A stretch of 64,000 bases of DNA, taken from assembly GCA_947588825.1 (NCBI GenBank), contig CANPZU010000009.1:40-64039 (forward strand). The letters are read 5' to 3'. Every line of letters begins with the position of its first letter. Position 1 is the stretch's first letter. Position numbers and translations under genes: made by a program. The notes below the pieces were generated by a model, which searched no databases, had not been told where the DNA came from, and saw only the letters and a program-made list of their open reading frames with translations. This document shows positions 1 through 64,000 of this stretch, in pieces. Origin of the DNA: an uncultured Clostridia bacterium. GTDB lineage: Bacteria; Bacillota; Clostridia; Oscillospirales; CAG-272.

Positions 1-357
1 CAGAACAACGAGAGTGCAGGCAAGAAGAAAACCACTCGGATCTCACGGGCAGGCGACTACATCAAGCCATTGCTTGTTCAATGTGCGCTTTGTGCAGTTC
101 GCGCAAAATCGAATCCTGAAATTCGCAATCGGTATTTATCTATTAAAAAGCGTAGGGGTCACAAGAAAGCCATTATTGCTATTGCCAGAATGCTGCTTAC
201 CGTCATTTACAACATCCTCAAAAAGAACGAACCCTATAATCCCGAGCTTTATGCTCACTCTAACAACACTCCGCCGGATCATCGGACGGTTTCCGTGGAG
301 GAGGCTATCTTTATTCTCCAGCGTCAGGGCTTCCGCATTTCCCCTGCTGCTTTTTAA
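1..357 (+). CDS. IS110-family transposase, C-terminal fragment (5' part outside the window)
   Basis: Frame 1 is open from base 1 to TAA at 355-357. The translation ...[29 protein letters not shown]...[33 protein letters not shown] resembles the conserved C-terminal region of IS110/DEDD transposases. Confidence 0.8.
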
Positions 358-478
358 TCTGGTTTTATATCCTTCTATTTTTCGGCTACTTCGTGGTAGC
401 CTATTTTGTCACGCCCTTTTGGCTATCCCTCTTTTTCGCAATGTTTCAAACTTTGATCACCTCGCTGTATTACAGATG

Positions 479-526
479 TAAAAAATATTCCGATGTCATC
501 TGTGGTGAAAAGATGATATCGGAATA
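479..526 (-). terminator. Rho-independent terminator downstream of eno
   Basis: Minus strand reads ATTCCGATATCATCT-loop-AGATGACATCGGAAT followed by a T run, about 30 nt after the eno stop. Confidence 0.7.
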
Positions 527-558
527 ATTTTATCACGATTTGCGCCTTGTGTCAACCT

Positions 559-1821
559 TTATTTTCCGTAAATCGCGCTCATGCCCAGATTTGATTCTAT
601 ACGAAGAAGTCTGTTGTATTTTGCAATCCTTTCGCCTCTTGCGGGCGCGCCGGTTTTTATCTGACCGGCATTTACTGCAACGGCGATATCCGCAATACTG
701 CTGTCCTCGGTGTCGCCGCTTCTGTGCGAGATTACAGTTTTATACCCGTTTTTTTGAGCGAGCCTAATAACATCAAGAGTCTCTGTCAACGTGCCTATTT
801 GATTGGGTTTAATTAAAATTGCATTGGCACAGGAATTGTCTATACCTATTTTTAAGCGCTCGGAATTGGTCACAAACAAATCGTCTCCGACTATCTGAAG
901 GGAAGCGTGCTTTTTTGTAAAGCGCTCGAACGCTTTCCAGTCGTTTTCGGAGAAGGGATCTTCGATCGATACGATCGGAAATTTGTCGGTAAGATCGCTG
1001 TAATAGAGCGAAAGCTCCTCACAGGTCATTTTTTTGCCGCATTTGGGGAGTTTGTAATTGCCTTTTTCGTCCGCCCACTCACTTGAAGCAATGTCAAGAG
1101 CGATAAAAACATCCTTTCCGGGTGTGTATCCGGCTTTTTGCGCGGCGTCACATATGAGCTCGAGGGCTTTGTACTCATTTTCAAGATTGGGCGCAAAGCC
1201 TCCTTCGTCTCCTACGGCGATCGAAAGCTTTTTTTCCTTGAGCAGGTTCTTGAGCGCCATATATATCTCTGCCCCCGCTCTCATAGCGCGGCTGAAGGAA
1301 TCAAAGACCGAGGGGACGATCATGAATTCCTGAATGTCAAGGTTGTTGTCCGCGTGAGCGCCGCCGTTTAAAATGTTCATCATAGGAGTGGGCAGAACTC
1401 TTGCCCCGACGCCTCCCAAATATCTGTATAGCGGCATTTTATACGAGGTAGCCGCAGCCTTTGCGCAGGCAAGCGAAACCGCCAGTATCGCGTTTGCGCC
1501 TAAAGCCGATTTATTTGCCGTGCCGTCTGCCTCAATCATGATGCTGTCGATAAGCGCCTGGTCGTCCGCTCGTTTACTTTCAAGTATTCTTGAAAGTTCG
1601 GTGTTTATGTTGTTTATTGCTCGTTTTACCCCTTTTCCGTAAAACTCACGTTCCTCGTCTCGCATTTCAAAAGCCTCGTACATGCCTTTTGAAGCTCCCG
1701 ATGGTACCGAGGCCGAGGACATTACGCCGTTTTTCAGAAGAACCGAAGCTTCCACGGTCGGTGTGCCTCTGGAGTCAAATATTTGTCTTCCGACGATTCT
1801 TTTTATTCTGCATTCAGTCAT
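559..1821 (-). CDS. eno: Enolase (phosphopyruvate hydratase)
   Basis: 420 aa. Motifs IFDSRGTPTVE, PSGASKG..EA.E.RD, NILNGGAHADN, IKPNQIGTLTET and SHRSGDTEDSSIADIAVA are present. AGGAGAGG lies 2 nt before the ATG. Confidence 0.95.
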   Translation of the reverse strand: MTECRIKRIVGRQIFDSRGTPTVEASVLLKNGVMSSASVPSGASKGMYEAFEMRDEEREFYGKGVKRAINNINTELSRILESKRADDQALIDSIMIEADGTANKSALGANAILAVSLACAKAAATSYKMPLYRYLGGVGARVLPTPMMNILNGGAHADNNLDIQEFMIVPSVFDSFSRAMRAGAEIYMALKNLLKEKKLSIAVGDEGGFAPNLENEYKALELICDAAQKAGYTPGKDVFIALDIASSEWADEKGNYKLPKCGKKMTCEELSLYYSDLTDKFPIVSIEDPFSENDWKAFERFTKKHASLQIVGDDLFVTNSERLKIGIDNSCANAILIKPNQIGTLTETLDVIRLAQKNGYKTVISHRSGDTEDSSIADIAVAVNAGQIKTGAPARGERIAKYNRLLRIESNLGMSAIYGK

Positions 1822-2100
1822 AACCTCTCCTAACTTGTTTACAAAAGCGCCGCTTTGTTATATAATTTTTTGTGTGTTTATTATCGGTATTATTGACAAA
1901 TTAAAGATATTTATGCGCCATGAGACGGGAGTGCGACTGCAGTCGTTATATAAAGAAAAAACATGCAAAGAGGAGAGAAGCTAAAATGCGGTTTGCGTAA
2001 GCTTGGCGTGTCCGAAGGGAGGAAAAATGTTGTGCACGATTTGGCAATTTGCTGTCAATAAAACGCCAAAACAACAAAATTGCAACTTATAAATTATTAT

Positions 2101-2137
2101 AAATAAAATAAAGAAATCCCCGCAAAACGAGGATTCC
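2101..2137 (-). terminator. Probable terminator downstream of the epimerase-family gene
   Basis: Minus strand GAATCCTCG-tttg-CGGGGATTTC hairpin followed by TTTATTTTATTT. Confidence 0.5.
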
Positions 2138-2254
2138 TTTGTTGATCGGATTATTATTAAAATTGAAGTTTCATATGCCAAACGGTACGTGCGGCACTTA
2201 GAGGGAAAATGCTTGTCGGCTCCTGCTCGATTAACAAAGTCGGAAAAGAAAATA

Positions 2255-3130
2255 TTATATTATTTGGAGCGAGTATTCGGCGCGATAGGTTTCACCAACC
2301 CCAAGTGAGATTGCAAAGGGCTTATCTTCAAACCGTCCGCTCTCGTTTATAAAGGCGGGAAGTCCGTTCCAAGGTTCAAGACATATAAAAGGCGCTCTTT
2401 TTCCGGCGGGAGTCCAAATTCCGAGAGCCGAAAAATCTTTGATATTCATTTTCACTCCGTGGCCGTCGGGACCCAAAAGAGAAATGTTTTCCGATTTCAG
2501 ATCGGCGAGCATAAGCGCGTCATTGTCAAACATTTTATAGTCAAGATCAATGGCGTCCTTGCCGAAGAGAAGATCGTGAGAGCCCTCGGGATTAACTATA
2601 AGTCCGCCGGTGGGTGCTTTATAGTTTACTGCGTATTCCACGCACTCGAAAACTATCCTGTGTTCGGAAAAATCGCCAATCGAGCAGACGGGTATATTTA
2701 TGCCCGTGTGACCGCCCACGTGAAACATTATTTTTTCGTTTGAGGTGTTTTCAACGGAAAAGGCGGTTACAAAGGCGTTATCAAGTAAGGTGTGCGTAAC
2801 GCTGAAAATAAAACCGAACGGATAGCATTCCCTTGTTTTTTCATTGTCTCGCAGTACGAGAGTTATTGAGTTTTCACTGCTTTTGGCAAGCTCGAATTCA
2901 CTTTTCCTCGCAAAACCGTGCTTAGAAAGCGTGATGCTTTTTCCGTTTATCGTCGCACGGTCATCCTTAAGTGAGCAGAGAACGGGGAATAGAACGGGAT
3001 TTTGTCCCTTCCAATATTTCGCGTCGCCCTGCCATATGTACTCTTTGTTGCCTTTTTTGAAGGAGACAAGCTCCGCGCCGTATGTGCTGACACCGGCAAA
3101 ACAGTTTCCGTTTTTAAGTTCTAAAATCAT
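2255..3130 (-). CDS. Aldose 1-epimerase (galactose mutarotase-like) family protein
   Basis: STYGAEL.S...G.EY.WQGD..YW.GQNPVLFPV and HGFAR motifs are typical of the LacX/aldose-epimerase fold. The start is moved to the third ATG (MILELKNG), which has GAAAGGA 6 nt upstream. Confidence 0.8.
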   Translation of the reverse strand: MILELKNGNCFAGVSTYGAELVSFKKGNKEYIWQGDAKYWKGQNPVLFPVLCSLKDDRATINGKSITLSKHGFARKSEFELAKSSENSITLVLRDNEKTRECYPFGFIFSVTHTLLDNAFVTAFSVENTSNEKIMFHVGGHTGINIPVCSIGDFSEHRIVFECVEYAVNYKAPTGGLIVNPEGSHDLLFGKDAIDLDYKMFDNDALMLADLKSENISLLGPDGHGVKMNIKDFSALGIWTPAGKRAPFICLEPWNGLPAFINESGRFEDKPFAISLGVGETYRAEYSLQII

Positions 3131-3225
3131 AAAAAATCCTTTCATCAAAAATAAAAAATATATCGCGAAAAATTAAGGTGAGTCAGGAAAAAATGCCGAG
3201 AAAACTCGGCATAATCGTTATAGCG

Positions 3226-3426
3226 TCAAATGTCGTCCGAATCGGAGTAACAGGCGTTGCAGCATTCTTCAAAATCTCTTGCGGCTCTGTCGTCGACCGT
3301 GTCCGTTTTACAATCACAGACGCGTCTTTTTTTCATTTTGCATATAACAATCATAACAGCGGTAGAGATTGCGGCGATGGCGCCGATCAATATGAGAAGC
3401 TTTGCAATTAATGATAGATCTTTCAT
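3226..3426 (-). CDS. Small membrane-anchored Cys-rich acidic protein (hypothetical)
   Basis: 66 aa read from MKDLSL. GGAGG lies 5 nt upstream of this ATG. One N-terminal hydrophobic helix is followed by a KKRR stop-transfer and a tail with C.C ... CC..C and an acidic end. Confidence 0.5.
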   Translation of the reverse strand: MKDLSLIAKLLILIGAIAAISTAVMIVICKMKKRRVCDCKTDTVDDRAARDFEECCNACYSDSDDI

Positions 3427-3640
3427 GGCGGCCTCCAAAATTTATTATCATTAGTATAACAGATTTTTAAGCGTATTAATCAAAAATATTATGATATATT
3501 TGTGAATTTTTTCTCATAAGCTTCGTTTGACGCAATAAAATCCTTAAGGTATGATTGAAATTCGCAAAACGGTGTGCTATAATAAAAACGATATTTTGTT
3601 TATCGGGGGAGCCTTTTGCTTTTTAAGGTCGGTATTAACA

Positions 3641-4687
3641 ATGATAGAGCTTTTGTCACTTGAATATAATGAGCTCAGGGCCTTTGTAGAAAATGAACTG
3701 GGTGAAAGCTCGTTCAGAGCAAATCAGATATCGGAATGGATCTGCAGGGGCGCTTCAATTGAAGACATGACAAATCTGTCAAAGTCACTTCGAGAAAAAC
3801 TTGCGCAAGAGGCGTTTATCGCGTATCCGAAGATCAGGAAAAAGCTGATTTCAAAAATCGACGGCACGGTCAAATATCTTTTTGAATATTTAGACGGCGA
3901 AACGGTCGAAGGGGTGCTCATGAGATACGATCACGGGAACACCTTGTGCGTTTCGACTCAAGTGGGATGTCGTATGGGATGCAGATTCTGCGCTTCAACT
4001 ATTGGAGGAAAGGTTCGGGACCTCTCCTCGGGCGAAATACTCGGTCAGGTGATAATCGCTCAAAAAGAAAGCGGCGAACGCATTTCAAATATCGTCATGA
4101 TGGGGATAGGAGAGCCGCTTGACAATTATGACAACGTCCTTCGCTTTATTAAGCTGGTCAGTGACGAGCACGGCCTCAATATCGGGCAAAGGCACATATC
4201 CCTTTCGACCTCCGGGCTTGCAGACAAAATCGACGCTCTTGCAAATGAGGACCTGCAAATAACCCTTTCGGTCTCGCTCCACGCCTTTGACGATAAAACG
4301 CGCTCCTCTATAATGCCGGTTAACAACAAATGGAATATAGATGTTCTGCTGAAAGCGTGCAAACGTTATTTTGACAAAACAGGAAGGCGCGTTTCCTTTG
4401 AATACACCCTTATAAACGGTAAAAACGACTCGCTTGAGGGTGCGCGGCAGCTTTCAATTCTCTTGAAGAGATACTTTGGCAAAACGCCCGTTCATGTCAA
4501 TCTTATTCCCGTGAATCAGGTAAGCGAAAGCTCTTTTACGGCTTCGGGTAGGGGAAAAGTGAACGCGTTTTGCGCGGAATTGTGTCAAAACGGCGTCAAT
4601 GCTACGGTAAGAAGAAAGCTCGGCGACGATATTTCGGCTGCCTGCGGACAGCTCAGAAGACGCGAGATGCAAATTTTCGACACATAA
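3641..4687 (+). CDS. rlmN: 23S rRNA/tRNA (adenine-C2)-methyltransferase RlmN, radical SAM
   Basis: FRANQI..W, the radical-SAM motif CRMGCRFCAS, GIGEPLDN and a C-terminal AACGQL are present. The start is uncertain: the ORF is open from 3551, but MIELLSLEY at 3641 gives the usual length. Confidence 0.93.
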   Translation: MIELLSLEYNELRAFVENELGESSFRANQISEWICRGASIEDMTNLSKSLREKLAQEAFIAYPKIRKKLISKIDGTVKYLFEYLDGETVEGVLMRYDHGNTLCVSTQVGCRMGCRFCASTIGGKVRDLSSGEILGQVIIAQKESGERISNIVMMGIGEPLDNYDNVLRFIKLVSDEHGLNIGQRHISLSTSGLADKIDALANEDLQITLSVSLHAFDDKTRSSIMPVNNKWNIDVLLKACKRYFDKTGRRVSFEYTLINGKNDSLEGARQLSILLKRYFGKTPVHVNLIPVNQVSESSFTASGRGKVNAFCAELCQNGVNATVRRKLGDDISAACGQLRRREMQIFDT

Positions 4688-4735
4688 TATTTCTTTAAAA
4701 TCCACAACCTAAGAAGGGAGTCAGTCAAACCGACA

Positions 4736-5503
4736 ATGAGTATTGATTATTACGGCATCAGTGATATAGGTCCGGTGCGGCAGGAAAATCAGGATTGCTG
4801 CAACGCATATAAGCTGTACGACAATGCGTATTTGTTTATTGTTTGTGACGGCATGGGAGGCAATAACGGCGGAAAGACCGCAAGCGTTACCGCATCTAAG
4901 GAGTTCTCTGCCAAAATCAAAGAAGGACTCGCAAGGTTCGCCGAAGGCGATAAAATACCGCGCAAAGCCTTAAGAAGCATACCTCGCTGTATGGCGGACG
5001 CTCTCTTAAAAACAAACAGCGCCGTTTTTGCTTTGGCATCCGAAAACAAGCTGCTTTCCGGCATGGGAACCACTCTTGTAGCCATGCTTGCCATCGACGA
5101 TAAGGCGTTTATTATCAATGTCGGCGACAGCAGAGCATATGTTGCCGAAGAAAACGCTATTTTGCAGATAACCAAGGATCATTCATATGTGCAATTTCTT
5201 GTGGATGCGGGAAAGATAACTCCCGAGGAAGCGAGAAATCACCCCAACAAGAATGTCATAACGCGCTCTGTGGGCGTCGAACCAAATGTGGCGCCCGATA
5301 TTTTCCGTATGACTTTAAACAAAAATCAGCACATTCTTCTATGCAGCGACGGCTTGTCAAACTTTGTCAGCGAAGAGGCGATACTGCGCTGTCTTTGTGT
5401 GGACACTCAGATAGAGAGTAAAGTTCGCATACTTGTTGAGCAAGCCAAGCTTGGCGGTGGAAACGACAATATCACGGCTCTTGTCATAGAGTACGACAAA
5501 TAA
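4736..5503 (+). CDS. prpC: PP2C-family Ser/Thr protein phosphatase (Stp/PrpC)
   Basis: RQENQD, VCDGMGG, GTTLV, VGDSRAY and LLCSDGL...GG.DNIT are PP2C signatures. The gene sits in the conserved position before prkC. Confidence 0.93.
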   Translation: MSIDYYGISDIGPVRQENQDCCNAYKLYDNAYLFIVCDGMGGNNGGKTASVTASKEFSAKIKEGLARFAEGDKIPRKALRSIPRCMADALLKTNSAVFALASENKLLSGMGTTLVAMLAIDDKAFIINVGDSRAYVAEENAILQITKDHSYVQFLVDAGKITPEEARNHPNKNVITRSVGVEPNVAPDIFRMTLNKNQHILLCSDGLSNFVSEEAILRCLCVDTQIESKVRILVEQAKLGGGNDNITALVIEYDK

Positions 5504-5559
5504 CATCAAATAAAATCATTTTTCGGCCCGTATTGTGAGCTGGGAGCGGTTAATAACTT

Positions 5560-7551
5560 ATGGATAATTACACTAAATATATCGGACAAACCCTTGAAAA
5601 CAGGTACAATATAAAAAGCCTTATAGGAAACGGCGGAATGGCGCATGTCTTTCTTGCCGAAGACACCGTCATGAACAGACAGGTGGCAATAAAGGTGTTA
5701 AAGGACAACATTTCCTCCGACGCGCTTGCCGTCAAGCGTTTTATCAATGAAACAAAAGCAATATCTATGTTAAAGCACAGTAATATTGTCGGAGTTTACG
5801 ATATTTCGGTTGATTCGGAGCCCAAATACATTGCGATGGAGTATGTCAAAGGCGTTACGCTTATGGCATATATGGAGGAAAAGGGGATACTGCCCTTTGA
5901 CGAAACGGAAAAATATGTTTTGCAGATACTCGCGGCGCTCTCTCACGCGCATTCCAAGGGAATCATTCACAGAGATATCAAGCCTCAGAACATCATTATC
6001 GACTCCAATGGAAATGTGAAAGTAGCCGATTTCGGTATAGCCAAACTACCGGGCAACGAGACTATATCTCTTGCGGATAAAGCAATCGGTACCGTTAACT
6101 ACATCAATCCCGAGCAGGCGTGCGGTAAGGCGATCGACGCCAGAAGCGACATATACTCTCTCGGGATCATGATGTACGAAATGGTGACCGGCAAGCTGCC
6201 CTTTGTCGCGGACACACCGGTTGCAACGGCGTATATGCAGATACACGATAAGCCGCAAAAGCCTTCGTCAATTAATCCCAAAGTTGCAAAGGGACTTGAA
6301 CAGATAATTCTCAAGGCAATGAAAAAGAATCCCGAAAACCGATTCCAAACCGCGGGAGAGATGTTTTCATGCCTTAAACGCGTAAAGGACAACCCTGACG
6401 TCACATTTGATTTTATCTTTGACGAGGATGCCGAAACAACGCCGTTTGCCGACGCTCTTCCAAACGAGATATCGGGGGACATTGTTATCAAGATAAGCGA
6501 CGCGCCTTCTCATAATAAGGAAGAGGATGTCGTTACTGTCCGTCCCGAGATAAAGGTAAGCAAGGTCCGAAAATCAAATGCTCCCGAAAAGACGGATGGT
6601 TTTTGGAAAAAGATAAAAGAAAAAAGAGAGGAAAAGAAAAAGAATATCGAGGTCGAGGAGATCGTCGTTAATAAAAAATCAAGCGTTTCATTACTCGGGA
6701 TAATACTCGGCATCATGTCGGCCGTGGCGTGTGTGTGTATTGTCGTACTGTTCTATGTCTTTAACAATTACATTGTAGAGTCCATTAGCTCAAACGGCTC
6801 GCAGACCATAGTCGTCGGTGATTTCAAATATATGAGCTTTTCCGAGGAATTTCAAAGAAGGCTTGAAGACGAGGGATATGAAATTAGCGTCGAATGGGTC
6901 TCGAGCAGCGAATATCTCGCCAATACGATTATTTCACAATATCCCGAGGCAAACGAGCAAAGAATGATAATTCCCGGTGAACGCAAATGCAGTTTGGAAC
7001 TTGTTGTATGCCGGGGCGAGGATATGGTGAGTCTTGGCAACTATGTCGGAATGGACTATAGAGAGGCGGTGATATCCATGAACGCACTCGGACTTAAAAC
7101 AAATGTGGTGCAGCAGAACAGTCCGGCTATCGCGGAAGGATGCATTATTTCTACGTATCCCGAGGCGGGATCTCTTATTACCTCGGATACCCTTGTCACT
7201 GTCTATGTCAGCATAGGGTCCGGCAGTGAATATGTGAGCGTACCTAATTTTGTCAACATGAACAGCATAGAGCTTGATCTTGCGTTGATAAGATACGGAT
7301 TTAGGATCAAGAGCATCAGCTACGAATACTCTGAAACGGTCGAAGCGGGACGCGTCATATCTCAAAGCATACTGCAAGGTACTAAAGTGCCATCCGGCGT
7401 TACGGAAATCAGCTTTGTGGTGAGCCTTGGAAGCGAATTTGACTTTTTTGACTCAACAGAGAACTATAACGGAAATATTCAAACTCCTTCGACCGGCAAT
7501 GCCGACAGCGAATTTGAAAGGGATCCTGACAATTCGGATTACGAGGGTTAG
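5560..7551 (+). CDS. prkC: Ser/Thr protein kinase with PASTA repeats (PrkC/Stk1)
   Basis: Hanks kinase motifs are present (GNGGMAHV, AIK, HRDIKPQN, DFGIA, the PEQ region). One TM segment follows, then C-terminal repeats of PASTA type. Confidence 0.95.
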   Translation: MDNYTKYIGQTLENRYNIKSLIGNGGMAHVFLAEDTVMNRQVAIKVLKDNISSDALAVKRFINETKAISMLKHSNIVGVYDISVDSEPKYIAMEYVKGVTLMAYMEEKGILPFDETEKYVLQILAALSHAHSKGIIHRDIKPQNIIIDSNGNVKVADFGIAKLPGNETISLADKAIGTVNYINPEQACGKAIDARSDIYSLGIMMYEMVTGKLPFVADTPVATAYMQIHDKPQKPSSINPKVAKGLEQIILKAMKKNPENRFQTAGEMFSCLKRVKDNPDVTFDFIFDEDAETTPFADALPNEISGDIVIKISDAPSHNKEEDVVTVRPEIKVSKVRKSNAPEKTDGFWKKIKEKREEKKKNIEVEEIVVNKKSSVSLLGIILGIMSAVACVCIVVLFYVFNNYIVESISSNGSQTIVVGDFKYMSFSEEFQRRLEDEGYEISVEWVSSSEYLANTIISQYPEANEQRMIIPGERKCSLELVVCRGEDMVSLGNYVGMDYREAVISMNALGLKTNVVQQNSPAIAEGCIISTYPEAGSLITSDTLVTVYVSIGSGSEYVSVPNFVNMNSIELDLALIRYGFRIKSISYEYSETVEAGRVISQSILQGTKVPSGVTEISFVVSLGSEFDFFDSTENYNGNIQTPSTGNADSEFERDPDNSDYEG

Positions 7552-7678
7552 GGATAGGGATAAAAGGTCCTTTTTATCCGACATTTACTAAGTATTGTCC
7601 GCACATACCGACTGCGCGTTTTATAAAAAATTCTTTTTCACATAGACGCGTATATTTCCAAAATACGAAAGGAAGCCT

Positions 7679-9526
7679 TTGTCTTTATGCAAAGGCTCGG
7701 TACTTATTAAGATGAGTTATGACAAAGAGCATATAAGAAATTTTTCGATAATCGCGCATATTGATCACGGAAAGTCTACACTTGCCGACCGTATACTGGA
7801 AAAGACGCAGACGGTCGCAAAAAGGGAGATGGAGGATCAGATCCTTGACAACATGGAGCTTGAAAAGGAACGCGGAATAACGATAAAAGCAAGAGCCGTG
7901 AAGATAAAATACACAGCAAAGGACGGGGAAAAATATGTGTTTAACCTTATCGACACTCCCGGGCATGTTGACTTTAACTATGAGGTCTCTCGTTCACTGA
8001 ACGCTTGCGAGGGCGCTTTGCTTGTGGTAGACGCCAGTCAGGGAATAGAAGCGCAGACGCTTGCCAACGCATATCTTGCAATCGATTCAAATCTTGAAAT
8101 TGTTCCGGTTATAAACAAGATCGATCTGCCGTCGGCGGATATAGAGGGATGCAGAAAGGAGATAGAGGACATCATAGGCATACCTTCGGAGGGCTGTCCC
8201 GCGATTTCCGCAAAAACCGGACAGAACATAGACGATGTACTTGAGAAAATTATCAGCGATATTCCCGCCCCAAAGGGGGATGTAAACATGCCGCTGAAGG
8301 CGCTGATTTTTGATTCGTACTATGACCCTTATCTCGGAGTTGTGGTGTATATCCGAGTGTTTGACGGAAGAATTAAAGCCGGAGAAAGAATTCGCATGAT
8401 GAACACCGGCGCGGAGTTTGACGTTATCGAAGTCGGCACTATGGGCACCTTTGGCCTTGAAAAGGCGGATTCCCTTTCCGCAGGCGAGGTTGGGTACATC
8501 ACCGCGAGCATAAAAAATGTCACAGACACTCGAGTGGGAGATACTGTGACAAAATGTGATTGTCCTACAAAAAACGCGTTTCCCGGCTTTAAAAAAGCAC
8601 TTCCGATGGTGTATTCGGGCATATATCCCGCGGACGGTTCAAAATACGGCGATCTGAGAGATGCGCTTGAAAAACTCCGCCTCAACGACGCCGCCCTCTC
8701 ATTTGAACCCGAAACCTCAACGGCGCTCGGCTTCGGCTTTCGCTGCGGCTTTCTCGGTCTGCTCCACATGGATGTTATTCAGGAGAGGATTGAGAGAGAG
8801 TTCAACCTTGATATAATCACTACCGCTCCGAGCGTCATATACAAAATTGAGAAGCGCACGGGAGAGCAAATCAGCATCGACAACCCCTCGCGTTATCCGG
8901 CCCCCGATGAAATAGTTCAGGCGTATGAGCCGTTTATCAAGGCGAGCATAATAACCCCCTCTGAATACGTTGGAGGCATTATGGAGCTTTGCCAGGACCG
9001 CCGAGGCATATTCAAGGACATGAAATACCTTGACTCGACAAGAACGGAGCTTCACTACGAGCTGCCTCTGAACGAGGTCATATACAATTTCTTTGACGCG
9101 TTGAAGAGCAGGAGCCGAGGATACGCTTCTCTTGACTATGAAATATCGGGCTATAAAGAAAGCAGGCTTGTAAAGCTTGACATACTGCTCAACGGTGAGA
9201 TTGTCGACGCCCTCTCGTTTATAGTACACGAGGAAAAGGCTTACGCTCGAGCGAGACTTATATGTCAGAAACTTAAAGACAATATCCCGCGCCAGCTCTT
9301 TGAAATTCCAATTCAGGCGGCAATCGGCGGCAAGATAATAGCAAGGGAAACGGTTAAAGCACTTCGCAAGGACGTGCTCGCAAAATGCTACGGCGGAGAT
9401 ATAACAAGAAAAAAGAAACTTCTTGAAAAACAGAAGGAAGGTAAAAAGAAGATGCGCCAGCTCGGTTCGGTTCAGGTATCTCCCGAAGCGTTCATGGCCG
9501 TGCTCAAATTTGACGATGAAGAGTAA
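7679..9526 (+). CDS. lepA: Translation elongation factor 4 (LepA)
   Basis: [33 protein letters not shown] and a C-terminal LepA_C-like [14 protein letters not shown] are present. The start is either TTG 7679 (AAAGGAAG upstream) or ATG 7712. Confidence 0.96.
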
Positions 9527-10610
9527 AAATGTCGGACTTTACATTCACATACCCTTTTGCGTAAAAAAATGTGCATATTGCGATTTTTACTCGTTGGAAT
9601 GCAAAAACAGCGATATGTATGCCGACTACAGCGAATGTATCGCAGGTCAAATAAGAGCGCTTGGAAAGGCGAGTCAAGACCTTCATTTTGACAGTATCTT
9701 TTTCGGAGGCGGAACTCCCTCTCTTATCGGAAGTCGGGGCTTCGGGCAGATTTTTGAAGCCATATACGGCAGTCTTTTTGTCGACGGCGACTGTGAGATA
9801 ACTGTTGAGGTCAACCCAAAAACAGTTGACAAATCACTTGCCAAAGCCTTTAAAGAAGCGGGAGTAAACAGGGTAAGCATCGGTTTGCAGAGCGCAAACG
9901 ACAACGAGCTTGCAGCTCTCTCCCGTATTCACACTTACAGCGATTTTTTAAAAACTCATACGATTATAAGTGAAACCGTCACCGAAAACATCAGCGCGGA
10001 TATAATGTACGGCATACCGCTGCAGAGCATAACCTCGCTGCAAAACACGCTTGACTCTCTTATTAAGCTCCGTCTTGCGCACGTTTCGGCCTACATGCTC
10101 AAGGTGGAAAAGGGAACGCCGTTTGACAGAATGGGAAAAGCTCTCATTCTTCCGGACGAGGACAGTGTCTGCGATATGTATGAACTTATTTATCAGGTAC
10201 TTGACGGCGCAAAAATAAAAAGATATGAAATAAGCAACTTTGCAAAAAACGGTTTTCGGTGCAGGCATAATCTAAAATACTGGGAGAGGGAAGAATACAT
10301 AGGTCTCGGTCCCTCCGCCCACTCCTTTATTGACGGGGTAAGATACTCATACAGAAGAGACCTTGAAAAATACCTTTCAACGCCCGAATTTGAAGAATAC
10401 CGCGTGATTACCGACAGGGACGCCGAAAACGAAAGAATAATGCTCGGTTTGAGGCTCGAAAAGGGGATAGCGCCGAGCGACGCGTTGCTCAAAAGGGCGT
10501 CTAAGTTCATAAAAGAAGGTTATATAAAAAGCGAGGAAGGAAGGCTTTTCTTTACCACAAAAGGCTTTCTTGTCAGTAACTACATTCTCTCCGAGCTTAT
10601 CGATTTTTGA
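9516..10610 (+). CDS. hemW: Radical SAM family heme chaperone HemW (HemN-like, oxygen-independent coproporphyrinogen oxidase family)
   Basis: [22 protein letters not shown] and a HemN_C-like tail are present. The start is taken at MKSKNVGLY, overlapping the lepA stop by 11 nt. The track ORF from 9423 merely runs through the lepA 3' end. Confidence 0.88.
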
Positions 10611-10658
10611 GCGCCGGGACCCCTTTGTTTTTTAGGCACAAAGACATAAAGGAGAAAA

Positions 10659-11357
10659 ATGAACATAAAGATTGCAATCTGCGACGACGAAGCGAATCAG
10701 ATCTGGCTTATACGTTCTCTTGTCCAAAAATGGAGCCGGACATTCGACTGCAAATGTGACATTTCAGTCTTTTCCAGCGCCGAGGCGTTTTTGTTTGAAT
10801 ACAGTGAAAACAGGGCATACGACATTTTGCTTCTCGATGTGCAAATGAATGAAATTTCGGGCATAGAGCTTGCAAAAAGAATAAGAAATGATAACTCGCG
10901 GGCAGAGATAATATTCATTTCCTCTCATTTTGAATATGCGGGAGAGGGGTACGACGTTGAGGCGCTCAATTTTCTCACCAAACCGATAAACGAGGAAAAA
11001 CTGTTTTTTGTGTTGAATCGCGCAAAAGAAAGAGTGCTTAGCGAGCCGGCTTATGTGATTATAACGTCAAACGGCGAAACGATGAAGCTTTATGAAGATA
11101 AAATTATTTACATAGAGTCGTTTCGGCATTACGTGTACGTGCGCACAGAGAATGACGAACACAGGGTAAAAGAAAACATTTCCGACTTTCAGGAACGTCT
11201 TAGTGCAGACTTTTTCAGGATACACCGCTCTTATATAGTCTCACTTAAAAAAATAACAAAAATCACCCGCAGGTCGGTTTTTCTCGGAAAGCTTGAGCTT
11301 CCGCTTTCAAGAGATAAATACGACGAAGTAAACCGTGCGTTCATCGAGCGCAACTGA
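10659..11357 (+). CDS. LytR/AlgR-family response regulator (receiver + LytTR DNA-binding domain)
   Basis: The receiver has IAICDDE ... LLLDVQM. The C-terminal half has LytTR-type features (FFRIHRSYIVSL..I). AAAGGAG is upstream. Confidence 0.9.
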   Translation: MNIKIAICDDEANQIWLIRSLVQKWSRTFDCKCDISVFSSAEAFLFEYSENRAYDILLLDVQMNEISGIELAKRIRNDNSRAEIIFISSHFEYAGEGYDVEALNFLTKPINEEKLFFVLNRAKERVLSEPAYVIITSNGETMKLYEDKIIYIESFRHYVYVRTENDEHRVKENISDFQERLSADFFRIHRSYIVSLKKITKITRRSVFLGKLELPLSRDKYDEVNRAFIERN

Positions 11358-11365
11358 CAGAAAAA

Positions 11366-12016
11366 ATGAGAAAGAAAACATTTATAAAGCTTGCGAAATA
11401 TCAGGCGGAGCAGTCGAGAGTGCACCTTGAAGAGGTGCGGAGCATTCACAGTGAAATGAGAGGCTACAAGCACGACTTTCACCACCATCTCCAAACCCTT
11501 AAGGGTCAGCTTGAGGCGGGAGAAACAGAGCGCGCCCTTGAGTATATTGACTCACTTGACGGAGCGCTGATGAACGTTGACACATTAATAAAAACGGGAA
11601 ATGTCTCCCTTGACGCCATTATGTCGGCAAAAATATCTCAGGCAAAGTCGGAAAACATATCGATAAACATTAAAGCAACGGTTCCCGAGGAGCTTGACAT
11701 AACCGATGTGGAACTTAGTATCATTGTGGGAAACCTGCTTGAAAACGCGGTTGAGGCGGCAAAAAACTCCCTCGGGGAGAGATTTATCAGAATTTATATG
11801 GCGATGAAAGGAAATATGCTTTATTTTTCAATGCTAAACTCGTCGGGAAAAAAGCAAATAAAAAGCAGCGGAATATTTTCTTCAAAAAAAGACGGGCTTC
11901 ACGGCTTCGGACTGCGAAGAGCAGAAAGCATAATAAAGGATCACGGCGGCTGGTTGAAATACAACAGCGAAGAAGGCGCTTTCACAAGCGAATTTCTCGT
12001 TCCCGCAATAAAATAA
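11366..12016 (+). CDS. Cytoplasmic GHKL histidine kinase (AgrC/HPK10-like catalytic core, no membrane sensor)
   Basis: 216 aa. The H-box YKHDFHHHL, N-box IVGNLLENAVEA and G-box HGFGLRRAESII are present. No hydrophobic segments are seen. The gene starts 8 nt after the regulator stop. Confidence 0.8.
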   Translation: MRKKTFIKLAKYQAEQSRVHLEEVRSIHSEMRGYKHDFHHHLQTLKGQLEAGETERALEYIDSLDGALMNVDTLIKTGNVSLDAIMSAKISQAKSENISINIKATVPEELDITDVELSIIVGNLLENAVEAAKNSLGERFIRIYMAMKGNMLYFSMLNSSGKKQIKSSGIFSSKKDGLHGFGLRRAESIIKDHGGWLKYNSEEGAFTSEFLVPAIK

Positions 12017-12025
12017 GCTACAATT

Positions 12026-12069
12026 CGTGTACCGTATAAAACATTTGGTGCACGGATTTACTTTTTTTG
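12026..12069 (+). terminator. Possible terminator/attenuator between the kinase and ABC genes
   Basis: CGTGTACC-13 nt-GGTGCACG stem, with a T7 run 7 nt downstream. Confidence 0.4.
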
Positions 12070-12109
12070 TTCGCACCGATATAGAATAAGCGTGAAAGGA
12101 GTGATAAAT

Positions 12110-13990
12110 TTGAAAAAGAAAAGTAAAGAAAAAGAAAAAAAGAAAAAACCCTATAAATCGGCACTCAGCAACACCATTTGGTGCTTTGGAAAACTCATGA
12201 AGGAATCTCCCTTGGTGTTTTTTCTCTCGCTTATTATGTTAATACCGGTTGAGGTCGCTCTCTCATACCTTGGAATTTACATTCCCTCGCTTGCGGTGGC
12301 GGAAGTGACTTCGGGACACTCATTTTACCGTGCGGCGCTTGCGCTTACAATTGTACTTACAGCCGTTTTTGTTCTTGAACTTCTTCGTGACGCATTTAAT
12401 TTGCTTCGGGAGAAAAAAGTAGACTATTATCGATTCCGCTGCTCCGCCATGATCAACAAAAAGAGCATGGAGCTGCTCTATGAGGTAAACGAGAAAAAAG
12501 AAAATCGGGATATGAGGGACCGCGGACAAAGGGCAACGCAGAACTGGAACTCAAGTATACCGATAGTTGACCTTCCCGCAAACAGCATCATGCTTATAAA
12601 AAACGTCATATGCTATCTCCTTTTCGGAAGCATAATTTCATTTGTCTCTCCTTGGCTTATTCCCATTCTCACGATTGCTCCGGCAATAAACTGGCTGTGC
12701 GCCAAAGCGTACAGAAGCTGGGAATACAACAATCGAAGCAAGTGGACCTCCATTGACAGCAAGCTTTGGTATGTGCAAAACGCCCCTTCCGACTTTGCCG
12801 CCGCAAAGGACATAAGAATTTACGGTCTTGCGGGGCTGTTTCGTCAAATGTACTTTGACCTTACCAAAGAGAGGATAAAGTGGGACAGAAAAAGCGCGCT
12901 TCGAAACTTTCTTTCACGGCTTGCCGACCTTGCCGTGATACTTATAAGGGACGGCGCCGCCTATGCGCTTCTTATCTCCATGACCCTTTCGGGTAAAATA
13001 GGCGCTAACTTGTTTGTGCTTTATTTTGCCGCAATATCCTCATTCGCCTCGTTTATCGGCGAGATAATGAGCAGTTGGAACAACCTCCACTCGGCAAGTC
13101 TTTATATCTGCGATTTTCGTGAGTATATGAATATTCCAAATGAAGACAAAGGCGAAAAAGAGGATATAAAAGGGCATCTTGAGTACGCTCCCGAAATTAC
13201 CTTTCGGCATGTATACTACAAATACGCGGGTGCTGAAAAATACACCCTTGAAGATATAAATTTCACGATAAAAAAAGGTGAAAAGTTGGCGCTTGTGGGA
13301 CTTAACGGAGCGGGAAAAACCACTCTTGTAAAACTGCTTTGCGGTCTTTATCTTCCCACAAAGGGCGAAATACTTATAAACGGCGTGCCGGCTTCCAAAT
13401 TCGGGCGAAAGGATTATTTTAAGCTTTTCTCTCCCGTCTTTCAGGACATTCACCCGGGATTTTTCTCGCTTGCCGAGATTGTATCGGGAAAGGTTTGCGC
13501 CAAAAACGGCGAATGCGACCTTGACAGAGTCGAATCCTGCATAAGGCAGGCGGGACTTGCGGGAAAGCTTGACAGCCTCAAAGGCGGCATTCACACGCGC
13601 ATCGATAAACAGGTGAACAAAGACGCAATTGAGCTTTCGGGAGGGGAGCTTCAAAAGCTTATGCTTGCAAGGGCGCTTTACAAGAACGCGCCGGTCCTTG
13701 TGCTTGACGAGCCGACCGCCGCCCTTGACCCGATAGCGGAAAATAAGATATATCTCGAATATCAGAAAATGACAAAGGGCAAGACGTCGCTCTTTATATC
13801 TCACCGACTTGCCTCGACCCGTTTCTGCGACAGAATCATATACCTTCACGAGGGAAAAATCAGCGAGGTGGGCAGTCACGAGGCGCTTTTGGCGCAAAAT
13901 AAGGAGTATTGCAGGCTGTATAACATGCAAAGCGTGTGGTACCGCGAAGATTACAAAAAAGGAGAGGAGAGAGAAAATGAAGCTTTCTGA
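12110..13990 (+). CDS. ABC exporter, fused permease/ATPase subunit 1
   Basis: An N-terminal six-helix type TMD is followed by an NBD with Walker A GLNGAGKTT, signature LSGGELQK and Walker B VLVLDEPT. The start is taken at TTG, 8 nt after AAAGGAG. Confidence 0.9.
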   Translation: MKKKSKEKEKKKKPYKSALSNTIWCFGKLMKESPLVFFLSLIMLIPVEVALSYLGIYIPSLAVAEVTSGHSFYRAALALTIVLTAVFVLELLRDAFNLLREKKVDYYRFRCSAMINKKSMELLYEVNEKKENRDMRDRGQRATQNWNSSIPIVDLPANSIMLIKNVICYLLFGSIISFVSPWLIPILTIAPAINWLCAKAYRSWEYNNRSKWTSIDSKLWYVQNAPSDFAAAKDIRIYGLAGLFRQMYFDLTKERIKWDRKSALRNFLSRLADLAVILIRDGAAYALLISMTLSGKIGANLFVLYFAAISSFASFIGEIMSSWNNLHSASLYICDFREYMNIPNEDKGEKEDIKGHLEYAPEITFRHVYYKYAGAEKYTLEDINFTIKKGEKLALVGLNGAGKTTLVKLLCGLYLPTKGEILINGVPASKFGRKDYFKLFSPVFQDIHPGFFSLAEIVSGKVCAKNGECDLDRVESCIRQAGLAGKLDSLKGGIHTRIDKQVNKDAIELSGGELQKLMLARALYKNAPVLVLDEPTAALDPIAENKIYLEYQKMTKGKTSLFISHRLASTRFCDRIIYLHEGKISEVGSHEALLAQNKEYCRLYNMQSVWYREDYKKGEERENEAF

Positions 13991-15809
13991 GCATATCAAA
14001 ATATATATTCGTTCCCTAAAGCTGATGCTTGAGCTGAGCCGTGAATACTTTGTGCTTTTAATACTTCAAAACGTGATCTCGGCTATTATTCCGTTTGTGC
14101 CGATTTACTTTTCGGCAAAGCTGATTGACTCGCTTATAGAATCGGCTCCGATAGAAACGCTTGTGTTATATGTAGTTCTGACCGTCGGTCTTGTCTTTCT
14201 TCTTAACGTTTTAAACACATTTATTATTGCAAGACACAATATCGCCTCAGGAAAAATGTATCAGAGCTATAACTGGAAATTTTCCGAAAAAGCGATGGAA
14301 TTTGCGTATGAGGAGCTTGAAAAACGCGATATAACCCTGCTTCGTGACAGGATACAGGCGGAGCGGCAGTATGGGTACAACATATTTTTTCTTTACAGCG
14401 CGACCCGCTCTCTTATTACAAACGCAGTGAGGATTTTAACCTCCTTTGCGCTTTGCACATCCTTTTTCCTTACAAAAAGCATACCTCTTTATTTAAAGCT
14501 TATACTGATCTTTTCGGTGATTTTAATAGTTGTCGTCGGCATTCTCATTCAAAACAGGAATGAAAAGCTTCAAAGAAATTATATGGATGAAGAGATTGAG
14601 CTGAACATTCTGTATGAAAAGCTGATAGACTACATGAATAATTACAGCAGCGGCAAGGATATACGTCTGTATGACATGGCGGATAACCTTGAGAAATATG
14701 AGATTGACACAATTTTCGCAAGTCTTGATAAATATCATTACTTTAATAAAAAACGGTTTTTCTCGGGCGGTATAAACAAAATATTAAACGCCGCGCTCGG
14801 CTTGTTTTTGTATCTGCTTCTCATTTATGCGGCGCTTGACGGAGGCATCAGCGTCGGCTCGATTGCAAAATACGTCAGCTCATTAACCATAATGCTTGGC
14901 GCGCTCTCGGGGATTGTCGGCGCAGTGCAGAGAACTATTACAAACAGCGAATATATGAAGCGCTTTTTCTCCTACTTTGACATAAAGAACAATATGTATA
15001 AAGGCTCTCTCACGGTTGAAAAAAGGGATGACAACGAGTATTTTGTTGAATTTAAAAACGTCTCCTTCAAGTACCCGCAAAGTGAAACTTGGGCGCTAAA
15101 AAACGTCAATATCAAATTCAAAGTCGGCGAAAAGCTGGCAGTGGTCGGAATGAACGGGAGCGGAAAAACCACTTTCATTAAGCTGATGTGCAGACTGTAC
15201 GACCCGACCGAGGGTGAAATACTTTTAAACGGCGTGAATATTAAAAAATACGACTATGACGAATATCTTTCTCTCTTTTCGGTCGTCTTTCAGGATTTTC
15301 GCCTCTTTGCCTTCACGCTCGGGCAGAACGTTGCGGCAAGCGCAGTATACGACCGCGAAAAAGCGGAAAGAGCGCTTATTATGGCGGGGTTTGGCGAAAG
15401 GCTTTCAACGATGAAAAAAGGGTGCGACACCTATCTTCACAAGAATTGCGACGACGAGGGGGTTGAAATATCGGGCGGCGAGGGACAGAAAATAGCTCTT
15501 GCAAGAGCGCTTTACAAGGACGCGCCCTTCATCGTCCTCGACGAACCCACCGCTGCTCTCGACCCTGTTTCGGAGTATGAGGTGTACAGCAAATTCAGCG
15601 AGATAGCGGGCGAAAAGACGGCAATCTATATCAGTCACCGCCTTGCCTCCTGCCGTTTCTGCGATAAAATCGCAGTTTTTGACAACGGCAGTATAGTGCA
15701 AATCGGCTCGCACGAAGCACTGCTTTTGGACAACCGGGGAAAATACAGCGAGCTTTGGAACGCCCAGGCGCAGTACTACGTCGACAATAAAATAAAAGAT
15801 AACATATGA
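13977..15809 (+). CDS. ABC exporter, fused permease/ATPase subunit 2
   Basis: TMD plus NBD with GMNGSGKTT, ISGGEGQK and FIVLDEPT. ATG 13977 (MKLSEH) overlaps the subunit 1 stop by 14 nt, which suggests translational coupling and a heterodimer. Confidence 0.9.
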   Translation: MKLSEHIKIYIRSLKLMLELSREYFVLLILQNVISAIIPFVPIYFSAKLIDSLIESAPIETLVLYVVLTVGLVFLLNVLNTFIIARHNIASGKMYQSYNWKFSEKAMEFAYEELEKRDITLLRDRIQAERQYGYNIFFLYSATRSLITNAVRILTSFALCTSFFLTKSIPLYLKLILIFSVILIVVVGILIQNRNEKLQRNYMDEEIELNILYEKLIDYMNNYSSGKDIRLYDMADNLEKYEIDTIFASLDKYHYFNKKRFFSGGINKILNAALGLFLYLLLIYAALDGGISVGSIAKYVSSLTIMLGALSGIVGAVQRTITNSEYMKRFFSYFDIKNNMYKGSLTVEKRDDNEYFVEFKNVSFKYPQSETWALKNVNIKFKVGEKLAVVGMNGSGKTTFIKLMCRLYDPTEGEILLNGVNIKKYDYDEYLSLFSVVFQDFRLFAFTLGQNVAASAVYDREKAERALIMAGFGERLSTMKKGCDTYLHKNCDDEGVEISGGEGQKIALARALYKDAPFIVLDEPTAALDPVSEYEVYSKFSEIAGEKTAIYISHRLASCRFCDKIAVFDNGSIVQIGSHEALLLDNRGKYSELWNAQAQYYVDNKIKDNI

Positions 15810-15814
15810 ATATT

Positions 15815-15856
15815 TGCCCCGTGATAAATAAATACATGTTTATCGCGGGGCATTTA
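15815..15856 (+). terminator. Terminator after the ABC exporter operon
   Basis: TGCCCCGTGATAAA-loop-TTTATCGCGGGGCA followed by TTTAAT. Confidence 0.6.
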
Positions 15857-15867
15857 ATGTTCTTGTA

Positions 15868-15896
15868 TTGACAATAGTTAAAATAAAGTTTATAAT
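15868..15896 (+). promoter_or_regulatory. Consensus sigma-A promoter of the ABC-F gene
   Basis: TTGACA (15868-15873), a 17-nt spacer, then TATAAT (15891-15896), about 38 nt before the ATG. Confidence 0.7.
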
Positions 15897-15933
15897 TTAA
15901 TCTAATCACTCAAGATAAAACACGGGAGAAAAA

Positions 15934-17826
15934 ATGATACTTAGCTGCGAAAAGGTCTCTCTTTCGTTTGGGAGCGACGTTTTGCTTGAAAACATCGAAT
16001 TTTTTATAAACGAAGGCGACAAACTGGGAATAGTGGGAGTAAACGGAGCGGGAAAGTCGACTCTGCTTAAAATAATGTGCGGCGAGATGTCCTCTTACTC
16101 GGGAAATGTATACGTATCAAAGGGAAAGACGATCGGTTATCTTCCTCAAAACGCGGATTATTCAACCGATAAGACGGTTATCGAAACGGTATGTGACGTG
16201 TTTTCAGACCTTATCGAGCTTGAAAAAAAGCTTGAGCAGCTCAACTTCGCGGCGGCCAAAGGGGACGAAGAGGCGGCGCTGGAATTTGCCGAAAAGCATG
16301 AAAAATTTGTGGAGATGGGAGGACTCGAGTTTCGCGGAAGATGCCGCGGAGTTCTTATTTCGCTTGGTTTTGACAGTAGCTTTTTCGATATTCCGATAAT
16401 AAAGCTCAGCGGCGGACAGAAAACAAGAGTGGCGCTTGCCGCGCTGCTTCTCTCCGATCCTGATATAATAATGCTCGACGAGCCGACAAATCACCTTGAT
16501 ATCGAAAGCGTTTCATGGCTTGAAAAATATTTATACAACTGCAAAAAGACTGTCATAGTCATTTCTCACGACCGGTATTTTCTCTGTACCGTCACAAACA
16601 AGACGCTTGAGATCGAAAACAAAAGAGGAAAACTTTATAACGGCAATTACGACGTCTATGTCGCTAAGAAAAAGAAAGAGCGCGAGGTGCTCGAACATCA
16701 GTATAAGAATCAACAAAAGGAAATAGCGCGAATAGAAGCGTATATCAGGCAGCAAAAGCAGTGGAACAGGGAGAGAAACATAATTGCCGCAGAGAGCAGA
16801 CAAAAGCTCCTTGATAAAATGGAAAAGATCGAGACACCGCTCCCCGATCCCAAAAACATTCAAATCTCATTTACAAAGTCGGAGGAAAGCGGCGAAGACG
16901 TTCTTTCGGTTCGCTCCCTTTCAAAGTCCTACGGCGCAAACAACCTGTTTTCAAATCTCTCCTTTGAGCTGAAAAAAAAGGATCGGATGCTGATCATAGG
17001 ACCGAACGGCTGCGGAAAATCTACCCTTCTGAAGATACTTTGCTCTTTAATACCCCCGGATTTTGGAAAATTCGAGTACGGCTATAATGTGACAAGGGGC
17101 TATTACGATCAGGAAAATCAGAATTTGGACGAAAATCTCACGGTTATCGAGGAATTATGGCAAAGACATCCTGACAAGAGTCAAACCGAAGTGCGCTCGG
17201 CGTTAGCGCTCTTTCTTTTCAGAGGTGATGATATATTCAAACAGATCGGCGTTCTTTCGGGCGGGGAGAAGGCAAGAGTTACATTTGCAAAGCTGATGCT
17301 CTCAAAATTCAATTTGCTCTTTCTTGACGAGCCGACAAACCACCTTGACATAATGTCGCGAGAGGTGCTTGAGGACGCTCTGCTTAAATTCGAAGGGACG
17401 ATTGTCGCAGTGTCTCACGACAGATATTTTATAAATAAGCTCGCGACAAGGATACTTGCTTTTGAAAAAAACGGCACGGTATTTGATTACTCAGGTACGT
17501 ACGGAGAGTATCTTTCATACTCTGAAAAAAACATCTTAGACGAAAATGGATCCGCGCTCCCCTTAAAAAAAGAGAGCGAGTCAAAGCGACAATGGGAAAG
17601 GTCAAAGCAGCTGATTTCCGAAAAAAGAAAAAACGAGCGCTTGATAGCAAAAGCAAAAGAGGAGATGTTTTCAATCGAAAGAAGAATATCTGAAATTTCA
17701 AAAGAAGAAGAGAAAAATGCCACGGATCATGTGAGACTTACCGAGCTTTACAACGAGAAAAACGAGCTTGAAAACAAGATGCTTTCTCTTATGGAATTTC
17801 TCGAAAACAACGGGGAAGAGTACTGA
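15934..17826 (+). CDS. ABC-F family ATPase (two NBDs, no TMD; translation-factor type)
   Basis: Two cassettes are present (GVNGAGKST/LSGGQKTR/MLDEPTNHLD and GPNGCGKST/LSGGEKAR/FLDEPTNHLD). They are joined by a basic linker and followed by a coiled-coil C-terminal extension. Confidence 0.9.
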   Translation: MILSCEKVSLSFGSDVLLENIEFFINEGDKLGIVGVNGAGKSTLLKIMCGEMSSYSGNVYVSKGKTIGYLPQNADYSTDKTVIETVCDVFSDLIELEKKLEQLNFAAAKGDEEAALEFAEKHEKFVEMGGLEFRGRCRGVLISLGFDSSFFDIPIIKLSGGQKTRVALAALLLSDPDIIMLDEPTNHLDIESVSWLEKYLYNCKKTVIVISHDRYFLCTVTNKTLEIENKRGKLYNGNYDVYVAKKKKEREVLEHQYKNQQKEIARIEAYIRQQKQWNRERNIIAAESRQKLLDKMEKIETPLPDPKNIQISFTKSEESGEDVLSVRSLSKSYGANNLFSNLSFELKKKDRMLIIGPNGCGKSTLLKILCSLIPPDFGKFEYGYNVTRGYYDQENQNLDENLTVIEELWQRHPDKSQTEVRSALALFLFRGDDIFKQIGVLSGGEKARVTFAKLMLSKFNLLFLDEPTNHLDIMSREVLEDALLKFEGTIVAVSHDRYFINKLATRILAFEKNGTVFDYSGTYGEYLSYSEKNILDENGSALPLKKESESKRQWERSKQLISEKRKNERLIAKAKEEMFSIERRISEISKEEEKNATDHVRLTELYNEKNELENKMLSLMEFLENNGEEY

Positions 17827-17904
17827 GTTTGCCAAATTTTATGTAATAGTCCGTCCTCCTTATGCATATTTTTTATCAGAATAAAAATATCGGAGGATAC
17901 AAGG

Positions 17905-19050
17905 ATGAAAAAAATTAAAGCGTTTCTTACGCTTGTTTTGTGCCTGTCTGTGTTTTTTGGGGCGATTGCCCCGATAGCTGCGTTTGCCGAAATTGAGGCG
18001 GATGCGAAAAGCGTTATACTTATTGAAGCAAGGACCGGCAAGGTACTTTACGAGAACAATGCGGACGAAAGACTTCCGCCCGCCTCGGTTACGAAAATCA
18101 TGACAATGCTGCTTGTCATGGAGGCTGTTGACAGCGGGGTAATACACCTTAGCGACATGGTGTCCGCAAGCGAGCTTGCCTCCTCGATGGGCGGCTCTCA
18201 GATATATCTTGAACCGGGGGAGCAAATGAGCGTGGAGGACCTTCTCAAATCGGTCGTTATCGCCTCCGCCAACGACGCCGCCTGCGCCCTTGCCGAGTTT
18301 GTGGCAGGCAGCCATGATGAATTTGTGAGAAGAATGAACCAAAGGGCAGCAGAACTCGGCATGGTCAATACCAATTTTGAAAACACCAACGGACTTGACG
18401 ATACGACGGAAAATCACCTGACCACGGCGAGAGACATTGCGATAATGTCTGCCGAGCTTATAATCAACCACCCGAAAATACTCGAATACTCCTCGACATG
18501 GCAGGATTCTGTGCGAAACGGGGAATTCACTCTGACAAACACCAACCGACTCGTGAGATTTTACAGCGGAGCCAACGGTCTTAAAACAGGCTCCACAAGC
18601 AAGGCGAAATTTTGTATAAGCGCTTCGGCGTGTCGAGACGGTATGCAGCTTATAGCGGTTGTTATGGCCTCTTCCACAAGGGACAATCGAAATGCAACCG
18701 CAAAGGCTTTGCTTGATTACGGATTTGCGAACTTTTCGTACGCCGAGCTGTCCTCGGACAGTGATATAAGTTTAAAAGTGAACAAGGGGCAGCAAAGCAC
18801 AGTAAAGGCGGGATACGACGGCTCAAGCTATGTGGTTGGAAAGGGCAAGTCGGATAAAATACAGGTAAGCTGCGAAATTCCCGAAAGCGTCGACGCGCCT
18901 GTTAAAAAGGGAAGCGTTGTCGGAAAGGTGGTTTACACTCTTGAAGGAACAAAGATAGGAGAAAGTCCGGTGTACGCACTTGAAGACGTAAAAAAGATGA
19001 ATTTTTCCGAAATGTTCTCAAGGCTTCTTAAAAAGTATCTTTTAATTTAA
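17905..19050 (+). CDS. D-alanyl-D-alanine carboxypeptidase (peptidase S11, low-MW PBP)
   Basis: A signal peptide precedes SxxK (SVTK), SxN (SAN) and KTG (KTGST) motifs and a C-terminal PBP5_C-like domain. Confidence 0.9.
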   Translation: MKKIKAFLTLVLCLSVFFGAIAPIAAFAEIEADAKSVILIEARTGKVLYENNADERLPPASVTKIMTMLLVMEAVDSGVIHLSDMVSASELASSMGGSQIYLEPGEQMSVEDLLKSVVIASANDAACALAEFVAGSHDEFVRRMNQRAAELGMVNTNFENTNGLDDTTENHLTTARDIAIMSAELIINHPKILEYSSTWQDSVRNGEFTLTNTNRLVRFYSGANGLKTGSTSKAKFCISASACRDGMQLIAVVMASSTRDNRNATAKALLDYGFANFSYAELSSDSDISLKVNKGQQSTVKAGYDGSSYVVGKGKSDKIQVSCEIPESVDAPVKKGSVVGKVVYTLEGTKIGESPVYALEDVKKMNFSEMFSRLLKKYLLI

Positions 19051-19131
19051 AAAAACTCTTGAATATAAAGTGCAAATATAGTAAAATAAAATATAACACA
19101 ATTTAAATATGAAAAGGAATGGAAAATCAAA

Positions 19132-20466
19132 ATGACGCTTAAACTTATAGATAAATACCTTTCGAAATTTGTAAATGAAAGCGACTATGAAAGAATATTG
19201 CCTTCCCTTGAGCAGGCGCACAAAACTCTTACGAAAAGGTCCGGAAAGGGAAGCGATTTTCTCGGTTGGATTGACCTTCCCGTAAATTATGACAGGGAAG
19301 AGTTTGAAAAAATAAAAAAGGCGGCGATAAAGATACAAAATTCATGTGATATCTTTATTGTCATAGGTATCGGCGGTTCCTATCTCGGCGCGCGCGCGGC
19401 TATAGAGTTCTGCAAAGGGCAAAGATACAATTCGGTAAGAAAAAATACACCCGAGATATATTTTTCGGGTAACGACATTTCCTCATCAAATCTTGCGGAG
19501 CTGCTTGAAATGTGCGAGGGTAAGGATGTTTGCATAAACGTCATTTCTAAGTCGGGAACAACGACCGAACCCGCCATCGCCTTTCGCATTTTCAGAGACA
19601 TGCTTAATAAGAAATACGGCAGAGAAGAAGCCAAAAATCGTATTTTTGTGACTACCGATAAATGTCGAGGGAAGCTCAAGGAGTTGGCCGACGCCGAAGG
19701 ATATGAAACCTTTGTGGTGCCGGATGACGTTGGCGGAAGGTTTTCCGTTCTTACTCCCGTTGGGCTTTTGCCTATTGCCGTGTCGGGCATAAACATAGAT
19801 GAGCTGATGAAGGGCAGCGCCGACGCGCGAGAAAGGTACGCCATATGCGATATCAATAAAAACGACTGTTACAAGTATGCGGCGATAAGAAACATACTGC
19901 TTGCCAAGGGCAAAGCCGTCGAAATTTTCGTATCATATGAAAACGCGCTTAATATGACTGCGGAATGGTGGAAGCAGCTTTACGGAGAAAGCGAAGGAAA
20001 AGAGGGTAAGGGCCTTTTCCCCGCTTCGGTGTCTTTTACCACCGATCTCCATTCAATGGGGCAGTTTATTCAGCAGGGAAGCAGGGTAATGTTTGAGACC
20101 GTGATTGATATTCTAAATTCGCAAAGAGAAGTCGTTATTCCGTATGACGAGAATAACTCGGACGGACTCAACTTTATTGCGGGTAAGGATATGCATTATG
20201 TTTCACGCACGGCATTTAAGGGTACCGCCATCGCTCATACCGACGGTAACACCCCAAACATCGTTTTAGAGCTTGAAAAACGAGGGGCGTATGAGTTTGG
20301 TTATCTTGTTTACTTTTTCGAGCTTGCATGCGGAATATCGGGTTATATGTTGGGTGTCAATCCGTTTGATCAACCCGGCGTCGAAGAATACAAAAAAAAC
20401 ATGTTCGCTTTGCTCGGAAAGCCCGGATATGAAGAACTTGGGAAACGACTTTTGGATAAAATATAA
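19132..20466 (+). CDS. pgi: Glucose-6-phosphate isomerase
   Basis: 444 aa, Firmicutes-type PGI. Motifs [36 protein letters not shown] and NPFDQPGVE are present. Confidence 0.95.
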
Positions 20467-20534
20467 AATTGCTATTGCATTTTGAAAAAAAATATTGTAT
20501 AATATAAACAGATAATTAAATCGGAGGTATACCT

Positions 20535-20948
20535 ATGATAAAATTGATAGCAGGACTAAAGGGTTCCGGTAAAACAAAAACACTGATTCAGATGACAAAT
20601 GACGCGGGTGCGTCCTCAAACGGTTCGGTAGTTTGTATTGAAAAGGGAGATAAGCTGATTCATGAGATAAAATACACCGTCAGACTTATCGATACCGAAA
20701 AGTTTGATATAGGAAATGCGGCATCTTTATACGGCTTTATCGCGGGGATTTATGCAAGCAATCACGATATCAGCGATATATTTATCGACAGCGCTCTTAA
20801 GATTTGCGGAAACGATATAGATGACTTTGAAAAATTTGTCGAAGCTCTGCGTAATTTTATCAAGTCCAACAACCTTAATCTCAACGTGGTCATGACCGCT
20901 TCGGTAGACCAAACCTCCCTTACTCCCGGTCTTATCAAGTATCTGTAA
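20535..20948 (+). CDS. Small P-loop protein (hypothetical)
   Basis: 137 aa with an N-terminal Walker A-like GLKGSGKT. GGAGG lies 7 nt upstream. The family was not recognised. Confidence 0.55.
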   Translation: MIKLIAGLKGSGKTKTLIQMTNDAGASSNGSVVCIEKGDKLIHEIKYTVRLIDTEKFDIGNAASLYGFIAGIYASNHDISDIFIDSALKICGNDIDDFEKFVEALRNFIKSNNLNLNVVMTASVDQTSLTPGLIKYL

Positions 20949-21116
20949 GTTGATTACATATAAAACTAATAAGTAATAAAACATATGGCGGCGGCTTTTG
21001 ATGATCTTGAAAGCACGCCGCTTTGCAATTTGTTATGACATTTTATATTTATCCGCATAGAATTAAAGTAAGGCGGAATAATGCCTTAAGTTATTTCACA
21101 GGAGGAATAAAAAGAT

Positions 21117-21926
21117 ATGCCGGATACAAGACCACAAGGTTTGAATGCTTCGTATCCTCGCAGAGAAAATGTATTTATAGATTCATATCGAATTCTTGAT
21201 AGCTGTAAGGATAAAGATTGCTTTGAAGATACACGAGTAATTCTGACCGATATGGGGCAGGAAGTGCTTGAAAAGAGCGGAAGTATAAGAGTTACCGAAA
21301 CAAAAGTGGTATGGACGGATATAGTGACCGAACCCGTCAAATTCAATCGCGGGTTTTATCAGATAACCATACGATTTTTTACCAAAATCACGTTTGATGC
21401 CTGTGTTTCGGGAGGAAAAATCCAAGAGATCGAGGGGATCGCGGTAAACGAGAAAAAGGTCGTTCTGTATGGCGGTGAAGGAAATGTCAATATTTTCAGA
21501 AGTTCCGATCTCCCGTATGAGTTTTGCAGCTACGGCGGCGGGGGAGAAAGCGTTTCCTCAAGCAAGCCGGTAATAGTTGTAGAGGTCGTCGATCCCATGG
21601 CTCTTACGGTCAAAGTCATGGAAAAAGGATGTTCGCAGTGCTGCTGCTGCTATTCTCCGGACGAGATGCCCTCAAGCGTGCTGTCATATTTCAACGGCAA
21701 CTTCTCCGATACGACAGTAGGCAATAAAACTCTGTATGTCAGCCTTGGCTTTTTCTCGATAGTCAGACTCGAACGACCTGCGCAGTTTATCGTTTCGGGC
21801 ACGGAATACGCCGTTCCAGACAAGGTGTGCTGCAGGCCCGAGGAGGAAGACCCCTGCAAGCTCTTTTCAAAAATGAGCTTTCCGGTAAACGAATTTACAT
21901 CAGGCGCCCTGCAACAGCAGCAGTGA
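21117..21926 (+). CDS. Cysteine-rich hypothetical protein (possible spore-coat/exosporium component)
   Basis: 269 aa. AGGAGGA SD upstream. Contains DSCKDKDCFED and CSQCCCCYSP and ends in QQQQ. A mother-cell-type promoter-like sequence lies upstream (see findings). Confidence 0.6.
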   Translation: MPDTRPQGLNASYPRRENVFIDSYRILDSCKDKDCFEDTRVILTDMGQEVLEKSGSIRVTETKVVWTDIVTEPVKFNRGFYQITIRFFTKITFDACVSGGKIQEIEGIAVNEKKVVLYGGEGNVNIFRSSDLPYEFCSYGGGGESVSSSKPVIVVEVVDPMALTVKVMEKGCSQCCCCYSPDEMPSSVLSYFNGNFSDTTVGNKTLYVSLGFFSIVRLERPAQFIVSGTEYAVPDKVCCRPEEEDPCKLFSKMSFPVNEFTSGALQQQQ

Positions 21927-22055
21927 TGCAAAAATGTAAATAAAAATATCCGTATGTGTCGCAAATTGAGGGAGTTGATTTATTAAATATGCAGTCGACC
22001 CCGAAGCTTTTTCACTCGTATAGGCACATAATCGAATAAGTAGCAGTGATATTAA

Positions 22056-22097
22056 ATATCGCCCGTACGGTGTCTTTTAAACCGTACGGGCGGATAT
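22056..22097. terminator. Bidirectional terminator between the Cys-rich gene and glnS
   Basis: ATATCGCCCGTACGGT-9 nt-ACCGTACGGGCGGATAT, flanked by A/T runs on both sides. Confidence 0.75.
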
Positions 22098-22106
22098 TAT
22101 TTATTA

Positions 22107-23771
22107 TTATTTATTATTTTGCTTGATAAAGCTGTCTTTGAGAGTTACCGTTCTGATAAAGGTGTTATCACGTTTTTTGTCCTTTACGAAATAACCCATT
22201 CTGACAAACTGGAATCTGTCACTTTCCAAAGTGTCTGCAAGAGAGAGCTCGCCCTTGCAGGAGGTGTACAGCTTTGCAGATTCGGGATTTAAATAGTTGT
22301 TGTATTCATCTGGGTCGACTTCGTTCATGTTGTCATGTGTGAACAGCTTATCGTAAAAAACAACGTTAAAATTCTTGCAGTATTTTGCAGACACCCAGTG
22401 AATGGTCCCCTTGACTTTTCTATCGGTCGGATTTTTATTTGCGGTTTCAAGGTCCGCCGTGCAGTGTATCTCTTTTATGTTGCCGTCGTCATCTTTTATG
22501 ATATCGGTGCATTTTACGATATAAGCTCCCATCAGCCTGACTTCTCCGTCCTTTTTCAGCCTGAAAAATTTGGGAGGAGGGAACTCGGCAAAATCGCTTT
22601 TCTCGATATAAAGCTCCTTGGTAAAGGGAAGCTCGCGACTTCCCGCGTCCTCAAGAGTCGGATTATTGGGCAGAGAAAAGTATTCGACCTTGTCATCAGG
22701 ATAGTTGTCTATAACAAGCTTTACGGGTTCAATGACGCATATCCTGCGCTGGGCTTTTATGTTGAGGTCCTCTCTGACGCAATGCTCAAGAAGCTCGATA
22801 TCGACAAGCGATTCCACCTTGGCAATGCCCGCGCGTCTTACAAATTCAAAAATAGACTCGGGCGAGTATCCGCGCCTTCTCAAAGCCGATATGGTGGGTA
22901 GTCGAGGGTCGTCCCAACCGTCGACGATACCCGATTCCACAAGGTATCTGAGATATCTCTTACTCATTAAGGTGTAGGTCACATTCAGTCTTGCAAACTC
23001 GCGCTGCTTCGGGGGATAGACATTAAAGCCGCAGTTGTTTATTACCCACTCGTAAAGAGGTCTGTGATTTTCAAATTCGAGCGAACAGAGAGAATAAGTT
23101 ATGCCTTCCAAAGCGTCCTGTATCGGGTGAGCAAAATCGTACATAGGATATATGCACCACTTGTTGCCCTGACGGTGGTGAGGAGTGTGCAGTATGCGGT
23201 ATATCGCGGGGTCGCGCATCAGAACATTTGGAGAGGACATGTCTATTTTGGCGCGCAGAGTTTTTGAGCCGTCCGGAAATTCTCCGTTTTTCATGCGCTC
23301 GAAAAGGTCGAGATTTTCTTTCACGGATCTGTTTCTGTAAGGAGAGTCAATACCGGGTTCTGTAAGCGTGCCTCTGTATTTTGTCATATCTTCCTTTGAC
23401 AGGTCGCACACGTACGCCTTGCCGTCTTTTATGAGCTTCAGCGCCAACTCGTAGGTTTTTTCAAAATAATCTGAACCGTAAAACACTCCCCCGGTCGGCT
23501 CGACGCCGAGCCAAAGCAAATCTTCAAGGATCGAGTCGACATATTCCACATCTTCTTTTGTGGGATTTGTGTCGTCGTACCTCAGATTGAAAAGTCCGCC
23601 GTATTTTTTCGCAATTGACGAATTAATGTAAATCGCTTTGGCGCTGCCGATATGAAGATAGCCGTTAGGCTCGGGAGGAAAGCGGGTGTGCACCGTTTTG
23701 TGAACGCCCTTTGCCAAATCTTCGTCGATTATATCGTGTATAAAATTACCGGTAATATCTTCAGTGTCCAT
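22107..23771 (-). CDS. glnS: Glutamine--tRNA ligase
   Basis: TRFPPEPNGYLHIGSAKA (HIGH), LRYDDTNP, VTYTLMSKR (KMSKS) and a C-terminal anticodon-binding beta-barrel region are present. Confidence 0.95.
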   Translation of the reverse strand: MDTEDITGNFIHDIIDEDLAKGVHKTVHTRFPPEPNGYLHIGSAKAIYINSSIAKKYGGLFNLRYDDTNPTKEDVEYVDSILEDLLWLGVEPTGGVFYGSDYFEKTYELALKLIKDGKAYVCDLSKEDMTKYRGTLTEPGIDSPYRNRSVKENLDLFERMKNGEFPDGSKTLRAKIDMSSPNVLMRDPAIYRILHTPHHRQGNKWCIYPMYDFAHPIQDALEGITYSLCSLEFENHRPLYEWVINNCGFNVYPPKQREFARLNVTYTLMSKRYLRYLVESGIVDGWDDPRLPTISALRRRGYSPESIFEFVRRAGIAKVESLVDIELLEHCVREDLNIKAQRRICVIEPVKLVIDNYPDDKVEYFSLPNNPTLEDAGSRELPFTKELYIEKSDFAEFPPPKFFRLKKDGEVRLMGAYIVKCTDIIKDDDGNIKEIHCTADLETANKNPTDRKVKGTIHWVSAKYCKNFNVVFYDKLFTHDNMNEVDPDEYNNYLNPESAKLYTSCKGELSLADTLESDRFQFVRMGYFVKDKKRDNTFIRTVTLKDSFIKQNNK

Positions 23772-23792
23772 GTTATATCCTTTCCGCTCGGT

Positions 23793-25445
23793 CTATTGAC
23801 CGAGTTTTGCTATCTGTGTTTTTATTCTTTGTATTACGCGCTCTTTTCCGAGGATTTTGGTTATCTCGAAAAGGTCGGGAGAATTCGTTTTACCTGTGAG
23901 CGCTATTCTTATAAACGTACTCACATCGCCCACATGACCTTTATACAACTCCGGCGAGGCTTTGTATGCCTTAACGTCGGGAGAAAATCCGTATTTTTCG
24001 GCAATGCGCTTTAAATGTTCAAACCATGTTTCATTGTCTGCGGCTTCAATATCGGAGCATATATACTCGTTCAATATATTTTTTATATCGTTTTTGTCAA
24101 ACTGCTCGGGAAAATCGTCTGTCTTTACAAAATATTCGTCGTAAAAAAGCCCCATATACGCTTTCGCGTCCTTCCAAACAGTGATATCCTTTCGAGGCTT
24201 TTTGCCGCCGCGTCCAATTGAAAGAATCTTTATGGCGTATTCCTTATCCTTTTTGAGTTTTGCCGAAAAATCGGCGTCAAATTCTTCTGCCCAGCTTACC
24301 AAAGAAGAATAAACTTTCTCGGCGCTCATTCTCGATATTACATTTTTTGAAACATCGCAAAGCTTTGCGTTGTCAAACAGCGAGCCGGCGGGATTCATCT
24401 TTTTGCTGGAAAATTTAAAGTCGTTTATCGGTGCGTCGGGGTTGGCGCGTCTCCAGTCCTCAAAATTGGAATTGAGAATTGTCATAAGGTACTCATATAC
24501 AGATTCGGGCGGAAAGCCCTCCGACTTATAATAAGTCAAAGCAAGCTCGGGGTCCTTGCGTTTTGAAAGCTTACGTTTGGAGCTGCCGTCCATTTTCATA
24601 AGCGGACCTATATGAAGATATTTTGGAAGCTTAAAGCCCAAAGCGTTAAAAAGCTGTATGTGAAAGGGAAGTGTGGATATCCATTCATCTCCCCGTACTA
24701 CGTGCGTGGTCCGCATAAGGTGGTCGTCTACAACGTGCGCAAAATGATATGTGGGAATACCGTCCGATTTTAACAGCACATAGTCGATGTCGTTCTCGGT
24801 GAGCGTCATCTGACCTTTTATAAGATCGTTGAATTTGAACTTATTTTCAATCGAGCCATTTGACCTGAAACGAAGTACCCAAGGCGCACCCGAATCGAGT
24901 TTTTCCTTTATCTCTTCATATGAACGGTCACGCCAAAGCGCCCACTTTCCAAAATAACCGAAGTTGGCTTTTGCTTTTTCCTGCTCCATGTGGATCTGTT
25001 CAAGCTCGCTCTCAGTGCAAAAGCACGGATAAGCCATGCCGTTTTCGACGAGCTTTTTTGCATAAACGTGATATATCTCCTTGCGGCGACGTTGACGATA
25101 CGGACCGTACGATCCGAAATCACCGTCTTTTGTAGCACCCTCGTCAAAATTAATATTGTAGTGCCCGAGCGATTCAATAAGGGTTTCGACGGCGCCCGCT
25201 ACCTCGCGTTTGGCGTCGGTATCCTCAATCCGCAAAAAAAGAACTCCGCCCGACTGATGCGTCAGTCTCTCAGATGTGAGGCCCTGAACGAGATTTCCGA
25301 GATGAACAAAGCCCGTTGGGCTGGGAGCCATTCTCGAGACGATCGCACCCTCGGCAAGTCGACGAGGCGGAAATCTTTCCTCAAGCTCCTGCTCGGTGAT
25401 ATTAATGTTTGGAAAGAGAGTATTTGCAAGCAATTCAAAGTTCAT
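23793..25445 (-). CDS. gltX: Glutamate--tRNA ligase (long form)
   Basis: RMAPSPTGFVHLGN (HIGH-like), LRIEDTD and KLSKRK (KMSKS) are present. The start is MNFELL, with GGAGGA 7 nt upstream. Confidence 0.93.
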   Translation of the reverse strand: MNFELLANTLFPNINITEQELEERFPPRRLAEGAIVSRMAPSPTGFVHLGNLVQGLTSERLTHQSGGVLFLRIEDTDAKREVAGAVETLIESLGHYNINFDEGATKDGDFGSYGPYRQRRRKEIYHVYAKKLVENGMAYPCFCTESELEQIHMEQEKAKANFGYFGKWALWRDRSYEEIKEKLDSGAPWVLRFRSNGSIENKFKFNDLIKGQMTLTENDIDYVLLKSDGIPTYHFAHVVDDHLMRTTHVVRGDEWISTLPFHIQLFNALGFKLPKYLHIGPLMKMDGSSKRKLSKRKDPELALTYYKSEGFPPESVYEYLMTILNSNFEDWRRANPDAPINDFKFSSKKMNPAGSLFDNAKLCDVSKNVISRMSAEKVYSSLVSWAEEFDADFSAKLKKDKEYAIKILSIGRGGKKPRKDITVWKDAKAYMGLFYDEYFVKTDDFPEQFDKNDIKNILNEYICSDIEAADNETWFEHLKRIAEKYGFSPDVKAYKASPELYKGHVGDVSTFIRIALTGKTNSPDLFEITKILGKERVIQRIKTQIAKLGQ

Positions 25446-25474
25446 GATAAATCCTCCAGCCAATGATGCTGCAT

Positions 25475-26107
25475 TTAAAGAGATTTGTTAATCAAAAACG
25501 GGTTGTTGGCAAGTTCAAAGCCGATAGTCGAGGAGCGCCCGTGTCCGGGATAAACAATGGTATTATCATTGAAACGGGAAAATTTTTTCAAAGACTCGAA
25601 AAGAGCATCCTGATCGGCAAAATAACAGTCCGTGCGACCGACCGTGCCGCGAAAAAGAGTATCGCCGGTAAATAGCATGTTTTCGATTTGATAACACACA
25701 CCGCCCGGTGTATGCCCAGGAGTGTGCAAGACTTTGAAGGTCATATCGGAAAAAGAAAGGACGTCGCAATCATTAATCAAAACGGGGTCGGGAAAAACGT
25801 AGCGGCTTTTATCGGTATACCCGAAAACCTCGGAAAAATTATATACAGAGCTCGAAACGATCTTAACGTCATCTTTATGAATATAATACGGAATATTATA
25901 TTTGCCGATAATCTCCTTCATTGCCCACACATGGTCAAAATGGCCGTGAGTCAAAAGTATCGCACAAGGCTTAAGATTGTTAAAAGAAACCAAATCACAT
26001 ATTTTGTCATTATCAGATGGATCTATAATAACGGCAGAAAGGTCGCCGCCGTATATAATATAGGTGTTTACCGCGCCGGGACCTCCGGCAAAAGAAATAA
26101 TGTCCAT
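25475..26107 (-). CDS. MBL-fold metallo-hydrolase (glyoxalase II-like)
   Basis: LLTHGHFDHV, HTPGHTPG and a C-terminal PGHG are present. The stop lies only 30 nt upstream of the gltX start, so it is probably the first gene of the gltX-glnS operon. Confidence 0.85.
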   Translation of the reverse strand: MDIISFAGGPGAVNTYIIYGGDLSAVIIDPSDNDKICDLVSFNNLKPCAILLTHGHFDHVWAMKEIIGKYNIPYYIHKDDVKIVSSSVYNFSEVFGYTDKSRYVFPDPVLINDCDVLSFSDMTFKVLHTPGHTPGGVCYQIENMLFTGDTLFRGTVGRTDCYFADQDALFESLKKFSRFNDNTIVYPGHGRSSTIGFELANNPFLINKSL

Positions 26108-26167
26108 AGTCAAGTCAAAATATCCCGTTTCATAAAACTAAAAGAGAAATATAAATAAATTAAATGT

Positions 26168-26196
26168 ATTATAGCACTTTTTTTCCTGATTGTCTA
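26168..26196 (-). promoter_or_regulatory. Sigma-A promoter for the MBL-gltX-glnS operon
   Basis: Minus strand TAGACA, a 17-nt spacer, then TGcTATAAT (extended -10), about 60 nt upstream of the MBL start. Confidence 0.55.
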
Positions 26197-26585
26197 TAAA
26201 AATAATGAGAAAAAAAGAAAAATTAGCGTCTGATTTTATTTTCAAAACTGGTCCGATTTGATAATTGCAATTTAGAAAAAAATAGCGGGACACACGGTTC
26301 GCCGCTGAAAGTGTTTTAAAGGTGAAACAAAAAAAACGCCAAGGAAATTTTTCGTTTTTTCAGACCGTAATAAAAAATACCGTTTTGCATGAAATTTGTT
26401 TAAAAAAAGGATAGATGCTCATTGTGATTTCCGAACGGAGAATCGTTTTAATGAAATCTTTGCAAGCTTCAACGGTACGAGGAAGCGAGGAGATTATTAG
26501 TGAACCTATTATACAAAATGAATATTTTATATAATACAGGGAAGCGAAACGGAGCATTACGGACAACAAATCAGACAACAGATCA

Positions 26586-26629
26586 CAAAACCAAAACAAA
26601 CCCGCAGTGACTGGCTGAGGGTTTGTTTT
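26586..26629 (-). terminator. Terminator downstream of the SleB-type hydrolase gene (usable on both strands)
   Basis: AAACAAACCC-15 nt-GGGTTTGTTT. On the minus strand it is followed by TGGTTTTG. Confidence 0.7.
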
Positions 26630-26658
26630 AATATTTATCATTTATCCTTTATCATTCG

Positions 26659-27786
26659 TCAACTGTAAAACCAGTGGTTCCCGATTCGGAATTCAAATTT
26701 GCGCGTATAAAACCACTGTGAGGTTGATATATTGTGATTTACGAAATAAAGAATATCATCGTTTAAACTGTAGCCGTTGAGAATCTGCTCTGCCGCCTTG
26801 CATGATTCTTCGCCCGGCGTATTGTATATCGTTTTGTTTGCAGTCGGAGTAAACTGAACTCCATATTTCGTATCAAATATTACGTCGTGTACTGTCGACG
26901 GAAATTCCGGGCTCTTAACTCTGTTCATTATCAAATTTCCAACCGCCAACTTTCCGTTATAAGGTTCGCTGCCTGCCTCAGCTTCTATGATGCGTGAGAG
27001 CCAATAAAAATCTTCATTATTGATATCGGGGTCGCTTTTATTATTTTTATTTGACTTCTGTGAAGTTTTATTGCTGGTTTGTTGCTTGTTGCTTTCTTCG
27101 TTTTTTGATGAAGTATTTGGCGTCTTTTTTTCCTTTACCGCATTTGTAGTTTGCTTTGGCGGGTATTTTTCGTTTTCCCGGGTGTCCGAAGTTACTTGCT
27201 TTTTTTCATTATCACTATCGCCGTTTTGTGTGGCTTCATTTTTTGCGTCAGTATTTGTATTATTTGTATTTATATTTTGACCGTCGTGCGAGTTCGTGTC
27301 GGCCTTTTGATCTTTGTCACATTTTTGCTTGTCGCTTTGGTTTAACGATGCATCGCTTAAGATGCCATCATTTGCCGTGCCGGCTCTTGAGTTTAGTTCA
27401 AGTTCATACGTATTTGTGATTTGATTGTGATAAACGTCGAGCTCCAAGCAGTGTGCAGCGCATGAGAGCGGTATGTACAGCTCGAAATTGTGCATGATGC
27501 ATTTTGCAGGACACGATATTATGTTTTCACCGCAGATTATGTAATTTTCATTTGCTTTTGCTTTGATCGTCGGCCAAAAGGTTGAATGCGCCGCTGCTTC
27601 TTTTGATTTTGCATCCCATGTAATATCAGCGTTTAGTGTGAGCTCACTTTCAAAAAAGTTCTTAAATGAAACATACGGCGTGCCATCTTTGATCAGCGCG
27701 CCGCATGGAAGCTCCTTTTCGCTTACCGATACATTTATTTTACCGTGCGACGCAAATGCCAAGGACATCGCGAAGAAAATTATCAA
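26659..27786 (-). CDS. Secreted cell-wall hydrolase with SleB/CwlJ-type (Hydrolase_2) C-terminal domain; 5' end apparently frameshifted
   Basis: The C-terminal YWLSRIIEAEAG.EPY.GKLAVGN.IMNRV....FP.T...VIF....QF is SleB-like. The N-terminal part looks like a copper-amine-oxidase-N (stalk) domain. A ~130-aa N/K/T/S/Q-rich linker separates them. The SD-linked ATG at 27831-27833 is out of frame by one base. Confidence 0.8.
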   Translation of the reverse strand: MIIFFAMSLAFASHGKINVSVSEKELPCGALIKDGTPYVSFKNFFESELTLNADITWDAKSKEAAAHSTFWPTIKAKANENYIICGENIISCPAKCIMHNFELYIPLSCAAHCLELDVYHNQITNTYELELNSRAGTANDGILSDASLNQSDKQKCDKDQKADTNSHDGQNINTNNTNTDAKNEATQNGDSDNEKKQVTSDTRENEKYPPKQTTNAVKEKKTPNTSSKNEESNKQQTSNKTSQKSNKNNKSDPDINNEDFYWLSRIIEAEAGSEPYNGKLAVGNLIMNRVKSPEFPSTVHDVIFDTKYGVQFTPTANKTIYNTPGEESCKAAEQILNGYSLNDDILYFVNHNISTSQWFYTRKFEFRIGNHWFYS

Positions 27787-27929
27787 AATCAGAACAATGG
27801 GTATGTATAAATATTTTCTGAAGATTTTTTCATAAAATACCGCCTTTCATATCTAATCTAAATAAATTATACATGAAAACTAATATTTTATCAACAAACA
27901 AATAAATGAAATTGTTAAATAAATAACAA

Positions 27930-28256
27930 TTAAAGTGAGTTAGTGAAATAAGAGGATATATCTGCAAGCTCTTTGATACGCGCTATCTCAGCCTTCAGTA
28001 CTTTTTTGCCTCTTGAGGTAATCTCGTAAATACGGCGGTTATCCACCTCGTCATAAAGGCATATCAAATTGTCTTTTTCCATTTTGGCTATAGTTCCGTA
28101 TATAGTGCCCGAGCCGAGGTTTATTCGGCCGTTTGTTTTTTCAGCTACCCATTTCGATATACCGTACCCGTGCTTTGGTTCGCACAGAGAAAGCAAAATG
28201 AAATATGCCGTTTCGGTCATCGGTACGTATTTTTTTACAAGCGATTCGATATCCAT
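27930..28256 (-). CDS. PadR-family transcriptional regulator
   Basis: 108 aa. A winged-helix core YFILLSLCEPKHGYGISKWV......I.LG.GTIYGTIAKMEKDNLI is present. AAAGGAA SD upstream. Confidence 0.85.
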   Translation of the reverse strand: MDIESLVKKYVPMTETAYFILLSLCEPKHGYGISKWVAEKTNGRINLGSGTIYGTIAKMEKDNLICLYDEVDNRRIYEITSRGKKVLKAEIARIKELADISSYFTNSL

Positions 28257-28380
28257 ATTAAATTCCTTTGGCTAATTTGTTAATTTGACAAATTTCTTAA
28301 AATTATCAACATGTCGCGCTTTGATATGTTGATGTGTCGTTTATCAACACGTCATAGCGCTACATGTTGACATTTAAATT

Positions 28381-28427
28381 ATGTCGAGCTACGACATAAT
28401 TATATCACGGCGTGACATATTTGTCAA
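28381..28427 (-). promoter_or_regulatory. padR promoter with overlapping palindromic operator
   Basis: Minus strand TTGACA (28422-28427), a 17-nt spacer, then TATAAT (28399-28404). This is immediately followed by the perfect palindrome ATGTCG-tagct-CGACAT (28381-28397). Confidence 0.65.
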
Positions 28428-28446
28428 GACCTTTTTCTGATTTAAA

Positions 28447-28493
28447 CAAAAAATGAGGGCGATCCCAAATCCTGGTGTCGGGGTCGCCCTCAT
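28447..28493 (-). terminator. Terminator downstream of the Gfo/Idh/MocA gene
   Basis: Minus strand ATGAGGGCGACCCC-loop-GGGATCGCCCTCAT followed by TTTTTTG. Confidence 0.8.
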
Positions 28494-28507
28494 ATCGTAT
28501 TATATTT

Positions 28508-29506
28508 TTAAATTAATCGGCTTTTGATTTTATATCCTGTTTTTTTTCTTATCAGTTCGAGCGTTTCTATTGACATTTCGGTCAATTTTCCGTTTTCTTC
28601 GTATTCCTTAATGTTTCCGTTTATATAGCTTAGAAAATCATTTATTTCGTATTTCATGCTTTTTGGAAAGTCGTTTCTGCCGTGAATTATCCTTTTTTCG
28701 TTTTTTTCAATACCAAAACTGTCATGTGATACGAGCATTTGAAGCTGTGATATGTTTTCCATGCTTATCACCGTATTTTTACACAGTATTTCACTTCTTG
28801 CGCTGCTTTCACAAAGCTTGGAAACTGTAAGCACGCATTCAAAGCCGTCGTAAATAAGTACTATCGTGTTCGATAAATCCGCGCCGTTTTTGCTGAAGTG
28901 TCCTTGCGCGAATATATCTATCGGTTTTCCGAAGAGATATGCCGCAAGCGATGTGCCGTATACCCCGAGATCCATGAGGGCGCCGCCGCAGCATTCCCTG
29001 TCAAAGCTCGAGAACATCATTCCCTTCTCTACCCTGTCAAGCTTTGACGATCTTTGGCAAAAGTCAAACCTTGCACAGACTACGCCGCCGCTTCGATCTG
29101 TTAACCGTTTAAGCTCCTTTGCCCATTTGACATGTACGTTCAGCATAGCTTCCATGTATATTACATTGTGTTTTTTTGCAAGCGAAAGCAACTCTCTGTA
29201 TTCTCCCGCCGTAACGCTAATTGGCTTTTCACATATTACATGCTTGCCTGCCTGTATGAAAATTTTGCTTTGCGCGTAATGAAGCATGTTTGGGGACGCG
29301 ATATAAACAGCGTCTATATCGGGGTCGTTTGCCATTTTATACAGATCGTCGTAAAATACGCTCGCTCCTCTTTCTTTTCCAAACGAGCGGGCTTTTTCAA
29401 TGTTTCGTGAATACTGCGCGTAATACATTATTCCGTCGCTCATTTTTATCGCTTTTATAAATTCCTCGACAAGCCAAAATGTTCCGATGACTGCAATTTT
29501 TATCAT
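28508..29506 (-). CDS. Gfo/Idh/MocA-family NAD(P)-dependent oxidoreductase
   Basis: An N-terminal Rossmann IKIAVIGTFW..E.F and the EKP motif (VICEKPI) are present. The start is the ATG 5 nt after GGAG. Confidence 0.85.
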   Translation of the reverse strand: MIKIAVIGTFWLVEEFIKAIKMSDGIMYYAQYSRNIEKARSFGKERGASVFYDDLYKMANDPDIDAVYIASPNMLHYAQSKIFIQAGKHVICEKPISVTAGEYRELLSLAKKHNVIYMEAMLNVHVKWAKELKRLTDRSGGVVCARFDFCQRSSKLDRVEKGMMFSSFDRECCGGALMDLGVYGTSLAAYLFGKPIDIFAQGHFSKNGADLSNTIVLIYDGFECVLTVSKLCESSARSEILCKNTVISMENISQLQMLVSHDSFGIEKNEKRIIHGRNDFPKSMKYEINDFLSYINGNIKEYEENGKLTEMSIETLELIRKKTGYKIKSRLI

Positions 29507-29540
29507 GTACACTCCGAATGTTATTTTATGTTTTTATTTT

Positions 29541-30245
29541 TTATTCTTCGTTTAGAAGGTCGCACAGGAATGTGGCGCACCCCATATTATAGGCGATTAT
29601 CTTTTTTTCAAATCTTTCCTCCTGCTGTCCTTGTGCCTTGCCAGACAGAATTTTAAGGGAGGCGTCATAAAGTTCGTTTATTAAGGTCGGCTTTACCGGG
29701 CATGTTCCGTGCGACGGATAGATCTTATCAAACTGATCCGAATATTTTAAAAGCTTTTTCAGGCTGTGCATGTAGGCGTGCATTTCGCGCTGCGGTCCGA
29801 ACATAAATATTCTTCCGTCCTGCACCGGGTCGCCGGTAAATATTCTTTTGTTATTGATATCAAGCAGCGCTATGCTGCCGGGCGTGTGCCCCGGGATTTC
29901 TATGATTTTCAGAGGTCTGTCTCCGAGGTCCAAAATGTCGCCGTCAAAAACCGGAACCACATTTCCGCTTCTTTTTTGGGTGTTGTAATAGTTCGTGCAT
30001 TCGGAAAGGCTCATGTAAAAGAATTCAAATTCGTGATTACTGCCGATATGGTCGGGGTCCGCGTGTGTGTTTATCAGTGAGATCGGCAGGTCGGTAAGCT
30101 TTGCGGCAAGCTCTTTTGCGTTGCGAGTCCTCATGCCGCTGTCAATGAGAAGCGCCTTTTCATTTCCGACAAGCAAAAAAAATCGAACGTTTTCTTCTTC
30201 AAAGTACCAGCTGAATGAATCGATTTGTTTTATTGATGATATCAT
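29541..30245 (-). CDS. MBL-fold metallo-hydrolase
   Basis: ALLIDSG, INTHADPDHIG, IPGHTPGS and PSHG are present. The start is MISSIKQ, with AAGGAGA 7 nt upstream. The longer track ORF has no SD. Confidence 0.85.
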   Translation of the reverse strand: MISSIKQIDSFSWYFEEENVRFFLLVGNEKALLIDSGMRTRNAKELAAKLTDLPISLINTHADPDHIGSNHEFEFFYMSLSECTNYYNTQKRSGNVVPVFDGDILDLGDRPLKIIEIPGHTPGSIALLDINNKRIFTGDPVQDGRIFMFGPQREMHAYMHSLKKLLKYSDQFDKIYPSHGTCPVKPTLINELYDASLKILSGKAQGQQEERFEKKIIAYNMGCATFLCDLLNEE

Positions 30246-30365
30246 TTGCTTTCTCCTTATTATTATTGTTGTTATTGACATTAGACCTTTTATTATAAAA
30301 TCGGTCATACGGACGTGAATAAACGCCGTTTGCAAACGCATAAATATTCATTGAGCAATAATTGA

Positions 30366-30394
30366 AAAAACCTTACCGTTAAGGCAAGGTTTTT
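30366..30394 (-). terminator. Terminator after tRNA-Val
   Basis: Minus strand AAAAACCTTGCC-ttaac-GGTAAGGTTTTTT, directly 3' of the tRNA. Confidence 0.7.
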
Positions 30395-30395
30395 A

Positions 30396-30472
30396 TGGTG
30401 GGGACAGTTGGGATCGAACCAATGACCTCATGCATGTCAAGCATGCGCTCTAACCAGCTGAGCTATGCCCCC
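30396..30472 (-). tRNA. tRNA-Val (anticodon GAC), CCA encoded
   Basis: 77-nt cloverleaf folded by hand. Acceptor GGGGGCA/TGTCCCC, D arm GCTC-AGCTGGTTA-GAGC, anticodon arm CATGC-TTGACAT-GCATG and a T arm with GGTTCGATCC are present, with a terminal ACCA. Confidence 0.92.
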
Positions 30473-30577
30473 TCGACCCCACTATTATATCATGTGGAGT
30501 ATATTTTTGCAATATGGCATTTTGCACAAATATTTTATCGCTTTTTTGAAAGATATTCACAAGTAAAGATTATAAAT

Positions 30578-33229
30578 TTATAAATCTCCCCTGCCCTTTC
30601 CTATCACACGTGTAATTATTCTTCTGACAAGTTCAATGAGCACACTGAGAGTTACCAGCGCAAAAACAAAGAGTAAATGGACGATATTAAGCGGCTTGGT
30701 TCTGAACACGCTGTTTCCGAAGTATATCATTGCAAGCTGAATAATACCCACCGCCAGCATGATAAAAATAAACGGCTTGTTTTTTGAGAGATTTGCGAGG
30801 ATATTTATTCGCTGACTTCTTGACATAAAACAGTTGGCGATCCCGAGGAAAATAAACAGACAAAAGAATCCGCTCATGAAGTATATGGGATCTTTTGCAA
30901 ACCCAAAGAAATTTCTCACATATTCCGATCTCAAAAAGAATATGCATATCAGCATGGTGGTAAGAGCGCCGAAAAAAATCTGCGTTGACATGTATCTGTT
31001 TACGAGGTTTTCCTTCCGCTTTTTCGGCTTTTCCTTTAAAAATTCCTCGCTGGGCGCCTCCCCCGCAAAGGCGAGTCCGCCGAGAGTATCCATTATTATG
31101 TTTACCCAAAGCATCTGTATTACCGTTACGGGCGTATCTATACCTATAAACGGTCCAATAAGCGAGACTCCCACCGCGCACATGTTCATCGTAAGTTGAA
31201 ACATAATAAATTTTCTGATGCTTTTAAATATAGTTCTTCCGTAAACGACTGTTTTGACTATATATGAAAGATTGTTGTCAAGCATCACAATATCGCCTGC
31301 TTCCTTGGCGACCTCGGTGCCGCTGCCCATTGCAAAACCGACGTCCGCGATTTTTAAGGCGGGAGCGTCGTTTACTCCGTCCCCGGTCATTCCGGCAACC
31401 ATATCCCGACTTTGAGCCACTCGAACAAGCCGTGTTTTATCCGAGGGAAGCGCTCTTGCCACCACAGCAATATCGGGAAGACGCTTTGAAAGTTCCTCGT
31501 CGCTCATACGGGCAAGCTCGTCGCTGGTTAGAACAATAGCGTCCGAGTATTTTGTAATTATGGAGCATTCAAGCGCCACCGCCCTTGCGGTTTCCTTGTT
31601 GTCTCCCGTGAGCATGACGACCTGCACACCCGCGCCTCTCAACTTTTCGACCGAGCTTGCGGCGTCTTTTCTTATTTTATCCCTTATCCCTATAAGACAA
31701 ACAAAGGTAAGGTCCCCTTCAGATATTTTTGAGGGAAGAGTTGAGCTTTCAACTACCGCTATGACTCTTTCCGCCGATTCGGTCATGCATTTAAGTCTTC
31801 TTAAAATCATCTCCTTGTCAAAGGAAGCGCTTATCCTGCCGTCGTCGGTATATATCCTTCTTACACCGGCAAGCAGGATCTCGGGCGCGCCCTTTATAAA
31901 CACGCGCTTTTTGCCGTCTTCCTCGATAATTGCCGCCGAGTATTTTTTTGTGCTGTCAAATGGAATTTTATTTATAAGCTTTGCGTCGCATGTGATTTTT
32001 CCCTTACAGAAATATTTGGTCAAAGCCCTGTCTGTTGCGTTTCCGCCTATCACCTTGCCCCTGCTGTAAATCGATTCGCAGTTAAAAAAGGCGTTTAGCA
32101 CAAGGCATCGGTAAAGCTCTGCGCAGTCCGATATTTTTTTCTCTGCGCCGTATATTGCCCCGCTTCCGCTTACAATGCTTTCGACGCTTTGCTCGCCTGT
32201 GGTAAGAGTTCCGGTTTTGTCGCAAAAAAGTATGTTCATGCTTCCGGCGGTTTCGATGCCTACCAGCTTTCTCACCATAATATTGTCATTAAGCATACGC
32301 TTCATGTTTGATGAAAGCACAACGGTGATCATCATTGGCAAACCTTCGGGTACTGCGACAACCACAATGGTTATTGCAAGCGTAATGGCGTGTATTACGG
32401 CGTTTAACATAAAGGATGCGTCCGTTATTTTAAGTGTCATAAGCTCGGTATCAAAGCCGCTGTCAATGCAGATGATATTGAAAAGATACCCGATCGATAC
32501 CACCGCCGAAGCGACGTATCCTATACGGCTTATCTGTACCGCAAGTTTTGAAAGCTTCAGCTTAAGAGGGCTGGTCCGCGTTTTCTCCTGCAGTTCTCCC
32601 GCAAGCTTTCCGTAAGCGGTGCTCTCGCCCACGCTGAGTACTACCATTTTCCCCTCGCCCTGCGTCACAACGCTTCCCCGCATAAGTATGTTTTGCGCGT
32701 CGGTTTTGTTGCCGTATGTTCCGCTTCCGAGCGGGAATTTTCGTACTTCACGGCTTTCACCGTTGAGGGCCGACATGTCCACGCAAAGAGCGCCCGAAAT
32801 GATTTTCCCGTCTGCGGGTATTTTATCACCCGCAGAGATGAGAACAAGGTCCCCTACGACAAGTTCGCTTTCTTTAACGTATATCATTTCCCCGTTTCGC
32901 GTTACCCTGCATTTTACGTTTTCGCTTTCGTTTCTCAGTTTTTCAAACGCCATTTCGCTTCCGTATTCCGATATCGTGGAAACAAGAGTTGCGGTTATAA
33001 TTGCGACGAATATTCCTATAGCTTCGAATATATCAAAGTTTTTCAGCATGAAAATAATGTTGATACAAAGAGCCGCAAGCAGTATTTTAATTATCGGATC
33101 GCCGAAGTTTGAAAAAAACCTTTGTATGAAGGTCTGTGTTTTTTGGCGGGGCATGCTGTTGTCTCCGTATTTTTGCCTTGAAGAAAGCACCTCTTCGCTG
33201 CTCAGACCTTTTATTTCTTCATATGTCAC
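30578..33229 (-). CDS. P-type Ca2+-transporting ATPase (P2 type)
   Basis: DKTGTLT, TGDN, MTGDGVNDAPALK and ten predicted TM helices are present. The start is set at GVG-coded MTYEEIKGLSSEEV (GAAAGGAAG 9 nt upstream). The ORF is open to 33298. Confidence 0.92.
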   Translation of the reverse strand: MTYEEIKGLSSEEVLSSRQKYGDNSMPRQKTQTFIQRFFSNFGDPIIKILLAALCINIIFMLKNFDIFEAIGIFVAIITATLVSTISEYGSEMAFEKLRNESENVKCRVTRNGEMIYVKESELVVGDLVLISAGDKIPADGKIISGALCVDMSALNGESREVRKFPLGSGTYGNKTDAQNILMRGSVVTQGEGKMVVLSVGESTAYGKLAGELQEKTRTSPLKLKLSKLAVQISRIGYVASAVVSIGYLFNIICIDSGFDTELMTLKITDASFMLNAVIHAITLAITIVVVAVPEGLPMMITVVLSSNMKRMLNDNIMVRKLVGIETAGSMNILFCDKTGTLTTGEQSVESIVSGSGAIYGAEKKISDCAELYRCLVLNAFFNCESIYSRGKVIGGNATDRALTKYFCKGKITCDAKLINKIPFDSTKKYSAAIIEEDGKKRVFIKGAPEILLAGVRRIYTDDGRISASFDKEMILRRLKCMTESAERVIAVVESSTLPSKISEGDLTFVCLIGIRDKIRKDAASSVEKLRGAGVQVVMLTGDNKETARAVALECSIITKYSDAIVLTSDELARMSDEELSKRLPDIAVVARALPSDKTRLVRVAQSRDMVAGMTGDGVNDAPALKIADVGFAMGSGTEVAKEAGDIVMLDNNLSYIVKTVVYGRTIFKSIRKFIMFQLTMNMCAVGVSLIGPFIGIDTPVTVIQMLWVNIIMDTLGGLAFAGEAPSEEFLKEKPKKRKENLVNRYMSTQIFFGALTTMLICIFFLRSEYVRNFFGFAKDPIYFMSGFFCLFIFLGIANCFMSRSQRINILANLSKNKPFIFIMLAVGIIQLAMIYFGNSVFRTKPLNIVHLLFVFALVTLSVLIELVRRIITRVIGKGRGDL

Positions 33230-33340
33230 TTTATCTGTCTTCCTTTCAGCCGGGGTTAACACTACATTTATATTCAAGGCGATGGGGCGTATATGCACAA
33301 GCTTTATTGAGCAATTATCTTGAAATTTTACATTTGTTTA

Positions 33341-33369
33341 TTGACAAAAATTTATCAATGTGCTATTAT
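33341..33369 (+). promoter_or_regulatory. Sigma-A promoter of the alcohol dehydrogenase gene
   Basis: TTGACA, a 17-nt spacer, then TGcTATTAT (extended -10), about 40 nt before the ATG. Confidence 0.6.
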
Positions 33370-33408
33370 ATTTATAAATAAAAAAATAAATACAGAAAGG
33401 AATAAAAC

Positions 33409-34557
33409 ATGTCAAACAGATTCATTTTGAACGAAACTTCTTATCACGGCGCGGGTGCCGTCAAAGAAATAGCAAACGAAAGCTGCGCACGCGGCTTCAA
33501 GAAAGCCTTTGTCTGCTCCGACCCCGATCTTTTGCGATTCGGCGTTACGAAAAAAGTACTTGACGTTCTCGACGGCGCCGGTATCTCATACGAGATCTAT
33601 TCGGATATCAAACCCAATCCAACAATTGAAAACGTTCAAGGCGGAGTCAAAGCATTTAAAAACTCGGGCGCGGATTACATCGTTGCAATCGGCGGCGGTT
33701 CATCCATGGATACCGCAAAAGCTATCGGTGTGATCATTACGAATCCGGAATTTGCCGATGTTAAAAGTCTTGAAGGCGTAGCCCCCACAAAGAACAAATG
33801 CGTTCCCATTTTCGCTGTACCGACAACCGCCGGCACTGCTGCTGAGGTCACTATCAACTATGTGATAACCGACGCGCAAAACAACCGTAAAATGGTCTGT
33901 GTCGATCCTCATGACATTCCGGTCGCAGCTTTTGTCGATCCCGATATGATGAGCACGATGCCCAAAGGACTTACTGCCGCCACCGGTATGGATGCGCTAA
34001 CTCACGCAATCGAAGGATATATCACCAAGGGCGCATGGGAGCTTTCGGATATGTTTCACCTCAAGGCTATTGAGATAATTTCAAAGTCTCTTCGCGGCGC
34101 CGTAGCCAATACTCCAAAGGGACGCGAGGGAATGGCGCTTGGTCAGTATATCGCCGGAATGGGCTTTTCAAATGTGGGACTCGGCATAGTCCATTCGATG
34201 GCCCATCCTTTAGGCGCGCTGTACGACACGCCGCACGGAATAGCAAACGCCATAATTCTTCCGACGGTTATGGAATACAACGCGGAAGCGACCGGTGAAA
34301 AGTACCGCGATATTGCAAAAGCCATGGGCGTTGAAGGAACGGAAAAAATGAGTGTCGAGGAGTACCGCAAAGCCGCAATCGACGCCGTAAGGAAACTTGC
34401 CGCCGACGTGGGAATTCCCGCCGATTTGAAGGAAATTGTAAAGAAAGAGGACATTCCTTTCCTTGCTCAGTCGGCATATGACGATGCTTGCCGCCCGGGC
34501 AATCCCAAAGATACAAGCGTCGAGGATATATCAAAACTTTATTTGTCGCTTATCTGA
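33409..34557 (+). CDS. Iron-containing alcohol dehydrogenase, lactaldehyde reductase (FucO)-like
   Basis: The N-terminus NRFILNETSYHGAGAV closely parallels FucO. GGGSSMDTAKAI and the His cluster HSMAHPLG....HG are present. Confidence 0.85.
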   Translation: MSNRFILNETSYHGAGAVKEIANESCARGFKKAFVCSDPDLLRFGVTKKVLDVLDGAGISYEIYSDIKPNPTIENVQGGVKAFKNSGADYIVAIGGGSSMDTAKAIGVIITNPEFADVKSLEGVAPTKNKCVPIFAVPTTAGTAAEVTINYVITDAQNNRKMVCVDPHDIPVAAFVDPDMMSTMPKGLTAATGMDALTHAIEGYITKGAWELSDMFHLKAIEIISKSLRGAVANTPKGREGMALGQYIAGMGFSNVGLGIVHSMAHPLGALYDTPHGIANAIILPTVMEYNAEATGEKYRDIAKAMGVEGTEKMSVEEYRKAAIDAVRKLAADVGIPADLKEIVKKEDIPFLAQSAYDDACRPGNPKDTSVEDISKLYLSLI

Positions 34558-34574
34558 ATCATTTAAATCATAAC

Positions 34575-35100
34575 CACCCGTCAAACGGGTGGTTTGCACA
34601 AGGGCTAAAAGCCCAAAACTACCGGCCAGCGGCTCAAGCCGCTGGCTTTCGTATACTCAAGCCTATTGCCTTTGCCGCCTTTGCCGCCCATAAATGGGCT
34701 TCGTATTACCTGCCACACTTAAAAGGGTCTTCGTACTCCTTAACATTCAACTTGTCAAGGGCAATATCATTTTTCTCTTGTTCTTCGATGTATTTCTTTA
34801 GTGTCGGTTCCCGTACTTATATTTCAGATTTGCATGTTTGTCATTTGTCAAACATCATCAGTGCACTTTTCCCTTTTAAATATCCCATAAAACTTGACAC
34901 GCTCGTTTTTGGTGGTATACTTAACAGTAGGTGCACATGATCAGGCGTCATAGTCCCTCAAGTATCTCCACGCCTTTATATTTGCATAGAGTTCGGATGC
35001 AAGAAAAGCAATAAAAGAGTTTTGTATGGAAAACAATGTTGCCTGTTTTCTTATGTCAGATGCCTGTGGTAGTGTAGTAATAGCAAAACCTTTATATATT
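34575..35100 (-). mobile_element. Decayed IS200/IS605-family element (tnpA remnant plus hairpin-rich end)
   Basis: The tnpA pseudogene is listed below. Downstream of it on the minus strand lie hairpins GCCAGCGGC-ttga-GCCGCTGGC, GGGCT-ttt-AGCCC and CCACCCG-tttga-CGGGTGG, plus a 9-nt tandem GGCGGCAAA x2. Confidence 0.65.
34706..35056 (-). pseudogene. IS200/IS605 Y1 transposase (TnpA) pseudogene
   Basis: Minus-strand frames read NIVFHTKLFY, IRTLCKYKGVEILEG, PDHVHLLLSIPPKTSVSSFMGYLKGKSALMMFDK, HANLKYKYGNRH and TLKKYIEEQEKNDIALDKLNVKEYEDPF. They are separated by frameshifts, a 7-nt tandem duplication (34837-34850) and loss of the catalytic-Tyr segment. Confidence 0.8.
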
Positions 35101-35123
35101 TAGAAATTTGAGGAGATTTTATT

Positions 35124-36224
35124 ATGAAACAAAAAATGATTGATTTTTTACTGAACAATGCGGGCCCTTCGATTGTTTTGCGAGTAAAAAAAGAAATATT
35201 AAGAGATATCACAAAAAAAGAAGAACAAGAACTGCAAAGTAAAATATCAGATGAAAAAATCATAAAACTTATAGCGGAAAAACAACAGGAAAACGGTTGG
35301 ATCGGCCGTGGTTTTCACGGTTCAAGCAAAAATGCGGGTCAATATGATAATCAGGAAACCGCTACAAAATACATGGGCGAAAAAGGTTTAAAAGGAACAG
35401 CGTTATTGGACGGTGCGATGAATGCCTTTATGACTACTAAATTGACCGACCTGTGCTATGAGACCAAGGGCAGATTATATAGTGAATTTGAAATACCTGC
35501 TTTCGGTCAAAACATGATAAGGTGTGCATGTATTGCAAGAGCGCATTATGATGATACTATTGATATAACACCTCAAATCGAGGTTGCATTAGAATCATTT
35601 AAACGAGTAACGGAAGTCGATTCAATACTTGATGTTTCTCGCCCGTCTAAGAAGTGCAGACTGTTTAACGACTACGAGAGATGGCCGTGCAGATATCATC
35701 TTGAAATATTAGCATTTACTAATTCGTGGAAAAATCGTGACAATATTAATATGCTCGCAGAATCGTTTAAAAAGTTAATGAGAACAGACAGACCGGAAAT
35801 AATGAACATGCCGGTGGCATGTTGGATAGGTCATGTTGTCGGACCGCTATGGTATTTATCGGAAGGATATTCTGTTTCTACAAATTTAATAAACCGCTGC
35901 ATTAACGATGGTACTCGTAGAGTAAATATGGAAAAAGTTGAATGGTTAACACGATGCGGCTTATACAATTACATTCCTCAGCTTAAAACGGAGGTTGATT
36001 ATATTCTTCAAAATATCAATAGTGACGGTATTTGCGAAATAGATGTTTATGAGGATGAATTTAAAGGATGGGGACCTTATGCGGGACTGCGTTTAGAATC
36101 CGATTGGAGGTCAAAAGTCTGCAAGGCTTGCGATATTACTTTTAGGGCATTATTAATACTACACTACTTAGAAACGCAAACACTCAGTAAGGATATTGGG
36201 CTGTTGCAGGAAGCGGAATATTAG
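35124..36224 (+). CDS. Uncharacterised ~360-aa protein, paralog A1 (possible alpha/alpha-repeat fold)
   Basis: 366 aa. GAGGAG lies 9 nt upstream. It is colinear with the 38264..39313 product, sharing blocks IDFLL.NA.PSI, Q.ENGW.G.GFHG, CIARAHYDD, ERWPC.YHLEILAF, LMRTDRPEIMN, VACW.GH.VGP and CDITFRALLI.HY. Confidence 0.75.
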   Translation: MKQKMIDFLLNNAGPSIVLRVKKEILRDITKKEEQELQSKISDEKIIKLIAEKQQENGWIGRGFHGSSKNAGQYDNQETATKYMGEKGLKGTALLDGAMNAFMTTKLTDLCYETKGRLYSEFEIPAFGQNMIRCACIARAHYDDTIDITPQIEVALESFKRVTEVDSILDVSRPSKKCRLFNDYERWPCRYHLEILAFTNSWKNRDNINMLAESFKKLMRTDRPEIMNMPVACWIGHVVGPLWYLSEGYSVSTNLINRCINDGTRRVNMEKVEWLTRCGLYNYIPQLKTEVDYILQNINSDGICEIDVYEDEFKGWGPYAGLRLESDWRSKVCKACDITFRALLILHYLETQTLSKDIGLLQEAEY

Positions 36225-36312
36225 ACCAAACCATTACAAACGAAAGACTTGCACACCGAGGATATTATGATATATCCAAAGCATACAAGTCTATGCACTT
36301 AATATGATTGAA

Positions 36313-36387
36313 CCGCCGTGTACGGCACCGTACGCACGGTGGCGTGAGAGGTCGGCTACTCAACTAATGAGCAGTCTCCTACCCGAT
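36313..36387 (+). mobile_element. Possible group II intron 3'-terminal fragment (domain V/VI-like)
   Basis: CCGCCGTG-TACG-GCAC-CGTA-(CG bulge)-CACGGTGG followed by GAGAGG...CTCCTA-CCCGAT. By eye this parallels the Ll.LtrB D5/D6 layout GAGCCGTATAC...GTACGTACGGTTC / GAGGG...CCTCCCTAC. Confidence 0.35.
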
Positions 36388-36475
36388 TTCACTTTTCACT
36401 CATCATTAAAAACATACTGCCAATTTTTTGGAAGTAATAATGAAAAGCTAAAAAGTTGTAAGTTTTAGATTGAGA

Positions 36476-37369
36476 TTAAACTCTGCAAAATTCATTTATC
36501 TCTTTCAGCATCATTTCCTTTAGCTCCGGTGGGATATTGAACTGATTCAAAAAAGCCGCCTCGTCAAAGGGAGTGCCGGTACCACCGCATATTGCAAAAA
36601 TCCATGAAAGATATTCACTTGCCATTTCTTCACGGATTTTCTTTATAATGAAATAATCTGTCAGGATTACAAGGTTCTCCGACAAATCATGTGTACCGTC
36701 GTCCATGCTGATCATCCGATTCAGAAGAACGTCGGTAAATTGATGTGTGTACTCGTGCAACAACTGAAAAAAGGTCGGCTCAACTTCTCGTTCATTTTGA
36801 GGCACCGGTACGGCGGCAACAAAATCATCCTGTGAATGTAATCCGCGCCCGTTGCAGGTTATGCTAAACGAAAGATATGCGACTGCTCTGTTTTTTTGAT
36901 AGTGTGAGAACACGCAATCGCACGTTCTCAAGAGCGATTCAAGCTGCGCCTCACACTTCTTGCGTCTGTCATGCGTATTCCGATATTCCGACTCCCAATA
37001 GGAAAAATATATGAGAGACTCTTTTTCAAGGGCGGTTACAAACGGTTCGACAAAAAATTCTTTGTCCTCACGCGTGAAACCGGAATAATTCAAAAGCCGC
37101 TTTTTCATTTCTTCAAAACTTTCATCAGGTTGTGCAAGAGGTAGAAAATTCACGATTCCAAGGCGCTCAAAATGTTGATTGTAGTATTGCTGGATTTCAG
37201 CCGCGGTACACCTCAAATCGAATGAAAATTCGGAGGTTCTTCGATACTTTTCAAACTCGCATATGTATTTTTCAGAATACAGATTTGAAGCATTACACAC
37301 CTGCATATATGCCAACACGTGATAGATGAGATCAACGCATTTAGAGTATATAAAAACAATTTCCGCCAC
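36476..37369 (-). CDS. Hypothetical protein with a single HExxH motif (putative zincin-like metalloprotein)
   Basis: 297 aa. A GTG start has AAGGAGGTG 7 nt upstream. LLHEYTHQF is followed 22 residues after the second His by SEN. No signal peptide or TM segment is seen. Confidence 0.7.
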   Translation of the reverse strand: MAEIVFIYSKCVDLIYHVLAYMQVCNASNLYSEKYICEFEKYRRTSEFSFDLRCTAAEIQQYYNQHFERLGIVNFLPLAQPDESFEEMKKRLLNYSGFTREDKEFFVEPFVTALEKESLIYFSYWESEYRNTHDRRKKCEAQLESLLRTCDCVFSHYQKNRAVAYLSFSITCNGRGLHSQDDFVAAVPVPQNEREVEPTFFQLLHEYTHQFTDVLLNRMISMDDGTHDLSENLVILTDYFIIKKIREEMASEYLSWIFAICGGTGTPFDEAAFLNQFNIPPELKEMMLKEINEFCRV

Positions 37370-37434
37370 AGTCGAACACCTCCTTTGCAGTACGAAAAAA
37401 TCTGTATTTTTCTTTGAAACTTTCCTTAGTCCTA

Positions 37435-38247
37435 TTACTCAATGATACATTCTCCTCGTTGATCATTCGGTTTTTCTCTATAATTTTCTTGCCTTGAACA
37501 AAACCGAAAGCGGAAGCATTTTCGCTTTTTGGCTTTGGTGCTTATATCGCCTTTTGCCTGCATTGTCGCATCATCAGTTTGCTCGACCATTTGCTCGATC
37601 ACAAATCCCGCCTTTGCCAAAGCGTTGACGTAGGTGGATATTTTGCGGTTACACAGTAGAATCTCACTGCCGTCTATCGGTATTCTGAAATATGACTCGT
37701 CAAAATAGCTTTTGTTCATCACAAGGGGATCATTTTCATAGACATTTTTTCTGTTTTCACATGACCAAGCAATACAGTAATTTAAGGTATGATGCCAGCT
37801 GAAAATGAAAATACCGTCCTTTTTCAGGTATGAGGCTATTTTCTGAAATGTTCCGTCCAAATCTGTTGTCCAACCAATCCCGTAAATCGAATACACAAAG
37901 TCAAAATAGTCTTTCGGGATGTCAATCTCGGCTTCCATCGGAGAGCAGATGAGATTTGCATGATACCCGTTTTCCCTCAAATACCGCTCGGCATTTTCAA
38001 GCTGTTTATGAGATATATCCACACCCCATAATTCAAGGGCGTTTCTGTCCGCAAGATACTTTAGAGAATGCCCGCTACCAAAGCATATTTCAAGAATTTT
38101 CTTGCCCGCAACAGCTTCAAACAGGTGTAGTTCATCTTCTGTTACAAAGTGTACTCCGTAATCAGGCAGCGCCGTAGCGCCCGACCATAAGTCCGCGTAT
38201 GTATCCCAATAATGCTTGTTTGTTTTCAATATTTCATCTTGATTCAT
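37435..38247 (-). CDS. Class I SAM-dependent methyltransferase
   Basis: Motif I ILEICFGSGHS, an acidic post-I GVDIS and motif II-like FDFVYS are present. AAAGGAG SD upstream. The start is 16 nt after the stop of the upstream gene. Confidence 0.88.
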   Translation of the reverse strand: MNQDEILKTNKHYWDTYADLWSGATALPDYGVHFVTEDELHLFEAVAGKKILEICFGSGHSLKYLADRNALELWGVDISHKQLENAERYLRENGYHANLICSPMEAEIDIPKDYFDFVYSIYGIGWTTDLDGTFQKIASYLKKDGIFIFSWHHTLNYCIAWSCENRKNVYENDPLVMNKSYFDESYFRIPIDGSEILLCNRKISTYVNALAKAGFVIEQMVEQTDDATMQAKGDISTKAKKRKCFRFRFCSRQENYREKPNDQRGECIIE

Positions 38248-38263
38248 TTGCCCTCTGCTCCTT

Positions 38264-39313
38264 TTAAATCGATTGTTTCGAATAATGCATAATCAGCAAA
38301 GCTCGAAACGTTATATCGCAAGCTCTACGTATTTTGGATTTCCAATCAGTTTCAAGCTGCAGCCCGAAATACGGGCTCCACCCTCTAAATTCTTTTTCAT
38401 TGACAGCTAATCTACATATACCATCTTGACCGATATTGTTAAGTACATATTCAACTTCTTCTTTGAGCTTCGGAATATGGTTGTATAAACCACATCGAAC
38501 CATCCATTCTACTTTATCCAGTCTTACAATGTGGACATCATCTGTATCCGCCGAAATAGAAAAACCTTCGGGATAATACATTGCAGGACCAACCGGGTGT
38601 CCCAACCAGCAGGCAACACGGGTATTCATGATTTCGGGGCGGTCTGTTCGCATTAACCGTTTGAATGATTCGCCCAGCATTGTAATATTGTCTTCACTTT
38701 TCCATGAGTCGGTAAAAGCTAATATTTCGAGATGATAATGGCACGGCCATCTTTCGTTTTCATTAAACAGTCTGAAATTTTTTGCCGGACGAGAAACGTC
38801 AAATATAGAATCAACTTCCGTTACTCGTCTGAATGATTCAAGCGCAATGCCTATCTGCGGTTCAATATTGATAACATCATCATAATGCGCCCTCGCAATA
38901 CAAGCAGAACGAGTGATATTCGGACCGTAAGCAGGAACATTAAATTCGCTGTATATTTTTCCTTTGGCTTCATAACATAAATCAGCAGGCTTCATAGCTG
39001 CAAAGGCGTCCATTGCTCTATTCAAAACGGGCGTATCTTTAAATACCAATTTTTCGCCCAAATATTTCGTGCCGACTTCTTGGTTTTCAAACGGTCCCGC
39101 GTTTTTGTTCGGACCGTGAAATCCGTTTCCGAGCCATCCGTTTTCCTTCTGGCAGGCGATAATCAGCTGAATAACAGGCTCCGCTAAAATCTGCTCTTGC
39201 AACTGCTGTTTTTCTTCGAGCGGAACTTCTTCATTTAGAACCTCGCTTCTCACTCGGTATCTTATGGACGGATTCGCATTACTCAGTAAAAAATCAATCA
39301 TTTTCTCTTTCAT
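38264..39313 (-). CDS. Uncharacterised ~350-aa protein, paralog A2 (first gene of a three-gene operon)
   Basis: It shares the same conserved blocks as 35124..36224. The start is MKEKMIDFLL, with AAGGAG 10 nt upstream. The track start at 39349 lacks an SD. Confidence 0.75.
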   Translation of the reverse strand: MKEKMIDFLLSNANPSIRYRVRSEVLNEEVPLEEKQQLQEQILAEPVIQLIIACQKENGWLGNGFHGPNKNAGPFENQEVGTKYLGEKLVFKDTPVLNRAMDAFAAMKPADLCYEAKGKIYSEFNVPAYGPNITRSACIARAHYDDVINIEPQIGIALESFRRVTEVDSIFDVSRPAKNFRLFNENERWPCHYHLEILAFTDSWKSEDNITMLGESFKRLMRTDRPEIMNTRVACWLGHPVGPAMYYPEGFSISADTDDVHIVRLDKVEWMVRCGLYNHIPKLKEEVEYVLNNIGQDGICRLAVNEKEFRGWSPYFGLQLETDWKSKIRRACDITFRALLIMHYSKQSI

Positions 39314-39411
39314 ACACTTATAACTCCTTTTTTTGAAAAAATGCGTCATTTTTTTGACAAACTTTCATATATTACATTATCCGAAAAAATTCGTCAATAG
39401 TCGACAGCACT

Positions 39412-39440
39412 ATTATATTCAATTTTTGAGTAAATGTCAA
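39412..39440 (-). promoter_or_regulatory. Consensus sigma-A promoter of the A2-methyltransferase-HExxH operon
   Basis: Minus strand TTGACA (39435-39440), a 17-nt spacer, then TATAAT (39412-39417). Confidence 0.7.
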
Positions 39441-39458
39441 TACTCAATTTTTGAATAT
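39415..39458. promoter_or_regulatory. 44-bp composite palindrome (candidate XRE operator)
   Basis: ATATTC-AATTTTT-GAGTA-aatgtcaa-TACTC-AATTTTT-GAATAT. The outer and inner arms are inverted repeats. It covers the -35, spacer and -10 of the minus-strand promoter. Confidence 0.55.
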
Positions 39459-39551
39459 AGTATAATTTTTTAAGTTTAGTTGAAAATGCGGCTTTGAATC
39501 GTTCTAATTGTATTTACTTTCGGAATTTTTTCATAAGTTTAGGAGAATATT

Positions 39552-39773
39552 ATGGATTACAGAGAAAGAATCAGAGAAGTGCGGGAAGACAGGGATTTTA
39601 CCCAAGCACAAATCGGTAAGCTACTCAACAAATCTCAGCAAGGTTATAACCATATAGAAGCCGGTCGCGCAGAACTGAAAATTGAAGATTTGATACGGCT
39701 TTGTGAATTTTACAATCTTTCTTCGGATTATTTAATTGGTTTGACTGATAAGCCGAAATCATTTAAATGTTGA
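39552..39773 (+). CDS. XRE-family helix-turn-helix transcriptional regulator
   Basis: 73 aa. An HTH_3 core FTQAQIGKLLNKSQQGYNHIEAGR and a typical tail DYLIGLTDKP are present. TAGGAGAA SD upstream. Confidence 0.88.
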   Translation: MDYRERIREVREDRDFTQAQIGKLLNKSQQGYNHIEAGRAELKIEDLIRLCEFYNLSSDYLIGLTDKPKSFKC

Positions 39774-39806
39774 GATAATTGCAAAAAAACAACCCACGGC
39801 ATCGCC

Positions 39807-39844
39807 AAAAATCGGCAAGCGCGCTTTGTGCTTGCCGATTTTTA
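39807..39844. terminator. Bidirectional terminator between the XRE gene and rpiB
   Basis: AAAAATCGGCAAGC-gcgctttgt-GCTTGCCGATTTTT. Confidence 0.8.
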
Positions 39845-39871
39845 CCTCATCAGGAATATTTTGGGTGAGTA

Positions 39872-40318
39872 TCATTTTTTGTCAAGCTCATTCAGCATGT
39901 TTACTCTTGCTGTATGTCTCTCGCCCATAAAAGGCGTGTCAATAAACAAATCAATCATGTCAAGAGCAAGTCCCGTTCCGATGACCCTCGCGCCGAGACA
40001 CAGTATATTTGCGTCATTGTGAGCTCTTGTCATCCGCGCAGAAAAGGTGTTTTCGCAGGCGGCGGCCCTTATGCCTTTGTGCTTGTTGGCGGCGATGCTC
40101 ATGCCTATACCTGTGCCGCATATCAGTATACCAAGCTGCGCTTCGCCTTCAGTGATTTTTTTGCAAACCTTGTCGGCGTATACCGGGTAGTCAACCGAAT
40201 CAAGGCTGTCACAGCCGCAGTCGATGACTTCTATTCCCTTGGATTGTAAGTGGTTGGCAATGACTCCTTTGTAAATAAAACCGCCGTGATCGCAGCCTAC
40301 AGCTATTTTTTTAACCAT
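39872..40318 (-). CDS. rpiB: Ribose-5-phosphate isomerase B
   Basis: KIAVGCDHGG, CGTGIGMSIAANK and RxHNDAN.L.LG.R are present. AAGAGGTG SD upstream. Confidence 0.93.
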   Translation of the reverse strand: MVKKIAVGCDHGGFIYKGVIANHLQSKGIEVIDCGCDSLDSVDYPVYADKVCKKITEGEAQLGILICGTGIGMSIAANKHKGIRAAACENTFSARMTRAHNDANILCLGARVIGTGLALDMIDLFIDTPFMGERHTARVNMLNELDKK

Positions 40319-40334
40319 TTTTAGCACCTCTTTT

Positions 40335-41033
40335 TTATTTCTCGCTCTCGCGTCTTATTCTCTCTCTTTCCGCCTGTGAGGCGCGAAGGTAGACGGGAAG
40401 CAGTTCCAAGTCATTTACAAGGCTTCCTGTCCTGTAAGCTTCAAGCGCAAGCCTTGCAACGCTGAAAGCAGATTGATACTCCGAAAACAAATTGACTTTT
40501 TTAATATTTTCAAGCTGTATTTCAGAGTGTGCGACGTCGCAGCCGTCTCCGCAAAAGTATATGGGCCGCTCATAGGAGGAGAGCTCAGAGCGCAGCTCGT
40601 TTGCGGTAATCACTCTGTCGGGCGTAAGACGGCGCAGCGTTTTGCCGTCGCACTCAAAGAGCGCGTTATACAGTTGAGAACGTTTAGCGTCCATAACAGG
40701 AGATATAATGCCTTCCCTGTCGTCGATATTCATTGCAAGAGCATGGAGCGTCGAAACTCCCGCGCAGCATCTGCCTCTCCCGAACGCCAATCCTTTTATT
40801 ATCGAGACGCCTATACGTACACCCGTAAATGAGCCGGGACCGTTACTGCAAGCGAAAATGTCTATTTGCGAATTTTCAATTCCGGCTTTTTTTAAAAGCT
40901 CGTCGACACTTAAAAGCAATGTTTCGCTGTGCGTGTTGCCTGTATTCAAGGTGGTCAACCCTATAAGGGCTTCATCCTCGCAAAGGGCGGCGGACGCGAC
41001 TTTTGCGCTGCTGTCAATAGCAAGTATTTTCAT
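40335..41033 (-). CDS. tsaB: tRNA t6A37 biosynthesis protein TsaB
   Basis: ILAIDSS, GPGSFTGVRIG and its position beside tsaE support the call. Confidence 0.9.
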   Translation of the reverse strand: MKILAIDSSAKVASAALCEDEALIGLTTLNTGNTHSETLLLSVDELLKKAGIENSQIDIFACSNGPGSFTGVRIGVSIIKGLAFGRGRCCAGVSTLHALAMNIDDREGIISPVMDAKRSQLYNALFECDGKTLRRLTPDRVITANELRSELSSYERPIYFCGDGCDVAHSEIQLENIKKVNLFSEYQSAFSVARLALEAYRTGSLVNDLELLPVYLRASQAERERIRRESEK

Positions 41034-41052
41034 CACCGAAATCCCACTGTTT

Positions 41053-41487
41053 CTATTTACTCACAAGGCTTACATAGATCATGCGGGCAGCGTCGTCTAT
41101 TATGTCGATCTTGACCTTGTAGTACTTATTTGGCAGTATTTGAGGCGTTTTTTCGCACCATTCCGCAAGTATCACGCAGTTGTCGTAATCGTAAAATCCG
41201 ACCGAGTAAAGGTCGTCGTCGCTCTCGACACGGTACATGTCAAAATGGCAAATCTTATAGCTTGTCCCTTCGTATTCGTTTACAAAGCCGTAAGATGGGC
41301 TGCCTACCTCTGCCGAAGGCGCAGCCACGGAGGCAAATCCCCGCACAAAGGCGGTCTTCCCCGCCCCAAGGTCGCCGTACAGCGCCACAAAATCGTTGTT
41401 TTTGACACTTACGGCAAGCAAAGCCCCCGCCGATTCTGTCTCGGCCGTATTGTGAGAGAGTATTTTGAACAGTTCTTTTTCTTTCAT
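41053..41487 (-). CDS. tsaE: tRNA t6A37 biosynthesis ATPase TsaE
   Basis: LYGDLGAGKTAFVRG, SPSY and HFDMYR are TsaE/YjeE signatures. Confidence 0.9.
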   Translation of the reverse strand: MKEKELFKILSHNTAETESAGALLAVSVKNNDFVALYGDLGAGKTAFVRGFASVAAPSAEVGSPSYGFVNEYEGTSYKICHFDMYRVESDDDLYSVGFYDYDNCVILAEWCEKTPQILPNKYYKVKIDIIDDAARMIYVSLVSK

Positions 41488-41522
41488 ATTTTATTTTCTG
41501 TTTATTTATCCGATTTGCTTTA

Positions 41523-43205
41523 TCAGAAGAGGCCTGATATATTTCCGTCGTCATCCACATCGATATTGAAGGCGGCGGGGAGTTTTGGAAGCCCGGGCAT
41601 GGTCATAATCGCTCCTGTGAGCACTACAATAAAACGTGCGCCCGCGGAAAGTCTGACGTCTCTTACGGTTATATTGAATCCGCGAGGTCTGCCGAGCTTT
41701 GTCATATCGTCGGACAAAGAATACTGTGTTTTTGCGACGCAGATCGGGTATTTTGCATACTCCGGGTCGAGCGCCTCTATATCCTTTATGGCTTTGATCG
41801 CGGCGGGCTCATAATTTACGCCGTCCGCTCCGTATATTTTCTTTGCCACGGCTTCAATCTTTTCGGTGATCGAAAACTCGTCGGGATAAGTAAATTTAAA
41901 ACTGCTTTCCTTTTGACAGGCGTCAATAACCTTTTTGGCAAGCTCGATTCCGCCTTCTCCTCCCTTGGCAAAAACCTCGGAAAGCGCAAAGTCGACTCCT
42001 TTTTTCTCGCACATTTCACGAAGAACTGCAAGCTCTGCGTCGCTGTCGCTTTCAAAGCGATTTATCGCCACCACAACGGGAAGCCCGAATCCTTGAATGT
42101 TTTCAATGTGCTTTTCAAGATTGCACATGCCCCTTTTAAGAGCGTCGAGATTTTCCTCGGTGAGAGCGGATTTTTGCGCTCCTCCGTTGTATTTGAGCGC
42201 CCTCACGGTGGCGACGATAACGACTGCCGAAGGCGTGAGACCGGCAACTCTGCACTTAATGTCAAGGAACTTTTCCGCTCCCAAATCGGCGCCGAACCCC
42301 GCCTCGGTAATAGCATAATCGGCAAGCTTGAGGGCGAGCTTTGTCGCTTTTACGCTGTTGCAGCCGTGGGCAATGTTGGCAAATGGACCGCCGTGAATGA
42401 TCGCGGGAGTGTTTTCAAGCGTTTGAACAAGGTTAGGCTTCATAGCATCCTTCAGAAGGGCGGCCATGGCGCCATTTACCTTGAGATCGCGGCAGTACAC
42501 CGGCTTATTGTCATAGCTGTACGCCACAAGTATGTTTCCCAGTCTTTCTTTTAGGTCAATAATCGATTCGGCAAGGCAGAGTATTGCCATTATTTCACTT
42601 GCGACCGTTATCATGAAGTGGTCTTCCCTTGTGACTCCGTCGCTCTTTCCGCCGAGACCGACGGCAATATTGCGCAGCGACCTGTCATTCATATCCATGA
42701 CACGCGAAAAAAGTATCCTCTTTGGGTCTATCCTGAGCTCATTTCCCTGCTGAAGATGGTTGTCTATTACCGCGCACAGCAGATTATTCGCCGAGGTTAT
42801 CGCGTGGAAGTCGCCCGTAAAATGAAGGTTTATATCCTCCATCGGCACAACCTGCGCGTATCCGCCTCCTGCGGCTCCCCCTTTGATACCGAATACCGGC
42901 CCGAGTGACGGTTCTCTAAGGGCTACTACGGCGCGTTTGCCCAGTTTGCTCATGGCTTCGCCGAGTCCCACCGTGGTGGTTGTCTTTCCTTCTCCCATAG
43001 GAGTGGGGTTTATTGCGGTGACAAGTATGAGCTTGCCGTCGGGGAAAGACTGCCGACGGCGAATGAAGCTGTCGTTGATTTTAGCTTTGTATGTGCCGTA
43101 AAGCTCTATTTCCTGCTCGTTTATGCCGAGTTCTTGCGCTATATCTTTAATAGGTTTTAGCTTTGCCGCATGGGCAATCTCGATGTCGGATAAAAATTCT
43201 GCCAT
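41523..43205 (-). CDS. fhs: Formate--tetrahydrofolate ligase
   Basis: [39 protein letters not shown] and a C-terminal MTMPGLP are present. The start is MAEFLSD, with AAGGAG 7 nt upstream. Confidence 0.95.
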
Positions 43206-43397
43206 TTTACTTCTCCTTTTTTTCACTTGAATACATGAAAATAATGTTGCAAACGATACGACCGTGCAAAACCGGCCGCGCTTATTTTATTTTTATTTTG
43301 TTTTTAAAGGAAAAATCGAATTTAATTAAAAACATGTGCGCATTTTAGTTTTTCTTAACGCAATTATAACATACGGCTTTCTTTTTTTCAACCGTAA

Positions 43398-44795
43398 TCA
43401 TAAATTATTGTCATTTTCCACAAAAAGAATTTTAATAGCTTCAAAAACGCTTTTTACGGGTATAAGCTTTATGTTGTCGTCTGAATTTAAAGAATATGTT
43501 TTTTTAATCGCGTCATGGCTCCGTTTTGGAAGAAGTATTCGCTTAAAGCCGAGTCTGACGGCTTCCTTCACACGAAGCTCGGGCGCGCTCACCGCTCTTA
43601 TCTCTCCCGCAAGGCCTATTTCTCCGAAGGCAATGACGTCGTCGGGAACGGGTATATCTCTTATCGAGGAAATCAGAGCAAGCGATATGGCAAGGTCGGC
43701 TGCAGGCTCCTCCATTCTTATTCCGCCTATGACGTTGAGATATGCGTCGCAGGCGGAAAAACGCAGTCCGAGACGCTTTTCAAGCACGGCGAGAAGCAAA
43801 TACATGCGATTGTAATCTATTCCGTTTGCCGCTCTTTTCGGCGCAGGAAAAACGCTTTTGCTTGTCAGAGCCTGTATTTCGCTGATAAGCGGTCTGCTGC
43901 CCTCCATTACGCATACGGCGCAGTTGCCCGATATGTTTTTCGGTCTGCCCGAAAGAAGCGTTTCGGAAGGATTCGGCACCTCTTTAAGGCCCTCTCCCGT
44001 CATTTCGAATACGCCTATTTCATTTGTCGAACCGTATCTGTTTTTTGATGCCCTGATTATTCGGTATGATTGTTCCCTGTCACCTTCAAAGGACAGAACT
44101 GCGTCGACCATGTGCTCAAGAACCTTAGGCCCGGCTATAGTTCCCTCCTTGTTCACATGTCCCACAAGAAGCACCGACACGTTCTTTTCGCCTTTGGCAA
44201 GCGAAATAAAACGCATGGTGCTTTCCTTTACCTGTGTAACGCTTCCCGGAGAAGAGCTTACCGTGCTGCAGTACATCGTTTGAACCGAGTCGATTATCAC
44301 AAAAGAGGGAGAAACCTCTTGACATTCCTCTATTATGCTGTCTGTATCCGTTTCGGTCAAAACATAAAGTCCGTCCCCTTTGATTTTAAGTCGCTCGGCC
44401 CTGTATTTGAGCTGCCCTGCGGATTCCTCGCCCGACACATACAGCACTCTGCTGTTTTCGGAAAGCGTGTCGCATATCTGCATAAGCAGGGTCGACTTGC
44501 CTATTCCCGGTTCGCCCGCAATCAGCACGACGGAGCCTTCAACGACTCCTCCGCCGAGCACCCGATCAAGCTCGTTTATGCCGGTGCTTCTTCTCATGTA
44601 CTTGGAAAGCTCGAGCTTTTTGTACGGTACGGTCTTGCCCGCCGACACTCGTTTTGGGTTTTTATCTTTTTCCGCGGCGCTTTCGGCGCGCTCCTCAAGT
44701 GAGTTCCAAGCTCCGCAAGAGGGACACTTCCCAAGCCATTTCGGTGTTCTGTATCCACACTCGCTGCACACGTAAAAAGTCTTGTCAGCTTTCAT
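43398..44795 (-). CDS. radA: DNA repair protein RadA (Sms)
   Basis: An N-terminal zinc ribbon C.ECGY...W.GKCP.CG.WN, Walker A GEPGIGKSTL, the KNRYG motif and a Lon-like C-terminal domain are present. Confidence 0.95.
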   Translation of the reverse strand: MKADKTFYVCSECGYRTPKWLGKCPSCGAWNSLEERAESAAEKDKNPKRVSAGKTVPYKKLELSKYMRRSTGINELDRVLGGGVVEGSVVLIAGEPGIGKSTLLMQICDTLSENSRVLYVSGEESAGQLKYRAERLKIKGDGLYVLTETDTDSIIEECQEVSPSFVIIDSVQTMYCSTVSSSPGSVTQVKESTMRFISLAKGEKNVSVLLVGHVNKEGTIAGPKVLEHMVDAVLSFEGDREQSYRIIRASKNRYGSTNEIGVFEMTGEGLKEVPNPSETLLSGRPKNISGNCAVCVMEGSRPLISEIQALTSKSVFPAPKRAANGIDYNRMYLLLAVLEKRLGLRFSACDAYLNVIGGIRMEEPAADLAISLALISSIRDIPVPDDVIAFGEIGLAGEIRAVSAPELRVKEAVRLGFKRILLPKRSHDAIKKTYSLNSDDNIKLIPVKSVFEAIKILFVENDNNL

Positions 44796-44844
44796 TTTTA
44801 CGTCCTTTCCTGTTTTTGTAGGTTTTAATGTTAATACTCTGATT

Positions 44845-45582
44845 TTAAGTACCTTCGCCGTAATTGCAAATGGCGCAGCTTATAGAAAAAGCCAATTTGC
44901 TTATGTACTCGTCCTTTGTGAGAAGCTCGGCTTCGGTACGGTTTGACAAAAAACCGCACTCTATCAAGACGGCGGGAATATCTATCCTGTCAAGGATAAA
45001 AATCGATGAATTCGCCTTTTTTATCTCACGCTTGTTTTCAGGCTGAACCATATTTTTAACATTTTCCTTTACCGACTCTGCAAGCAGCTTGCTTTCTTCG
45101 GTGTTTCCGGAATAATACACCTGAAGTCCTTTGCAGCTTTCCATGCTGAATTTGTTCATGTGGATGCTCACAAAAATCGCGTTGGGATACTTTTTTTCAT
45201 AGTCGAGTCTGTTTTTCAGATCCTGACCCTTTTTGCTGCCTGAGGCGTCTTCAGAATAAAGCAGCTCGTCTTTTTCTCTCGTCATAACGACACGATACCC
45301 TCGAAGGATCAAAAGTTCTTTAAGAGCAAGCGAGAGCTTTAAATTCACATCCTTTTCAAGCACGCCGTTCACTCCCACCGCCCCGGGGTCTTCTCCGCCG
45401 TGTCCGGGATCGATTATTACCGTTTTACTTTCGTCATACGGCTTGACAGTCTCGGCGTTTTCTGTTAAAATAAATTGAGTAATAATTTTTTTGAACGTTC
45501 CTCCCGCAAAAGCGGATATGGCGCCTATAGCCGCGGCAAGAAGCAGTATAGCCGCTACAGTCCTGATAACTGAAAACTTCAT
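44845..45582 (-). CDS. cwlD: N-acetylmuramoyl-L-alanine amidase (Amidase_3; CwlD-like)
   Basis: A signal/anchor precedes IIDPGHGGEDPGAVG, SIHMN and LIECGFLSN. The size and architecture fit the germination-specific CwlD. Confidence 0.8.
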   Translation of the reverse strand: MKFSVIRTVAAILLLAAAIGAISAFAGGTFKKIITQFILTENAETVKPYDESKTVIIDPGHGGEDPGAVGVNGVLEKDVNLKLSLALKELLILRGYRVVMTREKDELLYSEDASGSKKGQDLKNRLDYEKKYPNAIFVSIHMNKFSMESCKGLQVYYSGNTEESKLLAESVKENVKNMVQPENKREIKKANSSIFILDRIDIPAVLIECGFLSNRTEAELLTKDEYISKLAFSISCAICNYGEGT

Positions 45583-45653
45583 ACAAAACCACCCATCGCA
45601 AACATACTTTAAGAATTTATATGCTGCAATGGGCGATAAGTTTCATAAACACG

Positions 45654-46277
45654 TCAAACTTTGTATCTTTCTTCCGGCTTTTTGGATTTCTTTTTGAAAC
45701 CGTTGCAGTATTTTACGCCTAACTTGTAGGCAAGCGTCGCGATAATCACCGAAGGAAGCGGAATGACAAGAAGAATAAAAACATTTCCCGAGAAGAACAC
45801 CTTGAGTACGCCGACATACATGAACTGTATCGCTTTTGACAGAGTGTCGCATATCTGATAGGCCTGTACAGCCCATGACGGATTCAACGCGCTTACCTGT
45901 TCGGCTGTCAGAGAAGCGAGGTTCTGAGTCATCTGAACGCCGTTTATTATTGCCTTGAATAACACGGTTAAAATACCGAGAAGAAAGTTTAAGGTGTTTG
46001 CAAACAGAGATATCCAAAGCGCTTTGTAGGGGTAATATGCAAGCCGTTGAGAATTTATTTTAATCCCGTCTTTCTGTCCCATATCATAAAACATCACATA
46101 AATCAGATATAGGTAAAAAACTATCGAAAGTATGCTAAGCAACGCAAGAATCGTGTTCGATCCGGAGGCGGCGCCGGTCATTGCCATCATTGCTCCGAAC
46201 ATACACATTGCCACCTGATCAAGATTCATTTTAAATGACATATAAAAATTTTCTTTAATGGTTCTGATCATATACAA
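45654..46277 (-). CDS. Hypothetical integral membrane protein
   Basis: 207 aa with about five hydrophobic segments and a Lys-rich C-terminus. No family was recognised and the start is uncertain. Confidence 0.55.
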   Translation of the reverse strand: MYMIRTIKENFYMSFKMNLDQVAMCMFGAMMAMTGAASGSNTILALLSILSIVFYLYLIYVMFYDMGQKDGIKINSQRLAYYPYKALWISLFANTLNFLLGILTVLFKAIINGVQMTQNLASLTAEQVSALNPSWAVQAYQICDTLSKAIQFMYVGVLKVFFSGNVFILLVIPLPSVIIATLAYKLGVKYCNGFKKKSKKPEERYKV

Positions 46278-46411
46278 GCTCGCCTTTACGGCTTCCTTTC
46301 TTTGCTGTCACAGCTACCTTTTATTATTTTAATTTATAATTGTGAACAAAACAATACCGTTACTTTAAGAAATAAAGATTATTTAATTTTATTGGTAGGA
46401 GAAAACTCTGC

Positions 46412-47440
46412 ATGGATATAAATTGCCCGCTTATCGAAGATTTTATGAGTTACAAGCTGACCGTTCAAAACAGAAGCACGCAGACCGTCGAGCAATACGG
46501 TATCGACCTTGTAATGTTTTTTAAATACATACTTGCATCGCGCGTCAACAAAAAGTTTTCACGCGAGGATTATGAGAAAACAGATATATCGAAAATAGAC
46601 ACGTCTTTGGCAGGAAGTGTTACAACGGCAGAGGTCTATTCCTTTTTGCAGTACATTTCTTTTGAAAGAGACAACAAGCCCGCCGCGAGAGCGCGTAAGC
46701 TCTCGGCCATAAAGGGCTTTTACAAGTATATGACAGTGACAAGAAGGTATTTTACCGAAAATCCGGCAAAGGATATCGAGTCTCCGAAGGTGAAAAACGC
46801 CCTTCCCAAATATCTCACTCTTCAAGAGGCGCTGAACCTGCTTGATGCAATCGAAAACGACGTCGAGTCAAAAAATCGGCAGCGCGACTTTGCGATCGTC
46901 ACTCTGTTTTTAAACTGCGGTATGCGTCTTTCCGAGCTTGTGGGCATCAACCTTACCTCTCTTGACCCCGAGCTGCATCTTGTCAGAGTAGTCGGAAAGG
47001 GCAATAAAGAGAGAATAATATATCTTAACGAGGCTTGCAGACAGGCAGTATCGGCATATCTGATTGCTCGCGCCTCTCTTACGATAAAGGACAAGGACGC
47101 CCTGTTTATCAGCAGACTCGGTACGCGCGTCAGCAATAAAACGGTACAGTGGATGGTTTACAAGTATTTAAAGCTTGCGGGGCTCGGATACAGAAAATTA
47201 TCTACTCACAAGCTGCGCCACACGGCCGCAACTCTCATGTATCAGTCGGGTCAGGTGGATATAAGGGTACTTAAAGACATTCTCGGGCATGAACAGCTCA
47301 ACACAACTCAGATATACACTCACGTAAGCAACGAGCACATGAAAGACGCCATGACTCATAACCCCCTTGCAAATCACAGCGGCCGCGTCAAAACGCCGCA
47401 GAGCAAAAATGACGATAAAAAGGAAAAAAATAACGAATAA
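46412..47440 (+). CDS. Tyrosine recombinase, XerC/XerD type
   Basis: An N-terminal SAM-like core-binding domain and a catalytic ...ELVGINL.., HKLRHTAAT and LGHEQLNTTQIYTHV (R-H-R-Y set) are present. The tail is Lys/Asp-rich. Confidence 0.88.
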   Translation: MDINCPLIEDFMSYKLTVQNRSTQTVEQYGIDLVMFFKYILASRVNKKFSREDYEKTDISKIDTSLAGSVTTAEVYSFLQYISFERDNKPAARARKLSAIKGFYKYMTVTRRYFTENPAKDIESPKVKNALPKYLTLQEALNLLDAIENDVESKNRQRDFAIVTLFLNCGMRLSELVGINLTSLDPELHLVRVVGKGNKERIIYLNEACRQAVSAYLIARASLTIKDKDALFISRLGTRVSNKTVQWMVYKYLKLAGLGYRKLSTHKLRHTAATLMYQSGQVDIRVLKDILGHEQLNTTQIYTHVSNEHMKDAMTHNPLANHSGRVKTPQSKNDDKKEKNNE

Positions 47441-47503
47441 TAAAATATCCTGCGCTTGAGTAAAAAAAATTAAAAAATATGAACATTTTGTGTTAAAATA
47501 CCT

Positions 47504-47532
47504 TTGAAATTTTGTCAAAAATGTGATATAAT
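47504..47532 (+). promoter_or_regulatory. Sigma-A promoter about 200 nt upstream of carD
   Basis: TTGAAA, a 17-nt spacer, then TGaTATAAT (extended -10). Confidence 0.55.
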
Positions 47533-47731
47533 ATAGACAAGCATCGCAAGCATGTTTTCATACTATCTTCATATTTCATATATTCTGATACGGTTAAGGA
47601 CGCCTTAAATTAATAATGTCACAAACGCGCGCCGTATCTTTTTACGAAATTGAAATTACGGTTTATAATATAAATGAAAACAAAAACGCTTGTCGCAAAG
47701 CGCAAAATGCCAAAATGAAGGAGGAACGTAA

Positions 47732-48271
47732 ATGAACGCAAACGGTTTTAAAGTGGGAGATTATGTTGTATACGGAACAAACGGCGTATGCAGAGTAGAT
47801 GACATATCGTTCACTTCCCTTTCTCCGGCAGTTCCGCCGAGGGAGTATTATTTTCTCACACAGATCAAAAGCGGTTCCACGATATATGTCCCATATTCGA
47901 GCGATAGAACAAACAGCAAGATGAGACCTCTTTTGACAAAGGACGATATCGCAAGCCTTCTCCTTGAGGCAAAGGATAAAACTCTCGAATGGAATAACGA
48001 CCGTAAGGTCAGGTCGTCTCTTTTTCACGATATCCTTTCCAAAGGATTGCACGACGAACTCATCATGATGATACGCTGCATATATATGCAGAAAAACGAG
48101 CTGCTAAAAAACAAAAAGAAGCTTTCAAACACCGATTCCGATATGCTCTTTTACGCACAGAGCGTGGTGGAAGACGAGTTTTCCTTCGTTCTCGGCGTTC
48201 CCGCGGAGAATGTAGGACAGTATATAAAAAACGCGCTCGGCATCACCGAGGAAGACGACAACTATGCCTGA
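47732..48271 (+). CDS. carD: CarD/CdnL-family transcriptional regulator
   Basis: An N-terminal FKVGDYVVYGTNGVCRVDDI (CarD_CdnL_TRCF domain) and a helical C-terminal half are present. GAAGGAGGA SD upstream. Confidence 0.85.
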   Translation: MNANGFKVGDYVVYGTNGVCRVDDISFTSLSPAVPPREYYFLTQIKSGSTIYVPYSSDRTNSKMRPLLTKDDIASLLLEAKDKTLEWNNDRKVRSSLFHDILSKGLHDELIMMIRCIYMQKNELLKNKKKLSNTDSDMLFYAQSVVEDEFSFVLGVPAENVGQYIKNALGITEEDDNYA

Positions 48272-48305
48272 TTGAATACCGTCCCATATTATTTTGGAGA
48301 ACGTC

Positions 48306-49058
48306 ATGATCAAGATTTTAGCTTTGGGAAACAGTTTTTCCTGCGACTGTACCGAATACCTTTACAAAATCGCTTTATCGGCAAATATTAGTCTCAAGGT
48401 CGGGAACTTATATATAGGAGGCTGCTCGCTTGAGAGACATTGCAAAAATATAGCCGAAAACGCCGGTGAATACGAGTATTTTATAAACGCGCGTTCGCAA
48501 GGAACTTCTTATTCGGTAAATGATGTGATAAGGTCAAGCGACTGGGATATCGTGACTATCCAGCAAGCAAGCCATTACAGCGGCATGATAGACACCTACT
48601 ATCCGTATGTGTATTACATACGCGATTTTATACTGCGCGAAGCTCCGAATGCAAAAATCTTTGTAAACCAGACGTGGGCGTACGAGATCGATTCGACTCA
48701 TGGCGCATTTCCCAACTATAACAAAGACCAAAGGCTTATGTACGAAAAGCTTGTATACTGCTATGACAGAATTTCAAATGAAATAGGCGCAAGACTCATT
48801 CCGGTGGGAGAGGTTATACAAAAGCTTAGAAACACTCCCGAGTTTGATTATAAAAAATGCAAAAGAAGCCTTTGCCGCGACGGCTTTCATCTTGACCTCT
48901 TTTATGGTAGATATGCCGCCGCAGCCGTTTGGTTCAAGCATCTTGCGGGAGGAGACATTTATTCTTCATCATTTGTCCCCGACGCTTTTTGCAAAGACGA
49001 TGTTGCGACAAGAGAACGCATTCTTAATCTTATAAAAAACACTGTGCGCGAAAGCTGA
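48306..49058 (+). CDS. SGNH/GDSL-like hydrolase family protein (DUF4886-like)
   Basis: The N-terminal block I ILALGNSFS and the C-terminal DGFHL (catalytic D..H block) are present. GGAGA lies 5 nt upstream of ATG 48306. Confidence 0.7.
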   Translation: MIKILALGNSFSCDCTEYLYKIALSANISLKVGNLYIGGCSLERHCKNIAENAGEYEYFINARSQGTSYSVNDVIRSSDWDIVTIQQASHYSGMIDTYYPYVYYIRDFILREAPNAKIFVNQTWAYEIDSTHGAFPNYNKDQRLMYEKLVYCYDRISNEIGARLIPVGEVIQKLRNTPEFDYKKCKRSLCRDGFHLDLFYGRYAAAAVWFKHLAGGDIYSSSFVPDAFCKDDVATRERILNLIKNTVRES

Positions 49059-49076
49059 TGAGAAAGGAAGAAAAAA

Positions 49077-50720
49077 TTGACTGCCAACACAATTGTCGAT
49101 GTACTCAACACAAACGCAAAGCTGTATAAGGACGAAACGGCATTGATTGAAATCAACCCCGAATTTGAACTCTCAAGCCGCATAACATGGCGCGACTATT
49201 CCCTTATGCAACCCGAACCGGGCAAGCCGTTCAAACGTGAAATAACATGGAACGACTTTTACGCAATGTCAAACCGATTTTCAAATTTGCTTCTGTCAAG
49301 AGGCTGCAAAAAAGGGGACAAGGTTGCGATTTTGCTCATAAATTCCATCGAATGGCTGCCGATATATTTCGGGGCGCTCAAGGCCGGCGCGATCGCCGTA
49401 CCCCTTAACTATCGCTATACCGCCGACGAGATCAGGTACTGTCTTGAAAAATCCGACAGCTCGATTATGGTATTCGGCCCCGAGTTTATAGGCAGGATCG
49501 AAGAAATAATCAACAAAATTCCGCTTATTAAGCATCTTTTTTATGTCGGTGAGGAATGTCCGACATTTGCGGACAGCTATGACAGGATGACGCTTTATTG
49601 CTCGAGCTCCGATCCGAACATACCGCTAAAAGAAACGGATGACGCCGCGATATACTTTTCCTCGGGTACGACGGGTTTTCCGAAAGCTATCCTTCACCCC
49701 CATCGCAGCCTCATGCACTCCGCTGTTACCGAACAGGCTCACCACTCTCAGACGCACGAGGATGTTTTCCTCTGCATTCCTCCTCTTTATCACACGGGGG
49801 TAAAAATGCACTGGTTTGGCAGCTTCCTTGTGGGAGGCAAAGCGGTCCTTCTCAAAGGCGTCAAGCCGGAGTGGATAATCAAAGCCGTGTCCGATGAAAA
49901 ATGCTCTATCGTTTGGCTGCTTGTTCCCTGGGCGCAGGACATACTTGACAGTATAGAAAGAGGAGAGATAAGGCTGGATAATTACGATCTTTCACATTGG
50001 AGACTTATGCATATAGGAGCGCAGCCCGTTCCTCCCTCTCTCATAAAACGATGGCTTAACGTGTTTCCAAATCATCAATACGACACAAATTACGGGCTTT
50101 CCGAATCAATAGGTCCGGGGTGCGTGCATCTCGGCGTTGAAAACATACATAAGGTAGGAGCCATAGGTAAGGCGGGATACGGTTGGAAAACAAAAATAGC
50201 AGACGAACAGGGACATGACGTCAAAAGAGGAGATGTCGGCGAGCTTTGCGTGAGCGGCCCGGGGGTTATGAAGTGTTACTATAAGGATCCCGCCGCAAGC
50301 GACGAGGTACTCAAAGACGGCTGGCTGTATACCGGTGATATGGCTATGGAGGACGAGGACGGTTTTATATATCTTGTCGACAGGAAAAAGGACGTTATAA
50401 TCACGGGCGGCGAGAATTTGTATCCCGTTCAGATTGAAAATCACATTCGCCGTCACGACGCGGTAAAGGATGTGGCGGTTATCGGACTTCCCGACCCGAG
50501 ACTTGGCGAGATAGCCGCGGCAATCATCGAGCTTAAAGAAGGCAAAAGCGCTACCGAAAAGGATATAAACGATTTTTGCGAGGAACTGCCGAGATATAAA
50601 CGTCCGAGAAAAATTATTTTTGCACAGGTTCCGCGAAATCCAACGGGTAAGATTGAAAAGCCAAAGCTGCGTCAGATATACTGCGGCGAAAGCGTTGTCG
50701 CGCAGCAAAATGAAATATGA
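49077..50720 (+). CDS. AMP-forming acyl-CoA synthetase (adenylate-forming enzyme family)
   Basis: AMP-binding motif YFSSGTTGFPKA, plus YGLSE, TGD......DGF.Y..DR.KD and a C-terminal PRNPTGKI are present. TTG start. Confidence 0.88.
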   Translation: MTANTIVDVLNTNAKLYKDETALIEINPEFELSSRITWRDYSLMQPEPGKPFKREITWNDFYAMSNRFSNLLLSRGCKKGDKVAILLINSIEWLPIYFGALKAGAIAVPLNYRYTADEIRYCLEKSDSSIMVFGPEFIGRIEEIINKIPLIKHLFYVGEECPTFADSYDRMTLYCSSSDPNIPLKETDDAAIYFSSGTTGFPKAILHPHRSLMHSAVTEQAHHSQTHEDVFLCIPPLYHTGVKMHWFGSFLVGGKAVLLKGVKPEWIIKAVSDEKCSIVWLLVPWAQDILDSIERGEIRLDNYDLSHWRLMHIGAQPVPPSLIKRWLNVFPNHQYDTNYGLSESIGPGCVHLGVENIHKVGAIGKAGYGWKTKIADEQGHDVKRGDVGELCVSGPGVMKCYYKDPAASDEVLKDGWLYTGDMAMEDEDGFIYLVDRKKDVIITGGENLYPVQIENHIRRHDAVKDVAVIGLPDPRLGEIAAAIIELKEGKSATEKDINDFCEELPRYKRPRKIIFAQVPRNPTGKIEKPKLRQIYCGESVVAQQNEI

Positions 50721-50786
50721 TAATAAGTCAAAAGCTTTTAAGCGAAAGGAAATTTCCCTCTCACAGGTGAAAATATTAACGATAAT

Positions 50787-52520
50787 ATGAAAAAACAATT
50801 ACTTCTCGGCAACGCTGCCGTTGCTCAGGGCGCATATGAAGCGGGAGTTGTTGTGGTATCCTCATACCCCGGCACTCCCAGCACCGAAATAACCGAATGT
50901 ATGGTCAAATATCCCGAGGTCGAGATTGAATGGTCGCCAAATGAAAAGGTGTCGGCAGAAGTCGCCATAGGCGCCTCGTTTGCCGGAGGACGCGCCATGT
51001 CCTGCTGCAAGCATGTGGGGCTCAACGTTATGGCCGACCCCGTATTTACCGCATCTTATACAGGAGTGAACGGAGGTCTCGTTTTTTGCGTAGCAGACGA
51101 CCCCGGAATGCATTCGTCTCAAAACGAACAGGATTCAAGGCATTATGCAAAAGCCTCAAAAACTCTCATGCTTGAACCGAGCGACTCCCGCGAATGCAAA
51201 GAATTCACAAAGCTCGCCTTTGAGCTCTCGGAGGAATACGACGTTCCTGTCTTTATAAGGCTCACCACAAGGGTGGCTCATTCTCAGAGTACGGTCGAAA
51301 TTTCCGAACGCGAGGAAATAAGTTTAAAGCCGTACGAAAAAGACATAAGCAAGCGCGTCATGATGCCCGCAAGCGCCATTAAAAGGCATGAGGTCGTCGA
51401 AGAACGGCAAAGAAAGCTTGTCGGATATGCAGAAAACACTCCGCTCAATTTTATTGAGAACAACAAAATGTCTGTCGGAGTGATAGCGTCAGGAATTACA
51501 TACATGTATGCCAAAGAGGCGCTAGGAGACAGGGTAAACTATCTTAAACTCGGAATGGTATATCCTCTTCCCGAAAAGCTCATAACCGATTTTGCAAAGC
51601 TATGCGATACCGTGTACGTGATCGAAGAGCTCGACCCTTTTATTGAGGAGCATTGCAGAGCGCTCGGAGTGAATGTTATAGGTAAAGAAAAATTCACGTA
51701 TCTCGGCGAGTATACATGCGCCATGATAAAGGACGCAGTGCTCGGTGAGCACGCTTTGCAATTTAAAGCTCCCCTTGAAAACATACCCGTGCGTCCTCCG
51801 GTGATGTGCGCGGGATGTCCGCACTGCGGCACCTTCTATGTTCTTAAAAAACTGGGATTGACAGTTTCGGGAGACATCGGCTGCTACACTTTAGGGGCTG
51901 TTACCCCGCTTGCCTCGGTAGACACCACTGTTTGCATGGGCGCATCGATAGGTATGGCATTTGGAATGTCAAAGGTCAGAGGAAAGGATTTTACAAAAAA
52001 GCTTGTTTCGGTGATAGGAGATTCGACATTTATACATTCAGGTATCACCGGGCTTATTGACATCGTGTATAACAAGGGCATTAACACCGTAATAATCCTT
52101 GACAATTCCATAACCGGAATGACGGGACATCAGGACAACCCCACGACCGGCAAGACAATAAGGGGAGAAGCTACAAAGCAGGTAGATCTTGTGAAGCTGT
52201 GTCATGCGGTGGGAGTCGATCACGTCGTTGTTGCCGACCCTTTTGATGTTAAGAACTTTGAAAAGACGGTGAAGGATGAAATCGAGCGAGAGGAACCTTC
52301 GGTCATAATCGCGCAGCGTCCCTGCGCTCTTCTTAAAACCGTAAAATACAGCGGAAACTGCGTAATTACCGACAAATGCAGAAACTGTAAAATGTGCACA
52401 AAGCTTGGCTGTCCCGCAATATTAAACAGCTCAAACTCGCCTAAGATAGACAAAACACAGTGCAATGGCTGCGGTCTTTGCATAAACGTATGTCCCTTTG
52501 GCGCTATTGAAAAATCTTAA
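50787..52520 (+). CDS. iorA: Indolepyruvate:ferredoxin oxidoreductase, alpha subunit
   Basis: LLLGNAAVAQGA.EAG....SYPGTPSTEI, the TPP-binding GDSTF.HSG..G and two C-terminal 4Fe-4S Cys clusters (C..C..C...CP) are present. Confidence 0.9.
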   Translation: MKKQLLLGNAAVAQGAYEAGVVVVSSYPGTPSTEITECMVKYPEVEIEWSPNEKVSAEVAIGASFAGGRAMSCCKHVGLNVMADPVFTASYTGVNGGLVFCVADDPGMHSSQNEQDSRHYAKASKTLMLEPSDSRECKEFTKLAFELSEEYDVPVFIRLTTRVAHSQSTVEISEREEISLKPYEKDISKRVMMPASAIKRHEVVEERQRKLVGYAENTPLNFIENNKMSVGVIASGITYMYAKEALGDRVNYLKLGMVYPLPEKLITDFAKLCDTVYVIEELDPFIEEHCRALGVNVIGKEKFTYLGEYTCAMIKDAVLGEHALQFKAPLENIPVRPPVMCAGCPHCGTFYVLKKLGLTVSGDIGCYTLGAVTPLASVDTTVCMGASIGMAFGMSKVRGKDFTKKLVSVIGDSTFIHSGITGLIDIVYNKGINTVIILDNSITGMTGHQDNPTTGKTIRGEATKQVDLVKLCHAVGVDHVVVADPFDVKNFEKTVKDEIEREEPSVIIAQRPCALLKTVKYSGNCVITDKCRNCKMCTKLGCPAILNSSNSPKIDKTQCNGCGLCINVCPFGAIEKS

Positions 52521-52541
52521 GCTTTTAAAAGAGGATAATAT

Positions 52542-53117
52542 ATGAACGGTACGAAAAATATACTCATTGTCGGAGTTGGCGGCCAGGGTACTCTGCTTGC
52601 AAGCAGAATCCTCGGAAACGTAGTTATCAAGGAAGGGTACGACGTTAAAGTGTCGGAGGTACACGGCATGAGCCAGCGCGGGGGAAGCGTCGTCACATAT
52701 GTAAAGTACGGCGACAAGGTCTTTTCTCCTATAATCGATAAGGGAGAGGCGGATATTATTCTTGCTTTCGAGTTGCTTGAAGCTTACAGAGCCCTTCCCT
52801 ACCTAAAAATCGGAGGAAAGATGATAATCAACACTCAGAAGATTTCCCCCATGCCGGTGATAAGCGGTGCGGCAAAATATCCCTCGGATATTGAAAAAAA
52901 GCTTTCCGAAGCGGCGGATCTTACCGCGCTTGACGCGCTTGATATTGCCTTGAAAGTCGGCAATATCAAGACTCTGAACGTTGTGCTGATCGGTGTCATG
53001 GCAAAAAACACCGACATTCCTTACAAGTCGTGGTTGGACACGATAGAAAAAACCGTTCCACAAAAGCTGCTTGATGTAAATCTGAGGGCTTTTGATGCGG
53101 GATACAATCTAAATTAA
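52542..53117 (+). CDS. iorB: Indolepyruvate:ferredoxin oxidoreductase, beta subunit
   Basis: ILIVGVGGQGTLLASRILG and SEVHGMSQRGGSV are present, and the gene directly follows iorA. Confidence 0.9.
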   Translation: MNGTKNILIVGVGGQGTLLASRILGNVVIKEGYDVKVSEVHGMSQRGGSVVTYVKYGDKVFSPIIDKGEADIILAFELLEAYRALPYLKIGGKMIINTQKISPMPVISGAAKYPSDIEKKLSEAADLTALDALDIALKVGNIKTLNVVLIGVMAKNTDIPYKSWLDTIEKTVPQKLLDVNLRAFDAGYNLN

Positions 53118-53157
53118 GCTTTTTTACATTGTTATTTGATTATTTGGAGGAAGTTAA

Positions 53158-53859
53158 ATGGAAAAAAGCGAAAACAGCCGGCTCAAAAAAGTTCTTTTGA
53201 TAGCTTACATAATTTTTTCGGTGGCAGTCTTTGCCGTAGTACTTATAATCACTCCCACAAGGGAGATATTTATAAAAGTGACAAACGATCATCCGTACAT
53301 TATGGGTTTTGTCAAGTTTGCGCTTTTGGCGACTGCGGGCGAGCTGCTTGCCGCCCGTCTCGGCACGGGAGAATGGGTACTTCCAAAATACATTACCGTT
53401 CGCTTTATCATATGGGGTATTATCGGCGTGTGGATAACCTATATGATGAAGATGTTCGGAGCCGGCGCGGCCGCTCTGATTGCAAGCGGTCTTATTCCGG
53501 GAGAAGGCACCTCGGCGTACACCTTCATTAAGGCGCTTACAATAAGTGTGACAATGAACACGGGATTTGGACCGACGTTTATGGCCCTGCACAAATGCAG
53601 CGATACCTACCTTGCGCTCAAAGCCGAAGGAAGAAAAAATATAAGGCTCAAAGATGTTATTAACAGCGTTGACTGGACGAGGTTTGTTTCCTTTACTTTG
53701 TTCAAGACTATTCCGCTTTTTTGGATTCCGATGCACACAATAACCTTTATGCTTCCCGAGGCATATACCGTCATGGTCGCCGCTTTCCTTTCAATGGCGC
53801 TGGGTATTATTTTGAATTTCAGAAAGGGCGCAAAGAAAAGCGCAAAGAAAGCTGCTTAA
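53158..53859 (+). CDS. Hypothetical integral membrane protein
   Basis: 233 aa with about six hydrophobic helices and a Lys/Ala-rich C-terminus. It is embedded between iorB and the thioesterase gene. The family was not recognised. Confidence 0.6.
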   Translation: MEKSENSRLKKVLLIAYIIFSVAVFAVVLIITPTREIFIKVTNDHPYIMGFVKFALLATAGELLAARLGTGEWVLPKYITVRFIIWGIIGVWITYMMKMFGAGAAALIASGLIPGEGTSAYTFIKALTISVTMNTGFGPTFMALHKCSDTYLALKAEGRKNIRLKDVINSVDWTRFVSFTLFKTIPLFWIPMHTITFMLPEAYTVMVAAFLSMALGIILNFRKGAKKSAKKAA

Positions 53860-53908
53860 AAACTCAAGTAACAAATCATAAGAAAAGGAGGCGCAAGCTC
53901 GCTATATT

Positions 53909-54379
53909 ATGACCGATTTGCCCAACGAAAGAAATAAAAAAGTATCTGATTCGCTTGCCGAACAGGTACACGTGCTCACAATGGAGACTCTCAACGGAAA
54001 TCAAAGACTATCAGGCGCGAAGCTCATGTGCTGGATTGACGAGGTGGCGACCATAGTTGCAAGACGTCACGCCGAAAGCGACGTTACAACGGCGCGCATG
54101 AACAATCTTCGCTTCCTGCACCCCGCCATAAACAAAGATACTGTGGTCGTGAAAGGACATATAGTGTACGCGGGCAGGACCAGCATGAAAATAAAAGTCG
54201 AAGCCTTTATCGAAAGATTTTTTGGAGAAAACAAGCTGATTGCCGACGCGGAACTTTGGTTTGTCGCCCTTGATGAATCGGAAAAGCCGGTCTGCGTCCC
54301 TTCTCTTCTTCTTGAGACAGATGAAGAAAAAGAAGAGTTTGAAATTGCAAAAGAGGAAAAAAGCCGTATGACGCGCTGA
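53909..54379 (+). CDS. Acyl-CoA thioesterase (hotdog fold, YciA/BFIT-like)
   Basis: NG...L.GAKLM.WIDEVA.IVA.RH, F..P........V.G.IVY.GRTSM and a Glu-rich tail are present. Confidence 0.82.
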   Translation: MTDLPNERNKKVSDSLAEQVHVLTMETLNGNQRLSGAKLMCWIDEVATIVARRHAESDVTTARMNNLRFLHPAINKDTVVVKGHIVYAGRTSMKIKVEAFIERFFGENKLIADAELWFVALDESEKPVCVPSLLLETDEEKEEFEIAKEEKSRMTR

Positions 54380-54388
54380 ACAAAAAAT

Positions 54389-54424
54389 GCCGCAAGTGCT
54401 TATGGTACTTGCGGCGCGTTTTTA
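54389..54424 (+). terminator. Terminator after the thioesterase gene
   Basis: GCCGCAAGT-gcttatggt-ACTTGCGGC followed by GCGTTTTTA. Confidence 0.7.
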
Positions 54425-54635
54425 TCTAAATTGCATATTATATATACAAAAATTGATGCATGTTTATTCATGTGACTGTTGGCATGTATTTTGTTTTTTT
54501 ATTTTCCAAGTGATTGATACCTATCTTGCATTTCACTCCATAACACTTATTATAGTAGGAATCATACAAATAAAGGCGAGATAATTCGCCTCTTTAGTGC
54601 ACTATGTCAAAAGTTGACTTTTTTCTTAAAAGCTC

Positions 54636-54675
54636 TTGACATTTGAAACACATGAGTGTATAATTATACAATCAT
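54636..54675 (+). promoter_or_regulatory. arg operon promoter with overlapping ARG-box-like palindrome
   Basis: TTGACA (54636-54641), a 17-nt spacer, then TATAAT (54659-54664). The perfect 14-bp palindrome TGTATAATTATACA (54657-54670) extends to ATGAgTGTATAATTATACAaTCAT. Confidence 0.65.
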
Positions 54676-54740
54676 ACTGCTTATTATTTTTTTGCGCCGT
54701 GCAAGAGCGGGGCGCACGGTTTAAAAGACAAGGAAAAGAT

Positions 54741-55673
54741 ATGAAAAAAGTGTTTATTGACGGAGGCGCCGGTACCACCGGACTTCGCATAGTCGAAAGA
54801 CTCGCAGACAGAAAAGATATAGAATCATTTACTCTCCCCGAAAAATTCAGAAAGAGTCCCGAGGCGAGAAAGGAAGCCATCAATTCTTCTGACGCGGTTT
54901 TTCTTTGTTTGCCCGACGACGCTTCAAGAGAAGCTCTCACCTTTGTCGACAATCCCGATGTCGTTATAATTGACGCGTCAACCGCGCACAGAACCGAAAC
55001 GGGTTGGGCTTACGGTTTTCCCGAGCTTTCGCACGAGCTGGAGCAAAAAATAATAAATTCAAAGAGAATCGCCGTTCCGGGATGTCACGCAAGCGGATTT
55101 ATCGCCTTAGTTTATCCTCTTGTAAAGCACGGCATAATAAAAAGCAGTTGCCTTCTCACATGTCATTCCCTGACCGGATACAGCGGCGGCGGCAAAAAAA
55201 TGATAGCCGAATATGAAAACAAAAATTCAAACGCGCTGCTCGATGCGCCGAGACAGTACGGTCTCACGCAGCAGCACAAGCATTTAAAAGAGATGAAGGC
55301 CATGACTTGCCTTGACAACTACCCGCTGTTTTGCCCGATAGTTTCCGATTTTTACAGCGGAATGGAGGTTACGGTTCCGATTTTTTCATCACAACTGTCA
55401 CCTTCCCTCACCGTAAACGACATTAAAGAGCTTTACGCTCAGATATACAAAGGTCCGATAGTATTTTATGGATCGGGATGCGACGAAGAAGGATTTCTTT
55501 CTTCAAACGCGCTTGCGGGCAAGGACTCAATGCAGATAAGCGTTTACGGAAACGACGAACGCATACTGCTTGTCGCAAGATACGACAATCTCGGAAAGGG
55601 CGCCTCGGGAGCCGCGATCGAGTGTTTGAATTTGGTTTTCGGATGTGACAGAACACAAGGACTTACGCTTTAA
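54741..55673 (+). CDS. argC: N-acetyl-gamma-glutamyl-phosphate reductase (short, type-2 form)
   Basis: VFIDGGAGTTGLRI and the active-site VPGCHASG are present. The start is MKKVFIDG, with AAGGAAA upstream. The track ORF from 54636 runs through the promoter. Confidence 0.9.
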   Translation: MKKVFIDGGAGTTGLRIVERLADRKDIESFTLPEKFRKSPEARKEAINSSDAVFLCLPDDASREALTFVDNPDVVIIDASTAHRTETGWAYGFPELSHELEQKIINSKRIAVPGCHASGFIALVYPLVKHGIIKSSCLLTCHSLTGYSGGGKKMIAEYENKNSNALLDAPRQYGLTQQHKHLKEMKAMTCLDNYPLFCPIVSDFYSGMEVTVPIFSSQLSPSLTVNDIKELYAQIYKGPIVFYGSGCDEEGFLSSNALAGKDSMQISVYGNDERILLVARYDNLGKGASGAAIECLNLVFGCDRTQGLTL

Positions 55674-55735
55674 ATCTATTTTGATAAAATACTTATACTA
55701 CTTATAATTTTAATGTTAAAATGCGGAGATGTAAT

Positions 55736-56947
55736 ATGAAAATAATTGAAAACGGCGTATGCGCCGCAAAAGGTTTTACTGCGAACGGTATACATTGCGG
55801 GATACGCAAAAACAAAAATAAACGCGACCTTTCTCTTATATTCAGTGAAGTTCCGGCCTCTGTCGCCTGTGTTTACACTACCAATCTTGTGAAAGGAGCC
55901 CCAATTACCGTAACCAAAAGCAATGTCGCAAACGGCAAAGCTCAAGCGATAATCTGCAACAGCGGTAACGCCAACACATGTAATTCAGACGGAATAGAAG
56001 TCGCAAAACGCACCTGCTCGCTGCTTGCCGATGAACTGAAGATCGACCCGACCGACGTAGTGGTGGCCTCTACGGGCGTTATAGGGCAAAAGCTTGATAT
56101 CACGCCGATAAAGAACGGGATAAGTGAGCTTGTGAACGGACTGGGAAACAACAGCGTCCTTGCAGCCGAAGGAATAATGACAACAGATACAAGAGTCAAG
56201 GAAATTGCCGTTAGCTTTGAGATCGGCGGCAAGGAATGCAGAATAGGCGGTATAGCAAAGGGTTCGGGCATGATACACCCCAATATGGCGACGATGCTTG
56301 TTTTTATCACTACCGACTGCGCGATAAGTACACAAATGCTTCAAAAGGCGCTTTCGGGGGACATACAAAACACTTTTAACATGGTCAGCGTTGACGGGGA
56401 CACTTCTACAAACGACATGGTTACAATTCTTGCAAACCACATGGCACAAAACCCGATAATAGATTCAAATGGCGAAGATTTTAACATCTTCATGAAAGCG
56501 CTCAACACGGTAACGGTATATCTTTGCAGGTGTATTGCCGGAGACGGCGAGGGTGCGACAAAGCTTATCGAATGCGTTGTGAACAGTGCCGAAAGCGAAA
56601 CGATTGCCAAAACCGTTGCAAAATCGATCATCTGCTCTTCTCTGACAAAGGCAGCGATGTTTGGAGCGGATGCCAATTGGGGAAGGATACTCTGCGCTAT
56701 AGGATACAGCAAAGCCAAAGTGGATATAGACAGGATTGACGTTGAGTTTGCCTCTAAAAAAGGCAGGATAAAGGTTTGCGAAAACGGCGCTGGTATTCCC
56801 TTCTCGGAAGAGGAAGCCAAAAATATACTTCTTGAGAGCGAAATAAACATAATAGTCTCCCTTAATTGCGGCAGCTGCTCGGCAACCGCATGGGGGTGCG
56901 ATCTGACATACGATTATGTAAAAATAAACGGCGACTATCGAACATGA
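55736..56947 (+). CDS. argJ: Bifunctional ornithine acetyltransferase / N-acetylglutamate synthase
   Basis: GF.A.G...GI.K, the autoprocessing site PNMATMLVFITTD and a C-terminal GCDLTYDYVKINGDYRT are present. Confidence 0.93.
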   Translation: MKIIENGVCAAKGFTANGIHCGIRKNKNKRDLSLIFSEVPASVACVYTTNLVKGAPITVTKSNVANGKAQAIICNSGNANTCNSDGIEVAKRTCSLLADELKIDPTDVVVASTGVIGQKLDITPIKNGISELVNGLGNNSVLAAEGIMTTDTRVKEIAVSFEIGGKECRIGGIAKGSGMIHPNMATMLVFITTDCAISTQMLQKALSGDIQNTFNMVSVDGDTSTNDMVTILANHMAQNPIIDSNGEDFNIFMKALNTVTVYLCRCIAGDGEGATKLIECVVNSAESETIAKTVAKSIICSSLTKAAMFGADANWGRILCAIGYSKAKVDIDRIDVEFASKKGRIKVCENGAGIPFSEEEAKNILLESEINIIVSLNCGSCSATAWGCDLTYDYVKINGDYRT

Positions 56948-56979
56948 TTTTTAATTTTTATCGAAAGGACTGATAAAAA

Positions 56980-57837
56980 ATGAATATTACCAATGCCGAC
57001 CGCGCGCGCATACTTGTGCACGCCCTTCCCTATATAAGAAAGTACACGGGAAAGATTATTGTGATCAAATACGGTGGAAGCGCCATGCAGAGCGACAAGC
57101 TCAAGGACTCGGTGGTAAGAGACATAGTTTTGCTTTCTCTTGTCGGAATAAAAGTTGTGCTTGTACACGGCGGAGGTCCCGAGATAACCGACATGTTAAA
57201 GAAAATCGGCAAAGAATCCCGCTTTGTTAACGGCCTCAGGGTAACCGATAAGGAGACGGTGGACGTTGTTCAAATGGTGCTTGCTGGTAAAGTCAACAAG
57301 GGTCTTGTAAATATAATACAAAGCAACGGCGGAAAGGCTATGGGCCTTTCGGGAATCGACGGCCGCATGATTGAAGCGACATTTAAAGATGAAGCGCTGG
57401 GATATGTAGGTGAAATAACAAAGCTTAATGTACAGCCGATACTCGACGTTATCGACAAAGGTTACATACCCGTGATTTCAAGCGTCGGCTGCGACACATC
57501 GGGCAATATATACAATATAAATGCCGATACCGCCGCCTCAAAAATAGCCGCCGAGCTGTATGCCGAAACGCTTATCTCAATGACTGACACAAGCGGAATC
57601 CTTAAAGACAAGGACGACCCGACGACTCTTATTTCAAAAATCGATGTCAAAGACATTCCGAAGCTTATAGAAAGCGGTATTATTTCGGGAGGAATGATAC
57701 CCAAAGTGGAATGCTGCTGCGAGGCAATCAGATACGGCGTCAAACAGGTGATAATTCTCGACGGAAGGACGCCGCACTCAATACTTATCGAGACTCTGAC
57801 CGACGAGGGGATCGGAACAATGTTTACAAAAGGCTGA
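56980..57837 (+). CDS. argB: Acetylglutamate kinase
   Basis: IVIKYGGSAM, VLVHGGGP, G.RVTD and NINAD.AA are present. Confidence 0.93.
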   Translation: MNITNADRARILVHALPYIRKYTGKIIVIKYGGSAMQSDKLKDSVVRDIVLLSLVGIKVVLVHGGGPEITDMLKKIGKESRFVNGLRVTDKETVDVVQMVLAGKVNKGLVNIIQSNGGKAMGLSGIDGRMIEATFKDEALGYVGEITKLNVQPILDVIDKGYIPVISSVGCDTSGNIYNINADTAASKIAAELYAETLISMTDTSGILKDKDDPTTLISKIDVKDIPKLIESGIISGGMIPKVECCCEAIRYGVKQVIILDGRTPHSILIETLTDEGIGTMFTKG

Positions 57838-57868
57838 CTTGCCTTATACCTTATAGAAGGAGTTTTTC

Positions 57869-59035
57869 ATGAATATTTACGAAGCTGATAAAGAATATAT
57901 AGCACACACATATGCGCGTTTTCCTTTGAACATCGTTTCGGGTAAGGGTTCCCTTGTTTACGATGAAAACGGAAAAGAATATATCGATCTTGGAAGCGGT
58001 ATCGCCGTAAACACTTTTGGCTTGTCGGATGAAAGCTGGGTAAACGCCGTAAAAGCGCAGCTTGACGCTTTCCAGCACACTTCAAATCTTTACTACACTT
58101 CTCCCTGCGTTAAGCTTGCAAAGGAGCTTTGTATCCGCACGGGAATGAGCAAAGTCTTCTTTTCAAACTCGGGCGCGGAGGCAAACGAATGCGCTATCAA
58201 GGCGGCGAGAAAATATGCCGCCGATAAAAAAGGCGCGGATCATTACAAAATAATCACCCTTAAAAACAGTTTTCACGGCAGAACCATAACCACTCTTGCC
58301 GCAACGGGTCAGGAAGCTTTTCACGACAAATTTCTACCTCTCACCGACGGTTTTTTGTACGCAAGCGCAAATAATATAGACGATTTGAAAAACAAGGTAA
58401 GCACCGGAAATATTGCGGCCATTATGTTTGAAGTCGTTCAGGGCGAAGGAGGAGTTATACCCCTTGATAAATCTTTTGTAGAGGCGGCGAGCGAACTTGC
58501 CAAAGAAAATGATATTTTGCTTATTGCCGACGAGGTGCAAACGGGTAACGGAAGGTGCGGTAAGCTTTACGGATATATGAATTATGGCATAACTCCCGAT
58601 ATAATCAGCACGGCAAAAGGACTTGGCGGCGGCTTGCCGCTCGGAGCAACGCTTATTTCGAAAAAACTTGAGGACGTTTTTTCATACGGCGATCACGGCT
58701 CTACTTTCGGAGGAAACCCGGTGTGCTGCGCGGGAGCGCTCAATATTCTCTCTCGAATAGACGACCGTCTTCTTGAAGAGGTCAACAGAAAATCAAAGCT
58801 TATTATCGACACTCTCAGTAATTCAGACGGAATAATAAGCGTCACGGGTATGGGACTCATGCTTGGCATAGAGTGCGCCCGCTCCGCTTCGGACGTGATA
58901 GATGATTGCCGCAAAAACGGAGTACTTGTGCTGAAAGCAAAAAACAAGGTCCGTTTGCTCCCTGCGCTCAACATTCCAAATACGCTGCTCCTAAAGGCTC
59001 TTGACGTGATCAAAGACGCCTGCAAAATCAAATGA
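57869..59035 (+). CDS. argD: Acetylornithine aminotransferase
   Basis: A class-III aminotransferase with [19 protein letters not shown] and a PLP lysine context STAKGLGGG. Confidence 0.9.
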
Positions 59036-59049
59036 AAAGGAGAAATAAT

Positions 59050-60033
59050 ATGAACCTCAAAGGAAGAGATTTTCTTAAACTGCTTGACTTTACAAGCGAG
59101 GAAATTAATTATCTTTTGGAGCTTGCAAAAAGGCTCAAGGAAGAAAAGAAGGCCGGAACGCCTCATAGAATACACGAGGGAAAAAACATTGCGCTTATCT
59201 TTGAAAAAACAAGCACAAGGACGCGCTGTGCCTTTGAGATTGCCGCGCGCGACCTCGGCATGGGCGTTACATATCTTGATCCCAACGGATCTCAGATCGG
59301 CAAAAAGGAAAGCATAGCGGATACCGCGAGAGTTCTTGGCAGAATGTTTGACGGGATAGAATACCGCGGATACGGCCAGTCGATCGTCGAAGAGCTTGCA
59401 AAGTATTCCGACGTTCCTGTTTGGAACGGACTGACAGATGAATTTCACCCCACCCAAATACTTGCCGATTTTCTTACCATAAAGGAGCATTTCGGTTATC
59501 TTAAGGGTATAAATTTCGTATACATGGGCGACGCGCGCTTTAATATGGGCAATTCGCTTATGGTCGGCTGCGCCAAAATGGGGCTGAACTTTACTGCCTG
59601 CGCTCCGAAGCGGTTTTTCCCCTCTCCCGACCTGGTAGACGTTTGCAAAAGACTCGCCTTGCAAAGCGGTGCATCCATTAAATTTGAAGAGAACCCGCAC
59701 GAGGCGGTAAAGGAAGCTGACGTCATTTACACGGACATATGGGTATCAATGGGCGAATCTGAGGATGTTTGGAAAGAGCGAATTGAACTGCTTTCCCCGT
59801 ATCAGGTAAACTCGGCGCTTATGAAGGAAGCGAGAGAGAACGCTGTGTTTATGCATTGCCTTCCCTCATATCACGATCTAAACACCGAAATAGGACGCGC
59901 CATGGGTGAAAAATTCAAACGCGATTGTATGGAAGTGACCGACGAGGTATTTGAAAGTCCTGCTTCGATAGTTTTCGACGAGGCGGAAAATCGTATGCAC
60001 ACCATAAAGGCCGTTATGGCTGCGACACTTTGA
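59050..60033 (+). CDS. argF: Ornithine carbamoyltransferase
   Basis: [17 protein letters not shown], the DxxxSMG-type DIWVSMGE and HCLP are present. The start is MNLKGRDFL. Confidence 0.92.
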
Positions 60034-60122
60034 CAAGGTATAATTCAATAATTTCAATTATTTCAATAATTCAGTAATCGACACAATAAAAACAGCCGTG
60101 CAGCTGCGCTGCAAAAGTAAAT

Positions 60123-60158
60123 AAAGCTCTGATCTTATAAAAAAACAGAGCTTTTTTC
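60123..60158 (+). terminator. Terminator after argF
   Basis: AAAGCTCTG-loop-CAGAGCTTTTTT. Confidence 0.75.
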
Positions 60159-60182
60159 TATATTTTAACACCGATTTAATTT

Positions 60183-60824
60183 TTATTTGAAATAAATCCC
60201 AAGGTCTCTCTCCCTTAACAAGTTTGCTTCTTTCCCGTTTTTCATTCGGTCGCATTTTATAACTCTTTTTACGGTGTATCTCAAAATAATAAAATCGGAG
60301 GCAAAGCAGAGATTTTCCGCATATATCCTGTCAAGCTCCGCTTTTTCATTATCGCTTATGACCTCCCTTCCGCACACTTGTGCAAGGCCTGTTATTCCCG
60401 GTCTTAGCCTGTATACATTGTACTTGCGGCGAAGCTTGTTAAGAAGGAGCTCTTCCTTTATCACGGGCCGAGGGCCTACAAGGCTCATGTCCCCAAGCAA
60501 GACGTTAAAAAGTTGTAGTGTTTCGTCAAGCGAGGTCTTTCTCAGCAGTCTGCCCACGCGGGTCAGGTAATCCTTTTCAAATATAAAATCCTTTTTAGGA
60601 ATATTGTGCGGCGCGTTTTTCCTCATTGTCCTAAACTTATAACATGTGAAGCTCCTTCCGAACCTTCCTATCCTCTTTTGACAAAAAACAGGCGAGCCCG
60701 GACTTTCAATTATAATAAAAAGAGAGATAAGTATAAAAAAAGGCATCCCGACCGTTATTAAAATAAGCGACAGTGAAAAATCAAGAAACCTTTTTAACTT
60801 TTCGTATCTTTTATTTGCGTACAC
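60183..60824 (-). CDS. Polyprenyl-phosphate sugar-phosphate transferase (bacterial sugar transferase family)
   Basis: One N-terminal TM helix is followed by SPGSPVF.Q.R.G..G..F...KFRTM, DE.PQL.NVL.G.MS.VGPRP and L.PGITG.AQV. Confidence 0.9.
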   Translation of the reverse strand: MYANKRYEKLKRFLDFSLSLILITVGMPFFILISLFIIIESPGSPVFCQKRIGRFGRSFTCYKFRTMRKNAPHNIPKKDFIFEKDYLTRVGRLLRKTSLDETLQLFNVLLGDMSLVGPRPVIKEELLLNKLRRKYNVYRLRPGITGLAQVCGREVISDNEKAELDRIYAENLCFASDFIILRYTVKRVIKCDRMKNGKEANLLRERDLGIYFK

Positions 60825-60978
60825 CGAGCTTATATCCTTTCAAACACAATCAAATAATAAAATAATAAAATAATCAAATAATCGGATTTTGTATCTAAAA
60901 TTATTCCCCAATTCATGATATTTTAATATATTTCGATTATAATTAGTGTAATACAAGCCGAAAGGACATATACCGTTA

Positions 60979-62124
60979 ATGGCAAACAAAAAAACATCTA
61001 TAGGCGGTCAGGCGCTTATTGAAGGAATAATGATGCGCGGACCGGAAACTACCGCAATGGCGGTGCGAAACGCGAGCGGAAAAATCATTCTTGAAAAAAG
61101 CGCGACCAAAACCAATATACCTAAGATCCTGAAGCTGCCGATAATACGCGGAGTATACGGGATGATATCCTCATTTACCACAGGTTACAAGTATCTTATG
61201 CGCTCGGCGGACATTTCTCTTGCCGACGCCGAGCAGGAATTGAAAAAAGACAGCGATGCCAAAAATGCGGGCGGTACTGATGCTATTTCTGTTTCAGAGT
61301 CGCCGGTATCCGAACCGGAACTTGCAGACAAGCCTGTATCCGAACCGGAACTTGCAGGTGAGAATGCTCGCGATACTCAAAGCGCCGAGCCCACTAAGAC
61401 CGCGAGCGACACCGTCGCGACGCCCGAAAACACTTTAAACAGCATAGAGAAAAATGATAATACGCCGACCACATCCGAAAACAAGCTTCTGCTTACTATA
61501 ACCATGGTTATAGGTGTTGTGCTCGGAGTAGGACTTATGATCTTTTTGTTTATACTAATACCCTCGTTTGTCGCAAAATTTTTTATTCCAGGTGAGCAGA
61601 CATCGCTTACAGGCACACAATCAATACTGCGCAGTGCGATCGAGAGTATAATTAAAATATCACTTCTTGTGCTTTATATGTGGCTCGTTTCATTTATGAA
61701 GGATATTAAACGCACCTTTATGTACCACGGCGCCGAGCACAAAACGATATTTTGCTATGAGAAGGGTCTTCCTCTAACTGTTGAAAATGTGCGAAAACAA
61801 AAACGTTTTCACCCGAGATGCGGCACCTCATTTCTCATTCTCATGCTTCTTGTGGGATTTTTTATCGGTTTGTTCATTAGATTTGAAAACGTTTTTCTCA
61901 GATCGCTTTTAAAACTTGCTCTGCTGCCCATTACCGTCGGAATCGGTTATGAGCTTATAAAATTTGCGGGCAGACACGATAACATATTGACTAAAATAAT
62001 TTCCGCTCCGGGCGTATGGCTTCAGCATATTACGACAAGAGAGCCCGATGACGGCATGATTGAATGCGCCATAGCGGCAATGAACGAAGTCATTCCCGAA
62101 GATAGCGAAAAGGACAATTGGTAA
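60979..62124 (+). CDS. DUF1385-family membrane protein with a low-complexity insertion
   Basis: IGGQALIEGIMMRGP, a C-terminal half with YHGAEHK, RFHPRCGTSF and GVWLQHITTREP, and a ~90-aa acidic/Thr/Pro-rich insert are present. Confidence 0.8.
   Translation: MANKKTSIGGQALIEGIMMRGPETTAMAVRNASGKIILEKSATKTNIPKILKLPIIRGVYGMISSFTTGYKYLMRSADISLADAEQELKKDSDAKNAGGTDAISVSESPVSEPELADKPVSEPELAGENARDTQSAEPTKTASDTVATPENTLNSIEKNDNTPTTSENKLLLTITMVIGVVLGVGLMIFLFILIPSFVAKFFIPGEQTSLTGTQSILRSAIESIIKISLLVLYMWLVSFMKDIKRTFMYHGAEHKTIFCYEKGLPLTVENVRKQKRFHPRCGTSFLILMLLVGFFIGLFIRFENVFLRSLLKLALLPITVGIGYELIKFAGRHDNILTKIISAPGVWLQHITTREPDDGMIECAIAAMNEVIPEDSEKDNW
61303..61362 (+). repeat. 2 x 30-nt tandem repeat inside the DUF1385 gene
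   Basis: GTATCCGAACCGGAACTTGCAG occurs at 61306-61327 and again at 61336-61357. It encodes PVSEPELA twice. Confidence 0.9.
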
Positions 62125-62145
62125 AACATAAAAACCGTTTAAGAT

Positions 62146-62180
62146 TAAGAGCCGAACTCGTTTTTCGTTCGGCTCTTAAG
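62146..62180. terminator. Bidirectional terminator between the DUF1385 gene and the COG0523 pair
   Basis: TTAAGAGCCGAAC-tcgtttttc-GTTCGGCTCTTAA, with T-rich flanks. Confidence 0.8.
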
Positions 62181-62198
62181 TATTTTAATTTGTTTTTA

Positions 62199-63140
62199 TC
62201 AGTAGAATGTGGCTACCTGTTGCTCCGGCGGCGTCGATTTTTCGACCGTCAAGGCGCTGAGCAAAGGTCCCTTCCCTTCGTACAAAGGATCGTACGCGAA
62301 GTTAAACCGCGCGGTGACTATCACCCAATCCTTGGTTTTTATCTTTTCGGCGTCTTTCCATTTGCAGACTATCCCGCAGTATGTTATATCCTCGACACAG
62401 CAGGTCATAATATGTCTGCCTACCGCGAATTTACCTTTTGGAATAGTCGCTTCTTTTGAACAAATGCCCTTGAAGCGCAGAGTTTTGCCTTCATATTTTC
62501 CGGGGTCCTCGCTCATGTCGCGATACCAAATTGCAAAATGTTTGTCGGCAATATCGACGATATCCGCGTCAATATCAAAAGGCAGCGGGTCTTCTATGTC
62601 GTCATAGACGAATTCGCCGTCAAGCATTTCATATGCTATCGTAACCTTTGCATTTACCGAACGTACTATTTTGTGAAACTCTTCCTTGTCGACGTCGTTT
62701 TTCGCCCTGTTGAAGATCACTATTTCACAGGTCGACAGCTTATCCACAACGAGCTGACGCATATTGGCATTGTACGATAGAAAGGTATTTGCATCGGCAA
62801 ACATCATCTCTTGATAAACCATCCAGTTATCGGGCATATGCCTGTAGAGAGTATTGAGCATCCACATGCCATTGTACTCGATCATTATTCTCTCCGGTTT
62901 GTGTTTTCTCTCAAGAGCGGAAAGCTTTTTCGCGTTGAAATCCGACTCGTTTTCGATGTACTCTATCGCCACGTTACTCCCTTTAAATACAGAGACATCA
63001 TACTCCTCAATTCCTTCCTCGCAAACGATAACAAGAAATTTTTCGCCTGTGTTGAAGTTGTCGTCAAGCAGAGTATCTACTATCATTTTGGTTTTACCGG
63101 ATTCGAGAAATCCGGTAAAAAGATATACGGGCATCTCCAT
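62199..63140 (-). CDS. CobW-like P-loop NTPase domain fused to a DUF1980-like Cys-rich C-terminal domain
   Basis: The N-terminus YLFTGFLESGKTKMI...FLVIVCEEG resembles COG0523 but lacks a CxCC motif. The C-terminus RHIMTCCVEDITYCG...DWVIV...PPEQQVATFY resembles the DUF1980/TIGR03943 C-terminal domain. Confidence 0.7.
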   Translation of the reverse strand: MEMPVYLFTGFLESGKTKMIVDTLLDDNFNTGEKFLVIVCEEGIEEYDVSVFKGSNVAIEYIENESDFNAKKLSALERKHKPERIMIEYNGMWMLNTLYRHMPDNWMVYQEMMFADANTFLSYNANMRQLVVDKLSTCEIVIFNRAKNDVDKEEFHKIVRSVNAKVTIAYEMLDGEFVYDDIEDPLPFDIDADIVDIADKHFAIWYRDMSEDPGKYEGKTLRFKGICSKEATIPKGKFAVGRHIMTCCVEDITYCGIVCKWKDAEKIKTKDWVIVTARFNFAYDPLYEGKGPLLSALTVEKSTPPEQQVATFY

Positions 63141-63185
63141 ATCTAATATTTACCTTCTTCCTTTAGAGTGCTAAAGTGCGTTTTT

Positions 63186-64000
63186 TCAGATGTTGACGCC
63201 AAAAAGCTTTGCTATCTCCTTTTTGTTTATCTTTGATCCTATAACGCATACTCTGCCTATAAGCGATGCGCTGCCGTATCTGACGTTGGTTTCTTTTGGT
63301 ATATAGTCGAAATGGATCCACCTTCCGTCGTCTCCCGAGACTATACCTTTGGCTCTTAGAACCGTTCCGAACCTTTCGGAGTCGTCAAGCGCCGTAAGAA
63401 TATTTTTGATTTGTTCTTCGGTAAAGCTTGACGCGGTTTCGATGCCCCAGCTGTCAAATATCTCGTCGGCGTGATGATGGTGGTGGTGTTCGTGCTCATC
63501 CCCATCGTGATGGTGGTGGTGATGCTCATCCTCGTCCTCGTCCTCATCATGATGGTGATGATGCTCGTCCTCGTCCTCGTCCTCATCATGATGGTGATGA
63601 TGCTCATGCTCATCTTCATCGTGATGGTGGTGATGTTCCTCCTCATCCTCATCATGATGATGGTGATGCTCGTCCTCATCCTCCATGCCCTCCTCAAGCA
63701 GCTTTGCAAGCTCGTTTGCAAGAGTGCTCTTTTGTTCAATCGCCTCAAGCAGCTGCGAGCCGGTGAGCTTATCCCAAGGGGTAGTCACGATCACGGCCTT
63801 GTCATTGTGCGCCCTTAAAAGCTCGACGCACTCGGATATCTTTTTTTCAGATGCGGTCTGAGTATGGCTGAGAATAACGGCGCTGGCGTTTTCTATCTGA
63901 TCGATATAAAACTCGCCGAAATTTTTCAGATACATTTTGCATTTGTTTACATCCGCCACAGTTGTGAAACCGTTGAGCCTCACTTTGTCGGTCATGACCT
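63186..64000 (-). CDS. COG0523 (CobW/ZigA-like) G3E GTPase with giant His/Asp/Glu-rich insert; N-terminus outside the window
   Basis: The frame stays open to the window edge. LNGFTTVADV...QIENASAVILSH fits the GTPase-domain distal part. Five H4-H6 blocks are interleaved with D/E runs, and a CobW_C-like end LRAKGIV......I.FDY follows. Confidence 0.85.
   Translation of the reverse strand, partial: VMTDKVRLNGFTTVADVNKCKMYLKNFGEFYIDQIENASAVILSHTQTASEKKISECVELLRAHNDKAVIVTTPWDKLTGSQLLEAIEQKSTLANELAKLLEEGMEDEDEHHHHHDEDEEEHHHHHDEDEHEHHHHHDEDEDEDEHHHHHDEDEDEDEHHHHHHDGDEHEHHHHHHADEIFDSWGIETASSFTEEQIKNILTALDDSERFGTVLRAKGIVSGDDGRWIHFDYIPKETNVRYGSASLIGRVCVIGSKINKKEIAKLFGVNI
63525..63602 (-). repeat. 2 x 39-nt near-perfect tandem repeat in the His-rich coding region
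   Basis: Units 63525-63563 and 63564-63602 differ at one base. Each encodes DEDEDEDEHHHHH. The wider degenerate repeat zone spans about 63471-63682. Confidence 0.9.

Follow-up and report, generated by a model that had tools for sequence, protein, structure and literature searches.

The DNA between positions 34558 and 39806 of the window (the whole 64,000-nucleotide stretch that was analysed) raises the question of whether the genes that it carries form a conserved system or were brought together piece by piece. A sequence-only reading had described a regulated three-gene module in which two related proteins, here called A1 and A2, accompany a methyltransferase (MT) and a protein with an HExxH motif, next to an XRE-family regulator. 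On balance, we favor the view that the segment is a species-specific accessory islet composed of at least three separately acquired pieces, and not a conserved multi-gene system. The islet is an insert of about 5 kb and low GC content, with five ORFs, in a gut Clostridia chromosome. Its AT richness, judged by eye in the earlier reading, was borne out by computation: among the 54 ORFs of the window (median GC3 0.502, sd 0.043), A1 (0.332) and A2 (0.381) have the two lowest GC3 values, and MT (0.435) and the HExxH gene (0.443) fall in the low tail of the distribution. Across the islet genes dN/dS is 0.07-0.24, which indicates that the genes are real, and no TM-grade hydrophobic segment was found in their products, as the earlier reading had also stated.

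Each piece of the islet is 79-89% identical at the nucleotide level to a separate foreign contig, over gene-sized stretches only. The first (window 35107-36179) carries A1 (35124-36224, plus strand, 366 aa) and is 88.6% identical to contig L024, the rest of which is not shared with the window; in L024 the A1-like gene has a GC content of 43% inside flanks of 61%. The second (36487-37396) is 89.4% identical to contig L001 and corresponds to the HExxH gene (36476-37369, minus strand, 297 aa, GTG start), which in L001 lies between NUDIX and DUF1349 genes. The third (37470..39768, minus strand) is a block of XRE, A2 and MT common to contigs L171 and L172, with blastn identities of 79-86% to L171, where the block stands in another genomic context and encodes an MT 88% identical in amino acids. 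The A-like gene of L171 and L172 is a pseudogene. The carriers of this block are the window species and one other lineage, and the broken gene differs between them, MT in the former and A in the latter. The predicted co-occurrence of A, MT and HExxH, with or without XRE, therefore failed for the whole set and survived in part, as XRE-A2-MT in that one lineage.

Neighborhoods elsewhere, compared over flanks of at most 6 kb, tell against the three-gene module, for which the pre-set synteny test was negative. In other species, the 80 best A loci out of 143 were compared, with flanks of 1.5 kb or more to the left and right in 55 of them, and in no case does an MT, HExxH or XRE gene lie near the A gene. 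An A gene is likewise missing from the surroundings of all 74 HExxH loci, where many metagenome contigs are short and 28 of 73 loci extend 1.5 kb or more in both directions. Among these 74 loci a weak MT was found in one and an XRE gene in two. Homologs of MT are mostly standalone, and all the neighborhoods that we inspected by hand differ. Because its pieces occur separately in other genomes, we regard the islet as accessory DNA of an ordinary kind and see no conserved multi-gene system in it. The genes that neighbor these families elsewhere (GyrI-like/AraC, NUDIX, GNAT, glyoxalase, TetR/MATE, ABC, BlaR/BlaI, DUF3795) leave an impression that loosely suggests "house-cleaning or xenobiotic-response" functions, exerted by single genes that move from one variable region to another in gut Clostridia genomes. 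One HExxH locus adjoins SUKH/SMI1-type genes.

The islet was also said to be flanked by mobile elements, which holds for its left edge. There we find the remnant of an IS200/IS605-family Y1 transposase (34709..34951, minus strand; Pfam Y1_Tnp, E = 4.8e-11), in two in-frame fragments split by stops, whose minus-strand translations read MTPDHVHLLLSIPPKTSVSSFMGYLKGKSALMMFDK, ending in a stop, and, in part, KKYIEEQEKNDIALDKLNVKEYEDPFKCGR. Adjoining it are GC-rich hairpins (34570..34700, with individual hairpins at 34625-34646 and 34686-34699), which are probably a subterminal end of the element. Inside the remnant, a promoter-like site aimed at A1 (34894..34921, plus strand; TTGACA-16-TATACT with extended TG, 11/12) is a candidate by consensus match only. 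The second trace is internal, at the junction of A1 and HExxH between the first two pieces: an orphan scrap of group II intron domain V/VI (36311..36387, plus strand) that matches RF00029 over model positions 1-77 of 77, with 33.5 bits (E = 4e-5) against a gathering score of 40, and around which the ORF list holds no intron body or RT ORF. Low GC and GC3, the IS200 remnant, the intron scrap at a junction and the gene-sized mosaic homologies to unrelated genomes are all reminiscent of islets built by serial insertion near IS elements, so the description of a compositionally foreign accessory islet with mobile-element scars stands. Such a comparison is limited by the lack of an integrase, tRNA target or direct repeats at the islet, and the route of movement is not visible.

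We propose that the first piece arrived as a single A-family gene beside IS200 debris, that the second was a single HExxH gene circulating independently, and that the third was a small repressor-controlled cassette in which XRE diverges from A2-MT. In the window species the HExxH gene would have landed just downstream of MT, so that the strong cassette promoter probably drives a common transcript of A2, MT and HExxH. The cargo would consist of independent, soluble cytoplasmic proteins. The gaps of 16 and 65 nt in the A2-MT-HExxH operon, the AGGAG-type SD site at each gene, which agrees with the strong SD sites reported earlier, and a single consensus promoter likewise indicate that the three proteins are probably made together.

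The control region matches its earlier description closely. The operon promoter TTGACA-17-TATAAT (39412..39440, minus strand) matches the consensus at 12/12 positions, as no other site in the region does, and is enclosed by a 22-nt inverted repeat (39411-39432 / 39441-39462) that is probably the XRE operator. The 73-aa XRE protein (39552-39773, plus strand; Pfam HTH_3, E = 1.8e-13), a presumed repressor whose best NCBIfam match, RstR, is below its cut-off, is encoded divergently, with a candidate promoter of its own within the inverted repeat (ATGTCA-16-TATAGT, 39434-39461, plus strand) that shares the -35 core. An XRE dimer may bind the inverted repeat, which would cover two back-to-back promoters at their -10 boxes and at the -35 core that they share, and may thereby repress both the operon and its own gene until some cue relieves the repression. 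Between the two copies of the block the regulatory region is 93% identical with an almost invariant core: a stretch of about 65 nt that holds the inverted repeat differs by one base between the window and L171, in contrast to a dS of 0.45-0.61 in the flanking genes, and the operon promoter of L171 departs from that of the window at a single base, in the -35 hexamer. XRE itself is 93% identical to the L171 copy (dN/dS 0.07). A small HTH_3 protein divergent from a strong promoter in an inverted repeat, together with the highly conserved control region, resembles the Cro/CI-type repressor regions of prophage or ICE immunity and of restriction-modification controllers, but the islet has no phage or ICE genes, DNA methyltransferase, nuclease or ImmA-type (M78) protease.

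The methyltransferase (37435-38247, minus strand, 270 aa) was correctly recognized as a class I SAM-dependent enzyme, as was the XRE protein for its family: it matches Pfam Methyltransf_25/11 above the gathering score, and no equivalog-level NCBIfam cut-off was reached. It belongs to a family of at least 1983 proteins with a norm of about 256 aa, and within the Methyltransf_11/25 (UbiE-like) methyltransferases to a large clade of such 256-aa Clostridia proteins that are 70-88% identical. It differs from them in that a 1-nt deletion in an A-run has shifted the frame of the conserved C-terminus and cost it the conserved C-terminal strand; the ending KAKMLPLSVLFKARKL, with its stop, is intact in another frame. 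The frameshifted sequence is identical in four contigs of the same species. MT is apparently a common small-molecule-type methyltransferase crippled by a recent frameshift. A stop of the family type would lie at 37480-37478; hence, of the two operon gaps noted earlier, both are present, but the 65-nt gap between MT and HExxH is a by-product of the frameshift.

These observations bear on the possibility that XRE-A2-MT, with HExxH recruited later, is a pathway for small-molecule modification or detoxification, in which A (as a toroid cyclase, hydrolase or transferase) and then MT would act on one substrate, the zincin would contribute a hydrolytic step, and XRE would sense or relay the inducer. 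We consider such a pathway unlikely, although it has points in its favor: XRE-A-MT occurs at 79-86% nucleotide identity in two unrelated contexts with the control region conserved, the operon is closely spaced and has SD sites and a consensus promoter, all of its genes have low dN/dS, and a class I MT stands beside A in three of the 80 best A loci (of 143), albeit one of another clade, 22% identical to the window MT. On the other hand, an MT of the window type is found at none of these 80 loci, its close homologs (73-85%) are standalone in unrelated contexts, and HExxH accompanies A at none of the 74 HExxH loci. The breakage of a different partner in each lineage of the block is not expected for mutually dependent enzymes. 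XRE-A2-MT does recur in one other lineage, and conservation of its control region is unusually high, so that in the intact cassette A2 may have cooperated with MT, and A2, MT and HExxH may have a joint function specific to this lineage.

Within the accessory islet, A1 and A2 (38264-39313, minus strand, 349 aa, the first operon gene) are the two members of the canonical A subfamily. The start of A2 at 39313 is backed by homologs and its SD site; the mechanical ORF runs to 39349. The two proteins are indeed colinear paralogs, within the identity range estimated earlier (62% identical, 77% similar, E = 1e-170). Because A1 is 89% and A2 79% identical to genes of other species, each is closer to those than to its sister copy, which rules out a local duplication, and the two belong to different sublineages. 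The family is small (415 clusters) and restricted to Clostridia; it was, as stated before, unrecognizable, with no match in Pfam, NCBIfam, PADLOC, PHROG or PDB sequences, and 54 divergent members likewise failed to match any family of Pfam, NCBIfam or PDB by sequence. The commonest neighbor of an A gene, among the best 80 of 143 loci, is another A gene: same-strand arrays occur at 20 of these 80, where three divergent subfamilies recur in an order that varies, and several species have more than one copy. A spreads as single genes and forms tandem paralog arrays.

Such arrays, along with single-gene lateral transfer and residence in variable regions, would be explained if the A proteins had a binding or immunity-type role and were diversifying, their target being for instance a toxin, a bacteriocin or an antibiotic. 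The variable combinations of divergent subfamilies, the multi-copy species and the SUKH/SMI1-type genes mentioned above fit this explanation, which we nevertheless hold to be quite improbable. The canonical subfamily, in which identity does not fall below 53% over the 80 best of 143 matches (80 species) and dN/dS is 0.09 (A1 against L024) and 0.13 (A2 against L022), is unlike fast-evolving immunity proteins; no toxin gene recurs near A in the same 80 loci; and conserved His, Glu, Asp and Arg residues suggest catalysis. H66, L198 and W204 do not vary within the superfamily, and conservation is 90% or higher at R20, P190, E321, D333 and F336; of all these residues, H66, R20, W204, E321 and D333 suggest an enzyme or a small-ligand pocket of hydrolase or isomerase type.

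The alpha/alpha-toroid fold guessed for A received partial support. The AF2 model of A2 (pLDDT 87.7, pTM 0.90, about 13 helices) has toroids as nearly all of its top PDB hits, but at a best E of 0.04 and TM of 0.34-0.39, and we can say only that A weakly resembles this fold. The toroids compared were the terpenoid cyclase / protein prenyltransferase / thioester-domain superfamily, six-hairpin glycosidases (GH76, GH105, GH88) and LanC-like proteins, and the matches (PDB, BFVD) include alpha2-macroglobulin and C3 thioester domains, GH76, GH105, GCR2 and GGTase/FTase beta. In A2, one or two motifs of the form Q-x-x-(D/E)-G-W also recall the prenyltransferase/squalene-cyclase repeat. In contrast to known toroids, A has no family match at the sequence level, with fold E of at least 0.04 and TM of at most 0.39, and consists of one barrel, roughly 350 aa long, with neither a further domain nor a partner subunit. 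No cysteine is conserved across the superfamily, so that A does not retain the cysteines that bind Zn in LanC and prenyltransferases, and a Zn-thiolate prenyltransferase or LanC site is disfavored.

The HExxH family is tiny (64 clusters; dN/dS 0.24) and likewise went unmatched in Pfam, NCBIfam, PADLOC, PHROG and PDB sequences. In its AF2 model (pLDDT 95) a beta-sheet precedes the HExxH helix; H205, E206 and H209 are invariant in the family, as are H227 and E231 on the next helix. We infer a zincin-like metallohydrolase that would use H205/E206/H209 plus E231 or H227, and, as for A, functional statements rest on fold matches with TM below 0.4 and on conservation patterns. The likeness to zincin and gluzincin metallopeptidases (M1 aminopeptidase catalytic domain, Wss1/SprT, anthrax LF, M61) lies in an HExxH on a long helix after a three-stranded sheet, in H227 and E231, placed as in HExxH...E gluzincins, and in matches to M1, Wss1 and LF catalytic cores that are local only (E of at least 0.2; 4-5 A rmsd over about 120-145 columns); the difference is the lack of a sequence match and a large, unmatched N-terminal helical domain. 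An HExxH motif does not always mark a peptidase, as alpha-ketoglutarate-dependent HExxH beta-hydroxylases act in RiPP pathways (PMC12636437). These enzymes (IPR026337; ChlBH, BpmH, PflC) share the motif and a mostly helical structure with our protein, and one of them, 8s5f, is a weak fold match (E = 1.4, TM 0.26-0.29), but the HExxH protein has no NCBIfam or Pfam match to them and no RiPP genomic context.

An anti-phage defence system, also suggested earlier, is very improbable. The variable region, the adjoining mobile-element debris, the XRE regulator and PADLOC matches of mad2 to MT (E = 2.7e-19) and of capH and RmrA models to XRE could be cited for it, yet these matches reflect generic methyltransferase and HTH domains only, with none for A or HExxH; a nuclease, NTPase, TIR or other effector-type domain is absent from the islet; there is no conserved gene set; the neighborhoods are not defence islands; and neither family occurs on viral contigs. 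A cryptic RiPP or lanthipeptide-like cluster, with A as a LanC-like toroid cyclase, MT, and HExxH as a protease or alpha-KG hydroxylase, is close to refuted, for although the fold matches of A include LanC-like GCR2 (3t33) and prenyltransferase beta subunits, and those of HExxH include 8s5f, of a kind known from RiPP pathways (PMC12636437), these matches have E above 0.3 and TM below 0.35, no precursor-peptide, dehydratase, radical SAM or YcaO gene was found among the window ORFs, the LanC Zn ligands are missing in A because no Cys is conserved, there is no LANC_like Pfam or HExxH-hydroxylase NCBIfam match, and A and HExxH co-occur at none of the best 80 of 143 A loci and none of the 74 HExxH loci.

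Returning to the accessory islet, no mobile element was found at its right edge. Between XRE and rpiB lies the bidirectional terminator-type hairpin (39807..39843) that the sequence-only reading had placed there, consisting of an A-run, a 10-bp GC-rich stem with a loop of 9 nt, and a T-run. A near-identical terminator hairpin is located 3' of MT in L171.

All five open reading frames of the islet, the segment at about 34558-39806 between the FucO-like gene and rpiB, are present where the sequence-only reading had placed them: A1 (35124-36224, plus strand) and A2 (38264-39313, minus strand), two members of an unannotated protein family that we call A; a 297-aa HExxH protein (36476-37369, minus strand); a 270-aa methyltransferase, MT (37435-38247, minus strand); and XRE, a 73-aa HTH_3 protein by Pfam (39552-39773, plus strand). 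The claimed expression signals are also real. Gaps of 16 nt and 65 nt separate A2 from MT and MT from HExxH, each gene of this run has an AGGAG-type ribosome-binding site 9-10 nt upstream, and the perfect promoter TTGACA-17-TATAAT (minus strand, 39440..39412), the sole 12/12 sigma-70 consensus in the region, is enclosed by a 22-nt inverted repeat (39411-39432 / 39441-39462). The AT-rich composition, previously judged by eye, is borne out by GC3 computed per ORF across the window, with A1 (0.332) and A2 (0.381) the two lowest among 54 ORFs (median 0.502, sd 0.043) and MT (0.435) and HExxH (0.443) in the low tail. A TM-grade hydrophobic stretch is absent from all the proteins, as had been stated for the three of the A2 operon. 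All five genes are under purifying selection (dN/dS 0.07-0.24 against their nearest relatives); judged by their sequences, the islet genes are functional now or were until recently.

That genes form a tight operon in one genome does not show that they work as a module, and the proposal that A2, MT and HExxH, with or without XRE, form a regulated three-gene module fails on comparison with other genomes. In the best 80 of 143 A loci from species-representative genomes (flanks of up to 6 kb, 55 loci having at least 1.5 kb on both sides, and many of the metagenome contigs short), homologues of MT, HExxH or XRE occur near A in 0 of 80, and A occurs near HExxH in 0 of 74 HExxH loci, which hold one weak MT, two XRE genes and no recurrent neighbour. 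Clustering of all neighbouring ORFs in the 80 A loci yielded no conserved partner of A, the best recurrent neighbours being an AraC/GyrI-like regulator and an ABC ATPase at 11 loci each. A homologue 87% identical to HExxH is flanked by NUDIX and DUF1349 genes, another is part of a Tn916-like element, and MT homologues of 73-85% identity stand alone, in a lysS-M16 peptidases setting, near dut/mreB, with BlaR/glyoxalase/TetR/MATE genes or with DUF3795/ABC genes. Only XRE-A-MT recurs, in one other lineage (contigs L171 and L172), and its A gene is decayed there. These loci show the three-gene arrangement to be lineage-specific, and once the tempting but false module is removed, what is left is a typical variable-region patchwork. 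DUF3795 genes recur beside A (3 loci) and beside a close MT homologue (L080 3729-4079; L180 1004-1360), and GyrI-like/Cass2-type genes directly adjoin A in about 14 loci; both recurrences point to a loose shared "variable-region gene pool".

At the nucleotide level, the islet resolves into a mosaic of three independently circulating pieces: A1 alone, HExxH alone and an XRE-A2-MT block. A1 (35107-36179) is 88.6% identical to a gene on contig L024 (5984-7056), with nothing else shared; that gene has 43% GC inside flanks of 61% GC in an unrelated Clostridia MAG and reads as a clear case of single-gene lateral transfer. HExxH (36487-37396) is 89.4% identical to its counterpart on contig L001. The XRE-A2-MT block (37470-39768) is 79-86% identical to L171 and L172, where it occurs in another genomic context and without HExxH or A1, with XRE (93% identical in amino acids) divergent from an A2-like gene that is followed by MT (88%). 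The A-like gene in those contigs (L171 3948-5014; L172 354-1390) is a pseudogene, having lost the conserved WLGNG in frame and gained a frameshift near residue 210; its middle resembles a different A sublineage (L092_3-like), and the mixture suggests recombination between A paralogues. Every same-species contig carries the same islet arrangement, so the mosaic is fixed in the species of the window.

Debris of mobile elements lies at the seams. Left of A1 is a truncated, stop-interrupted remnant of an IS200/IS605 Y1 transposase (TnpA; Y1_Tnp E = 4.8e-11 on the joined fragments), and the A1/HExxH junction holds an orphan group II intron domain V/VI match (RF00029 over the full model length, 33.5 bits, below the gathering score of 40, E = 4e-5). 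A complete group II intron would also have domains I-IV and, as a rule, an RT ORF; upstream of the match there is neither an intron body nor an RT, and the match is best read as a scrap. A 54-aa ORF (MIEPPCTAPYARWRERSATQLMSSLLPD...) at 36304-36468 (plus strand) overlaps it and is most probably no real gene but a spurious translation of sequence derived from a structured RNA. Within the IS200 remnant, some 200 nt upstream of A1, is a near-consensus promoter, TTGACA-16-TATACT with an extended TG (34894-34921, plus strand), that may drive A1. A tRNA gene at 30399-30472 (minus strand; Rfam RF00005, 62.8 bits) is not adjacent to the islet but some 4 kb to its left, with the P-type ATPase and FucO-like genes in between. 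An integron-like cassette array was considered because of the gene-sized homology and the Cass2/GyrI-like genes near A elsewhere, and was rejected: neither an integrase nor attC-like repeats were found, the orientations are mixed, and no intergenic piece is repeated within the window.

The two A genes are colinear paralogues, as claimed, aligning over their full length (62% identical, 77% similar; E = 1e-170) and both containing the shared blocks listed earlier. Duplication in situ is rejected, since each copy is closer to genes of other species (89% identity for A1, 79% for A2) than to the other copy; by this measure A1 and A2 are separate sublineages. Elsewhere, the gene most often seen beside an A gene is a further A gene, with same-strand arrays of two or three in 20 of the 80 loci. 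Tandem arrays combining a canonical (A1/A2-like) copy with divergent members occur at L029, L030, L078, L081, L083, L087, L091-L093, L095, L098, L099 and others; these partners fall into three divergent subfamilies that recur from locus to locus in varying order and score about 80-120 bits against the canonical HMM. Several genomes have unlinked second copies (L032/L033, L056/L070, L042/L075, L077/L097). Two more unannotated proteins of about 330-345 aa with Q-x-x-D-G-G-(W/M)-G motifs directly adjoin A arrays (L092 911-1882, L098 848-1843, L054 3151-4182); L098_1 and L054_3 have no detectable similarity to A and no Pfam family, and these proteins may represent other orphan toroid families.

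Between XRE and A, the control regions of the window and of the L171/L172 copy share 93% identity, and a core of about 65 nt, comprising the inverted repeat and the promoter, differs by one base between the block copies. Because this core is nearly invariant despite dS values of 0.45-0.61 in the flanking genes, it is a regulatory element under selection. A candidate divergent promoter for XRE, ATGTCA-16-TATAGT (39434-39461), shares its -35 core with the operon promoter. An XRE dimer is predicted to bind the 22-nt inverted repeat, which spans both promoters, and would in this way repress the cargo and its own gene. A 14-nt direct repeat, GAAAAAAT(G/T)CGTCA, occurs twice (39335-39348 and 39383-39396) in the predicted 5' leader of the A2 operon and is mostly kept in L171; it could be a second operator or a leader element. 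The same terminator-type hairpin (AAAAATCGGCAAGC...GCTTGCCGATTTT) follows XRE in the window (39807-39843) and MT in L171 (5804-5839), where it abuts the apparent 3' end of an opposite-strand tRNA gene. The hairpin could be the edge of a cassette or no more than a common terminator.

MT is a class I SAM methyltransferase (Methyltransf_25, 56.1 bits, cut-off 27; Methyltransf_11, 55.0 bits, cut-off 21.2) from a clade of about 256-aa proteins found widely among Clostridia; at E <= 1e-20 the clade counts at least 1983 proteins, many of them 70-88% identical. A 1-nt deletion in an A-run at about 37,515 (within 37478-37530, minus strand) has replaced the C-terminal strand of the clade, KAKMLPxSVLFKARKL, with an unrelated 33-aa tail, and the intact full-length fold that includes this strand is not kept in the window copy. 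The original C-terminus, KAKMLPLSVLFKARKL, is still readable in the other frame up to its stop at 37480-37478. The frameshifted allele is identical in 4 same-species contigs, which leaves two readings of the deletion: a recent frameshift that has become fixed, or a homopolymer error of a systematic kind. We infer a small-molecule methyltransferase, now crippled. That A and MT make up a true two-enzyme pathway under XRE would fit a sub-block that travels together with a conserved operator, but the two lineages each have a different partner damaged and 80 other A loci lack the pair, and we consider such a pathway unlikely, though it fares best among the alternatives.

The claim that A is an unrecognised family stands. 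Neither single sequences nor profiles match Pfam, NCBIfam, PADLOC, PHROGs or PDB sequences, the PDB searches giving noise only for both A and HExxH; Pfam scans of 10 and then 54 divergent members revealed no bridge to a named family, and no such family turned up in a full-text probe of the literature. At least 494 close homologues, every one labelled "hypothetical", occur in Lachnospiraceae, Oscillospiraceae and other Clostridia, and an exhaustive profile search of 1.84 billion representatives gave 415 clusters at 50% identity. The guess of a toroid fold was reasonable, although membership in a known toroid family does not follow. The alpha/alpha-toroid class is characterised by a barrel of about 12 paired helices superposable on known toroids. 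The AF2 model of A2 (pLDDT 87.7, pTM 0.90) has about 13 helices, and nearly all its top matches in the PDB are toroids, namely alpha2-macroglobulin and C3 thioester domains, GH76, GH105, LanC-like GCR2 and prenyltransferase beta subunits, all of them weak (best E = 0.036, TM 0.34-0.39, rmsd about 9-11 A); no Foldseek match reached E <= 0.001 for the A and HExxH models against the PDB or for the A model against BFVD. The prenyltransferase/terpene-cyclase repeat profiles (PF00432, PF13243, PF13249) do not match A1 or A2 at E <= 1, and one of the 54 divergent members matched SQHop_cyclase_N at E = 0.18.

Across the A superfamily only H66, L198 and W204 are invariant, while L9, I17, R20, L85, P190, E321, D333 and F336 are conserved in at least 90%; no Cys column reaches 90%. 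Zinc is held by Asp/Cys/His in prenyltransferases and by Cys/Cys/His in LanC, and the absence of a conserved cysteine argues against a site of either type in A, which thus differs from prenyltransferase beta and LanC-like proteins. The six-hairpin glycoside hydrolases (GH76/GH105/GH88) carry catalytic carboxylates at family positions; A has the conserved E321 and D333 as at most candidate counterparts, and no Pfam or PDB-sequence match to these enzymes. A is probably an enzyme or a small-ligand-binding toroid. More speculatively, and a shade less likely than the XRE-A-MT pathway, A could be a new kind of alpha/alpha-toroid enzyme with a His/Glu/Asp/Arg/Trp pocket, confined to gut Clostridia, moving as single-gene cassettes and diversifying in tandem arrays, with the intact XRE-A-MT as a mobile, repressor-gated two-enzyme unit that would modify a specific small molecule, e.g. 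a dietary, host or microbial xenobiotic. The idea that A serves in immunity or binding would suit the tandem arrays and lateral transfer but sits badly with the strong sequence conservation, and is more doubtful still.

An anti-phage defence system, as the sequence-only reading had suggested, is very improbable: PADLOC 2.0 gives domain-level matches only, to MT (mad2) and XRE (capH, RmrA), leaving A and HExxH unmatched, so that signature proteins are missing, as is a conserved gene set (synteny in 0/80 A loci and 0/74 HExxH loci). Neither family was found on viral contigs in IMG/VR scans. A RiPP/LanC cluster can be dismissed almost entirely, with no conserved Cys in A and no RiPP genes in the window. 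Like these two, restriction-modification with a controller (C) protein and an ImmA/IrrE-type protease paired with XRE are rejected because defining features are missing: MT matches small-molecule-type families and no DNA-MTase profile, and there is no nuclease domain; an XRE homologue lies near HExxH in 2 of 74 loci, and two genes separate them in the window. The earlier description was accurate; its functional interpretation, for the most part, does not hold. The segment is an ordinary accessory islet controlled by an XRE-type switch, whose cargo proteins would act independently of each other; neighbourhoods elsewhere (GyrI-like, NUDIX, GNAT, glyoxalase, MATE/ABC, BlaR) give the impression of miscellaneous house-cleaning or xenobiotic-response roles. 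The islet is of little importance as a system. What lasts is the definition of two unannotated protein families, both useful by-products: A, with about 415 clusters, no Pfam or NCBIfam model and a confident structure model without a close PDB neighbour, and HExxH, with 64 clusters and the signature HExxH...H...E kept invariant. Either family would be a sensible choice for a new Pfam entry, as well as for structural genomics or activity screening in gut Clostridia.

The HExxH family was rightly called unrecognised, having no match in Pfam, NCBIfam, PHROGs, PADLOC or PDB sequences with single sequences or profiles; among named peptidase families (e.g. M1, M48, M78 ImmA/IrrE, SprT, DUF2268), Pfam and NCBIfam gave none at E <= 1, the one exception being a spurious Med16. 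Its invariant residues include H17, N26, G174-R175-G176, H205-E206-x-x-H209, T212-D213, H227 and E231. The model (pLDDT 95) has the order strand-strand-strand-helix-helix, in which a three-stranded sheet is followed by the HExxH helix and a next helix bearing H227 and E231 as third-ligand candidates, i.e. a zincin core of clan MA type. Fold matches are local and weak, all at E >= 0.2 (Wss1, M1 aminopeptidase catalytic domains, anthrax LF, M61 and the ChlB alpha-KG HExxH domain). Having an HExxH motif does not by itself make a protein a peptidase (PMC12636437). Unlike the alpha-KG HExxH beta-hydroxylases (IPR026337), the window protein has no NCBIfam match, its fold match to them has E = 1.4, and no RiPP genes are nearby. 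It is predicted to bind metal, and we infer a metallohydrolase. One member of the family lies inside a Tn916-like element with a Mob_Pre relaxase, a tyrosine integrase and Xis (L005 5847-11719), which shows directly that mobile elements can carry this family.
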